The position numbers were made by a program, and so were the translations under genes. A stretch of 64,000 bases of DNA, from contig NW_024704742.1 in the NCBI RefSeq assembly GCF_018977255.1, positions 96,102,001-96,166,000 of the forward strand, read 5' to 3'. The notes under the pieces are model-generated. The model made no database searches. It was not told the origin of the DNA and saw only the letters and a program-made list of their open reading frames with translations. The DNA comes from Callorhinchus milii. Taxonomy: Eukaryota. This document shows, piece after piece, positions 1 to 64,000 of this stretch (position 1 is the stretch's first letter; each line of letters begins with the position of its first letter).

Positions 1-1397
1 GATAGTGCGGGAGGAAGTGGTGGTTGATGAGGAAGTTAGTTTCAGTAGTTTCAGTACCTTCCTGCAGAGGTGAAGGCCTCCTGTTCTTAGCCAGTCGTTG
101 GTTAGAGTCAGTGACTTTGATTCATTAGTCAGAGGTGAGGGAAAGATATAATTCCTTCCTTGGTGCAGTCAATGTGCTGAGGTTCTGAAGCATTCCGAGG
201 CTTGTGATTTCGAGAATGTGATTTCCTTCAGGCATGCCAGTTACCTAAGTTAATAGATCTGGCTTTATTAAGTCAAAGAACAGGGGGAAATGCAATTCCC
301 TTCAGTTAGTATGGCTAGCCCGTTTTTGGTTCTAGTGATTTGTTAATTGGGGATGAGGGAGGCGGAGGTAAAAACACGGTCCAATTAGTGTGGGTAGCAG
401 CTGGGCCGGGGACATCTCAAAGCAGTGAGTGAATGTGTTCAGGTGAGCAGTGAGGGCTCCTTTGCTGTATCAGTTGTCTTTCTATGGGGCAATGTGTGAG
501 CATCCTTCAGATGTTTCAAAGAGCTATAATTTTCAGGTGGGGGAGGGGGTGTGATTAAGGGAATATTAACCTCTTCATTGCTGACAATATACTTGGCTTC
601 CCTGTTAAGATCTTTTAACTACACTCTCTCACAATGCAAACTTTAAATGTGTTGCTAGTAGAAACAGCCTGTTTTAGGCTTTGCTCAGCAAACCAGCAGC
701 GTTTTTGATCATTAGGTCGGTTTGACCCTAAATTCACTCAACCCAAATTAAGTCAACCCTGGGCTGAATTACCAAAGATGCAAGGCCAAAGGCCACAAGA
801 TGATGGAGCTTTGCTTCAGTAACTCACATGATTTTGATTCAAACAGATAATAGTGTTTGCACACCAGACAGTGCTGGGTTAAATGGAACACCCAGTATGT
901 GAAGAAAGGATTACGAGATTCATACGGGTTTACAAACCAAAATACCCCGAATCCCAAGCTGGAAAAGTGTGGCACTTTTTTGATTACATTGGTTTGGGAA
1001 TGGCAATCCATCAACTTACATACCTTGTATGGATCTCAGAATCTGATATTTTGCTTTCTTTGAACGGAAAAGATTAAAACTATTATTAAAGATGCACAAA
1101 CCAAACCAATAATTGCAAAGACTCAATTGTTTACAAATTGGAGATATGCTTCATGTTTTGTAACAGATTCAAAGCAGTAATAATGATACTAAACCTGTTA
1201 TTAAATATTGCATTTTTGTTCCATTACTTCCTGCGCTTAGACAATAAATTGCTATCTTTTTCGATTACTTCAACTGTTTTTATGCCAAACCGGGGAAAAA
1301 AATGGGCCAGGAGGAAAAGCACGACTGCTGATATGACTTTGAAATCCTGTTTGATTTACACTGGGTGTGTTCTGCAAAGTTGACTAATAATGGAAGG

Positions 1398-1807
1398 AAC
1401 AGCACATCATCTAAATGCTAGGGACCTTACAGCCCTTTGGCCTCAATATGAGTTCAACCACTTCAAACCATAAGAATAGTTCCCATCTGCCATAATAGCT
1501 TACCTTCCCCCTCTTCTGTGGCTATTACCACACTATTACCACACGCCTTTTCTCTTTGGTTTGCTCTGCTGCCCTCCTTTGTTTTGCACATTAATACCTC
1601 TTTAACCCATCATACCTCATCCTCCAACCCGTTTTCTTCTTTGTCTTTCTTGCTCCGCCTTCCCTCTCTATTAGTCCTTAAAACCTCTCCCTCCCAACAT
1701 CCCCCAGTTCTGAGGAAGCTTCATAAACCTGAATCATTGACCCACTTTCCTTTCTCTATAGATGCTGTCTGATCTGCTGTGCGTTCCCAGCGATCTTTGT
1801 TTTGTTT
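1398..1807 (+). mobile_element. Penelope-like element 3' end / pseudo-LTR fragment
   Basis: Begins with a decayed GIY-YIG C-terminal coding motif (EQHII..LGTLQPFGLN.EFNHFKP*), then a pyrimidine-rich tract, a hammerhead-like motif and the GATGCTG.CTGA.CTGCTG tail. Flanked by CTAATAATGGAAGG (1384-1397) and CTAATAATGGGAAGG (1808-1822). Confidence 0.8.
1706..1743 (+). ncRNA. degenerate minimal type I hammerhead ribozyme motif
   Basis: AGTT-CTGAGGA-(14 nt)-GAATC-ATT-GAC. The CUGANGA box is intact and the GAAAC box is mutated. Homologous to the better copy at 46443. Confidence 0.5.
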
Positions 1808-2204
1808 CTAATAATGGGAAGGTTGGCTTGAAGTTCATACCACTTCTTGCTACACTCTAACATGCCATTTGATGTTATGCCCTACAGTCAATCACATGAC
1901 GATTAAATCATCTAGCTTATTACAAAGAGAGTAACCACAGTATATTGATCCTGAATGTTTTTTTTAAGCTTCCTTCTTGATGCTGTGGTAAATAGAACAA
2001 GCTGCAAAGTGTCAATTAGAATGCAAATGTCAGCTTCTAAATGTTGCCTGATAGGTAGAAGGCAGAAGGTGAGAGGACAGATTCTGATCTTGTACTTGTC
2101 AATGAGCAGGAAATGTCACAGCACGGCAGCCTGATAGCAGACATCCCAAATCTCAAGCATTAAGTGTGAGGACACAGGGTTAGCAATCTTTAATGGCCCA
2201 TGAT

Positions 2205-2345
2205 TATTCCTTCAAGATCATGAAAGATTATGAAAGGGCAGATGGTAATAGATTATTTCTATACTAGAAGGCACCCATTTAAGATAATCACAAAAGGAAT
2301 TAAAGGATAGGCTAGAAACAAAATCTTTACCCAGGTGGTGCAATT
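2205..2345 (+). mobile_element. old CR1 LINE fragment (ORF2 C-terminus)
   Basis: Decayed FKIMK.Y.R.D...LF and FTQ.VV motifs, similar to 44730-44890. Confidence 0.55.
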
Positions 2346-2389
2346 CTCACACACACAAAATTATCTCATACAAAAATGACACCAATAAT

Positions 2390-2612
2390 CCCATTCATGC
2401 TTTTATTAGCTCCTGCTTCGATTTTTCCAAAACATTCTTTCGTGGTCTCTCTAATTCCAGAAGCTCCAGCTCACGCAAAATGTGAACCTTGAGAGGAGAG
2501 GCGGTGGAGAGGGATAGAATGAACGACAGTGTCATAGGTGGAAGAGAGATCAAGGCAGACTAGATGACAGAGAGCCCTGGTCACAGGTGGACAAAATGTT
2601 GTTTGTTGTCAC
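2390..2612. mobile_element. two old L2 LINE fragments in opposite orientations
   Basis: + strand IHAFISSCFDFS..KLQLTQN; - strand remnant of the LDLS..DTV.HSI..HRLS region. Confidence 0.55.
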
Positions 2613-2664
2613 AAAATATCATCCCGCATGTTGCAAATTGGGATGTATTTTATTTCCATGCTAT

Positions 2665-3125
2665 GTGTCAGCCTGCTCTTGTCTCTGAGTCAGAAGGTTG
2701 TGAGTTCAAGCTTGTGTCGACATTTGATCTCACATAGCCTAGGCTGACACTCCAATGCAGTGCTGGTGTTGTGTTGTATTATTGGAAGTGCCGTCCTTGG
2801 GATACGATGTTAAACTGAGGTTTCTTCCTGTTATAATGGTAAAGGGGGAATTTCTTCCTTGCTATCCTGACCAACAATTTTCCAGATAAAATTGATCATT
2901 CAATTCACCACTGTTTGTGGGAAATTGCAGTGCATAAATTGGCTGCCTTGTTTGCCTACAAAGTACAATAATAATAATCCTTGCAGTTGATATAACGCCT
3001 TATCACATCTTTTAGACTTCCCAAAGCACTTCATATACAGTGACTATACTGTACAGTAAATCCTGTTAAGCACTTTGAGATGTCCTCACAACACGAAAGG
3101 CAATATATCAAACGGAAGGATGTTT
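2665..3125 (+). mobile_element. Deu-domain SINE with nested antisense SINE tail (2968-3035)
   Basis: tRNA-like head (TCTGAGTCAGAAGGTTGTGAGTTCAAG), GCTGACACTCCA body, TGTTTGTGGG..AAATTGGCTGC motif and L2-type tail. Confidence 0.8.
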
Positions 3126-3204
3126 TTGTATTATGAGAATCTTTTGCTGTACTGTCATCAATCGAGATTGGGGTACATTTTGCAATATTACACTATGTTA
3201 ATAT

Positions 3205-3310
3205 ACATTTTTTTGTTCACCCTGACACATATGGAAATCCATCATGTGTCTGACACATACAGAAATCCATCACCATGCTTAAGTGTATCCAAACTAAACT
3301 GAGAGTTTCG
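3205..3310 (-). mobile_element. 3' end of the RTE/RTEX-like LINE family
   Basis: TCTGACACAT..AGAAATCCATCACCATGCTTAAGTGTATCCAAACTAAACTGAGA, shared with 27635-27720. Contains a short tandem duplication. Confidence 0.75.
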
Positions 3311-4231
3311 GTCGGGCAGTTTGTTGGTTTGTCTGTCTCCCCTTTAAACGTCCCAATTTATATTACATTAAGAAGATATGTATTTATATAGCCTCATTAT
3401 CATGTCAAAATTTCAAAGCGTTGTATATGATGATGAGCTGTAGTATTGCACTTTGAAGTTTAATAACTGTTGTTGCATAGGTGAACGCAGCAGCTAACTT
3501 GCAACAGCAAAGTCACAGAAACACTCCATGGATTGCAGCCATTGTGAGGTTAATCACCTATTAAATATGTTCTTTGGTGACAAGATTCTCTACCATTTTG
3601 GTTTGTTTAACATTTTGCATCAGTTTGACCCACTTGGTAGATCCATCCCTCTAGTGCCTTGGGCCCTTGTCCCAAGTGCCTGCTTTTATGATTGCCAAGT
3701 GAATCTGTTAATTCCTTTCCCTAACAGACTGGAGGTAGAGACTGCCCATCTGAGACATTGCTTCCATTGATCCAGCAAAGGAGTATTATCAATCAAGGAC
3801 ATCTGGTTCCATTGTGGGTTTTGTTGATCCTGGCAGTCTGAGGAGAAGCTTTTCTATCTCTATGTCACCTGTTTTCCTGGTGATCTTGGGAGGTTCTACC
3901 TACTAACTTCGTGCTCTTTGTTATTTGACGACACTAAATTCGTATGGGAATCGCAATCTAAATTGTTGCCTAGTCATATATAATTGCAATGAAAACAATT
4001 TTTTTTTTCGTAGTTTACTTTAAAGCTTTCCATGGTGTTGTCAGCCAGTGCCCTGCCAGTAAAGTTCTTCATTCACAAAATAAGAATCTTCATGATGGTG
4101 CATTGTATCCATTTCTTGTATATTTCTCAAGATACTAGATTGCCCCCAACATTGTTGTATTAAGCAATAGAGCAATGACTCCAAGTTACTCAGCCCGGTC
4201 ACAGTTATAAGCCCCTGAATGTCCATAGGAT

Positions 4232-5369
4232 TTGTACGGCTTTTCCTCCAGCCCCCGCACTGTCTCGTGCGGTGTCCCTCAGGGCTCTGTCCTCGGTCCC
4301 CTCCTCTTCACCCTCCATATGCTCCCCCTTGGCGACATCATCCGCAGACATGGGGTTAACTTCCACATGTATGCGGATGACACCCAACTCTACCTTTCCT
4401 CCTCTACCCTCAACTCCACGACCACCGATGTCCTGACAGTCTGCCTGTCCGACATTGAGTCCTGGACGAGAGAAAGCTTTCTTCAGCTCAACGTGCGCAA
4501 AACTGAGGCCCTCCTGATTGGCTCGCGTCAGCACCTCCGCACCTCAGGCGCTGACAGCATCAGCATCCAAGGCTGCACTCTCCACCTCTCAAAGCCAGTC
4601 AGGAACCTCGGCGTTCTGTTCGACCCTGAGCTGTCCTTTCTTCCTCATATCTGCACCACAACTGGCAATGCCTTCCATCACCTCCGGAACATCGCCAGAC
4701 TACGGCACTACCTCACCCCTCACGCTGCTGAAACTCTGGTCCACGCCTTTATCACCTCAAGGCTGGACTATGGGAACTCTCTCCTCGCCGGCCTTCCCGC
4801 CACCTCCCTCCACAAGCTGCAGGTCATTCAGAACTCTGCAGCTCGTGTACTGATCCGCACCAGGCTTCGGGACCACATCACTCCCACCCTCGCTCGCCTC
4901 CACTAGCTCCCCATCCCCCAGAGGATCGAATTCAAGATCCTCATCCTCACCTACAAGGCCATTCACGCCTTGCTCCCTCCTACCTTTCCGACCTACTATA
5001 CCCCTACCTACCTGCCCGTACCCTCCGTTCCTCTGGCTCCAGTCTGCTCCACATCCCCCGCCCCAAACGCCCTACCATCGGTGGCCGGGCCTTCAGCCTC
5101 TCAGCCCCTAGGCTCTGGAACTCCATCCCCCAGTGCCTTCGCCGCCTCCTCCCTTTCCTCCTTCAAGGCCGGTCTCAAGACCTTTCTCTTTGACCGTGCC
5201 TTCAGCTCCCCTCTCGACTCTCTAGCCCCTCCTCGCTCGCTCCCTTCGCTCTCCTCACCCTGACCATTTACCCCCCAAGGCTCGGGTCCTGACCCAAGTG
5301 TCCAGCGCCTTGGGACATCCTCCCAACATGAAAGGCACTCTATAAATGGAATCTTGTTGTTGTTGTTGT
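4232..5369 (+). mobile_element. 5'-truncated L2-clade LINE, relatively young
   Basis: 224-aa open frame with [30 protein letters not shown] and [10 protein letters not shown]. One TAG replaces the W of LHWLP. The 3' UTR ends AAAGGCACTCTATAAATGGAATC(TTG)n. CpGs are largely retained. Confidence 0.95.
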
Positions 5370-6000
5370 AAAAGTTTTGGGGGAGGGGAATTGTTTATAG
5401 AGCAAATAGTGCAAAAGGAATAAATATAACATTTATCCTACTCTGATATCCTGTGTGAACAATTCGGCTTTTACTTTAGTCATAACGTTACTTTAATCAT
5501 ATAATTTGTGGCTGCTTATACTGTGTAGCATGTTGGGTGTGAGGGTAGTAGTATTTAAATACAGATCATCCAGTGGTGAAGAGAGAGGAGGGGGCCTTTC
5601 CACACCATTAGTTGGCATTGTGACTGAAGACTGTTGATGTCCATGTTATGTGCGGAGCTCTCTGAAGCCCACAATTCACCTGAACCCCTCAAGTTGACAC
5701 TTGACAATGTGCTACCAGTTGTTTGGCTGATTGTGCGATCAGTCGTTCCTGGAGCATCTACCCATATCAATGTGATAGATCAGCTGACCTTCTAACCAGA
5801 CAGTCCCCAAACTTCTACACCCAAACACTTAATTGGTTAGACTTCGTTCACACAGGACACCAGAGTGGGATAAAGTTTATATCTCTTCCTTTTGTACCTG
5901 TTTACAAGTATAACATATCAGGCCCCTAAATGTTTTTATTTCACATGATATATTACCTTAATCCTTCTTGTGATTTGTAACAAGAAAGTAAATAGTCCAT

Positions 6001-6180
6001 AGGGATTTTACTTGCATTTTTCTTAATAGAATTCCTTAATAAAGAATCTAGGTCAAGTAAAACATGACTCCTTCAGAATATTGGAATTACGTCACGCCAA
6101 CCCACAGGAAATCTGCTCCAATGATCGGAGATCTTATTAAGGAATCCTGTTAAGTAATACTGATACTTAGAGATGCTAGG
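6001..6180. repeat. short foldback / MITE-like element
   Basis: Arm CTTAATAGAATTCCTTAATAAAGAATCT (6022-6049) is near reverse-complementary to AGATCTTATTAAGGAATCCTGTTAAG (6129-6154). Confidence 0.6.
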
Positions 6181-8351
6181 CAAATATTATTTTGACAAAT
6201 GGATCTGAGAATTTCAGTAGTACCCAGCAGTGCTCTTGCTAGCATGTCACTCAGCCTCACTGAGAGCTCACACAATCTATCGCTTTCCCAACTGTGACAA
6301 GCTGAGATCCTGATTGACAGACAGCCCTGGGACCTACACAACCATTCAGCTTGATAATGGCAGTTCTGTAGCACAAGGCTATCAGGCCGCTTTCAATCTG
6401 TGGTGGGTAAAATGAACCGTGTCGAGGGCCAAGTAGCTATCAGCTTTGTCTGCAGTACTAACTATGCAGCCCCTTTTGCAGCTCATCACAGTTATTGTTC
6501 TGTTCTAAAGTATTTTCCTATGGGTGGCTGTCTTTTCACAGCAGTGACTGAAACCAAGAATTGGATTGATGCCTGACTGCTACACACAATTGGTTATTCA
6601 CACTGTCAATCGCAGCATTCACCTCAATGCTGGCCGGTCTCACAAGGAATAAAAGAGGCCACTGGCCTAAACCCATTGAGTGGTGAAAATAGGAGATGAT
6701 ATTGACACTCGACATTGTTTTTGAGACCGGTTGGGGCTAATTCAACTCATTTTCTTGAAGCCAAAGAAAATTTCATTTCAAACTAAAGTTTGGCTCCACG
6801 TGGCTCTGCTTTGTTCATACAACAGTTACAAATTTATACTGAGTGCTATCCTTAGACTCAATAGAAGTCTTATTTGCCGATAAGATTTTGGAAATTGAAT
6901 TTGATGTGACTGAATTCACTCCGAAGTGAAGAGAACCTTTCTTCAACAGACTTTGACATGGGGCCAGTGTCTGATTGTTCTCATTGGAAATCTTTTGCAA
7001 TTTTTTTTTCGATCTGAGACCCAGTTGCATTCTCAAGCATCCACAACAGTTTTCTGACCTCAGGCTGCTAAAGGTTATTGTGACTGTCTTCCATTGTTCT
7101 ATTCACAATCCTGGCTGTCATGTTTATTTTGGCTATTTCTAGGGTAAGTGAATCTAGCTTAGTCTAATAACAAAAATAGGGAGTGTATGTGTTTGGTAAA
7201 ATATTTCCACAGCATTTGCCAATGGATTACTGGAGTGACCTCTAGTGTGTGATCATGAGGCACATGTTTTAAAGCAACCCACATCTATTGGTCTATTTCA
7301 CATCTTCAAGCATGACGGAACCAGAGCCATCAAAATATAGATTGCTACAAATACATTTTAAATTGTTTGCGAAGGAAAATAATCAAAATGAAATAATTAG
7401 ATTATTTGCCTCTAGGCTATATTTCATCCTTCATGATCTCTCCCCACTTCTCCCACTCCTTCCCCATAAAGATTCAGAATTAGTAATAATACATCATTAT
7501 GCATATTAAGTATTCCCTTTCTTGTTTCCTGTTTACTTCATCTACTTTCTGAATCATTGAGCATTTCATGAAATGCCTTGCGCTACCCCATTATGTAAAA
7601 TTAAACGCTGAAGATGTTTGGACTTATTAAAAAACTAAAAAAAGAAAATGAATCACATGCAAGCCCTTCATTATGCATGCAGTAGTGCTGCAAGTTCACA
7701 GTACAGTGGTAAGACGAAAGCTTGAGACGAAAGCGCAGTTAAATTCTCAGGGCACGCAGAAGAAGAGTCCTGCTTATTGGCAATCTGTGCTTAAACAGCT
7801 CTCGTAATTTCATTAATGTTGTTTAGGGCTGCCTGCGTGAGTTATGAAGAGGGTTTAGAGCTGCACCCACACTCAGTAAACACTATCAGCTCTAACATTT
7901 TTCACAACACTTGAATGTCAACAGCTGTCACTTCTTATCTCTTATACAACCATTTTTCCCCAAGACTACCTCTTGTGATGGCACTAGAAGGTGTCTCAGC
8001 TATTTTGTCATGATTCATTTTCATCATCTGCTCAGCACAGCTCCTTGTGCAGTGAAGACAGGACAAAGCAAGCTTGATTATGAATCCAGGTACTTGGTGT
8101 TAATTCATGAGCAAAAGTGCTTGAGGGTTCTGGATATAATGAACCAAATGCAAAATACTACAGCACATTTTTGTTTAGCTGCAATGCTGGAATTACTTTG
8201 CAAAACAACTCACATTTTCCAGGAATCAATAGAAATATTAGTGAGAATGCTGTCTGGCTTAAATGAGCATTTGCATCCTACTGGGAAAGGTGGGAAGGTG
8301 AGCAAACATGTTAACAGCTTAAGCTTTGGAGACTCTAAGCTGTTACCGATA

Positions 8352-8710
8352 GTGATTTCATATAGTGCTTTATCACTTCTTTGAGATGTCTCAAAACGCT
8401 TCACAGAATATACTGTAAAGTGCATTGATTGTATATTTTGTGGGCAAAATGCGGCAGCCAATTGTGGACAGCTTCACAAACAGTCGTGAATTGAATGACA
8501 AAATTATTCATCTATTTATTAATTTATTGAAGGGATTATTATCCCAGGAAAAGCAATCCACCACTCGATTAACAACCGGGTTCAGCCCGTATAAACAGAT
8601 GCATGTGGAGTGAGGAGCCTTGCCTAATGTTTCACCCTTCCCGGGAAATGAACCCGGGTCCTCTCGCTTGTGAGGCAAGTACTCTGACCAATATGCTTTA
8701 GGACTCCACA
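8352..8710 (-). mobile_element. tRNA-headed SINE (family A), long-spacer variant
   Basis: The reverse strand starts GTGGAGTCCT.AAGCATATTGGTCAGAG with B box GGTTCATTTCCC, has an extra ~60-bp internal segment, then the Deu-type 3' part and L2 tail. Confidence 0.85.
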
Positions 8711-8959
8711 ATTGATTGAAGAGAAGAGACAGTCCTCTAAGGAGGTTCTGAAGACAGGAAGAGAAGTGCAAAGCAAAGAGATTTAGGGAGAGAGTTCCAG
8801 ACAGCAGTGGCTGAAATCCTAAAACAATGTTCCGTTTTGATGTGACTTAAGTCTTAGGGGTTTGGTTCTTGGTAAATTAGCAAATCCTGGTGAGGGAGAA
8901 CGTTACATATTTCATTGGGACCGTACATTTGCCAAACTTAGGACAAACACTAAAAAGCT

Positions 8960-9120
8960 TTTTTTGGTCAGCTGGGGAAGTGACACATGTGAAAACCCAT
9001 CACCATGCTTAAGTGTGTCCAAATTAAACTGAGAATTCCATGCATCCCACCTACACATGGAAATTCCAGAGATACACTGTTGGAATGGAATGCGCACAAT
9101 CTCCCTGGAGACTATTCGGC
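8960..9120 (-). mobile_element. 3' end of the RTE/RTEX-like LINE family
   Basis: TTTTGGTCAG..GACACATG..AACCCATCACCATGCTTAAG..CTCCCTGGAG, matching 27640-27790. Confidence 0.8.
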
Positions 9121-9769
9121 AAAAACGTTTTGTTGAATAATCTGGACATAATGACCAATGGGAGCCCAGACATTTCTACACCATGACTGTAGTCTTCAAA
9201 CACTTTTCACACAGTTCAATGAGAAAGCTGTCCAGGACAATACCCCACAATCCATCATCTTTATATTGCACACAAACTGATGGGCAATTTATGTCAAGAA
9301 TGCATGCCGTGGTGGATAAAATTTACAATAATGTAGACAGTTAATTAAAAATTACATGTATATAAATTAGCCAAACTGAAGCCTAGCCTCAAACTTGGAA
9401 TTCTTGTTAACTAACATTCATGGAACGTGTAGCATTGAGGACATTTGATTCTTGCTAAGAATTGGATGCACATGAACTGAGCTGAAAGTAATGAACAGGT
9501 TGGTTAACTTCCAATTGGAAATTCACTAAATATTACAATTTGCTATTCGCCCTGTGAAGTGCTTCAACACATTCATCCCTGTGAAATGTGTTATATGAGT
9601 GCAAGTACTGCAGTTACTGTTGTTGAATTGAATTGTTGAATTGGTTACAAAAAAATCTCTGAAAGGGACATGAGGATTGCTTCATATTAAGCTTGTAGTT
9701 ATAGCATTTGCCTTGTTCAAGGTAACTGCCAGGCAAAAAAGCTGCAAGTGAAGTGTTTCACATACATAG

Positions 9770-9840
9770 AATCATATATATAGAACTTTACAGCACATAA
9801 ACAGGTTATTTGGCCCAACTAGTCCATGCCTGTGTTTATT
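9770..9840 (-). mobile_element. CR1-type 3' terminal fragment
   Basis: CATAGAATCAT..TACAGCAC..TTTGGCCCA is the reverse complement of the CR1 terminal hairpin and octamer. Confidence 0.65.
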
Positions 9841-10435
9841 GAAACATGAAGCAAAGCTTCAAAAATAACACTAAGTGTCTTAATAATTTCTAACAAAGAC
9901 GATGTAATACTGCTAGTTCAGTGGTAAATATTTAAAATATCAAAATGCCTTTTTTAAGCACAACCTTCTCATAAGTACCTCTTTTCAACCTTCCCCATCA
10001 AGCCAACAATGTTACAACTTGTTTATATATTTTTAATTTAGCTCCAATGAATGATGGAGCCAGAAATTTAAACTGGCTCTGTAGCAAGATATTAAAATAG
10101 ATAATGTTTCCAGTCATAACAACTGAATAAATTATGCAAATCCACCCATGGAATAACAATATTTAACCCACATTATGCAGGTACAAATAAAAATTGGGCT
10201 TTAAATTGTCAGAGCAATATAAAAGGCCACATTCCATTATTGCAAATTCCACGTGCGGGTTAATTACAGTTAAAATGTAGTCTTAACACTTTAAGAACCA
10301 AAATTAAATGTGGGACTAGAAATTAGTTTATTAACTAATTTGATGGCATTGAGTGTGAACCCCCTCCCTCCAATGTCAGTCTCAAACCCAGTGCATTACT
10401 CACCCTGTGGATCTATTACCCACTTTTGTACATGC

Positions 10436-10850
10436 ATGTGTCAGTGTGGCTCAGTTGGTCGTAGTCTCGCCTCTCGGTCAGAAGGTTCTAGGTTGTGGAT
10501 TCAAGCCACGTGTCAGCACTTTGAACTCATATATTCTATGCTGACTCTCCAAAACAGTGCTGTTGGAGGTGTTGTCCTTTCTATGAGACTTTAAGCTGAG
10601 GTCCTGTTTTCCTGTTCAGGTGGACGTTAAAGATCCCATCTCACTATTAAAAAAGAGACGAGAGTTTCACACACATTGGTCACTCACTTCATGGCTGTTT
10701 GTGGGACATTTCTGTGTGAAAATTGGCTGCTGCATTCACCTACAAATACACAGTCATTACACCTTACAATAAATCCTTGAAATACTTTGAGATATCCTCC
10801 TGACGTGAAAGGCACTACAGCAAATTGAAGGACTATTATTATTATATTAT
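10436..10850 (+). mobile_element. Deu-domain SINE, near full length
   Basis: GTGGCTCAGTTGGT A box, GTTCAGGTGGACGTTAAAGATCCCAT Deu core, AAATTGGCTGC and GTGAAAGGCACTA..(TTA)n tail. Confidence 0.88.
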
Positions 10851-10859
10851 TGTATCAGT

Positions 10860-11165
10860 ATTATTAACCTGATTGTACATAAAGTATATTCTGCATTCTT
10901 TATGTACTCCCTGCATGTCCACACCGACTTTGTATATAAACTACCCACTCTGTATGTCTATTTCTCACTCAGTGTATGCATTATTTCCCTTTTTGTGTAT
11001 TCATTCCTAATCCTGATCTGAATAATATGTATTATTATTTCTGTATAAGCATTGCACATTTTGTAAATGATTTTTCCATTCTGTACATGCATTACCCATT
11101 TAGTATATATATTGCACACTTAGTATACAATTTCTCATACGGTACATGCATTGCAATGCTGCTGC
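10860..11165. repeat. degenerate ~20-bp tandem repeat
   Basis: Recurring ATT(A/G)C(C/A)CA(C/T)T..GTAT(A/G) units at roughly 20-bp spacing. Confidence 0.5.
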
Positions 11166-12113
11166 ATTAAACTTTCACAACCTCAGCTATTTCCGACATC
11201 TCAGCTGTTTTCTCTCAACAAGCCTTGAGAAATCCATTCTGACCTTAAATCCCTCACAGACTAATCTACTGATAGGCCTCCAAAGCTCCAGGTAAATTAA
11301 TAGCATGAAATGTGCCTGAGAAACATGCTTGACTGCCTCCAAAATCCCTCTGAGGCTTGAATTATTTGTATTAAGATAGGGCAGCAGTCAGGCCTCTATG
11401 AGTCAATTCTCTGTTACAGCTGCCAATACTTTTTTTTTACCTGAGAGAGCTTCTTCATTCTTTATTATTGCTCAGGAATCAATACTCCCATTGCCCTCAC
11501 AAAATGCTATACAAGCGTTATTGGCATTTCACTTGGCAGTGAAGGGTATCAACATCAATCTCACCAGCTCCCTGTGTCTGAGGCCTCTGTTCACTGTTTC
11601 ACAGCAGTGCTAAGTTTATTGATTTGAGGAGGAAGTTTTTTCGCTCAAAATATTGACAAATTTTCAAATTCTGAAACATACAGAATATTTGACAATTTAC
11701 AAATAGATCTGGGAAATGAACCCTTGCCTCTTTTGAGGTCTATTTGAACAATTAAATTGAAAGGAATGTATTGGGTGGTGAGTTTTTTTTCCTCTCTGAA
11801 AGAGTTCATAAGGTGCACAGATTTTAAATCACTATCGCATCTGCAGGTTTGTGTTTGCTGTAACAGGAGAATACTGTAATGAATTAACTCCTTCATTATA
11901 ACAGATATGGTTTTCACTGAATCTTGCTGAGAGGAAATATGAAAGAAAGCTGGGAGTGTTAGTTGACCATGTTCAAAATGTGTGAGACAGTAATACACAG
12001 GGCTAATAAGAGTAGGCTCCGCTACATTACAAAATCAGTTAATTTATACATACACCCTCTCCAGCATGTGTTGCTGAAACTATAGTGCTCAGGTCAGGCC
12101 TCACTTGCTGGAA

Positions 12114-12497
12114 TGATAATAATAATACTTGCATTTAATTTAGTATCTTTCTCTTTGGGAGGATATTTCCAAGTGCTCTGCAGGATATACTGTAAAGTGC
12201 AGTGACTGTGCATTTTGTAGACAAATGAAGCAGCCAATTTGTCCACACCAATGATCCATAAACCGTCATGAATTGAATGATAAGTTTTATTTGGAGGATT
12301 TTTGGCCAAGAAACAGGGAGAAATTCACTTTTTAAATCATGCCATATGATCTTTAACGTCCACCTGAACAGGCAGATGGAACATTGGTTTAACTTTTCAT
12401 CCAAAGGATGGCACCTCTGACAAAGCAGTACAACCCCAGCACTAGATTGAAGATGCATATAGATATGGTCATCATGACATAGAGGAGCCACTCAAGA
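12114..12497 (-). mobile_element. Deu-domain SINE
   Basis: (TAA)n tail, GCAGCCAATTT and ATCTTTAACGTCCACCTGAACAG, i.e. the reverse complement of 10436-10850. Confidence 0.85.
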
Positions 12498-12509
12498 CCT
12501 CCAGATAGG

Positions 12510-12709
12510 GCAGCCAATTACGCACAGCAGTGTCCCACAAACAGTCGTGGATTGAAAATGACCAATTTATTATTGGTTTTGTTTTTGGAGGGATTATTAT
12601 TAGGTGTGTGGAGTAAGGAAACTTGCCCAAAGTTTTGCCCTGCCTGGAATTGAACCCAGGTGTCTCACCTGCAAGGCAAGTGATCTAACCACTGAGCTGC
12701 AGGACTCCA
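12510..12709 (-). mobile_element. SINE family A lacking its 3' tail
   Basis: GAGTAAGGAAACTTGCCCAA..GGAATTGAACCCAGG..CTAACCACTGAGCT..GGACTCCAC. Confidence 0.88.
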
Positions 12710-12875
12710 CGATCCTTAATACAGGATCCTTAATGGGTCCAGAAAAAACAAAAACATGATTTCAGAAACGCAAAGGCAGTAGGATAGGAGGTGATAGGTT
12801 CAGGGTTGTGAAGGGCAAGTTTAGGACAGACATCAGGAAATATTTGTTTACACAGAACTGGAACAGATTACATGC

Positions 12876-13114
12876 GGGGAAAAATTCCACCTGGGCTCAA
12901 ACTTGTTTGATTTATGTATCATTTTAGAGTGTCCAGAATTGGAAACATTTGTTAATACAGCCTTAATTTTGAAGCTGGTTTCCTGTAAGTTGTCTTAAGA
13001 AATACAGAAAAACAGCCTCGAAGCTGAGATCAAATTCAACAATTAGGCAAATTGTGGATGCTCTAAAATGTTAAATAATTTGAGTGAATCTAGACCCAGG
13101 CAGCATTTCTCCCC
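12876..13114. mobile_element. ~240-bp palindromic MITE-like element
   Basis: Termini GGGGAAAAATTCCACCTGGG / CCCAGGCAGCATTTCTCCCC; inner arms CATTTTAGAGTGTCCAGAATT / AATTGTGGATGCTCTAAAATG. A second copy lies at 43777-45311 in the opposite orientation. Confidence 0.75.
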
Positions 13115-13939
13115 ACAAGATGTTTGTTTAATAAAGAGATAGATGGAGCTATGAGTAAACAGTAGAGGCGATATTCTGGGAAAAAATAAGTTCCAACTAG
13201 TCAAAAGCCCCTCTTCATCCAAACTTCTTGTGATCTTGTGTTCCAATGCTTATGGATAAGACCCTTGTGTCTGCGCTTATTCAACCTAGAGGACTCATGT
13301 TTTAAGGTTCCATAGTGACCTGTTGCTAACAAAACAAGATTTAATCTGGAGGATAGTCTCTGATATTATTATTATGGATTCAAGAAGAATAGCACAGTGG
13401 AGGCAGAGGGCTGCTGCCATGTGTAAGTGAAGTTGGATATATTTACTTAGAAAACATAGCTTGTGCAATAAGCTGGTTATGCCGTGTCCTTTCACATTAT
13501 TGGATAAGTGATACTTAAGCTGTATAATGCCAGTAAACAATGCCTTGACAGCAAATATTCTCTTTGAGGTTTCCTAGCCATCTTGTGCATGCAGGTATTA
13601 TGCTAAATACAGTGATACATTGCATATAGGATAATGATTAGGTACTGAGGGATGATAGGGCAGTAACACAATCAAGGGATCAGGTGAAATCGTAAAATGT
13701 GACAGCAAAGGCTGAGCTGCTTGTAGAATTCATCCAAAGGCTGGGATTGTTCCAGTGTTTTCAACCGAAAATGTTATTCGGTTTTATAATGATATAGAAT
13801 TTCAGTTTGTATCTGTGGCAGTGAAGGATCCTAATGAAAGTCGATGTGCAGCACCTCCTCAGATCCATCTCTGTGTGAACATTATTCCTCCCTTGAATGA
13901 CATCAATGCAAATCCACAGGGGGATTTGTACGCTCCTAG

Positions 13940-14056
13940 CATCATGTCACCCCACTTTGCGGCAATTGTTTCTGATAATTCATGTTATTATGACTAAATA
14001 CAGTCACCCCATCATGTCACCCCACTTTGTGGCATTTGTTTTCAATAATTCATGTT
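13940..14056. repeat. 47-bp near-tandem duplication (period 70)
   Basis: 13940-13986 versus 14010-14056 differ at 5 positions. Confidence 0.9.
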
Positions 14057-16049
14057 TTCCAGTGAGGTCGCTATTGCACCCATACCACTGTGAGACGATT
14101 GTGAGCAGATGTCAGCCATGTCGGATGTCATGGAGGGAATGGTAAACTAGAGAGCCTATTCACTTAGCGGCACTTGCTCACCTCCTGGTGGGTAGCTATA
14201 GGGCAACACTGAGGATCGTATATGGCAAGGGTGGCACCTGCTGGGAAGATGAGTGACATTTTTGCATGGGTGTAATATTTTACATTATCTCCCCAAAGTA
14301 TACTCTCACACACCTCACCTTCACGAGAATGACTGGATAACTGCGCCCACCTTATTAGCTCGGTCAGTTACCCTTGATTGTGTTACTGCCCTATCATCCC
14401 TCAGTACTTAACAGAAACAAATGGAGCACAAAATGGCACTGCATATCTCAAAGGTTCATTCCTATGCAAATGTTATTCTACAAATATAAAACAGTTTCGC
14501 GAAGTACCACATTGAAAAGCCCTTTGCTATCCAATGTTGGCCTATTTAAAAATGGCATGCATTACAAAATGGAATATTGTATTATGGGATTTATTGCAGT
14601 TGTTGTAAGACATGTAAATCATGAAATAAAGCCAAAACTTGCGCAATATCTTCTATAGCAAATTTGTAATCTCCATCCTTTAATATTATGCACCCATATT
14701 GCTTTTCCACCAGAATGTTTCCTAGGTGAAGTAAGTACAGAAGTAATTTAGTCCAATGCTCCGATCTTCCACTCCTTGTATTGACTCAGTTTACATTTAT
14801 CACTAGCTTTGGGTTAAGACCGTTTTTTCAAATCACAGCGACTGGCAGTGAAAAAACAAAACAGGATAATTTTATGCAGAGCACAGTTAACCCAGTTACG
14901 CCCCGCAATTGAAGAAATTGTTGACACAAACCAGCCTTGACGTTAAGACTTAACGCTGGCACAAAATCAACCACCACAGAAATCCTGAAGTGAACACAGA
15001 TTGTACCAGAGAAGAGAGAGAGGAAAATTGCTTAGTGTCAGAATAAATATCATTGGCACTGCCATGCCAAGGGGATAATCCAGCTCACTGTTGCTGTCAG
15101 CTCACCTGTACAGCTTGCTTAATTAAACAAATCTGTTACACTCTATCTCCATAAAGCCATCAAATGTCAGCAGATATATTGCAGTGTATAAAACAACAGA
15201 TGGTCGGAGATGGATTACTAAGGTGTATGAGGTTCTTTGTTGGCTTCCACCTCTTGGGAGTCGATTCAGCTCTCCAATGCGTAACCCAAACATCCGTTAC
15301 AGTATATTCATGCAGAAATTCTAGAGAAATAGAGTTTTTTTCTGGCAATCTGAACAGATAACTCTTGCCTGTATGACTTCAAACGATTATCTTTTATTGA
15401 CTTCTTAATCCTTATCGATCAAGATCTGGCAGGCTGAGTATTATTAAATATATCTTTATGTCAACAGACAGAACAAGTATATTGCAAGCATTAATATATT
15501 AATGACCGCTGCATGGTATTGCGGTGATATTAATTTTTAATGATATCTAGTCATATTGTCTAAGGAAGCTGACCAGATTAGAGGGGTTGATTGCATAGTG
15601 GAACAGTCTACAATTCAGTATTTCCAAGGTTGTTCTTGCACCTGTCGATAGGTTATATTTGTCTACTCCAAATCCAAAGTGCACCATCATTCCATCGACA
15701 CAATGTGCAGTGATTATCCAATGCTCCTATTAATATGTAATTAATCTAAATATTGGCAATGTGTTTTCAGATTTCATGGTTGCTTAGCTTAACGACAATT
15801 AGATGCAGTGCTTCCCCTGGCAGACTCATTTTAATGAAGGTAGCCTTGTAAATGTGACAGTGTATGTTTGGGTGGAGTTCATGCAGTTTTATTTGTCCTG
15901 TAATATAATCCCACTGGGATGTGTGTTGCATCTGTGGTCACAGACGTTATGTTCAGATCCAATCAAACAAGTCCCTGCTGAAGGTCTTACTAGAAGTTGG
16001 CACATTTCCTCATTGTCTGGTTAGTGATGGGGAAGCAGTCACTGATGGT

Positions 16050-16660
16050 CTGTTTTATTTTGGTCAGGCAGGTGTCTGACACATGCAGAAACCCATCACC
16101 ATGCTTAAAAGTATTCAAACCAAGCTGAGATTTCCATGCATTCTACCTACTCATGGAAATCCCAGAGATAGATTGTTAGCATGGAATGCACACTCTCTCC
16201 CTGGAGAGACGCATCCTGCTTACCTAACTCCGGAAAGTAGTAGGCGCAGGTTGGCAAGAGCTGTCTTAGAGCCAAGGCTTGGGGACCTCAGAGTGTGTAT
16301 TGGGGTACTGCTGGAGTCTAACAAGCTAAAACTGTAGAGCTTGTCATTGATATTGCTGTCCAGCAAGATTTCCTGCTACTTGTTCAGCTAGGACCACCCT
16401 ATCCATTAGGGCATTGGCTTGCAGGGTTAACAGGAGCTGAGTGGGATGACTCCCTGCCCCCAGTGACTGGTCTGCCCTTTCAAGTCCTGCCGATGAGGCT
16501 GGCTGTGCTATCATCAGGAACCGGACTACCGAGACCACCACAGAGGGCCGGCTCGATTCTGACATTCCATTGCCAAGCATGTCACCTTGGAGCCAGTTCA
16601 GCTCCAAGGAGACCCTGCTTACCTCACTCCCAAGGAGGATGGTGTGGTTGGGATGGGGAT
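16050..16660 (-). mobile_element. 3' ~600 bp of the RTE/RTEX-like LINE family
   Basis: Colinear with 27635-28170 (AACCCATCACCAT, GCTTGGGGACC, GCTAGGACCACC, CCCAGTGACTGGTCTGC, TGACATTCCATTGCCAA). Confidence 0.85.
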
Positions 16661-17121
16661 TCCTGGCAGTTGAGTGGTGGAGTTTTTCTCTAGTCTATGA
16701 CAGCTCAGTAGCAGATTATGTGCTTCATCTCTGAAGTAACTAGCTCCATGTAAACCAGACCGTTCACATCTCCCAATTTGTTTGAGATCCTACACCATCT
16801 TTGTAAAGTGCTGTGAGACGTTCTCCTATATGAACGGCAATGGAGATTGTAAGTAGTATTTGCCATTCTTTTTGCAAACATGGCAAATTAGACCCCATTG
16901 CCTCTGGCTGGAGAGGGAAATAACCATTAGAGACCCATCTCCTTTTTGCTGTCTAATCTCCCCCACTTATTGGTCATACGTGTCTGTAAGTGTCAGGTTG
17001 TGCTTGACAATAATACCTTCAATGGTCCGCTGTTCCATTAGCTTTCACTGTCTGTGAGAAAAATGACCACTTAAGTGAGACAGACGAGCCTCTATCACAT
17101 GTAGAGCCAAAATTCAGCATT

Positions 17122-17431
17122 GTGGAGACCTGTAGCTCAGTGGTTAGAGCACCCGTGTCGTAGCAAGAGACCTGTGTTCGATTCCCGTTAGGGTAAAACC
17201 TTGGGCAAGTTTCCTTACTCCACATGTATGATAATAATCCCTCAAGAAAAAAAAATACAATAATAAATTGGTCACTTCAATCTACGACTGTTTGTGGGAC
17301 ACTGCTGTGCGCAATTGGCTGCCGGGTTTCGCCCACAAATATACAGTCAATTCACTTTACAGTATAATCTGTGAAGCACTTTCAGACGTCTAGTGAAAAG
17401 CGTTATATCAAATGCAAGGATTATTATTATT
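17122..17431 (+). mobile_element. SINE family A, full length (~310 bp)
   Basis: GTGGAGACCTGTAGCTCAGTGGTTAGAGC (A box), GTTCGATTCCC (B box), AAACCTTGGGCAAGTTTCCTTACTCCAC, Deu-type 3' part and AAATGCAAGGA(TTA)n. Confidence 0.92.
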
Positions 17432-17620
17432 AATCTCCAAATAACAGAAGAAATATGAAGCGGAAATTAAACTGGAAGTGCGACCGTTAATTCTACAGTT
17501 TAGGAGGCTGGAATACTGCGGCTGGAATACTTTGTTTGGGTGGTAATGGTGGGGGGGGAGGCCGTCAAGAGAGATCAGTGTTGGAACATGGGGCTCTCTC
17601 CTTCTCTGATCACAAGAGGT

Positions 17621-17830
17621 AATATAATAATAATTATCCTTGCATTTGATATAGCGCTTTTCACGTCTTCTAGACGTTCCAAAGCGCTTCACAGAATATA
17701 CTGTAAAGTGAATTGACTGTATATTTGTGGGCGAACGCGGCAGCCAATTGCGCACAGCAATGTCCCACAAACAGTCATGGATTGAAAATGACCAATTTAT
17801 TATTGTTTTGTTTTTTGGAGGGATTATCAT
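17621..17830 (-). mobile_element. SINE family A, 5'-truncated
   Basis: Reverse complement of 17230-17431, forming a tail-to-tail inverted pair about 190 bp away. Confidence 0.9.
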
Positions 17831-18957
17831 GCATGCTAAGATACAAGTCTGTACATTTTACGTTTCAAACTCATGACTTCCTTAATATCGGAAACTGATC
17901 TAAATTGCTGCCTGACTAAACTGGCCATGATTCAGGAGCAGTTGTTGTACACATTGGGATTGGCCTGTAGTGAGTAGGAGGCGATGGCCTTGTTTAGTGA
18001 GTGAGTTAAAGTAATTGTGAGCTCTTTTGAGGCATAGTTATCTTTTCAAACAGTATCTTCTTTGCAAGAATCTTGTAAACACCTTCAGAAATGCGACCTT
18101 TGGCTTAAAATATGTGCAGCTATCTGTCTTTCTCCATTTTCCTTGCTATGGGTCAGTGGTTTCCATGGTAATAAAGCCTGTATTCTGTGTGGATGAATAT
18201 AGGTTACTAAGTAAACTCAAAACCCACAACAGCAGCCCTGTGTGCCATGCATGTGTGTGTACGGAGGTGGAGGGAGAAACATTTGGACATTTGCTCTGTT
18301 TGTGCACACCAGGTTACAAATTCATTGATTTTGTCTAACTGCTATTGTGTCGCATTTGGTAAGTTTTACGTATTTGTCCTTGTATGTTTAGAAAAGGGAA
18401 ATGAAAATTGCAATGTTTCTGAACAGATTCTCAATGTATTATCAAATCTCGTGTCTTCATTCACCATACAAATAACCTGCACTCCCCCATTCCTCCCACC
18501 TTATTTAGGTTCTCACAACATCCATAGAAACTGCTTTGACATGTTATCCTATGTGAAAGATGCAATACATAGGCCAGGCCTGTTATGACTTGTTTTTTTT
18601 GTAGCGTGAATTCAGCTATAACAAGAGTGCCCTGTGGAATTCCACTCCCACAAGTAAATGCACAAAGCAGGAAGTGACATTGCAATGACCTGATGACCCA
18701 ATCATCCCATTTTAGTTTTCCGTTTTTAGTTTTTTGTTTTTTGTTTAGCACAGGGACTAACCAGTGTGCAGGGAGTGAGACAGCCAGCTGTATGCAAGTG
18801 CAGTGAAACCATGGCTCATTAGCATGCACGGTGGGGTTTTATGGATCCCATCCACCGTGTTATAACTAGACTTCACTGTAAGTGCAAGTTGTTGTTATCA
18901 AGAAACATTGTGTTTTCCAGTTGATAAATAAAGAGGACATCTTGGAAGTGTTGCCCC

Positions 18958-19226
18958 CCCACATCTGACTTCAGCACAATGGTCGGGCCTGAGCTGGTCT
19001 GAAGATTCCAGTGCTGCCTTTATTGTCACTAAACCCAATAGTGGCCGCCATGTTGCCGTTTCATTGTCACTTCATGGGATACCATCTTAATTCAGTCTGG
19101 GTTAAGCCAATATCCCATGAAGTGACACTGAAACTCTGCAGTCAGCAACGATAAAACTGGCTTCAAAAAAGGTGACACTGAAATCTTCAAGCAGATTTCA
19201 GGATCAACTGCTGTGCAAAAAGTGGG
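18958..19226. repeat. foldback element with near-perfect central hairpin
   Basis: 19058-19081 and 19111-19134 are reverse complements with one mismatch. Outer arms lie at 18999-19021 and 19168-19189. Confidence 0.8.
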
Positions 19227-19261
19227 AAGGGAGGGGAGTGGAGATCATCACATTGAATCTG

Positions 19262-19505
19262 TTTAATGCCTGTTCATGTGGATGTTAAAGATCCCATGGC
19301 ACTATCTGAAAAGAGCAATGTCCCGGCCAACAATCCCCCAGATAAAGTTGGTCTATTCACTTTATGGCTGATTGTGTGACATTGTGCAAATTGGCTGCCA
19401 TATTTACGTACAAACACACAGTCACTGCACTCCACAATAAAATTATGTGAAGCACTTTCATACATTTTGATGACATGATGAGGTTTTACATCCAATACAA
19501 GGTTT
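19262..19505 (+). mobile_element. Deu-domain SINE, 3' half
   Basis: GTGGATGTTAAAGATCCCATGGCACTAT..GTCCCGGCCAAC..AAATTGGCTGCC, followed by the tail. Confidence 0.8.
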
Positions 19506-20182
19506 ATTCTTATATTGTACTTTGCACCCCAATATTGCAATTATAAACTTACCATTTCATTTTACATTCATAATGGAAAGCTATTTCTAAGTTAAATTTG
19601 CTGTATTGTGATCTGTAGACACAGAATTGTAACACTTCTCATGTTGCCTGCTTGAGATCCCGTAACATATCATATCCTGGGGCTCGAACATAAAATCTTC
19701 ACAGTTTGTGTGACTCAGCCACTCAATGAATAAAAGCACTGAGCCTTTGGAAGGGTGCTGCTCTTCCATTTAACCTTCTAACTGGCGTGCTTCAGCAAGC
19801 TGGGATTGGCAAGAATAGACACTAACAGTGTTCCCTCCCTCCCTAAATTGTATCTGTGAGAACTTCTCACCAAACCTGCTGATCTTGACCTCCTGCAGTA
19901 GAGTAGCCACTGTCTGACAGGCGTTTTGAAACATTAACACCAGAGGTTGCTCAGCATCAGCACAAGAAGTTTATGTTTAATAATCCTTGCATTTACATTT
20001 TTTGATTTAGCGCCTTATCACATCATCGTGATGTCTCAAAGTGCTTCACAGTATATATTGTAAAGTGGATTGATTGTGTATTTCGGGGGTGAAACGTTTT
20101 GCCTGAACATTAGGAGTTGGTCTCACACTTTGGGAACCTTTGTTCTGCCAGGGAGCTGGAAAAGGGCTAAAACCATATGTTG

Positions 20183-20480
20183 GGGGCAGCTCTAATGGTG
20201 GAGAGGATAGAGCTACAATTTACGGACCAGGCGCTCAATAGTTTAAATCCCAATCCGACCTGAGTTTATTGTTCTCAGTGGGGTACACGGGGAGGCCTGA
20301 GGTTAGGGAAGGGGAAAACAGTCAGGGTTCCTGTTCCTGGTTTCTCTTCAACAGTGTCTACTAGTTGTGCATATGTGGGGCACCAGGGTGGGGAGAGGTC
20401 AGACTCAGCTGTGACCCTCTCTAATACTGACAGTCAAATGGCCTACCAACACTAACTACCAAGGTTTATACAAACGGAGC
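20183..20480 (+). mobile_element. LF-SINE/UCON3-like old SINE
   Basis: GGGAAGGGGAAAACAGTCAGGGTTCCTGTTCCTG..TGTGCATATGTGG..CTCAGCTGTGA, shared with 30400-30660 (-) and 49120-49480 (+). The family name is from recall. Confidence 0.55.
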
Positions 20481-21352
20481 TCAGGCAGCCAGTACCCAAA
20501 GAATAATTACCCTGCAAGAGGAGGCCAGACCAGGAGCAGAGAGCTTTTGCCATTGGGGTGAAAATTAGAAAAATAATTGGATGTGCTATTTTTATATAAA
20601 AAGCATATCTTGCTGACTGCATTCAAACTAATATGATGTGTCATTCCACAGAATCTAGCCTGTAGATAGTGCCCGAAAACCAGCCGAATGTCTGAATTAA
20701 TTGTGTTAAGAAAACTGCTGACATTACTGACAGGGGTGGTTGAACAATAAATTGCAAGACAAAGAAACATTCATCTCGAATAAATAACATTCAAATAAAA
20801 TGCAAAAGAAATCACAGGATTGATATCACGCCTGCTGGTAATTCCCTCCCCTCCCTTTTCCTGGGTTGAAAGCTGTGTGATTGACACTTGACAGACGTAT
20901 CAGTTGTTCACAATTTTCCATCTAGGTTTAAAAAGGAGTAAAGCTTTAAGCCCAGTGGAATTAAAAAAAAGGCCAATTATTGGCATACAGACTCAGTGAA
21001 TTTTTGACAAGCAGCAATTACTAAACTGTAAAGTGGCGCATGCAGCTCTGCGTAAACTGTACCTTAAATAAACAACTGGAGAGAGAATCAAGAGCATTGC
21101 TTTTTTAAGGATTTTACAATAGCCAGTACAAAAGACAGCACGGACTACGAAAAGAGGAAGAATGAGGATTAGATCCTACCTGAAAATACCTTTACAAGTA
21201 CCAAGTATCCCACCAGACCTACTGAAGAATAATATATAAGGAGGTTCAAGTACTACGGGAGACACTAATAGTGGTATGTAACAAATGGTCCATTTAGTAA
21301 CAAATGGATATTTAATAGTTTCGTTGCAACTTTGCCTGAGCATTGTTGAGTT

Positions 21353-21445
21353 TATAGAATTAGAATCATAGAACCTTTGAAATGTATTGCATAGAAGAAG
21401 GCCATTTGGCCCATAGTAGTGCCTGTGTTGGCTCCTTGATGGTAC
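21353..21445 (-). mobile_element. CR1 3' terminal fragment
   Basis: ATAGAATTAGAATCATAGAA..AGAAGAAGGCCATTTGGCCCAT. Confidence 0.7.
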
Positions 21446-24114
21446 AATTTATTCAGTTGATCGATGTATTGAACAATCCATTTGGCTTTCATTTTAAGTG
21501 ACAAAGTCCTTCCAAATATATAAGATAATTTCTCTGGCATCAAGGCACCATGTTCTATTGTAACATGATTTTGGATGGGAAGGGGTTGTACTCTGAGACC
21601 AGACAGATGCCCTTTTGCAATCCTGTACATTCCTATATTGCTGTATACTGAATTCAAGGTTCAACTATTGACCAGACCTGGAAGGCTTCCACAAAAGTAT
21701 GTACAGTCAGTTATATTCACTACAACAATCTGAAGCTGTAATCTTTGATGCTCAGAGAAAGACCTTCTACAGCAGTGTCCAATTCTCTGGACATTCTCAG
21801 TTCGTTGTCAGGGTTGTCTGAATACAATAACTGAGGGTAAGGTTGGCTGTTTGGGAATTATGGCCATCTGAAACTAGGACTACCCTCACCCACAAAACAC
21901 ACAATCACTCCACTTTACAGTATATCTGGTGAAGTGCTTCGAGATATGCGCTCAACATGAAAGGTGCTATACCAAATGTAAGGATTATGATTATTGGATA
22001 TATACACAATACACATATAAACAAGCTCCAGTAAATGACCACAAACATTTCAAGAATTGAAATAACACACTTGTGATAGCACTGTTGCCATCAGTCTAAA
22101 ATAAAAGTCAATACTGTTCTTTAAAGTCTACTTTCCTCTTGTGTAAGAAAATCTGCCAAAAGATATTTCAGAGTCTGAAAGTTCTTTCTAATGTTTCTAG
22201 GAGTGGGGCTACCTTCCCATCTGAGAACTATGAGTTTTGATGGTTGTTGTTCAGGCATTTTCAAAGCTTTTGTATGTTTTTGTGTCAAAACAGACAATCT
22301 GGTCTTGAGTGTAAGCAGACAAGTTGGCTTGTTCTGAAAACACATCTTGTTAAAAATGGTCTCTTACCAAAGGTACCTGTGTGTATGAAGAATAAGTAAA
22401 ATCCTCTGCATTTTCAAGGTGTAGTAAATGTGAACTATTCTTTGTGGATATAGTGCCTAAGCAGAGGAAAATCTGATAAAGAGATCCTGCATCATCTGGC
22501 AGAGAAATGACCTTTGACTAAGACAGAGATATTTATTGCTGAAAGCACAAATAGCAAAAACTGAAAAAAGCATTTTACTTAAAGGGACATTTTCCCTATC
22601 TTACCTGCTGTGCAATCTGCCACGTTGTTCTGTTCCGCAGTGGCCTATAGCCGGCTTATTACCAACATATGCCTGCCGTAAATCATGTTTGGGCTTAAAA
22701 CTATGCAAAATCAAAGAATTTATAAATGAATGGTGAAATGAACTCCACCCATTAATTCAGTCCAATCAAGGTTTTTTTTGTGATAATATGGATTTTTGTT
22801 ATGCCACAAAAGAAGGCCTAAAGGAAATTTCTAGGATCTCAAAATGGGTTTCAATATCGGTTTTCAGATAGGTTGCGTTATTTTACTCTCCAACTTCCAT
22901 CATTAACTCTACAAATGTTAACGTAGAATTACCCAAAACAATGGGTAAAGTAAATCCATCTAACTCTAAAGAGGAATTTGACAAGTATTTGAAATTGAGA
23001 GAAAACTAAGAGAGTATGGGGAAAAGGCAATGAGTGGGACTTTGCAGAAAGCTCTTTCTGTGATCCGGTTGTCTATTTTTGTAGCTGAACAGTAAATTGG
23101 CACATGTAAAATGGGCTGAATGATATTCAGTGTGGAAACAATTTATGATTCTATAAATTTTAATATAACCTTTGCTGGGAGCTGATGTTTTCTCTAAGAG
23201 GCATGCATTCCATGAGTGAACTGCTGCAGTTACCATGAAAGCCTGTTCTTATGGGATGCTTGCTCAAGTTATATCTCCCTCCATAACGGGGCGGTCTCTC
23301 TCACAGCTTCTGATCTAATGGGAAACTGACCCAACGAAATATAAAAAAGGTGACAGTGCCATTGGGGCCAAACACGCACTGTTTTCTAATGCTAACAAAC
23401 TTTTCATGCTGCTTTTATCTCCCCTAACCTTTTTGCCTTAGGGCTCCCTATTCGTAGCTAAATTAGTGAGGGACTTGCTCCCAAACCAGTGTTAATTCCA
23501 GTGTTGGTCTGGTTGCTAGGCAGTTTATAGTAGTGGACTGCGCCAAGGTGATGCAGCTTATAATCTTTTCAGTCTAGGGAATTGCAGGCCCTCTGTCGGA
23601 CAGCTTGACTTAAGCTGGGAACTTGATGTCTGGGGAATCCCAATGCACTACTCAAGGCAAACTGAGTCTGATTGACAGGCAGCTCAGCAGAATGAGCTGC
23701 AGGCTTTCTGGTTGGGAGTCAAGCACCTAATTACTGTGGATATATATCGGTTTCTGATCAATAGCTGCTGCAAATCCATGTAAATGGAACTGTTTCTATG
23801 ACCCCACCAGCCACTGGAAATGTAAACGCTCCATGTGAAGGGCAACATACAAATAAATGCAAGTTGTAATATTTCCAGGCTGTCCACTTCTTTTACCTGT
23901 TTGGCTGTTGAAATGATTATTTAAAGCATTTCATTTGTGTTTTAAAGATTTATTCTTATTTATCCAAAGCATTGGGGATTATTAGATCATTGTTAAACCA
24001 ACTGGTCAGTAAACCATAAATAACTTTATAAACCTGCAACACAGAAATGTACCACTTACCATTTGCAACATTGAGAATATTGGTAACAGAAAGTGCATCA
24101 CCCTGATCCAGAAG

Positions 24115-24320
24115 TGAAGATGTCCTAGCCAACAGTCCCTCAGATAAAATTGGTCATTCACTTCATAACAATTTATGGGGCATTGCTGTGTGTAAATAGG
24201 CTGTAAATAGGTTCACCTACAAAAATATACAGCAGCACAACTTTACACTATATCCTATGAAGCGCTTTGCGATTTCCTCCCGACATGAAAGGCGTTATCA
24301 AATATATGGATTGTTATCTT
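24115..24320 (+). mobile_element. Deu-domain SINE, 3' part
   Basis: GTCCTAGCCAAC..CAGATAAAATTGGTCATTCAC..GAAGCGCTTT..CATGAAAGGCG. Similar partial copies lie at 21840-21996 and 25110-25285. Confidence 0.75.
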
Positions 24321-25437
24321 ATTATTTCAGAACTCCAGAGCCCCAGACAAACACAATGTAAAATGTAATTAGTGGAGCATACAATTCATGTACAGGAGAA
24401 CACCATGTATTCGCACGACAACTTCTTCATGTCCAACAGAGTCAAGTCAAGCTGTGATGTCGGAAATTGAATGTGGAAATCAGCCTCCGTACTGGACGTT
24501 GAGAAACACGATTCCTCCAGAAACTGTCTGGCCTTGTTGTGCAAGTAAGCCCTTAATGCCACAAATTAACATAATTGGAAGGTGCTCTGAATAAAAACAA
24601 TTCTCATCTTCTGTCTGAGAGTAAGACTTTGTGTCAGTTTAATTGATGATGCAAGCGTGCTCCTATGCCTGCACTGTGAGTGTATGAGGGAAGATATCTG
24701 ATAACAGATGGGTTTCTGTGGTTCATGGTACACTGTGCTTATGCTGTAATCCAGGATCAGTCGTTTAATCCGTGGAGGTGGATTGAGTGGAACAGCTCCT
24801 GTTACACCTGCTGGCTCTTGACAGAGGTGACTCCATTGTTATCGTATTTTAGGTATATTGTGTGTGCACAGTATAGAGGGCATGTGAGTATCTACAAGTA
24901 CATATTCATAATCATACACCACATGCAGTCATGTACATGTCAGAGTTCCTTTGCATGTGTGTATGTCATTTACTGCCTGCACTTGTGTGTTCAGCAGCCT
25001 GATAGTACGTGAGTATTTGTGATATTTTCCTCCATGAAACTATATAGATGTAAATTGTTGTTGTCATAGAAGTTCATAATGTTCCACTTTGATTCCACCA
25101 TCCTCCTGATTGAATGTTGATCATTTATTTCATGGCTGGGATGTTGTTGTGTGCAAATTGGCTACCACGTTTGCCTACAAAATATACAGTCACTACACAT
25201 CACAGTGAACTCCTTTTAAGTGCTTTGCACTATCTTTATGACATAAGGCTCTACATTAAATGCCAGAATTATTTATTATTATTAATCATAATCCTTTCAT
25301 TATTAACAAGGGCAGAGCTTGATTGTTCCAAACAACTAAAGGGTGCTGTGATTCAGTGAAAGGTGTTACAAGGTACTTTACCAGGTCTGTAATTTGAGGA
25401 CAGGGCAATGATTTGATCATTAACATTGTGATGTTGT

Positions 25438-27597
25438 CAACAACAACAACAACAAAATTACATCACATAGCCCTTTCACTTCGGGAGGACGTCCCAAGGC
25501 GTTGGACAGACAGAGTTTCGGACCAGAGCTGTGGGTCGGGGTCGGGGAGGGTGGAGGGCAGGGGGTAAGCAGGGAGATCAAAAGCACAGTCGATGAGGAG
25601 GGGCTTGAAAGAAGCAAGGGAGAGGGCAAGGCAGAGGGACTGTGGGATGGAATTTCAGAGGATGGGGGCAGAGTGACAGAAGGCCTGCCCACCAATAGTG
25701 GGGTGAGCGAGGTGGGGGACGTGAAGCAGGTTGGAGCCCGCTGAGCAGAGGGAGCGAGCAGGATGGTAGAGGGTTAGGAGGTCGCAGAGGTAGGGGGGAA
25801 CAAGACCATGGAGGGCTTTGAAGGTGAGAACCAGGATCTTGAACTGCATCCTCTGTGCAATGGGAAGCCAGTGGAGTCAGGCGAGGATGGGGTGATGGGG
25901 TCACAGGCTGCAGAGAGAACACGGGCTGCAGAGTTCTGGATGATCTGCAGCCTGTGGAGGGAGAAGTTGGGGAGGCCGACAAACAATGAGTTTACATAGT
26001 CAAGCCTTGATGTAATGATGAAACATGTATGAAGATTTCGGCGGCCTGCGGTGTGAGACAGTGGCGGAGCCAGGCGATTTTGCGGAGGTGGGGGAAGGCA
26101 GAGTGGGTCATGGCACAGATGTGGGGTAGAAAGGATAGTTGAGGGTCAAACAAGACACCAAGGTTCCAGACTGGCTTAGCAAGGTGGAGTGTGCAACCGT
26201 GGATGGTGATGTTGTCAGTGCCTGAGGTGTGGAGGCGCTGACGGGAGCCAATCAGGAGAGCCTCGGTCTTGTTGACGTTCAACTGAAGAAAATTACCTCT
26301 CATCTAGGACTTGATGCTTGACAGACATTCTGTCAGCGCAGCAGTCATCCTGGAGTCAAGGGGGGAGGCAGAGAGCTAGAGTTGGGTGGCATCCGCATAC
26401 ATGTGGAAGTTGACCCCATGTCTATGGATGATATCAGCAGGAAGGAGCATATAGATGTTGAAGGGGAGGGGATCAAGGACAGAGCCCTGAGGAATGCTGC
26501 ACGAGATGGTGAAGCCGCTTGAGAAGATGAAATGCAGGCGGTGTGAGAGGTACGATCTGAACCAATCAAGGACAGCGCGTGGAGGTTGAGGTGCAAGGTG
26601 AAGTATTGGATAAGGATAGAATGGTCAACGGTGTTGAAAGCAGCAGAGAGGTCAAGGAGGACGAGGAGGCAGGGGGAGCCCTATTCGCAGATGGACAGAA
26701 TGTCATTTGTCACTTTGATCAGGGCTGTTTCTGTGCCGTGGGTGGCACTGAAGCCCAATTGGAGGGGTTCAAGAAGGGAGTGGGGGGAGAGAAAGGAGTG
26801 AATCTGAGAAGCAACAACTCATTCCAGGACCTTGGAGAGGAAGGGGGGCTGTAAATGGGGCGGTAGTTAGAGAGTAGAGAAGGATCCAGGGAGGGTTTTT
26901 TAAGGGTAGGAATGATGACAGCGATTTTTAAAGGGGTGGGAACAGTACCAGAGATCAGGGAGAGGTTAACGATGTCAGTGATTAGAAGGGCAAAGAGGTG
27001 GAACTCAGAAGTAAGGAAGGGGGGTAGGGGTAGGTTTCATATGGCTTATGGTGGTGATGAGAGAGGAGGGGGAGAACAGGTTCAAAGGTTGGAGGGAAGG
27101 ATGGGTAGGAAGAGGAGATGGGAGGGGGTAGCAGTTGCAGTGGCAGAGGCAGCTGAGCGGATTCCCTTGACTTTGGATTTAAGGAAGTCCAGCATCGCCT
27201 CGCAGTTGGCATTTGAGGTGAGGATGGGTGAAGCGTGAGAGGATGGGCGGAGGAGTCGTTTGTGATGGAGAAAAGGAGCCTGGGGTTGTTCTTAGCCTCC
27301 AAGATTGTCTTGGAGTAGAACAATGATTTAGAGGAGGCGAGGGCAGAATGGTAGGATTTGACATGGTCCTTCCAAATCTGCCGGTGGACAGTTAGGTTTG
27401 ATTTAAGCCAGGTGCGCTCAGTGGAACACGCCTGGGCTTTAAGGAAGCGGAGGTGGCTGGTGTACCAAGGTGATTTGCATGAGTAGGAGACGGTTCGAGA
27501 AGAGAGGGGTAGGGATGTGGATCGGGGAGAAGCAGTTTGTGAAGATGAAGTGGAGGGGATGAGAGAGGTACAATCTGAACCAGTCAAGAACAGAGCC
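25438..27597 (-). mobile_element. 5'-truncated, frameshifted L2 LINE (~2.1 kb)
   Basis: (CAA)n tail at 25438. The reverse strand gives SPWYT..LR.LK, NYRPI, HSTETALIKVTNDIL, LLDLSAAFNTVDH, YADA and NLGVLFD. Same family as 4232-5369. Confidence 0.93.
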
Positions 27598-27634
27598 TTG
27601 TCACATCATGATCACCCCCATTCTGACAACATTC

Positions 27635-29380
27635 TATTTATTTTGGTCAGCCGGGTGTCGGACACATGCAGAAACCCATCACCATATTTAAAATTATCCA
27701 AGCCAAACTGAGAGTTCCATGCATCCCATCTACATATGAAAATTTAAGAGAATTTTTTTAATGGATTGTGCACTCTTTCCCTGGAGGGACACATCCTGCC
27801 TACCTAATTCTGGAAAGTAGGTGCAGGTTGGCAAGAGCCAAAGCTTGGGGACCCCAGAGTGTGCCTGGCAAGCTTACCTGCTGGTTTCCAGCTAGGACCA
27901 CCTTATTCTTTAAAGCTTTGGCTTGCAGAGTTAACAAGAGATGAATGGGAAGAATCCCTAACCCAGTGACTGGTCTGCATTTCCAGGTACAACCGATGAG
28001 GCATCAACAGTGCCCTGGAGTACTGCGGACTCGCCTAGCTCAGGAACTGGGAACTGGGTTACCGAGACAGCCACAAAGGGTGGGCTTGATTTTGACATTC
28101 CATTGCCAAACATATCACTTTTAGGCAGCAGCTGCTTGCCTCACTGCAGTCAGTCAAGGTGGATTCCAGGAACTGGATGTATGAACATGGACTCCAGGTT
28201 AGGCTTTCCAGCAGATATCGCCCCAAGCCTCAGAGTTTCCTCATCAGCTATCTGGTTGACATTTGCCTTCAGCATGATGGGAGGACCTTTTCAGTACAGC
28301 TTGTGACTTGCTAGCCACTTTGATGTTCTCCAGGACCAAGTCCAATGCTTTATACTAGGCTTATTCAGCACAAGTTGCTTAATCCAAGTCTTCATTTGAG
28401 GATTGGGAAATAGACGTACCAGCTGTGAAGCTGAATCCACCTCCAGGGTACTTGGCGACAGGTGAGTGTAGGCTGGAGCCCTCCCTCCCTGTAGCTGCTT
28501 CCCATGCTTGCCACAAATCCACCTGACTGCTTAATCCTGTCTTTGCAGATGAGCTATAGAAAACCCCTCCGCTGCATTCCCAGGATCTCAGTTCCATAAA
28601 GGAGGACTGTCTGCACAGAGGTTTTATATTCCACAAGCTTGGTGTGTGTTGGGACCTTGCTGTCCTTGAAGAATCTAAAAAAACTTTAATTAGCACCAAC
28701 CCCCAAAAATGTTTCAGAACTTTATGCTGCAGTGGGTGATGGGGCAAGATTTTATTAACAGTGTTAAACTGTTAATATAGTTGCAGCCACACACTGCGCT
28801 GGACTAACTCGATTTAGAAGCACATGAAAAAAGCACTAGACTTTAATCCTTCCCATTACCGATGGTGCAGCATGACTGTAACAGGGAAATCCCCATTAAT
28901 GACCAGAGTGCCCTTTGCACCTTGTTTGCAGAGTCCTTCAGGACCTTCTCCAGACACAAGTTGGTGTCCACCACGACCCAGAGGTACTGATAAGAATCAA
29001 TAATTGGGACTGATATTCCTTGTATCTTCCAATCAATACCCTTGATGTTTTCTCTTGACCCATGCAGAGCCATGATTCTGCACATGAGGCACCCACCACC
29101 ATGTCCTACTAGTTGGCGCAGTGTTCAAATGTTCAGTGTTCAAAAAATCCCCAGCCACACAATATCATCTGCAAACGAAAGTGCCGCATTTCTGTCAGAA
29201 AGGCCTGGAACAGATTCACCAAATCAATCCCCCTCGATGCCATTGATGAACACATTGAACAGGGTGAATGACAAAGGTCAGCCTGGCCTTATCCCCCTTT
29301 CCAGATGGATGGGATCAGTGTTGATCCTTACTGGGATCTTGGAGCTGGAAGACACATTCTGGATAAAATCCAAGAATGAC
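27635..29380 (-). mobile_element. 5'-truncated non-LTR retrotransposon, RTE/RTEX-like RT, interrupted at 28677-28893
   Basis: The reverse strand reads FLDFIQNV..KIPVRINTDPIHLERGIRPG*PLSFTLFNVFINGI..SVPGLSDRNAALSFADDIVWL..WKIQGISVPIIDSYQYL.VVVD..KVQRALWSLM / RFFKDSKVPTHTKLVEYKTSVQTVLLYGTEILG..KTWIKQL. It ends ..CTGACCAAAATAAATAG. Confidence 0.85.
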
Positions 29381-29388
29381 AACATCCT

Positions 29389-29612
29389 AAAAACCTTTAA
29401 TTAAAAACGACCCTCAAAAATGTTTCAGAACTCTACGCTGCAGTGGATAATGGGGCAAGATTTTATTAACGGCGCTAAGCTGTTAATATAGTTGCAGCCA
29501 CACAGTGTGGCGGACTAACTCGATTTCAAAGCACATGAAAAAAGCACTAGACTTTAATCCTTCCCATTACCAGTGGTGCAGCATGTCTGTGACAGGTAAA
29601 TCCCCATTAATG
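29389..29612. repeat. donor of the ~220-bp segment duplicated at 28677-28901 (foldback remnant)
   Basis: 28701-28901 versus 29412-29612: 20 mismatches in 201 bp, no indels. The segment contains internal inverted repeats. Confidence 0.9.
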
Positions 29613-29814
29613 TAGTGTGCTAAATCTATTACTTGAATACTTCAACATTGTTTGGCTGGTATATGAGCTTCAGAGCCCAGTGATTCTGCCATCACAACCT
29701 GGCGGGAGCGGGCATAATGACAGTCACACATTGATGTAAATTGTATATAAAGGAAGCAGAAATCTAACAGAAACCTCTTTACTTCATTCCCTGTATGATG
29801 TGACTGGGGGGAAT

Positions 29815-30150
29815 ACAATAATAATCCTTGCATTTGATATGGAGTCTATTACACTGAAATGTCACAAAACGCTTCACAGAGTTTCTGTAAAGTGTAGTTA
29901 CTGTGCATTTGTAGGTGAATATGACCTCCCAACGTGAAAGGCGCTACACAAATGTAATTTTGTATTTTGTAATTATGTATGACAGCCAATTTGTATACAA
30001 CAATGTCCCACAACCAGCCATCAAGTGACTAACTCATTTTGTTTGGGCGGGTCGTTGCCAAGACACTGGGAGAAGTGCCCTTCACTTTTTGAATAGTGTC
30101 ATGGAATCTTTAACATCCACCTGGATAGGCAGACAGAGCTTCACTTTAAT
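29815..30150 (-). mobile_element. Deu-domain SINE with nested antisense L2 tail (29926-29977)
   Basis: ATAATCCTTGCATTTGATAT..CAGCCAATTTG..GAATCTTTAACATCCACCTG. Confidence 0.8.
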
Positions 30151-30399
30151 GTATGCTTCCAGTTGTCACTTAGTTGAGTGTGAGTATCTATATTGTAATG
30201 AGCCATCATGTCTTTATATGGCCATGATGGAAAAATACCCAAACAACGTGATGTTCACTTTGAGATGTTACATCAAATAGATTATTAACATGTGTTACTT
30301 CTTCTTCCCAATTCTCTTGCCTTTTCTACCTTCCTGATCATTCTGATTGATGCTAGGCAACAATTCCACGGGTGCTGGTCCTCCATTATCTTGCCATTA

Positions 30400-30660
30400 C
30401 CATTACCGCAAGTGGATCCAGGCTTGGAATGGCGGCAGACTATTCCTCAGCACATTTGTTCTTATGCACACCCATTCTCCAGTAGGAATCACTGAAGAGC
30501 GATCAGCAGTGGAATCACTGGCTGATATTTTGTTTTCCCTTTGCTCAGGACTCTGAGGTCAAATTGTACAACCCTTACTGCCACCCTGGTTGATATCAAT
30601 TAACTCAACACAGACTAGGAATTGAACCTGTAAAATTCTGAATTGTATGGCTTTCATGAA
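30400..30660 (-). mobile_element. LF-SINE/UCON3-like old SINE
   Basis: AGCGATCAG..CTGGCTGAT..AATTGTA..TAACTCAACACAGACTAGGAATTGAACCTG. Confidence 0.55.
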
Positions 30661-30744
30661 ATGTCAGACACCTAAGATATGAAGATATGCAATACAATAC
30701 AAACTGGTAACTTGTTATGGTGCATTTAGTTCTAAGCTGTTTTA

Positions 30745-30890
30745 CACTGCTGTGTGCAATTGGCTGCAGTGTTTCGCCCATAAAATATACAGTCAATTCA
30801 CTTTACAGTATATTCTGTGAAGCGCTTTGAGACATCTTGAAGATGTAATAAGGCGCTATATCAAATGCAAGGATTATTATTTATTATTAA
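30745..30890 (+). mobile_element. SINE family A, 3' half
   Basis: CTGCTGTGTGCAATTGGCTGC..CAGTCAATTCACTTTACAGTATATTCTGTGAAGCGCTTT..GGATTATTAT. Confidence 0.88.
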
Positions 30891-30894
30891 TATA

Positions 30895-31110
30895 AATTTA
30901 TATTTATGTTGTGCCTTTCATGTCAGGAGGACATCCCAAGATGCCTAACAGTCCTGGTTTTAGACCCGAGCTGTGGGTGGGAGCCGAAAGGGATTGGACA
31001 GGGAAAGACGACCACAATAATGGTCAAAATGGGATGTCATAAGATAGGCCTTGAAAGAGCTGAGGGAGAGAGCGAGTCCGAGGCACTCCACGATGGAGAT
31101 GGAATAGGAG
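30895..31110 (-). mobile_element. L2 3' UTR fragment
   Basis: GCCTTTCATGTCAGGAGGACATCCCAAG..GACCCGAGC..GGCCTTGAA, matching 25470-25650. Confidence 0.75.
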
Positions 31111-34100
31111 GGGTAAGCTCAATAAATTACCCTGAACACTAGGGACTAACATACTTTGATTGTTAAAAATAATGATCATTAACATGTTTATGATGAGATT
31201 TCCCTCTAGGATGATGTGAAAAAGTTTGCAATATTGCAAGCTGTTCATACTGTATCGGAAACACAGCCTGAAAACTTTCCAATATGGTACTGGTGGCAGT
31301 AGTGTCTCATCACCTCATATCAGCATCTTAAACGACAGTATGGGAAACTTATCGCTAAACAAATTGTGATACATTTACAAGTTGCAAATAGCATGTTATC
31401 TTTAAACTGTTAAAAAAAAAGTCTTTACATTTCAAATCACATTTGGTGTTGAATAGCATTAAGTCAACCATAATTAATATTTGAATTGTAATTTCCGTAC
31501 AGGAGTTTCCTATTAATTTAATGACTATTACATTATTACATGAATCAAAGGAAGATCATATTTATATAACTCATTATCCAGAGGTTTTTTTGCCCAATCC
31601 AAATGTCATGTTAGGTCTTCTTGGAGGCTGCATAGCTGGTAACTTGTTTTGGTGCATTTAGTTCTAAGCCATTATGCCTGCTGTTGCCCAAAGTAATTAT
31701 CTATCTGAGCGTATTTGCTATTGGAAAAGAACAGCTTTTGTGCAAAGTATGGCAGTGTGAGTTTGGTCCGCAATCAGGCTGTGATGCACACTTCTGTTTT
31801 ACACAAGAAGTTTCAGAAACAGCATGGACTATTTTAACCTGCTGCGTTCCTTAATCACAGCTCCAAGGGCCATTAAAAATAAATGGTCTGCAATATATTC
31901 CCTAGCTCATGGAGAGGGAACGCTCATGCTAATGAGAAGATGAACCTTTCTTGCCTTTAGTTCACCAACCATGCTGGCTCTATTGTGGACCTCCCAGGGG
32001 TCTTGCTAAAGGCCCCAGAGATGAAAATCTAATAAATGAACAGGTCTAACATGATCTCAGCACCCGGGCCCATTTACAAGGCCAGGCGGGCTGACTTCAT
32101 TACAACCTGCCCCAGGTTATCAGGGCAGACAATGACTGATCATTCTGAGGAGCTGAAGGAACCAAAGCTGTCTGCCTGAGACAACAAATAAAGCCAAGCC
32201 TGAGAACTGAGGTTAAAAAGTGATTTACAAGGCTTGTCGATGCATTTGTCCCAGTGAGTCGCATTTGGCTGCCAGCCATGGCGTGTTACCCAAACTGCTC
32301 ACATCCTGCAATCTTTAGCAAAATAAATTCATCCTGATTGCAGGAAGTTTTCCTTTCAGTGCTGTCTGGCCAGGAAACTGACAGAACATCACAAAATAGG
32401 AAGAGCCAGTTGCGGTTGTTAATAACTAATAATAAAGGCATAAATCATCAGATCTTTGACCCGTTAACCTTTACGGCTATAATAGATTGGGTTGCATAAA
32501 TTAACCATATCAGATCATAGAGCGGGGCATTGTGTTTCCCAGACACTATTCCCTGCTTAGGAAACATAAGACTGAAAATGAAATCTTCACATGGGAACTT
32601 GACACTAATGACACAGAGTTCCCTTTGATGGGCTGCACAAGCCTCCTTTCAGTGATCGAATCTGGACCTAAGCTGATCCAAAAGGTCTGGCCTTCATTTT
32701 ATTTATATGCGTTTGACACCAGTCCCAGTCTGGAAAGATTACAATTAGTCCATGAATGGCATCACTTCCCCTCGGGCAGTGGGGTGGGGGTGGGGGGAGA
32801 ACATGAAGTGAAATAAGTGGTAGAAATGTAATATAAGCCACGAACAGTGAAGAACTGAAATACGACCAGGAAATGTTGGAAATGCAGAACATTTCTTGCC
32901 AATTGAAGGTGCTGCTTTGCATTCGAGTGTTGATTTGTGGAATATCTGCTGAACTCAAACTTGAGTTAATGTCATTCCTATTTGACTTCCCCCTCAAATT
33001 TTTTCCTAGCCCGAGTGCCAACACATTGCAAGTCTAATTTACAATATTTTTTATTGCTTTTGACCTGCACCACATCAGAGCGGACGGAAGTCCAGTGGAT
33101 TGGCTTGAAATACTTCTGGTTACCAGGAGTCCCTATTTATGTGACTCAGTTTCCTTATCAATAAATCTTATTTAGAAATACTGCAATTTAGACCCCAATG
33201 TTACATATTAATAAAACAACCTCATCCAGTGTAATTAGGAACCCTTGCTCTTCTTGCATTGTAATTCGCACTCAGGCTCAGCAAATGATTGGCCTGCGAG
33301 AAATTTTATTCTAAATCCAATTAGCCCTGAAACCTTGGCTACCAGCCAATGTTTGAAACAAAATAGCTGCTAATGTTATAAAAGGAGCATCCTCACAGTG
33401 AGAAGAAATGACATTTGGGATTCTATTACTTTCGGCTGTATAAATTGTACCCTGATTAACCCCAAAAAACGTGTGCACAACCTATGTGGGGTGAAGAAAT
33501 GTATCATAAACAGCGGAATATGTTGTTGTGTTGGGAGGAATGGAAAAATTGTAACAGAAGATGTGTTTGTTTTGGATTTCTGTTGTACTAAATATTATAT
33601 TTATAAATAAATATATATTTTCAAAAAAAACTGTTCCCTGATTAACCATTTCAGGTAATAGAATGTAACTGGTAATGTTATTGTATTCTTCTGTAACTCT
33701 ACACAATTGATGATAAAGTTATCAGTAGGAATATAGACAATGTAAGAGACACAGAGGGGTAAGTGTCACCAGCTTGAATAATATCATTTCTAACTTATTT
33801 TTTAACTATAGATTTATTTTTGGACCACCATCTGGCGAAGAAACCTGCAATCCAGGTTCTAAGCAGTCAAGTTTTTCCAATCAGTGATATGAATCTGCAT
33901 GAAAGATGGCCCTGATGGAGAACTTGGAGTCTCTCAGTCAGGAGTCAAACCTCTTGTAGTGACACCACATTTTAGTGCTGGTTACAACTGAAAAATATTC
34001 TGCAACTTTAATAGACAAATTTTTAAAAAATGCAGCATATTTGCTTGTCTGGCTAGGATCACTTTATCCTTTAGTTGAGGGCTAAGGTTGAGCTAAGGTT

Positions 34101-34149
34101 GAGGGCACGACTATACCTCCAAGTCTCATTGATGAGCCAGACGGGTTGG

Positions 34150-34362
34150 TCAGCCATTAACAGTGCCTTAAATTACTGCAGACTTGACTGGTTCAGCCCC
34201 AGGGATCTACTTTCTCTTCCTCGTAAGGAGAATAATTAGTTGAGATGGATACAGCACTCATTTTATCAGCCCTGCAAGGAATGAAGGGCTGAGTTAATCC
34301 ACTGGGACCGGAACCTATAGCCTTTTGCCCCAAAGCTCCAGTGCTAAAGCAACTGAACTACC
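34150..34362 (-). mobile_element. old tRNA-derived SINE of a different family
   Basis: The reverse strand has a GGTAGTTCAGTTG..GGTTCCGGTCCC head followed by ACTCAGCCCTTCATTCCTT..GATAAAATGAGT, a motif I recall from Sauria-type SINE bodies. Confidence 0.5.
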
Positions 34363-34579
34363 TAAGATATCACAAAATATAAAATGGCTCTTTAAAGAGC
34401 AACATAGTTGTGGTCCTCTATGGGGTTCACTCAGTGAAAATCCATACCACGCATTATGTAACATAATGCATTTTTAATTCATAAACCAAGAATGTTTAAA
34501 TAGCAGAAATGCAAATAAACTCATTGTTTAACAAATAATTCTTTAGGGGAAAGTAGTTTCAAACACAGTCCATGTTCCT

Positions 34580-34995
34580 CACTAGCTACACTGTCTCGCT
34601 GTCTCTCAGTGGATTGATTTCAAGCTTCTCACCTTCACCTGCAAATCCTCTCACATCCTAGCACCTGCCTAACTTTCTGATCGCTTCTTAGTCTATTCCT
34701 TTGCTTGACCCTCCGATTGGCTAACCTGGGCTTGCTGCACACACCCTGCTGTCGATGGCTGAGCTTTCTAATTCTACGCTCCTAAACTCTGGAACTCCTT
34801 CCTCAACCCCTCTGTCTCTCCCCCCTCTCTATATGTCTTCAAATCCTGCCTCAAAAACCTACCTCATCGACTATGACCATGAGTACCTTTTTTCCCCATC
34901 CTCCCCCAGCTCGGCATCAGCCCTGCCAATTGTAAGCACTTTGAGATGTTAATCCATGTGAAGGGTGCTTTATAAATATAAGTTGGTAGTGGAGT
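34580..34995 (+). mobile_element. old L2 3' end
   Basis: Decayed LH.L.V..IDFKLLTF..LAP..L..LL, CTCTGGAACTCC and TGTAAGCACTTTGAGAT..GTGAAGGGTGCTTTATAAAT tail. Confidence 0.75.
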
Positions 34996-35049
34996 TGTAC
35001 CCTGTCCTTCATCTGTCACTGGCTGAATAGAGAGAGATGGGAATGAAAG

Positions 35050-35745
35050 ATAATAATCATTCTTGCATTTGATATAGTGCCTTATCACGTCATCGAGACA
35101 TCTCAAAGCGCTTCACAGGATATACTGTGAAGTTGAGTGACTGCATGTATTTTGTGAGTGAATGGTACAGTACTGAGAAGGAGCCATTCTTCTAGCATTC
35201 CTATTTTGCCACTCAAAGAAGATATAATCAGACATGCCCCAAACACCACTGTTGAAATACACATGATTACTGTGCTAGTAGAACAGTTCTGATGCACCCT
35301 AGACCCTGAAGGCAGATTGAGGACCTGCTGAAAAATGTGTGGGACAGGCAGTGCTAGGCTTTGTTACAATGCCAGCCATCATTACAGTCTTCCCAGCCAT
35401 GTGCAACCATTATGGTTCCTGCCTGATTGACTATAATAATCCTTGCATTTGATATAGCACCTTATCATTGCATTGAAACATCTCAAAGTGCTTCACAAGA
35501 TATATTGTAAAGTGGTGTGGACTGTGGAAGGAACAATTAAACTATGAAGCATTAAGTCTATATTGAGTTCCTTCACTCTACCCAAGTGCCTTTCCATGGG
35601 CTGATATCTCTAAATGTTCGTCTACTGAACCTGCTTACTTTATCTGCAAAATACACTTGCTTCACAGTAAAAATCCTGTGATGAGATTTGAGACATTTCA
35701 ATGACACGTAAGATGCTATGTCAAATGCAACGATTAATGTATTAC
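35050..35745. mobile_element. cluster of three SINE tail fragments (35050-35165 -, 35434-35520 -, 35630-35745 +)
   Basis: Each contains the TTGCATTTGA.ATAG..C/TCTCAAA/TCACA tail motif. Confidence 0.75.
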
Positions 35746-37784
35746 TTTCTTACTTTGTGAAAAGTTTCCCGAGAGTGCGGATACCTACATAATTTATATG
35801 AACTTGCTGAACTTTCTATACACTGTAATGATGCCCTGCTGGACTTAAGTTTGAAATGTGAAGACTGCTGCTTCTACATTTTAAAATGCTTCATGTAAGA
35901 GAACCCTAATGTGTGCTTGCAAGTCGTCTTCAGCATCTCAGACAGACCTTTGTTTTCTAATTATGCTGCCAACGCTTGAAAAACCATCATTGGTGCCCAT
36001 ATACTTATTTACTGAAGCGACTATGCTGTGTATTGAGATAGGGATTGTTGATGTTTGGACTTAGAGAAAACCAGCTGATAACTGCAAATGTATATATTCA
36101 ATATATATTCATGCACTGTTTGTAAGGTGGTTGTCATTATTAGTGAGCTTTTCATACCCAAAACACACAATAACAGCTGATGCCATGACTCTATTGATTT
36201 CTAATGCTTGTTGTAATAAAAGATCATTGCGCAGCATCAATGTGTTTCATCTTTCTCATAAGATGGGAGGCAATTAGGTGCTAGCTACCAGCGTGCAGTC
36301 AAGGGAGACTGTTGATAGTTTTGGTTAGCTACATGATGCACTATGTTGTATGGAGGGGGAGGGGGTGCTCAGTCTGAGAGCAAAAGGGGGCCCCTTAACT
36401 GTGCATGTCTATGAAATCATAATACACACATCCCTGGGTCTGCCAATCTCTTCTGGTCACTCCCCTTGTGTAAGCAGAATGGTTAACTGATTTACTGGCT
36501 TGCCTAAGTCTAATGTTTGTGAGTCTCTGGATCCTCATTATGTGATTGGCCAGACATTTGATGAATTTCACGTTCAATAAACTACGTTGGCCACAGAATA
36601 TGGCAATGATGTATTCCAGCATAAAAAAAGTCCTCCAAACAAACAGGCCCTTATTGCTTCCAGTGCTCCGCTGCCAGAATTTCAACCCCAACGGTTCTAA
36701 TTTGTGGTCTTTCCTCTTGAGGAATCTCTATTAGAATTCTCTTCTGACTTTGAGGGAACTCAATCCAGGAAATAGATAGCAATGGAGTAAAGTTACCACG
36801 GGTTGAGATGATACCCATCTAGAAGGATGCTGGAAGGAATCCTCATTTGCATGCTTAAGATTCCTCATTAAGTATTACCATTAAGAAATATTGCAAATTA
36901 GAGTCTAATACTCATTTAAGGCAAATGGCCTTTATATTCAACCCCATTTAAGGTATAACAGAATATATGATTGTGAAATAATAAAATCTTTAATTTCCAG
37001 GTGAGCAAGGCTCAAGCCTCCCAGCCATGCATGTGATAAGATCTTTGGTTTCAATGACACCATTGGTTGTGACTTTTCTATGGAAGAAAAGATTACAGTA
37101 TCTTGAGAGAAGCTGTGAACTTAGACACTGCTGATCATTTGAAGCAATTATTAAGAACATTAATAATGGAATGCAGTATCATTATTCAGTAACATCTGAT
37201 TTCAGTCATAAGGGCTTACAGTAAAGCATTCTAGCTGTGTTTCTGTTTTTGGGGAAAGGTGGGGTAACGTAGCACATTTATATTGTGCAACGCTGCAAGT
37301 AACTACAAAAACGGCACAGACGTAGAAATGTTAAAATATAGCTTTATGAGTTAAGATATGCATTCATTTAACATTCATGAAGAGGCAACCGCATATCATA
37401 TGGTAGTTACAAAGTAACTAATGGTAGGGTTCTGCATTTATTACCCAGAGGGAGATCAGAATAATATTATAGATCTAAACATTAAAAATACATTTCAATG
37501 AATAATACATTGAAGTAACAAACACAGAATTGCTCTTGTATGTCTGATATGCAATAAGAGAAACAGGTATGTTGATCTAGGAGGTCACACAAGATTTGAA
37601 ATAATTAGCATAGATAGAAAATAAGAGAACAGTATGAAGTTAAATTAAAATATTACGCAAGGTATGGAAGATATAAGAAAACCTGGAAAGGATTTAAGTA
37701 AGAATTTAAGAGAGATTTAAAATATCTTATATTAGAAGCTGAAACAATGTGATACAGTTAGCTATAATTATAATAACAACAATA

Positions 37785-38110
37785 TAATAATAATCCTTGT
37801 ATTTGATATAATGTCAATGTATAACTAACCTACAATGTCAAGAACATCACAAAGCACTTCACAAATTTTCTGTATAGTGTAATGATTGTATTTGAAGATG
37901 AATGCAGCAGTGAATTCGCACACAACAATTTTCTACAAACAGCCAGTAGGTAAAGGACCAATTTCATCTGGGAGATCGTTGGTCAAGAGAAACTGCCATC
38001 TCCTTTCAAATAATGACATTGAATCTTTAACATCCACCCAAACAGGCAGATAGATCTCGGGTAAATGTAGTATCTGAAGATCAACACTTCTGACAATGCA
38101 GCAATCCCCC
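37785..38110 (-). mobile_element. Deu-domain SINE
   Basis: ATAATCCTTGTATTTGATAT..AATCTTTAACATCCACCC.AACAGGCAGA..TGACAATGCAGCA. Confidence 0.8.
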
Positions 38111-38369
38111 ATGACTCTATTAGAATATTAAGTCAAGAATATATGAGACTATATAATGGAAAGGTCAATTTTGCATTACCATTGAGATTTCATATTGAAC
38201 AATTTGGAAGTTTGTGATACCAACTCACTGGAACTCTACAATTCGGATCTATTTTCAGAGCTTTTGGTTACCAGACAAAATCCCCATTTGTAATTAAGAA
38301 ATCCCATTAAAAATACCACAAAATTAACCCAAAGGAGTGCTTTTGGGTATTAATGAAGCAGTAGTGCTA

Positions 38370-38498
38370 GAATAAAACAGGAAAAGAGTAGGGAATTGGG
38401 ATTAGAGTAGTTAGCTTTATTGGATGAGTGAGCATCAGCACTGACTCGATGGGCCAAATGGCCTCCTTCTGTGCTGTAATTTTAATGACTCTATGACC
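38370..38498 (+). mobile_element. CR1 3' terminal fragment
   Basis: GATGGGCCAAATGGCCTCCTTCTGTGCTGTAA..GACTCTATGAC, same as 45050-45100. Confidence 0.8.
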
Positions 38499-38599
38499 CT
38501 AATTGTTGTGATTGGGAAATCTCAAATTAGACAGAGATATAAAGTAATGACAAAAGGTTTTGACAATAAGCTTTAATAACTTTAAGGATTTTGATAGGC

Positions 38600-39005
38600 A
38601 AAAATAGAATACAAATGAGAAAGAAAGGAGGTAGACATATTTTCAGGAACTTGGCAGCTGCAAGAAAAAATTATACTTAATAGAGTTGCATAAAAGTTTA
38701 AAAGGGATTGAAAAAAATCAGAACGATACTTCAGGATGTACAAAGACAGTAGAAAAGAGACAGAAGGACATAGGTTTAGAGTTGCATAGGCCAATTTCTG
38801 GACCGTCACCAGGAAGTTAGAATTTATCCAGAGATAATGACTGGAACAGGTGCCAGGAAAGGTAGTTGAGTCTAGAACTCTGGACTGATTTAAAGCACAG
38901 CTTGATGCTGTAAATGGGGGGGACTAGTAGGGTGGGTGTTCTGGGAGGATGAGATAAAATGGTGGAGCATTCTTAACGGGCTGAATAGCCTCCAATTCCT
39001 GTTTT
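38600..39005 (+). mobile_element. ancient CR1-like ORF2 C-terminus and 3' end
   Basis: Decayed RTEGHRF.., WN..P..VVE..T...FKAQLD motifs and GGGCTGAATAGCCTCC end. Confidence 0.55.
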
Positions 39006-39160
39006 CGTAGAATGAATATTTCAAAGCGTTAACAAATTATGATAGGGACCACCAAGGTCGGAGAAAGAAAAGAAATGAAAGGTTGCTGACCAAAAGCATG
39101 ATGATAAGGCTAATGCCAAAGTTGATGAACGTGACTTTCTTGGTTCTTTATTTAATGAGT

Positions 39161-39587
39161 ATCCCCATCCCTCAAAGGATTGAGTTTAAAATCCTCATCC
39201 TCACTATTAAAGCCCTCCATGCCCTTGCTCCTCCCTACCTTTGCAACCTCTTAACACCATATCAATCTTTCCACTTCCTCAGCTTGATGGGCACTGCCTG
39301 CTCCATGTCCCCCGCCCTGCCATCCCACCATTGGCAGTCGGGCTACTCTCTGAAACTCCATCCCTGGAATCCCTCCGCCTCGCCCCTCCCTGTTCTGCTT
39401 CAAGGTCCATCTCAAGACCTTCTGCTTTGACCCTGTCTTCGGTCACACTCCCATTCCCAACCCCTACCCTCCATCCTTTTCGATTCAAACCCCCAGCTCA
39501 GATGCAAACCATTAATTGTACAGCGTCTTGGGAATTCCTTCCAAAGTGAAAGGCGCTATATAAATGTAATTTGTTTTTTGTTGTTGA
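39161..39587 (+). mobile_element. L2 3' end
   Basis: PIPQRIEFKILILTIKALHALAPPYL, with tail GTGAAAGGCGCTATATAAATGTAATTTGTT..TTGTTG. Confidence 0.88.
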
Positions 39588-40106
39588 GGATGCTGGCAAG
39601 CATAGCCACAGTTGAAGGACAATAGAGAGGACGTATTCATGTACTTTGCAACACAAACAAGTGGGAGAAATGTGAAATTGTAAAACCGATTCTCTGATTT
39701 GAAATTTGGACACAGTAAATCTGTTGTGAGTTACATGAGTAAACCTGAACGAATGTCAAAGGCGTGAAGCTGGAGCTGTTGGAATAAGAAGAGTTACTGT
39801 ATTTGATTGCTGTGCAGTTGTTTGAGTGGTTAACGTTTTTGGCCAAGCACCTTTTGCGGTGTTTATCTGGCAGCATACTTCAGAGCAAGTTTCAAATCGT
39901 AGCTTTGAAGTACCCTGAGGCTGCTGGTGCAAGGATCCCACAGGAGTTACTGTGGAAAGATAGGTGAACATGGCAGCTTAATTGCACACTTCAATGTCCC
40001 ATAAACAACCATGAAATTAATGGCCAATTTTATTTGGGGGATTGTTGACCAGGACATAGGGAGATATTCCCTTCTCTAAACGAGTAGAGAAAATTGCAGG
40101 CATGTT

Positions 40107-40328
40107 TTAACCAATAGTGCTAAAATAGTCCAGATTTTGCCTAGTGGTCACGAACCTTTCCCTTGCCCCAGTTAATATAACGATGAATGAGGGTAGCATC
40201 TGAGGGTAGCATCCATTTTGGTGTCCAGGGTGAAAAGGAGATTGGTGCTTACAGAGGATGTTATTGACTTCAAGGTGGCTAAGAAGCTTCTGAAATAAGA
40301 AGATTTCTAAACATTTCCTGATGTTCAT
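40107..40328 (-). mobile_element. ancient CR1/L2-group RT fragment
   Basis: KCLE....KLLSHLEVNNILCKHQSPFHPGH resembles the K.LE...QL..HL..N.L....QSGFR..H motif. Confidence 0.6.
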
Positions 40329-40849
40329 GATATCCTGAATAGTGCAGCCTGGACTTCGAGACTTTGAACCGGATTTGCATAATGAAATGATGTGCTTTAT
40401 TTTGATTCCCCAGGATTTTTCCAGTTGTAATGCAAAGATTAAAGAGGACTGTCAGGCTGCAGAATTCAGTCAGTAATGCATTTAATCATAACACTATAGA
40501 TACTATCTAGTCTGGAAGGAGAATGGTCTTTGGTCTGGGTGACAGCGTGAAGAACATTTATATATGAAATCGTCACTGAGGAGAAGGGCAAAATATATTT
40601 GCTTTTTGAATTAAGGCAGCAATGTTTTACTAAAAATGTGGTGAACAAATTCACATTTTATTCTGTGGAAGTTTATTTTCAGGACTTAATGTAGCAGATA
40701 ATATGATGTAAAATGCATCGATACCAAATGATTAAGGAACCCTTGGTTTGAAATTGTCTCATTTCAGAATCCAATGCTTAAAAAAGATTCTTTATTTGAG
40801 GAGCATCTACTAACTGCCATACAGAAGCTCTCAGAGTGATTGGACCTCC

Positions 40850-41635
40850 CAACAGCAGCAACTTGCATTTATATACAACAACAGCCTGCATTTATACAGT
40901 GCCCTCCACGCAGGATAGTGTCTCAGAGCTCTAAACAGTGGCGGAGCCTGCCTGCGAGCCAGGGCGGAGAGGGGGAAGGGTGGGGGGAGGTGATCGGAAG
41001 CATGGTCAAAAATGTTTTGGGACTTGAAAAAGAGGAGAGAGGGGACAAGGCAGAGGGATTGACAGAGAGTATTTCAGAGTTTCGGAGCATAGTGGCTGAA
41101 AGTACAACCTCCAATAGTGGAGCCGAGGGTGTGAGGGGTAGGTAGGAGGCTGGTGCCAGTTGAGAGGCACCAGGTGGTGGATTGGGGAGTGAGGAGGTCA
41201 GAGAGCTAGGGAGGTGCCAGGGAGTGAAGGGATTTGAATACAAGTGTGAGAATCTTGAAGTTGATCCATTCGTTGATGGGAGCCAGTGGAGCCTGGCCAG
41301 AACTGGAGAGATGGGGGTATGGAATTTGGTCTGGGTCAGCACGCAGGCAGCAGAGTTCTGAATGAGTTGGATATTTTGAATAGTAGAGCAGAGGAGACTG
41401 GCGAGGAGTGCGTTTGAGTAATCCAGGCAGGAGGTGACAAACGCATGCACGAGAGTTTCGGCTGCATTAGGAGTAAGATACGGTCGGAGGTAGCCAATGT
41501 AATGGAGGTGAAGGAAGGCGGTCCTGGTCAGGGACCGGATGTGGGGGAACGAACGATAACTGGGAGTTGAACCCGATGCCTAGATTGCGCACTAGTTCGA
41601 TGAGTGTGAGGGAGAGCCCAGGGAGGTTAAGCACC
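40850..41635 (-). mobile_element. L2 LINE 3' part, second subfamily
   Basis: HAFVTSCLDYSNALLA..IQLIQNSAA..LARLHWLP. The 3' UTR CAGTGGCGGAGCCTG is shared with 61835-62910. The tail motif TGCATTTATA is duplicated. Confidence 0.9.
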
Positions 41636-41639
41636 TTTC

Positions 41640-42290
41640 ACGTGAGTAGCGGCTCGGAGCTCTTAACAGCAGTGTGGTTTGACACTGAGCTGGAAAGAGA
41701 GGGGATGTGAATGAAGGCAAGCTCAAAGCAGAAAGGTATGATTTGAAAAGGGACAAAGAGGGGACAAGACGGTGGAATTGAGGCAGGGAGTTCCAGAGAT
41801 GTGGGGCACAGTGTCAGAAAATATGCCCACCGATGGTAGAGCAAACAGAATGAAGGCCATGCAGAAGGCCTGAGCCAACTGATCAAAGTTGGTGGGTCGT
41901 GAAATGGGGTTATCAGCAGGTCAGAGAGTTAGACAATGCCAGGGCATAATGTGATTTGAAAGTGAGAGTGAGGATGTTTAAATTCATGTATTTTGCAACA
42001 GGAAGCCATTGGAACCTGGCAAGAACTGAGTGATGGGGTGTGGAGCCTGGTATTAATGAAGTCCAAGTTTTGTTTATTTGGACCTTAGTTTTAGTGAAGC
42101 TGGGGAGATCGGCAAGGAGAGCTTTGGAAAAATCGAGGTGAAAGGTAATGAAAGTAAGGATGAGGGTTTCAGCAGCGTATGATGTAAACAGGGTCAAATG
42201 AGGGGATGCGGTGGAGGTGGAGGAAAGCAGTCGTGGTCAGGAACCAGATGTGGAAGGAGGAAGGAAAACTGGGGAAGGAACCTGATAGCA
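41640..42290 (-). mobile_element. older L2 3' fragment
   Basis: AAETLILTFITFHLDFSKALLADLP..LARFQWLPV..NILTLTFKS. Confidence 0.8.
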
Positions 42291-43776
42291 CATGAAATTG
42301 GAAAAGTGTTAGAATTGGGAGTTCTCAATTTCTCCTAGTACTGAGTTACATAACTATTTGTACGTTCCCCTGCAATTTGGGAATCTCATTTATTGTGCAG
42401 TTGTATCGGTTGGTTGACTGTTTCATAGATTCCTGACTTAACTAGGCTAGGAGAACAGCGCTTTATAAGTTAGGCTTAAAGGATTCACGATATTTGAAAG
42501 CTATTTTCCTAGTCAATCCCGTAAGCATCACACTTCATTTACCTGCAGTTATTTAATGATTGTGCTGATAATAAAGTCCTTTGATTTTTTTTTCTTCTCT
42601 GTATTTTATGTTAAGAAATGAAAACATTTGATAGACAGGTTGAAGGCTATTTAATACTGCCGAGTGTTCAGGAGATCTAAGGTGTTAGGAAGGAGGCATT
42701 GCCAGGGTGTGTGAGTTGGTTAACAATCCGAGCCAGATCCAGATTACCACAAATTCAGGATAACAGAGGATCTTTTGCTTTGCAGTTGAAATCAATATTA
42801 AAGCCCTCTGTGAGTATCATGCTCTTTCCAGAGTCAGATATGTACGAGAGTAGATTCTAGTTTGAACATCAGTAGCAAGGGATATAGCCACCAGCATACC
42901 AGGGTAGATTCATCTTTCATAACTTTCTTTAAATTCTGAGTAACGTAAAGAAACAAGAGAAGTCTGAGCCATTCACTTACTTTTTGCCATTTGCATTACT
43001 TTCCTTTCCTTTTATGAAAGAATAATTTAGCAAGCAGGTAAGCCAAATGCATCCCTGCAATAATTTTAACACTGAATATCAACCCCATTCACAGTAACAG
43101 TCAATCATTGACAATCATTCAGATTCCGTGATTTCCTTTGTAAAATTTTGCCCTTCACAGCCTCCCACCCGCCCAAAATTGTTCACTGATATAATGCAGC
43201 TACATGTCAGCTTCCTTATTTTAACTTTCTGACCCTCCCCCACCCACCCCACCACTCTTCTTCAAAAGAACCAGAGGAGAAATGTTAATCATTATGCACA
43301 TTTTGATGAAGCTTTGCACTCTGCAGTGAGATGTTAGATTGTTGCTAGCTCTCTGGAGTTTTTCTGACAATGTGTTATCAGGTCATGTTTGCACTGACAG
43401 TAGCAGCCCATGCAGGAAACATTAAGTCACATGATTTCTGAGATGGAATAAATCAAGCGTGCAGTACAACATCAGAAAACTAATTTCCACCTTCAAATGG
43501 GGTGGTTATCTAAGCGTCAGACGAGACATTTTTAGCACTGGTACACTTTCTACAGGTTCAGTGCCACAACATGAATGTTAATGAACTTGATTTTTTTTAT
43601 ATGAGACTTAAGATGATTTTCATGATTTTTTGAGCTCAAGCATTATTTCACAGTTATTATGGGTTTGTACTCTGATGGTGGGTTGCAACTAAAATGGCAT
43701 TGTTTAGGTGATGTTCAAATTGGCAATGTATGTGAAACAAACCAGAGCCAAGTACAATATCAGCCCAAGTCACATC

Positions 43777-45311
43777 AGGGAGAAATTCCATCTGAGTCCA
43801 GATTTGTTAAATCTGGATTTGTTATGGATTTGTTAAAGGCAAATCATGTCTACCAAACCTGATAGAGTTTTTTGATGAAGTAATGGAGAGGATGGATGAA
43901 GGTAATGCAGTTGATGTAGTTTATATGGATTTTCAAAAGGCGTTTGATAAAGTGCTACGTAAGAGTCTTGTAAACAAAATAGAAGCTCATGGTGTTAAAG
44001 GGACAGTGGCAGCATGGACACAGAACTGGCTGGGAGACGGAAAGCAGAGACTGGTGGTGAACAGTTGTTTTTCTGACTGGAGGGAAGTGTGCAGTATTAT
44101 CCCCCAGAGATCAGTATTGAGACCACTGCTGTTTTTGATCTATATAAATGACCTGGACTTGGGCATAGGGAGTAAAATTTCCTAATTCGCAGATGATACT
44201 AAGCTAGGAAAAGTAGTAAACAGTAAGGGGGATAGTAGCAAACTGCAGGAGAACATAGACTGGTAAAATGGGCAGACATGTGGCAGATGAAGTTTAATGT
44301 GGAGAAATGCAAAGTGATGCATTTTGGGAGGAAGAATGAGGAGAGGCAATATAAACCGATGGTACAATATTAAAAGGGGTGAAGGAACAGAGAGACCGGG
44401 GGGTTCATGTAAGTAAATCTTTGAAGGTGGCAGGACAGGTAGATAAAGCTGTTAAAAAAGCATATGGGATACTAGGCTTTATAAAGAGGGGCATAGAATA
44501 CAAAAGTCAGGAAGTTATGATGAGCCTTTATAAGGTTAGGCCTCAGCTGGAGACTGTGTTCAGTTCTGGGCATCACACTTTAGGAAGGATGTCAAGGCAT
44601 TGGAGAGGGTGCAAAGGAGATTTACCAGGATGGTACCAGGAATGAGGGACTTCAGTTACCATGAGAGGCTAGAGAGGCTAGGATTATTCTCCTTGGAGCA
44701 GAAAAGGTTAAGAGGAGACTTAATAGAAATTTTCAAAATTATGAGGGGATTCAATAGGGTGAACAAGGAAAACCTATTTCCCTGGCGAGTGGGTCAGTAA
44801 CCCGAGGTCACTGATTTAAAATAGTTGTTAAAAAAAACAGAGGGGAGGTGAGGAGAATTCTTTTTACACAGCGAGTTGTTTGGATCTGGAATGCATTGCA
44901 TGAAAGGGTGGTGGAAGCCGATTCGATAACAGCTTTTAAGAGAGAAATGGATAATTATTTGGAAAGGACAAGTTTGCCTGGCTATGGGGAGAGAATGGGG
45001 TAGTGGGATTGAATTCAATAGCTCTTTTCAAAGACCCGGCACAGACACAATGGGCCGAATGGCCTCCTTCTGTGCTGTATAATTCTATGATTCTATGATT
45101 TACATTGTTTTCTTACAATTTCAGAATATGTAAAAGTCAGCAATCTCTTAAATTCAGTCTTAATCCCGAGGCTGGATTGCGGTAGTTCTTAAAAGAATCT
45201 GTAGGAAACTGGCTTCAGAATTAAGACTGAATTTAGGGATTTGCCGATTTTTATGTGTTCTGAAATGCTAAGAAAATAGCTTTGGTCTGGACCCGGTGTA
45301 ATTTCTCCCCC
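43777..45311. mobile_element. palindromic MITE-like element split by a CR1 (pieces 43777-43802 and 45101-45311)
   Basis: Left end GGGAGAAATTCCATCTGAGTCCAGA pairs with right end TCTGGACCCGGTGTAATTTCTCCC. Arms of ~60 bp lie at 45108-45165 and 45219-45276. Confidence 0.8.
43824..45100 (+). mobile_element. 5'-truncated CR1 LINE
   Basis: GFVKGKSCLPNLIEFFDEV..VDVVYMDFQKAFDKV..PQRSVLRPLLFLIYINDL..FADDTKLG..LERVQRRFTRMVPG..RLRGDLIE. Ends with the CR1 hairpin and (ATTCTATG)2. Confidence 0.96.
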
Positions 45312-46002
45312 ACAATCATTCATGTTAAGACAAAGCTCAGGTGTCCCAATTAACGGAATGATTGAGAATGCAATAAAGTAAGTGCTCGACCCAATGAAAA
45401 CAGCTATGCGAGTGGGCGATTTGCCTTTGGCTGAATAGAATCAACTAGTTAGGTAATGTGTGGATGTGGCTCAGGTTGACTGATTGTGTGATTTGATGAA
45501 GATAACTATAGAGGAGTAGTCAGGTGAATCTGCATGGTGAAAGGAGCACAAAGCACTGATTCTTAGGATTGTTTGCTGTTATTGGGAAATTGAACCATCT
45601 GCTGTGTTGAGAAAATTGGACAAATCTGCTCTTATCAAGGAACTGAATCATCCATTCTCAAGGTGTTGAAGGATTTTAGTACAATGGATCATCTGTCCTA
45701 GAAGAGTTAAGTTGTCTATACTCAAGTATTAGCAGGTGGTTACACAAAGGAGCAGGGGAACAAAAGAAGCTAACAACTTGACCTTGACTCACAGATGCCA
45801 GACTCTACATAAACAGTCTATTTTGTTTGGGGGGGTGTTGAGATCTTTGAGGTAAGTTTCAAATGTTTCAAGTTTTGTGCTGGAATTATAATGTGGTTCA
45901 GGTAAAGGGCAGGGGAAGATTTATAAATCCCCAACTATCGATAGTTCTTTGGAACTTGAACCTATCTAATTTAAGCATGACCAACTGCTGAACCATCACA
46001 AT

Positions 46003-46165
46003 TTCTATTTATTTTTGGTCAGCCAGATGTCTGAGACATGTGGAAACGTATCACTATGGTTAACAGTATCCAAACCAAACTGAGAATTCCATGCATCCCA
46101 CCTCCATGTGGAAATTTCTGTGTATTAGAATGGAATGTGCATCCTCCTTAACCAATTCTGGATAG
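46003..46165 (-). mobile_element. 3' end of the RTE/RTEX-like LINE family
   Basis: TTCTATTTATTTTGGTCAGCC..GTATCCAAACCAAACTGAGAATTCCATGCATCCCACCT. Confidence 0.8.
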
Positions 46166-46433
46166 TATTAGTTGCCGGCTGGTTTCCTTCCCTTAGTGCT
46201 AGTGATTATCATTATTTCTTCCAAGCTACATAGACTGTTACAGCACAGAAACAAGTCATTTGGCCCAACTAGTGTGTGCCAGTGTTTTTCTCCACACAAG
46301 TCTTCATTCCTTCTAATCTCCTCTCCAGTAACCTCTATTCCTTTCTCCCTCATGTAGGGTTCAACTACAGTTAGCCAAGCCATAAATAGAATTTTTAAAA
46401 ATGAAGAATTCATCCAACAGTTTATTTTTTAAC

Positions 46434-46542
46434 AAAACAATTCTGACGAAGAGTCGTGGACCTGAAACATTGACTCACTTTCCTTTCTCCATAGATGCTG
46501 CCTGACCTGCTGAGCGTTCCCAGCAGCTTCTGTTATTGTTTT
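46434..46542 (+). mobile_element. ~110-bp Penelope-like terminal unit carrying a hammerhead motif
   Basis: Colinear with 1708-1807. Flanked by AGTTTATTTTTTAAC (46419-46433) and AGCTTATTTTTAAC (46543-46556). Confidence 0.8.
46439..46475 (+). ncRNA. minimal type I hammerhead ribozyme motif (probably decayed)
   Basis: CUGACGA (46443-46449), stem II AG(A)GUC-GUG-GACCU, GAAAC (46464-46468), then AUU and GACU. Confidence 0.6.
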
Positions 46543-46963
46543 AGCTTATTTTTAACTATCTGTTTTGAAATGTTACACTATGGAGCTTGACAAAGTAAGA
46601 GGTAATTAGATGACAGAGCTGTAATACATGACATGCAGTGATCAAAGTGTTAATGACCAACTCAGTTAAATGTGGTGAAAGTGCATGTCACATTGTTGGT
46701 CAGCAGTGTTAGAACTATGTTAAAGGTTCAGCCAGTAGGAGGGGAATAAACTCTCAGGAGCTGAGGGAGGGAAGGCAAACTGGATAGCTAGCTACACAGA
46801 GAGTGCTAAGATAGCAGGAGGTAGGTTTTAATTAGGGCCAGTTTAAGATTAGAAGTCTGCCGAATAAACACTCCCAAAAATTAAGATGAGGGAATCAGGT
46901 ACAAAGGCAGTTGGTTTATGACCAAATGCGGGAAGAACATTATTCCTTTAATTTGTTATTTTT

Positions 46964-47440
46964 CATAGAAATATAGAAGTTGCCGCACTAAAGGAGGCCA
47001 TTTGGCACATCGTGACTACGTCATCATAGCTCCGCACAGGAGCTATCTTCTCAAATCCCATTTCCCTGCTCTTTTCCTTTATCTCTTCATGTATTCAGTC
47101 TTCAAGTTTTTATCTAATTTTAAATATTATAATTGACTTGACTTCAATAGACAGTTATAGTAACACATTCCTAATAACGTTTTGTGTTTTAAAAAAAAAT
47201 CTAATCTTCCCCCGTTATACCAGTAGCAATGATTCTCTATCCATTTCCTCTAGTTGCTGATTGATTGACTAGTGGACATAATCTTTCAAGATTTGCCCTC
47301 TCGATTCTTTTCATAATTTTGAACACCTCTATAAGATCCCCTCTCACTCTCCTTTGCTCCACTGAATATGAAAGTTGAAAGTTTTAAGACTTTCATCTCA
47401 TCCCTGGTATCATCCCAGTGAATCTAGGCTGTATCCTCTG
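46964..47440 (-). mobile_element. old CR1 3' end
   Basis: CATAGAAATATAGAA..GGAGGCCATTTGGC..CATAATTTTGAACACCTCTATAAGATCCCCTCTC, which reads RGDLIEVFKIM on the reverse strand. Confidence 0.8.
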
Positions 47441-49119
47441 GATGACTCTGAATCTGCACTTCCAGATCTTATTTGTCTGATCCAGTGGGGGCTTCCCCAC
47501 ATTGTGGCAATAGAACAGAAAGCATTGGCAGGATACATAGAGCATAGTGCCTTTTGGTGTATCTAACAGATTGTTACTGGGAGTCCTAGCTTACAATATA
47601 TGGGTTCTCTTGTGATATGGCCAGCAGTTTTATATGTCTCAAGGTTAAGATTATTGTTAAAATGTCTGGTATATAGGTATTTTTATACACTGAAGGCCAA
47701 CATTCATTCGGATGTTAAAAGTGGATTCCATTGTGGAAATGGAATGATTAGTTTTTCATTAATTTTTCATGAACTGTTTAATTAAATAAGTTGTAAAATA
47801 TGCTTCTGGCTCTGTGCCAACTATAACATCTGTCTGACTTCCCAGAGCCACTCCATCCTGCTGACGGCTGGACTGATCAGCCTCTGCTGCCCCAGCCTCT
47901 TCCAGTTGCAAGTCAATCATGCACAGAATGGGCTGTCTCCCTTTGCCTGTTCCGGGCAGAGGGGCAGAAACAGCTGCTTCATGAAGCGCATCGTTCACGC
48001 CTCCGTGAATACACGCTTGCTTGCTTGAGTAAACCAGCTGTACAATTTTCAAATCATGACTGAATCTCTGTTCTAGGCAGTCAATGCAAGACCATTATGC
48101 TGTTACTCCGCAGTGCATACCAACATAAGCATGAGATCTTTTGAGTCACTTTAGTCATCTGCTTTCATTCATGCATTAGAAAGTCACTCAAATGCCTGTT
48201 AAGCTTATTAAGTTATTATAACAAGGTAACTTGACTTAGCTGTGAAATTAGTTTGCACTAAAGTCCTGCAGTGTACAAGAGACGTGTGGTTGCATTTGTT
48301 ACTCTTTCATCTCTTGTTTCATTCCATACAAATGGGTGCTGAGGTCAAATACTAATAGCTTGCTGTAAGCACAGATAACATCACTATGTGTCCCTGCTTT
48401 GAACTATCCAACAGATTCCCAACAGTGCCAGAATCCATCATTTCTTCTTAATGAGACTTAGATGTTGAGATAGTCGGACAATTAGAAAATAAAAGTGGGC
48501 AGCGTAGGGGATATGAATCAGGCAGATTCAATCCTACCTACTCCAGGTCAAATGCTGGGATGTAATGTACTCCACTTTCTATTTTGTATGATTGGAAAGG
48601 AAGAAGTAATTGAAATATTTAATGGTCTGAATGCACTTGGTCGGAATCAAATTTTAGTACAGAACCAAAAACCCTTGATACAGAGTTACTAGGTGTTTAA
48701 GACTTTTTTTATTCCTGATGCTTCCCATTCCAATTAAATGTGACATTATTCCAATGACATCACTCTATTGCTGTCACAATCTTGTAGTGTCAAAATGGAA
48801 CTAAAAAAGTGTGGTATTAAGACTTGCATCTGTCAGAGGAAGCCTCGAGGACTCAGGATTCAAGGATACTCTCAATGCTGAGTGGGGAATCCTTCAGCAA
48901 TTATCAGGGAAACTAGGAATATTAACCTGGGAATTCTGAAGCATCTGTTGGAATAAGACTTCAATGTCAATTATCTGGGGTATCCACTGGAGACAATATG
49001 ATGTGCTGGTTGGGTAATCCCAATGCTTCTATTGAGTAAAGTCTAGAACATCTGTCTGACAATCCTGGAACATCCATTATGAAATGTTCATAATGTAGAA
49101 ACTTATACATATCTTTTTG

Positions 49120-49480
49120 TGGGGCTCCTCTGATGGCCTAATTGGTAAAGGCACTGCCTGATGTAGCACTGAGATTTGTAGAGCAGAACATTACATGTTT
49201 GTCTGTGCTGAGTGGGGAATCCTGCAGCAATTATTAGGTAAACTAGGACTATTACTGATTCTTAATTGATGTTGAAGGCGTCTCCAACAGATGATTCACA
49301 GTTTCCAGAATTCCAGCTGTTCTTATCTGGAGTAGCATTTAGGATGCTACTATTGGCATTTGTGGTCTATGCTGAGAGTCTCAGCCCAGTTTGGCCTCCT
49401 GATCGCTGATCTTCACCCCTGCCAGAAAGTGTGCACATGTGGTTGTCAGGCAAGAACAGAAGTGGATGTGGTGGGGATGA
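49120..49480 (+). mobile_element. LF-SINE/UCON3-like SINE with ~100-bp templated insertion
   Basis: GGTAAAGGCACTGCCTG..GTCTGTGCTGAGT|insert|AGCTG..CTCCTGATCGCT..CCCCTGCCAGAAAGTGTGC. Confidence 0.6.
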
Positions 49481-49549
49481 AGGGATGATGAAATAGGGAA
49501 AAATGGAAAAAATACCTCATTAATAATAATAATTCCTTGAATTTGATAT

Positions 49550-49756
49550 CATAGAATCATAGAATTGTACAGCGCAAAAAGAGGCCATTCGGCCCATCAA
49601 GTTTGTGTCAGCTCTTTGAATAGAGCAATTACTTTCAATCCCACTGCCCAGCCCTTTCCTCATAACCCTGCAAACCCATCCTCCTCAAATACCCATCCAC
49701 TGCGTTTTTAAAAGTAGTTATCGAATCGGCCTCGACCACCCTTTCAGGCAATGCAT
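49550..49756 (-). mobile_element. CR1 3' end inserted into a SINE tail (49520-49900, -)
   Basis: CATAGAATCATAGAATTGTACAGC..GGCCATTCGGCCCAT; reads LPERVVEADSITTFKNAVDGYL on the reverse strand. Confidence 0.88.
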
Positions 49757-50249
49757 GATCAAGCATATAATGCTTGATCATGCCATTGAGATATTGCAAA
49801 GCGCTTCGCAAAATTATTTCTGTGAAGTGTAGTAACTGTGTATTTTGTAGGCAAATGAGGCCGTCAATTTGCACACAGTAATGTCCCAGAAACAGAAAAG
49901 TGCCAATGACTGAATCATGGTGGATTACATGGAGAATGGGGAAACGCATATTGAGGAGGCCATCAGAAGAGAAAGCCTGGACTATGGATGCCATATAGGA
50001 CACTTGAACTGCTCAATACATTGAGGGTTTGTCATAGATACTGTGGTGGAGATAAAGATTTTAAAAAATCATTAAATGGTACAACTGACACTTATTTCCA
50101 TCAGGGCTGTGTACCATCAGGTATAAACATATTTGTTTGTTTGGGGCAAATTTACAGTATTCCTTAAGGTGTTCCTTGTGTTAATTACCTTAAGAAATGC
50201 TTTCATTTTTGGGGGGTCAGCAAGGGTCTGAAACATGTGGAACCTGTTG

Positions 50250-50553
50250 CTGTAGCTCAGTGGTTAGAGCACTCGCTTTGCAAGTGAGAGACCTGAGTTC
50301 AATTCCAGGCAGGGTGAAACCTTGGGCAAGTTTCCTTACTCCACACGCCTAATAATAATCCCTCCAAAAAAAAAATAATAAATTGGTCATTTTTAATCCA
50401 TGACTGTTTGTGGGACATTGCTGTGCGCAATTGGCTGCCGCGTTTGCCCACAAATATAGAGTCAATTCACTTTACAGTATATTCTGTGAAGCGCTTTGGA
50501 ACGTCTAGAAGACGTGAAAAGCGCTATATCAAATGCAAGGATTATTATTATTA
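50250..50553 (+). mobile_element. young SINE family A nested in an RTE/RTEX-like 3' end (50205-50625, -)
   Basis: CTGTAGCTCAGTGGTTAGAGC..(TTA)n. The host sequence TCTGAAACATG|AAACCCATCACCAT resumes after the tail. Confidence 0.92.
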
Positions 50554-50955
50554 TAAACCCATCACCATTCCTAAGAGTATCCAAACCAAACTGAAAATCT
50601 ACCTACAAATAGAAGATTCTATGGAATATCACAAGTTTGTTACTGTTTCTTAATAGGTTCAACCTTATTATTTAAGGAATTACCTGTACTCAACACACTG
50701 GTCCCAGCCTACAACGCCTGCAGTCAGCTGGCTATTTGCCAGTGGTCTTTGCTACCAAGATCTTGGCCGACACTAGCAAACTCACCGTTTAAGGTCAATT
50801 TCCTGGCTTTTCTTTACCAGTAAACCAGCAGCTGACCGGGAGCAGCTACAAGCGAGCAATCAGCACATTGATCACAGACTAGTTCTTTATTAACAAGGAT
50901 GGAGCTAATTAGGAAATGGTAACAAATTTGCAGAATAGCAAACAGTTTATAATTA

Positions 50956-51232
50956 TAAATAATCCTTTTGACATAGCGTTTTTCACTTTTCTAGATGTCT
51001 CAAAGCGCTTCACAGAATATATTGTAAAGTGAATTGACTGTATACTGTGTGGGCGAAATGCAGCAGCCAATTGTGTATAGCGGGTGTCCCATGAACAGCC
51101 GTGGATTGAGTGACCAAATAAATTATTATTTTTTTAAGTAAGGAATCTTGGCCAAGGTTTTGCCCTGGCGGGAATCGAACCCAGGTGTCTTGCTTGCGAG
51201 GCAAGGTCTCTAACCACTGAGCTACCACTCCA
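50956..51232 (-). mobile_element. SINE family A
   Basis: TCTCAAAGCGCTTCACAG..GGAATCGAACCCAGG..CTAACCACTGAGCTAC. Confidence 0.88.
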
Positions 51233-52520
51233 GTTTACCCCTATATTGCATGATGCACTCACAGAAACCCTATATATACCAAAATATATATAGGCTGAAA
51301 GTTGAGATGTGCCTTATGTGATTTGAATCAAAATTTATTAATTGAATCTTGCATATAATTATATGGAATGCTGATAGTAATAATCTTACATTTGATATAG
51401 TGCCTTTCATGTCGGCAGGACATCCCAAAGCACTTCGCTGGATATACTGTATTATACAGTGTGTTTTGTGGGCAAATGAGTGGGGCACAGAAACTGATTA
51501 TTCATGCCAGCTAGTCTGTGCCAGTGTTTATACTCCACACGGCCCCCACCCTTCCTGTTCTCTCCTATATTCCTCTATTCCCACCTCATTCACGAATGTG
51601 TCAAGTTTCCTCTTAAATATGTAATGAGTTGAATCTGTTAAGAAATGTTAAACATTTTAGGCAAGCTCTGTGCATTGATGAAAACATTGTCTTTAAAGGA
51701 TGTCCATATGCAAATTTGAATCATCTAATTCAGACGATTTTTCTTTTCCCCTTAAAAAATTCAAAATGTATCCATTCAATGCTGTGTACATTTGAATGAA
51801 TTAGTGCTACAGCCTATAATACAAATTTGACACATTAATCGTTCGAATTTTGTTTCTGCTACAGGCTTTAAACAGGGTTTTTTGTTTTAGAGATAACTCT
51901 GACATTGACTTTGATGGAAATAGGTCTGTTTGAATCACAATGAAGCAACCACTGATTGTCAGCACATTAACTCAGCCGATAATCCCCACGTCCTCCTCAC
52001 ATTCCATCCTGGATTCCATCTCCCATTCACAGCCTGTTCCAGTCCTTGATTAACTGTGTAGCCATTCCTAGTTTTATTTCCCGTTGACAACTGGCCTTTC
52101 CTCAAGATTTTATCTCTGGTCTATTCAGAGCTGAAGATGGAAGGGGGAGGGGATGGGGGGAGGTTGATGCAATATATGATCTATTTTCAGGTTTTATAAA
52201 ATAGAAACTATGACCCCTGAAACACTCTTACAGAAACAATGAGGGTGAACACTTCACCGTGCACTCCCCCCCACCGCCCCCCACCCTAATAAAAATGATA
52301 CTTTACTAGCATCTTGCACATTGTAAACTTCACTTTCTCTGTGGAAACCTCTCTCAGTCAGACCAATTGGTGAGACTTCAGTTCTGATCCAAGATCTCAT
52401 CGCAGCCAAGGTCTTATCAGTCAGCGTGATGTACTGGGGAATTCCGCTGAAAACAGGCTTCATATCACAAGGTACTTTACGCAATGGGAAGCCTTCAGTA
52501 ATCTGGCAGTTTTATAATAT

Positions 52521-52836
52521 AAATAATAATAATAATCCTTGCATTTGATATAGTGCTTTTCATGTCTTCTAGACGTCTCAAAGCACTTCACAGAATAGAC
52601 TGAAAAGTGAATTGACTGCATTTTTTGTGGGCGAAATATGGCAGCCAATTGCGCACAGCAGTGTCCTACAAACAGTCGTGGTTTGAAGTGACCAATTTAT
52701 TGTTGTTTTTTTTGAGGGATTATTATCAAGCATGTGGAGTAAGGAAATTTGCCCAAGGTTTCACCCTGCTGGGAATTGAACCCATGTCTCTCGCATGCAA
52801 ATCGAATATTCTAACCACTGAGCTACAGGATTTCAC
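52521..52836 (-). mobile_element. SINE family A, full length (a partial copy follows at 52958-53097)
   Basis: Reverse complement of 17122-17431. Confidence 0.92.
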
Positions 52837-53869
52837 ATTGGAGCATTTTTTAACTCCCATTGTCTTGCCACCTTCCATCTCCTTTTCCTACCTGTTTGAG
52901 GCTACTCAGAGCCATTCAGAAAAAGTGTTCCACAAAACATATTGTGCAGCTGGAGATTATAATAAATAATAATCCTTGCATTTGATGTAGCACCTTATCA
53001 TGTCTTTGAGACGTTTCAAAGTGCTTCACAGAATACACTGTAAAGTGAATTAACTGTATATTTTTGTGGGTGAAACATGGCAGTCAATTGTGCACATTAT
53101 ACCTGGCCAGAGACATGCTGCGGGTGTTTCTGTGAAGACGTCTGTCAATGTCCAATGTGGCATGGGCGCTAGTGTTGATACACCTCATCTCACTGGATTT
53201 CACAACTTTTCTCAAATGTTAAAATTCCATCTACTCAGCTTCCAAAGTATTAAACTAAATTGAGCTGCTCAGATGTTCTGATCTGTTAAAATTCCTGCTC
53301 ACATTCATCTTACAGTTCACAATTTCAATCTACTGTTACTGTTAAACCAGGAGATGGCACAATGGGCCATTCTGTGCTATTTTTATTTAGTACAGAAATT
53401 TGTAAAATACATTACATCAGTGTTCAGCTTGAAAGCTTGCTTACAATGAGATTCTGCCAAAGGACAGAATGCACATAAAAACATCATTCTTCAAATTAAT
53501 TGGTCATTCACTTCATGATTGTCCGTGGACTTGTTGGTGCAGAATAGTTGCTGCACTTGCCTACAAAAATCAGTCACTACACTTTACAGTAATCCCTAGT
53601 GAAGCATTTTAAATCTGATAATCTCACAATTGACTAATAAGGGATGTAAATATAACATTGTCTGGAACAATTGTCTAGAGCAAAATTGGAACATTGTTTG
53701 GAACAAAAACATGTAAGATTCAGTTCACAGGACTCTTAAAGAAATAGTATAAGTGGATAAAGCCATAATTCTTGCATTTGCTACATCGGATGATGTCTTC
53801 AAGCATTTCACACACTAAAGAGTGTAGTGTCTATGTACATGTTGGCAAACACAGTCATATTTTGTCTCA

Positions 53870-54275
53870 TTCTCTATCTTTTCCCCATTTGCATTTGTAC
53901 TTTTCCATTTCAGATACGTTGTATTTTCCTTTTGAAAGCTAATATAACTCCTGGGTCAACTGCCATAGTAACAATCCTGTACGTTAAAAAAGACTTAAAT
54001 CCGTGCTTTCTGGTTACTGACTAACTGACCAGTGAAAATAATTTCTCTCTGTTTACTTTATCAAAATCCTCTTTTTTTATTTAAAAACTCTATCAGGTCT
54101 TCTCTCAACTTTCTCTGTTCTAGAGAAAACAACCCTTATTCCTTCTCTCATCTCTGCTTATAAGTAAAAATGCTCTCATCCTTGGTATCAGCCTTGTGAA
54201 TTTCTTAGGAGCCCTTTCTATGGCCTTGACATCCAACCTATAATGGGATGTCAAAAACTAAACTCAGTACTACAA
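53870..54275 (-). mobile_element. old CR1 3' fragment
   Basis: CTCTATCAGGTCTTCTCTC..TTCTAGAGAAAACAACC..GGCCTTGACATCC, which reads LFSLE..REDLIE and DVKAIE on the reverse strand. Confidence 0.75.
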
Positions 54276-54277
54276 CT

Positions 54278-54621
54278 GGAGTTCTGTAGGGTATTGGTTA
54301 GAGCACTCACCTTGCAAGTGAGAGGACCTGGGCGAGGGCAGGCGAAACCTTAGGCAAGTTTCCTTACTCAACGCACTTCTATTTACCTTGCAGTAAGTAG
54401 GAACCTGATTGTTAGTCTATTGGCGGATAATAATCCCTTTATTAAAAAAAATTTGGTCTCTCCATCAATCCAAGACTTTTTGGGACATTGCTCTGTGTAA
54501 TTGTCTACCGCTTTTTGCCCACAAAATATAGTCAATTCACTTTACAGTATATTCTGTGAAGAGCTTTGAGATGTCTCAACGATGAGTTAAGGCACTATAT
54601 CAAATGTAAGGATTATTATTA
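54278..54621 (+). mobile_element. SINE family A, second long-spacer variant
   Basis: GGAGTTCTGTAGGGTATTGGTTAGAGCAC..AAACCTTAGGCAAGTTTCCTTACTC, a ~50-bp extra segment and the standard 3' part. Confidence 0.85.
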
Positions 54622-54634
54622 CAACTAATGTCAA

Positions 54635-55110
54635 CCTGCCTCAGTTGGTAGTACTTTTGTCTCTGAGTTTGAAGATTGTTGTCCCCATGTCAGAACGTTG
54701 AACTCACAGTTTGGGCTGACACTCCATTGCAAAGCTGGCGGAGGGCTGCATTGTGAAAGTGCCTTCCTCCAGTTACATCACTTAACCAAGATCTTGTCTC
54801 ATCTGTTCAGATGGATGTTAAACAACAACAAAACAATAAAATTACATGTGTGTAGCACCTTTCACGTCATAAAGATCCCATGGCATTAGTTGAAAAGACG
54901 GTTGAGCTTCTCCTGATGTCTAGCTAACATCTTCCCATATAAAATTAGCCATTGACTTCATGGCTGTTTTGGGGATATTGCTGTGCACAAATTGGCTGCT
55001 GTGTTTGCCTACAAAATGTATAGTCATTACACATTATAGTAAATCCTGTGAAGTGCTTTTAGATGTTCTCCTGACGTGAAAGGTGCTACATCAAATGCAA
55101 GGATTATTAT
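54635..55110 (+). mobile_element. Deu-domain SINE with nested antisense L2 tail (54823-54869)
   Basis: CTCAGTTGGTAG..TCTGAGT..GCTGACACTCCA..GGATGTTAAA|insert|TAAAGATCCCATGGC, followed by the tail. Confidence 0.85.
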
Positions 55111-56834
55111 AAAGATTTATAAGGCTTAGCATTACTTATGAATTTAACATTATAAGTTTCAATTACTTAGGACAAGACACCTGCTTCATGCATATATTAA
55201 ATGAGGGCCAAAGTGATAAAAATTCAACACATATACTATAACGGATCTGACACTGAGAGCACAAAAGCTAAGTGAGATTGCAGAATATAATCTTTAATTT
55301 ATTAATTTTCAGCATCAAGGATGATACAGAAGTGATGAAAATCATTGTTTTGTTTAATAACAATTCAATAAAGAAGATTATTATACTATAGATCATTATT
55401 ATGCAGTAAAAACATAGCTAAAATCATCACTAACACTAATAGATACAACACTCCAAAATTACTTTGACATACAACTTGGGATTTACTTACATGATACTCC
55501 ATAGGATCAGCTTCTGAATAAAGTGTCACAACAGCCAGTGTTCCCCGAGGACATTCTACAACCCTGTCAGGCTTGCTATCAGAGGTCTCCAAGCAATTCT
55601 GACAGGTGACACTGGTGTAATGTTGCTGTAGAACTGGTGTAAACCACGATGCATAAGATAGAAATATTTTCAGTGCTCTTTGGAAATCTGGTTATATTGG
55701 TTGAAATTTTGCTACGTCCTATCTGTATAACTATTTTGTCTTAAAATTCAAAATTGTGCACAATTGTGGAATAATCCATGTTACGCATTAAGACTCAATT
55801 TGAGAATTTATCACAATTCTACCCATTATAAATTGTATGGCTAAATGGTCCTAACAAATATTAGGCAGAATTTCAGGCCTATAATGACCATAAATGGGGT
55901 GAAAAGATGATGCTTACTTCATCGTCATTCAAATTTGATTGGTTGAGGCACTCCCTACCTCCAGTGATACATCCAACTGATTAGTTGCCTCTAGAAGCCA
56001 ACCCAAAGTGTGACGCACATCTCTTTGCAAATAAAAATGAATAAATTCATAACGTTTACTCTTTACATTATTGTTTCCACTTCATATCTAAACATCTGTT
56101 ACAGCTATTGTACTTGTCAAGCTACACTGTGTTGGAGATTGACATCAAACAGACACAGAACACAAAGTGGCAGAGAGGAGCTGGGCCAGGGATCTGAACT
56201 AACCTCACCCATTATGTTCCATCATAATTGATTTTAACAGCGTTTCCCTGCTATTGACCCTGCAACATGATCAAACAATACACAAGGAGCAATAATAAAT
56301 AAAGGATGTTTATGGAATTAAAATGAACAGGAAGGTGATATAATTTAATTGGTGGCCAATTACAGCAGAATTAGTTCAGACATGAGATGAACCCAGAAGC
56401 TTGAACTAGTCTTGAAATGAATGCATTGATCTCCAATTAAACACACACTACCAACTCCCTGGGACTGCTGCAGACTGTCTTGTGTTCTCTCTTGGCTCTC
56501 ACTACAATAGTTCTGTCAGCTGAATTTGTAAATTAGTATCTTGGGAACTACAGGCTGTGTCAACAGGGTTTTATTTACTTCAGAGACTGGAAACTAAATG
56601 CTCACTACATGTGGGTCTTCAGCGGTCATTGGCAACTTGCTTTCTTGCAGGTAAAGAAGTTGGTTACAGAAGTGACAGATCATAATTTCTGCTGTTGGGA
56701 CTTGTTATTACTAGCTCAAGATTCTCTCAAAATGTAACTTACCTGCCATAACTGAGAAAAACGCTTCTCTCTCTGTTTCTTCTTAGGGAGTTTTCCTGCT
56801 AGCTTCTCAATTGCATTCCTGAGAATGTTGACTT

Positions 56835-56960
56835 CCATATTGACTTGTCCGCTCCCTTCGCTCACCGACCTGTCTGCTCCATGTTCCATGCCCAGTCCCC
56901 CACTTTTGACGATCGGGCCTTCTTCTGCTCTGCCCCCACCCTTTGGAACTCCATTCCACA
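56835..56960 (+). mobile_element. L2 fragment
   Basis: PTFDDRAFFCSAPTLWNSIP. Confidence 0.7.
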
Positions 56961-57337
56961 ATCCCAATTCTACCTGACACACTGTTCCGAACCAAAGTGC
57001 AACTGCCAGTCTGAACCCAGCTCAAGTCCAGTTGGCAGAATTCCTAACGCTGCTAATGCACAGAAAGAAGCACTACTCTTATGAGCAATGTCCTGTTCGG
57101 TGCCAAGTGTAATTTATTTCTTGGGCTGCTGCAAGTCAGTGTAACATTTGAAATGTATTAAGTTCTCCACTTTTCTTATTAGTTGTGTGTATGAATGGAG
57201 ACTCCAGCTTTTATTTTGCTAACACAATACAGGTTACTTGCGATACTGCCATTTACCTCCAACAGTGTTGGAGTTCATTCAACCTGAAAAATTTTTATTA
57301 TGTTAATTTCTATCAAGCAGTGTGTACAGAAGGACTC

Positions 57338-57692
57338 CAATGGCTCAGTTGGGAAGTTACTACCCAGTGTTAAAACTGAGCTATATGGACTCTGAAAGTC
57401 CCTCGTTCAATCCCAAGTTTGTCCTTCGGATGCGACAATAAACTGAGATCCTATCTGCTTGTTCAAATGGACAGTAAAGATCACATGAAACTATGTGAAA
57501 AGCAAAGGGAGTTTCTCCTGGTACCCTGGCTAACAATCCCCCAGATAAAAAAAAGTCATTCATTTCCTTGCTTTCTGTGGGATCCTGCTGTGTGCAAATT
57601 GTCTACAATGCCAGTCACCACACTTTGCAGAACACCCTGTGAGATATTTTGATGGTATTGATGCTATGTCAAATGCAAGAGTTATTATTATT
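57338..57692 (+). mobile_element. old Deu-domain SINE
   Basis: TGGCTCAGTTGG head, GTTCAATCCC, TAAAGATCACATG..GTGGGATCCTGCTGTGTGCAAATTG and AAATGCAAG.(TTA)n. Confidence 0.7.
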
Positions 57693-59264
57693 TATTGATA
57701 TTATTATCTGCTTGAGTGAGGTGAACTGTTTGTCAGGTTGAAGTTCACTTTGTGAATCCAGTCCCTGTCTCAGATGTTTTTTTCAGTGTAATGTATTTGA
57801 TGAACCTATGCAGTGTGAGCCCTCCCCTCTTTCCCAACCCTTCACACCTCAATCTCCATAGCTGGGGTCTTAGGTCGCTTACATACCCTTGGAGATGGCC
57901 TGTGAGGGATGGAGCACAGCTCATTAGATGTGATTGGGAAGCACTTTAGAGCTTTCCCCACACCTGCTTTGCTGGATTTGTAGACTCTGGGGCAAACTAA
58001 TAATAATAATTTATAATACTTGATTTTATTATGTGAATTGAAAACATTTCCAAGATCATTGCACAAGTTATTTTAAAGTGCGATGACCTTTACACAGACG
58101 AACACGGGAAATAATTTGCACCAATGTTCCCCAAACATAAATGAGACGGACGACCAATTGATCTGTTTGTGGAGGAGGAACATCAGACAGGACATTGGAA
58201 GGCTGAAATTCCCTGTTGGTGACAATGGCCTTAAAGGGTCAATGTTAGAAGAAATCCTGCTCTGTTGTTGCACATACACGATTGCGGTATTCAGACAATG
58301 AGGTTTGACCTTTTCTAATCCTATTGCAAATAATGTATTTTTGACTCCAGTGTATGGAAGAGTAACAAGAGACAGAGAGCTGTGGGAGCTGGCAGAGGGT
58401 TTCGGTCTTATGCTTAGTTTGGTGTTGAGGAGTGAGTGACTGACTTACATGTGGTCACACAATTAGACATGTTGGCATAAGAGTCACTCCCACAAACACA
58501 TCTTTTCACACATTCAGCAGCTGTGCAGAGCAGGAGCTAAACTCCCCTGCTAACTCAACTGCCCTTCCCTCTCTGACTGATTACACATTGAATGTAATAA
58601 ATTACATTATCGTCCCAGTTTCTCTGAAGTTAGCCGCTGTCTCCTGTGTATATTGAATGAACATATAAATAATTATTTTGCCTCTGATTGCAGCACAGAG
58701 CATGCTGATTTCAGCAAGTGCTTCTTTCTCATGAAGTAATAAATGCAAGAGGCTACCCTGTTAAACAGTGATCAATTCCTACAGGAACATGTGATGCTTG
58801 ATCATCCATAAATGGGGCAGCAGTGATGTATGGCTCCAGCGCATACACTCATTGCCGTGCTCAGCAAAATGCTCAACTGCAACACAAGAAACATCTATCC
58901 AAAGACATATGAATCACCTTGGACTATAATTGGAAAATAATATCTACCAGTTCACCAAGTAACAATGCTACTGTTTTTCTTAGGTCAGGATGCCATCATT
59001 TCTTATGAGTAAACCATACTCTGAATAACCCCAGAACACGCTGCACAGAGGGAGCTGAAAAGTGCAACAATATTGTTGTACTGAAAGATAGTTACTTTGG
59101 TGGGCTTGCAGCTGAAATCACGAGCTGGGTGCGGGGAGGGATGAGAAAGGAGAACAAAATATTTTGATGGAAGACATAATTGCCAGAAGTTTTTACGATT
59201 GACCATATTTCAGTGAATTTTCTGTAATTTCCCAAATTTTGCTTTGTTACAAAAAATAATCTTT

Positions 59265-59675
59265 CTTTTGGGGTCAATCCAATCTAGGCAGAAACCCATC
59301 GCAATGCCAAATGTGTTGAACATCCATCAAATCCCTTTGTCTGGAATGGAATATGCATGAAGGAATGCAACCTATTATGAATAATACTACTAATACTAAA
59401 CATTCTTGGATTTGATACACTGTCTTTCATATAGGGTGGTTGTGTAGTGACTGTGGTATTTTGTAGGTGTACATTCATCTAATCATGGAAAGTATTCCAG
59501 GTAGTTTGGCAGGAGCCAAAGCTTGGGGACCTCAGATTGCGCCTTCGGATACTCCTGGAGTCTAACCAACTAAAACTGTGTAGCTTGCCTTTGCAAACAC
59601 TGTCTGGCAAACATCTTTTCTTGCTAGGACTACTCTAGCCATTAGGGCTGCAAAGTTAACAGGAGTCGAGTGGAT
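59265..59675 (-). mobile_element. 3' end of the RTE/RTEX-like LINE family with nested SINE tail (~59375-59480)
   Basis: GCAGAAACCCATC..GGAATGGAAT..GAGCCAAAGCTTGGGGACCTCAGA..CTGGAGTCTAAC..GCTAGGAC..GTTAACAGGAG, colinear with 16080-16450. Confidence 0.75.
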
Positions 59676-61169
59676 TTAATAGATTCTGTTCCATTCCCAG
59701 CAGTTTGTGGAGCAGGAAGCTGAGCATTGAAATCTGCTGTTTGTTTTATCGAGGTGAAATTTGCGACATTTCTCATTGAATCCATTATGAAAAGTCTCTT
59801 TTTTCACTCCATTTGTTTTAGAATGGTATGAATAAGCCAGTCGTATGATCAGCTTCGTAATAATATTCAATCAAATTCAGTCCATTAAAAGTTCCTGAAT
59901 AGTTCTGCCTGATATCAAATAATGACAAACTGCCTGAGGACTTTTGGACCACGCGCAGAGAGGCAAGCTCAGTGAGATCTGGGTTGATACACTGCATGGA
60001 TGCAAATTGCACTACTTCTGATACCACCTCCTCCAGGCTGTATCAGCTCAGCCCCACCGCCCTGCACTGCACACACAGGAGAAACACACTATTTGTTTCA
60101 GCGGATCTGTTGGTGCTGGAGCTGGAAGTATCTTTTTTTTGCCAGTGTCTTTAGGGAATGGGGAACAATGCTACATTTCAAACTATTGGACCAGGAAACA
60201 TTACGGGAAATCTAAATAAAATGGGACCAATAGCAGCTCCCCACCAAACAGCAATAATGGCTGGAAATATCCCCATATTCAGGTGAAAGGTTAATCTCCT
60301 GCTGTTGTCTATTTCCGAATCCATTTGCACAAGACTGATCATTCGTACAAAAGAAAAACTGTACAAAAAAAATCTTTCAAAGCACTGCTCAAGTTTTCCT
60401 CAGAAATCATGAGAAGTTAAAACACATGGGAATGTTTTTCGTTTTGAATTGATAATTTATGGCACATTATGGTTTTGAAAGCTTGCAGACATTGCTCTGG
60501 ATCTCCTCTAGAAAATGCAGCAAATCATTGCAGAAATGCTTTTGGGGCAGTTATGATGCACTTCACTTTCCTACCCTTCGCAGGCTGTAGAAAGACACTT
60601 CTGTGAAATGCCCCAACACTGCAATGGTGGGGCATGAATTTCACTGTCATGTCAGGTCTTCAGACAGTAAATAATGATGTTTCACAAACAATTTTAAACA
60701 CAGCCTGGTCACTTTAATAGAGAAAATATTTTTAACTATTCAAACACAAAGAGTTACTACAAATGACTATCCTACTTTATAGTACTTTAAACGTCTCCAT
60801 GTACATAAATTGAATGTTGCCAAAACAGAGCAAGAGGAGTCGGTTATTTCAAGGTTGCTTCACCATTTGATCTCATAATCAAGGCTGACACTCCATTACG
60901 CATTTAACAAGAAAGTAGGAGACAATAATAGATTGTTATGAATGGGAAAGAAAAGTTCACTAGCAGTTTCAGATCCCAAACTGCACAGAAATCTGAGAAA
61001 GAAAATATGTTCAAAATAAAATCCTACACAACACAAAACATTCAAAAATGAGTCCAACGCCCCATAAAAAAAAACACATGATTACAACACAAATAAGTGG
61101 GAAGTCTGTGTTTTAAAGAGCAATTATTTTTTCCAGCTAAAGTTTTTTTTCTCAATGAGTTGCCATGAA

Positions 61170-61500
61170 GTAATAAAAAACATCTTTTTATGGTCTTTCC
61201 ATGTGAAAATTATGTCAACGTGCTTCAAAAGTAATTACCATCAAGTATTGTTCCAGTGTTTTTGGAGGCAAATCTGGCAACCATTTGCTCCAGGAAGGTC
61301 CAACAAACAGCACATCAGAGGTCAAGACATCGGAGAACTCCCTTCTTTTTTCAAATAGTGTAATGGGATCTTTAATGTCGACTTGAGGAGCAGGCCAAAT
61401 GAAACCTCAATTTAATGCATCATTCAAAGGATAGCATCTCCAATGATGCAGCACTAGTCCAATAATGCACTGGAACGTCAGCCTTGACTATGAGCTCAAA
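61170..61500 (-). mobile_element. old Deu-domain SINE
   Basis: AATAGTGTAATGGGATCTTTAATGTC..GCAGCACT..TGCACTGGAACGTCAGCCT. Confidence 0.7.
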
Positions 61501-61834
61501 TGGTGAAGCAGGCTTAAATAGCCTACTTCTCTTCTTATGTTTTTGAAACATTCAATGAGTTTTACGTGCATGGAGAACTTTAAAGTACTGTGAAGTAGGA
61601 TTGTGACCAATAGTAAAGCTTTGCATCTGAAATGAAACATTTTCTCTGTTAAAGGGGTAAATGTATATGTAAAATTGTTTGTGAAATTATTATTACTTAC
61701 TGCCTAAAGACTTGCTGCAACAGCAAAATTCACATCCCAACACATCATTGCAAAACAAAATTGCGTTTCTATTGTTTGGATACGATATTATGAGGACAAC
61801 ATTATTGTGCACCTATTCTGGAATTACAGCTTTA

Positions 61835-62910
61835 CAACAACAACAAATTCCACTTATATAGCACCCTACACGCAGGGTAGAATCTCAGAGCGCTTCACAG
61901 TGGCGGAGCCTGACTCTGAGCCATGGCGGGGGAGATGGCCATAAGCACAGTCGAAGAGGAAGGTTTTCAGGTGGGACTTGAAAAAGGGGAGAGGGAGCAA
62001 GGCAGAGGAATTGAGGAAGAGTGTTCCAGAGTTTTGGGAGCAGTGGCTGAAAGCGCACCTCCGATGGTGGGGCGGTGGGTGCGAGGGATGAGCAGGAGAC
62101 TGGTGTCAGTCGAGCTGAGGCGCCGGGAGGTGGATTGGGGAGTGAGGAGGTCGGAGAGGTAGGGAGGTGCCAGAGAGTGAATGGATTTGAACACGAGTGT
62201 AAGGATCTTGAAGTTGATCCGTTCAGTGATGGGGAGCCAGTGGAGGCTGGCCAGAACTGGTGTGAGATGTGAGATATGGAATTTGGTCCAGGTAAGTATT
62301 CAGTCGGCAGAGTTTTGAATGAACTGGAACTTTTAAATGGTGGAGTTGGGGAGACTGGCAAAGAGTGCCTTTGAGTAATCCATGGAGGAGGTAACAAACG
62401 CATGTACAAGGGTTTTGGCTGCATTTGCGGTAAGGTACGGTCGGATGCGGGCAATGTGGCAGAGGTGGAAGAAGGCGGTCCTGGTCAGGGACAGAATGTG
62501 TGGAAGGAAGGACAGCTGGGAGTCGAACCGGACCCCTAGATTGTGCACTGGTTTGGTGAGACTGAGGGAGAGCCCAGGGAGGTTGTGGAGTTTAGATCCA
62601 TAGGAGTGAAGGCGTTCACGGAAGCCAAGGAGTATGGCTTCCGTCTTGTCCATATTCAGCTGCAGGATGCTTACACTCATCGAGGCCTTGATGTCTGCCA
62701 GATAAGCTGATATAACATTGGTGGACCTGGAGTTGGTACTGGAGGAAGCAAAGTAGATTTGTGTGTCATCCGTATATGTGTGGAAGTTTACCCCGTGTCT
62801 GCGAATGACATCTCCTAGAGGGAGCTTATCGATAAGGAAAAGTAGAGTGCCAAGGATGGAGCCCCGGGATACCCCGCAGGTGACTGTGCAGGAGTGGGAG
62901 GAGAAACTAT
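61835..62910 (-). mobile_element. 5'-truncated L2 LINE, second subfamily
   Basis: (CAA)n tail. The reverse strand reads TVTCGVSRGSILG.LLFL, FHTYTDDTQIY, VHNLGVRFDSQLSF and HAFVTSSMDYS. Confidence 0.92.
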
Positions 62911-64000
62911 TTGCTGAGATGAAACGGAGGTGGTATCACCAACAGAGATAAGACCTTGTGAATAGAATGAAGGTAAATTTTTCTATGGGAAGAACATTAC
63001 CTCTCTTTGCCGTCTCTGGAGCTCAGACCACATTGTCATCATTTCTTTAGAAAAATAAATAATGTGCTGGTCCATTAATACACGCAGATGGAGGAGACAA
63101 TTTCAGGTGAGCGTATCCTGCTGCTACGTCTTGGGGTAGTTGGCTTATGACTGAGCCTCTCTTTCGCATTCCCAATGTGCGACTTGAACCTAGTGCCCAT
63201 TCTCGCTCTGTGAGGTTATTGTGCACAGGTGCGTACGGTTGATGCAAAAATATGCCCAAATTGGGGGCAGCTCTTGGCTGCCTTCATATAATTTCAAGCC
63301 ATGCATTTTGGTACTGAGACAAGATTCATTCATTCAAGAATTAAAGGTAAAAACATTAACAATTAACATCAATGTGTCTACCATGCAAATACTTTATGTT
63401 ATTGCCACCCACTAAATAACAATCAATGGCAGACGTTTTAGTTTTTATCAAAAGAGAACACATTGTATCCTTTTTTATTTCCACCTATGGTTTTTTTCTC
63501 AACCATATGGCTCGAAACCCACTGAGATGAATGTTTCCCTCTAATGTAGTCATTTATTAATTGAGCCAGAAGGTTCCCCCACTCATTTAGCTTTTGCTTT
63601 GAATAGATTCCAAAAACAATCATTTTAATACCTTGCTGGCCAGTGGGTTTCAGCAGCTGACAGAGCAAAAGCGTATGGAGCAGTGAGTGTTTGTGCAGGT
63701 GGTGGCTTTAACCTTCACTATGCCCTGAATGGGTAAATTCTATTCCGACTGCGGTTCTGCTTATAATTACAGTTTCCTTTTTATGTTTCATTTATCCTCT
63801 GAGATCAGACGTATTTCTAAACACAACCATCCAGAGAGGCAGCGGCAATAAAAGAAGTTTTATGCTGTGCTTTATATCACGAGATTCTACCATAATAACT
63901 TTTGAAACCTCAGTATTTTAAATGCATACTTTTAGATATATTATGTAACACAAAACAAGCTGTCATCCTCAATTCTTCAGACTATAAGAGCAATAATGCT

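Follow-up and report, generated by a model that had tools for sequence, protein, structure and literature searches.

Near position 46,400 of the analysed window, a stretch of 64,000 nucleotides from Callorhinchus milii, a short insert with a hammerhead-ribozyme-like motif lies between two direct repeats. It raises the question of what kind of element left it there. The original prediction described a stand-alone unit of about 110 bp with its own target-site duplication, representing either an extreme 5'-truncated Penelope insertion or a retrozyme-like mini-element family.

The insert occupies 46434-46542 (109 bp) and is bordered by imperfect direct repeats of 15 and 14 nt (Table 1). The 14-15-bp repeat proposed at first was recovered, and the 9 nt counted from the left repeat to the ribozyme core agree with the predicted start about 9 nt upstream of CUGACGA. 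Homology to a second copy in the window begins at 46438. The repeat is AT-rich, and its score was equalled or beaten at 123 of 9,115 window positions with the same geometry, in 1,707 of 19,187 AT-matched pairs and in 504 of 10,000 shuffles. Being borderline against these nulls, the repeat is suggestive of a target-site duplication. The locus holds a single unit, and none of the six tandem repeats reported for the window lies there.

The motif is a minimal type I hammerhead at 46439-46475, with no helix III. Stem I pairs at three of four positions (46439-46442 with 46472-46475). The GAAAC noticed earlier is present at 46464-46468, and the palindrome site at 46467-46470 reads ACAU, where most of the family has ACGU. 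From hammerhead numbering, the cut would fall after 46471. The 5-bp stem II with one bulge that had been proposed can be drawn at 46450-46463, but this register is a product of damage: T stands at 46463, where 59-79% of the family depth is C, and in the family a G-C pair closes the stem after one unpaired A. With both strands of the window scanned, a hammerhead-like descriptor matched no site but this one, and it matched at least once in 14 of 300 dinucleotide-shuffled windows. The Rfam models, suggested as a check, returned 17 matches up to E = 10 in the whole window and seven in 46400-46580 (181 bases), none of them to a hammerhead family. When the hammerhead fold was forced, its energy was +3.6 kcal/mol versus -7.8 kcal/mol for a competing hairpin, and RNA folds were no better than those of shuffles (z = -1.26 for the unit, and -1.71 and -0.49 for the others). 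The ribozyme of this copy is probably dead, because the palindrome is lost, one pair is lost in each of stems I and II, and the hammerhead fold is unfavourable. The lone damaged copy most likely does nothing.

Table 1. Coordinates of the unit near 46.4 kb, its hammerhead motif and its sister copy in the window.
Feature	Position	Strand	Remark
Sister copy: left direct repeat, 14 nt	1384-1397	+	score 12
Sister copy: degraded C-terminal codons of a probable PLE ORF (GIY-YIG end with spacing as in Neptune)	1397-1473	+	compared by eye with Fig. S2, one part of PMC8557442
Sister copy: pyrimidine-rich 3' region, 231 nt	1474-1704	+	74% C+T
Sister copy: ribozyme and 3' end	1705-1807	+	GAAU for GAAA; stem II decayed
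Sister copy: right direct repeat, 15 nt	1808-1822	+
Unit: left direct repeat, 15 nt, putative target-site duplication	46419-46433	+	alignment score 10
Unit: four A at the 5' junction, matching neither repeat nor family	46434-46437	+	presumably untemplated or flank-derived
Unit: Penelope-like 3'-terminal piece, ribozyme and ~70 nt, without optional tail	46438-46542	+	84% to 1705-1807
Unit: stem I, 5' strand	46439-46442	+	A at 46440, versus G in sister copy and family, breaks one of four pairs
Unit: core box CUGANGA	46443-46449	+	intact (CUGACGA)
Unit: unpaired A and stem II with 3-nt loop	46450-46463	+	in the family register four of five positions pair (one G-U, one mismatch)
Unit: core box GAAA, palindrome site and U17	46464-46471	+	GAAA 46464-46467; palindrome site 46467-46470; U17 at 46471
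Unit: stem I, 3' strand	46472-46475	+
Unit: right direct repeat, 14 nt	46543-46556	+	versus left repeat, one mismatch and one gap

BLAST and nhmmer recovered one other copy in the window, about 410 bp in length (1398-1807). Only a short tail had been thought to be shared with 1745-1807, but the whole unit including the ribozyme is shared: the sister segment 1705-1807 aligns with 88 identities, 14 mismatches and three gaps. The two copies have the same 3' end, and their 5' ends differ by about 300 bp, the sister copy running further upstream. The palindrome is lost in both. The direct-repeat score of the sister copy is borderline, being reached by 187 of 3,000 random 28-mers and four of 72 blocks, and its left repeat ends exactly at the start of an ORF-end motif. 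The last 30 nt of the pyrimidine-rich region equal, by eye, the loose-end consensus of sequencing run X7 at 46441 (see below) in 25 of 30 letters. A pyrimidine-rich partial match at 47217-47265 (E = 0.019) was considered as a third copy and not counted.

The ORF remnant of the sister copy contains an in-frame stop at 1412-1414, a frame change near 1448 and a terminal stop at 1471-1473. The codons from 1397 fit E-x6-L-x-T-x2-P-x-GLN, a pattern defined post hoc over about 17 residues, which has a single match in the six frames and none in 300 shuffles. In Fig. S2 of PMC8557442, the part of that source used here, this spacing characterizes the GIY-YIG ends of Neptune and Naiad, and Penelope/Poseidon, Nematis and Hydra elements differ. 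Searches with the ORF-end peptide returned no Pfam family, no phmmer representative, no PDB chain and no homologue-search candidate; the peptide is too short for these blanks to weigh much. As judged from the residue pattern, the ORF end is probably the end of a Neptune-type Penelope endonuclease, with the ribozyme 236 nt behind it. Neptune is a likelier parent than Naiad, because Naiads have an N-terminal endonuclease and lack canonical ribozymes (PMC8557442, in part).

Several other repeats and features were recognized in the window. At 26 bp from the right repeat of the sister copy, a SNORD28-like match lies at 1848-1916 on the minus strand (36.1 bits, where the Rfam gathering score is 50; E = 0.02). 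The region of the 3' box is missing from the alignment, and the match is perhaps a decayed copy. An abundant dispersed repeat with tRNA-like heads, which we take to be tRNA-derived SINEs, was found through five Rfam tRNA matches and self-BLAST at 17109-17432, 50250-50553, 52524-52849, 12505-12720, 50950-51236 and 8355-8715, with many shorter pieces. Some of its copies form inverted pairs (17231-17830, 50241-51236). Decayed LINE pieces lie at 4229-5369, 25440-26527, 40868-42286, 61831-62935 and 43811-44182, the last with a Pfam RVT_1 match (E = 1.1e-8); L2 and CR1 are possible labels on our assumption. Self-BLAST also revealed self-complementary fold-back segments with 63-73% identity at 12862-13128, 18955-19236 and 45108-45276, which are possibly old palindromic elements.

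Public sequencing contigs from four of 24 runs were aligned to 46300-46720 at 80% likeness. Run X1, from the same species, contributed 7,326 contigs, and run X17, with the same species label and presumed to be RNA, contributed 2,564; two other species contributed 15,297 and 14,556. These are contig counts and not copy numbers, and contigs break at repeats. Contig depth is high over the unit only. The unit is a member of a very large family in three species, not a stand-alone element. The original description therefore stood for the 109-bp insert and its 15- and 14-nt repeats, with the duplication suggestive against the nulls, but not for its independence, since the family continues upstream of the ribozyme. 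Two X1 contigs cross the junctions, left at 46300-46470 and right at 46496-46720, and agree there with the window letter for letter, so the insertion is real in X1, possibly the very sample from which the window derives. The alignments of the four runs revealed no empty site; of these runs X1 alone covers the flanks (X17, X6 and X7 do not).

At 46469, G accounts for 75, 81, 61 and 63% of depth in the four runs, and at 46463, C accounts for 71, 79, 59 and 64%. The suggestion that ACAU is a CpG-decayed ACGU was borne out by the G majority in all four runs, with the partner base changed from C to T in 10-12%. Over both sites the CpG partner bases are decayed in 7-13%, and G12 is replaced by A in 7-13% of depth; the core variants of the family are of the CpG type, as in neutral decay. 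At 46441 the last letter of the loose-end consensus is G, which restores the fourth pair of stem I, and the X7 consensus at 46479 contains a perfect 5-bp stem II after the unpaired A. Upstream of 46441, the loose-end consensus matches the sister copy, and the family thus continues past the ribozyme. Agreement among the loose ends there is 0.40-0.41 over 30 nt, and by a rough mixture estimate some 18-27% of contigs clipped at 46441 run on into upstream family sequence. Beyond 46541, a conserved extension of at least 30 nt (agreement 0.47-0.51) is present in only part of the contigs, and the 30-nt extension is absent from both window copies. Loose ends at 46459 in X1 and X17 belong to a subfamily with a different stem II in the species of the window, in which the upstream consensus is A-rich just before stem I. 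The fall of depth toward the 5' end was rejected as a measure of truncation, because it is confounded by the private mutations of the unit and by short contigs.

Joints within contigs mostly connect opposite strands (14 of the 15 joints listed, 28 in all) in head-to-head geometry, and the contigs behind them are mostly from the two other species. In 13 of the 14 inverted joints listed (38 of 39 contigs), an arm terminates at 46438-46449. The gap between the two ends is at least 32 nt in every joint listed, which is likely a technical floor. A match between the starts of the inverted partners (46470 or later) and the cleavage site was considered and rejected, because the gap is at least 32 nt in all 14. 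At least six go-back joints were listed across the runs. Among the joints listed for X17 there is no go-back joint, and contigs cannot reveal circles. One X1 contig, with a joint from 46514 to 46474, carries a head-to-tail second unit whose inserted letters hold another hammerhead-like core; it is a rare short tandem of the family. Viral, metagenome and genome contig collections were scanned with a 21-22-nt tail piece. No locus was found in viral contigs and no family member in the collections scanned; six metagenome loci and one genome locus matching the tail piece were dropped as chance, because all seven are GC-rich (60-67%) with unrelated flanks.

By the family-level features compared, the unit can be assigned to the class of minimal hammerheads (min-HHRs) of metazoan Penelope-like elements (PLEs), and the Penelope-type minimal type I hammerhead proposed at the outset was confirmed by the intact core boxes together with the palindrome, G-C closing pair and extra base of the family. 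The comparison draws on the portion covered of Cervera & De la Pena (2014, PMC4209133). Min-HHRs are found there scattered as single motifs that number in the thousands (about 4,000 in coelacanth and 9,000 in Xenopus) and are ascribed to truncated PLEs, and single minimal motifs did not cleave in vitro; no cartilaginous fish is named in that portion. The type I topology, the absence of helix III, the short stem I and the core boxes with NUH are common to both. The extra unpaired base after position 9 and the G10.1-C11.1 pair are present in the family, with G-U in the unit, and the palindrome at about 15.1-16.2 is present in the family and lost in both window copies. Since the extra base, the G-C closing pair and the palindrome are min-HHR traits in that source, these family traits count as evidence for a PLE. 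Stem II has 5 bp in the family versus 7-8 bp in Schistosoma, and the unit is decayed.

Neptune-clade PLE insertions share with this family, as far as the parts of the literature used here go, strong 5' truncation, head-to-head partners, an optional tail, a ribozyme near the 3' end and, as putative features here, short target-site duplications. Head-to-head inverted partners are a common PLE arrangement (Arkhipova et al. 2013, PMC3846280; Craig et al. 2021, PMC8557442, both in part), and an optional tail of 30-40 bp is described for PLE insertions (PMC8557442). The position of the ORF end before the stop codon and the ribozyme fits Neptune only, not Naiad. The putative duplications are 14-15 bp here, whereas those of rotifer PLEs are 8-10 bp (same source). 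For the anole Poseidon element PAc, the portion covered of Frangieh et al. (2024, PMC11167929) reports AT-rich targets, reverse transcription that starts internally downstream of the uncleaved ribozyme, and two internal start sites that explain the optional tail. The PAc ribozyme requires protein for cleavage, and it is dispensable for insertion in vitro. Measured from the start of stem II, reverse transcription starts at 111-118 nt in PAc, whereas it would start here at 92 nt without the tail and at about 120 nt or more with it. PAc belongs to a different clade, and its ORF starts inside the ribozyme.

The defining marks of non-LTR retrozymes are circular RNA and tandemly arranged units that each carry a complete ribozyme; most of these ribozymes are canonical (Cervera & De la Pena 2020, PMC7229834, in part). 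The unit has in common with animal non-LTR retrozymes, as described there, that it is non-coding, with a type I hammerhead, low GC and long putative duplications. It differs in being a single decayed min-HHR whose 410-bp sister copy is tied to an ORF-like end: the locus lacks two or more tandem units with a complete ribozyme each, and the sister copy speaks against a defined unit length and the lack of a coding link. The PLE-end and retrozyme readings would nevertheless be close kin, because a preprint, considered here in part, derives retrozymes and solo monomers from PLE ends (pLTR); it surveyed one chondrichthyan genome (Li, Clavereau & Pollet 2026, bioRxiv 10.64898/2026.07.22.740005). Its supplements may list the family. 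The literature covered contains no description of this family in cartilaginous fish; repeat libraries (Repbase, Dfam) and most subscription papers lie outside that scope, so this is not evidence of novelty.

Taken together, it is very likely that an endonuclease-bearing PLE, probably a Neptune-type one, gave rise to the unit as an old retro-copy of its 3' end with extreme 5' truncation. This reading, the first of the two originally offered, is favoured because the sister copy, with its 3' end at the same point, reaches further in the 5' direction and includes what resembles the end of an endonuclease ORF. The retrozyme-like mini-element family was not supported, since the family continues upstream of the ribozyme, a single monomer is present at the locus, and the ribozyme is minimal and not canonical. 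The endonuclease of the element, as for the anole PLE, would nick AT-rich DNA, and reverse transcription would begin internally on the PLE RNA, some 90 nt past the first position of stem II. Synthesis would halt after about 105 nt, just past the ribozyme, and leave a duplication of 14-15 bp, as the flanking repeats suggest. The copy would then decay through CpG loss in the palindrome and in stem II and the break of a stem I pair, changes which are seen against the family. Going by the literature, cleavage of the tandem transcript by the minimal hammerhead of the parent element would require a dimer or the PLE protein. What is observed is the decay and a common 3' end combined with 5' ends that vary; nicking, priming and clade would follow from analogy with published elements. 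No reverse transcriptase or full-length parent was recovered, and the clade assignment rests on about 17 residues. The number of 5' ends near the ribozyme, which by the rough 18-27% estimate may exceed what random truncation gives, argues against simple truncation.

As an alternative, the PLE protein would amplify in trans an RNA of some 110-140 nt whose 5' end is fixed shortly before stem I, which would make the unit a copy of a separate non-autonomous mini-PLE, comparable to a SINE or to a "solo retrozyme monomer". This is unlikely, although the low loose-end agreement upstream of 46441, the A-rich X1 consensus a few bases before stem I, the arm ends clustered at 46438-46449 and the go-back joints, one of them in X1 with a second core, all fit it, and pLTR-derived retrozyme monomers have been described (in the part used of bioRxiv 10.64898/2026.07.22.740005). 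The other window copy is longer and reaches the ORF-like end, however, and no tandem array exists at the locus. The 5'-end hints themselves are weak, because 46441 is where the unit departs from the family, which by itself makes clipping accumulate at that point; agreement would also be lowered by several subfamilies that differ upstream, and the joint gaps of at least 32 nt suggest a technical floor. For the same reasons a somewhat broader proposition is doubtful: that most insertions in this fish lineage have their 5' boundary fixed by the ribozyme itself, either through a SINE-like ribozyme-plus-tail RNA of about 110-140 nt parasitic on a Neptune element or through stalling or fold-back of reverse transcription at the cDNA of stem I.

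The two remaining readings concern the motif and not the element. That the unit cleaves a host transcript as a functional or co-opted ribozyme is highly improbable: both core boxes are intact, unlike those of the sister copy, but the dimer palindrome is gone, stem I keeps three of four pairs, the forced fold is unfavourable, the unit folds no better than shuffles, and the single min-HHRs of PMC4209133 (portion covered) did not cleave in vitro. Moreover, Pfam detected no host exon in the 150 of 238 non-repeat frames scanned. It is scarcely credible that an unrelated repeat, such as a SINE or LINE tail, came to resemble a hammerhead by chance. The blank Rfam result and the descriptor matches in shuffled windows would agree with chance, but chance would not make the family majority restore the palindrome, the closing pair of stem II and the fourth pair of stem I, and the motif occupies the usual place of a PLE ribozyme, behind an endonuclease-like ORF end.

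The unit by itself matters little: it adds one decayed copy to a motif and an element class on record since 2014. Taken together, the copies of the family form a large natural sample for the study of PLE integration, with its internal start sites, optional tail, fold-backs and long duplications. If its 5' ends are anchored at the ribozyme, this would bear on what PLE hammerheads do, because cleavage is dispensable for insertion in vitro (PMC11167929, in part). If the ribozyme does set the 5' boundary, tens of thousands of mini-insertions of near-identical length would record a poorly understood step of PLE integration, and the PLE hammerhead would have a role besides cleavage.
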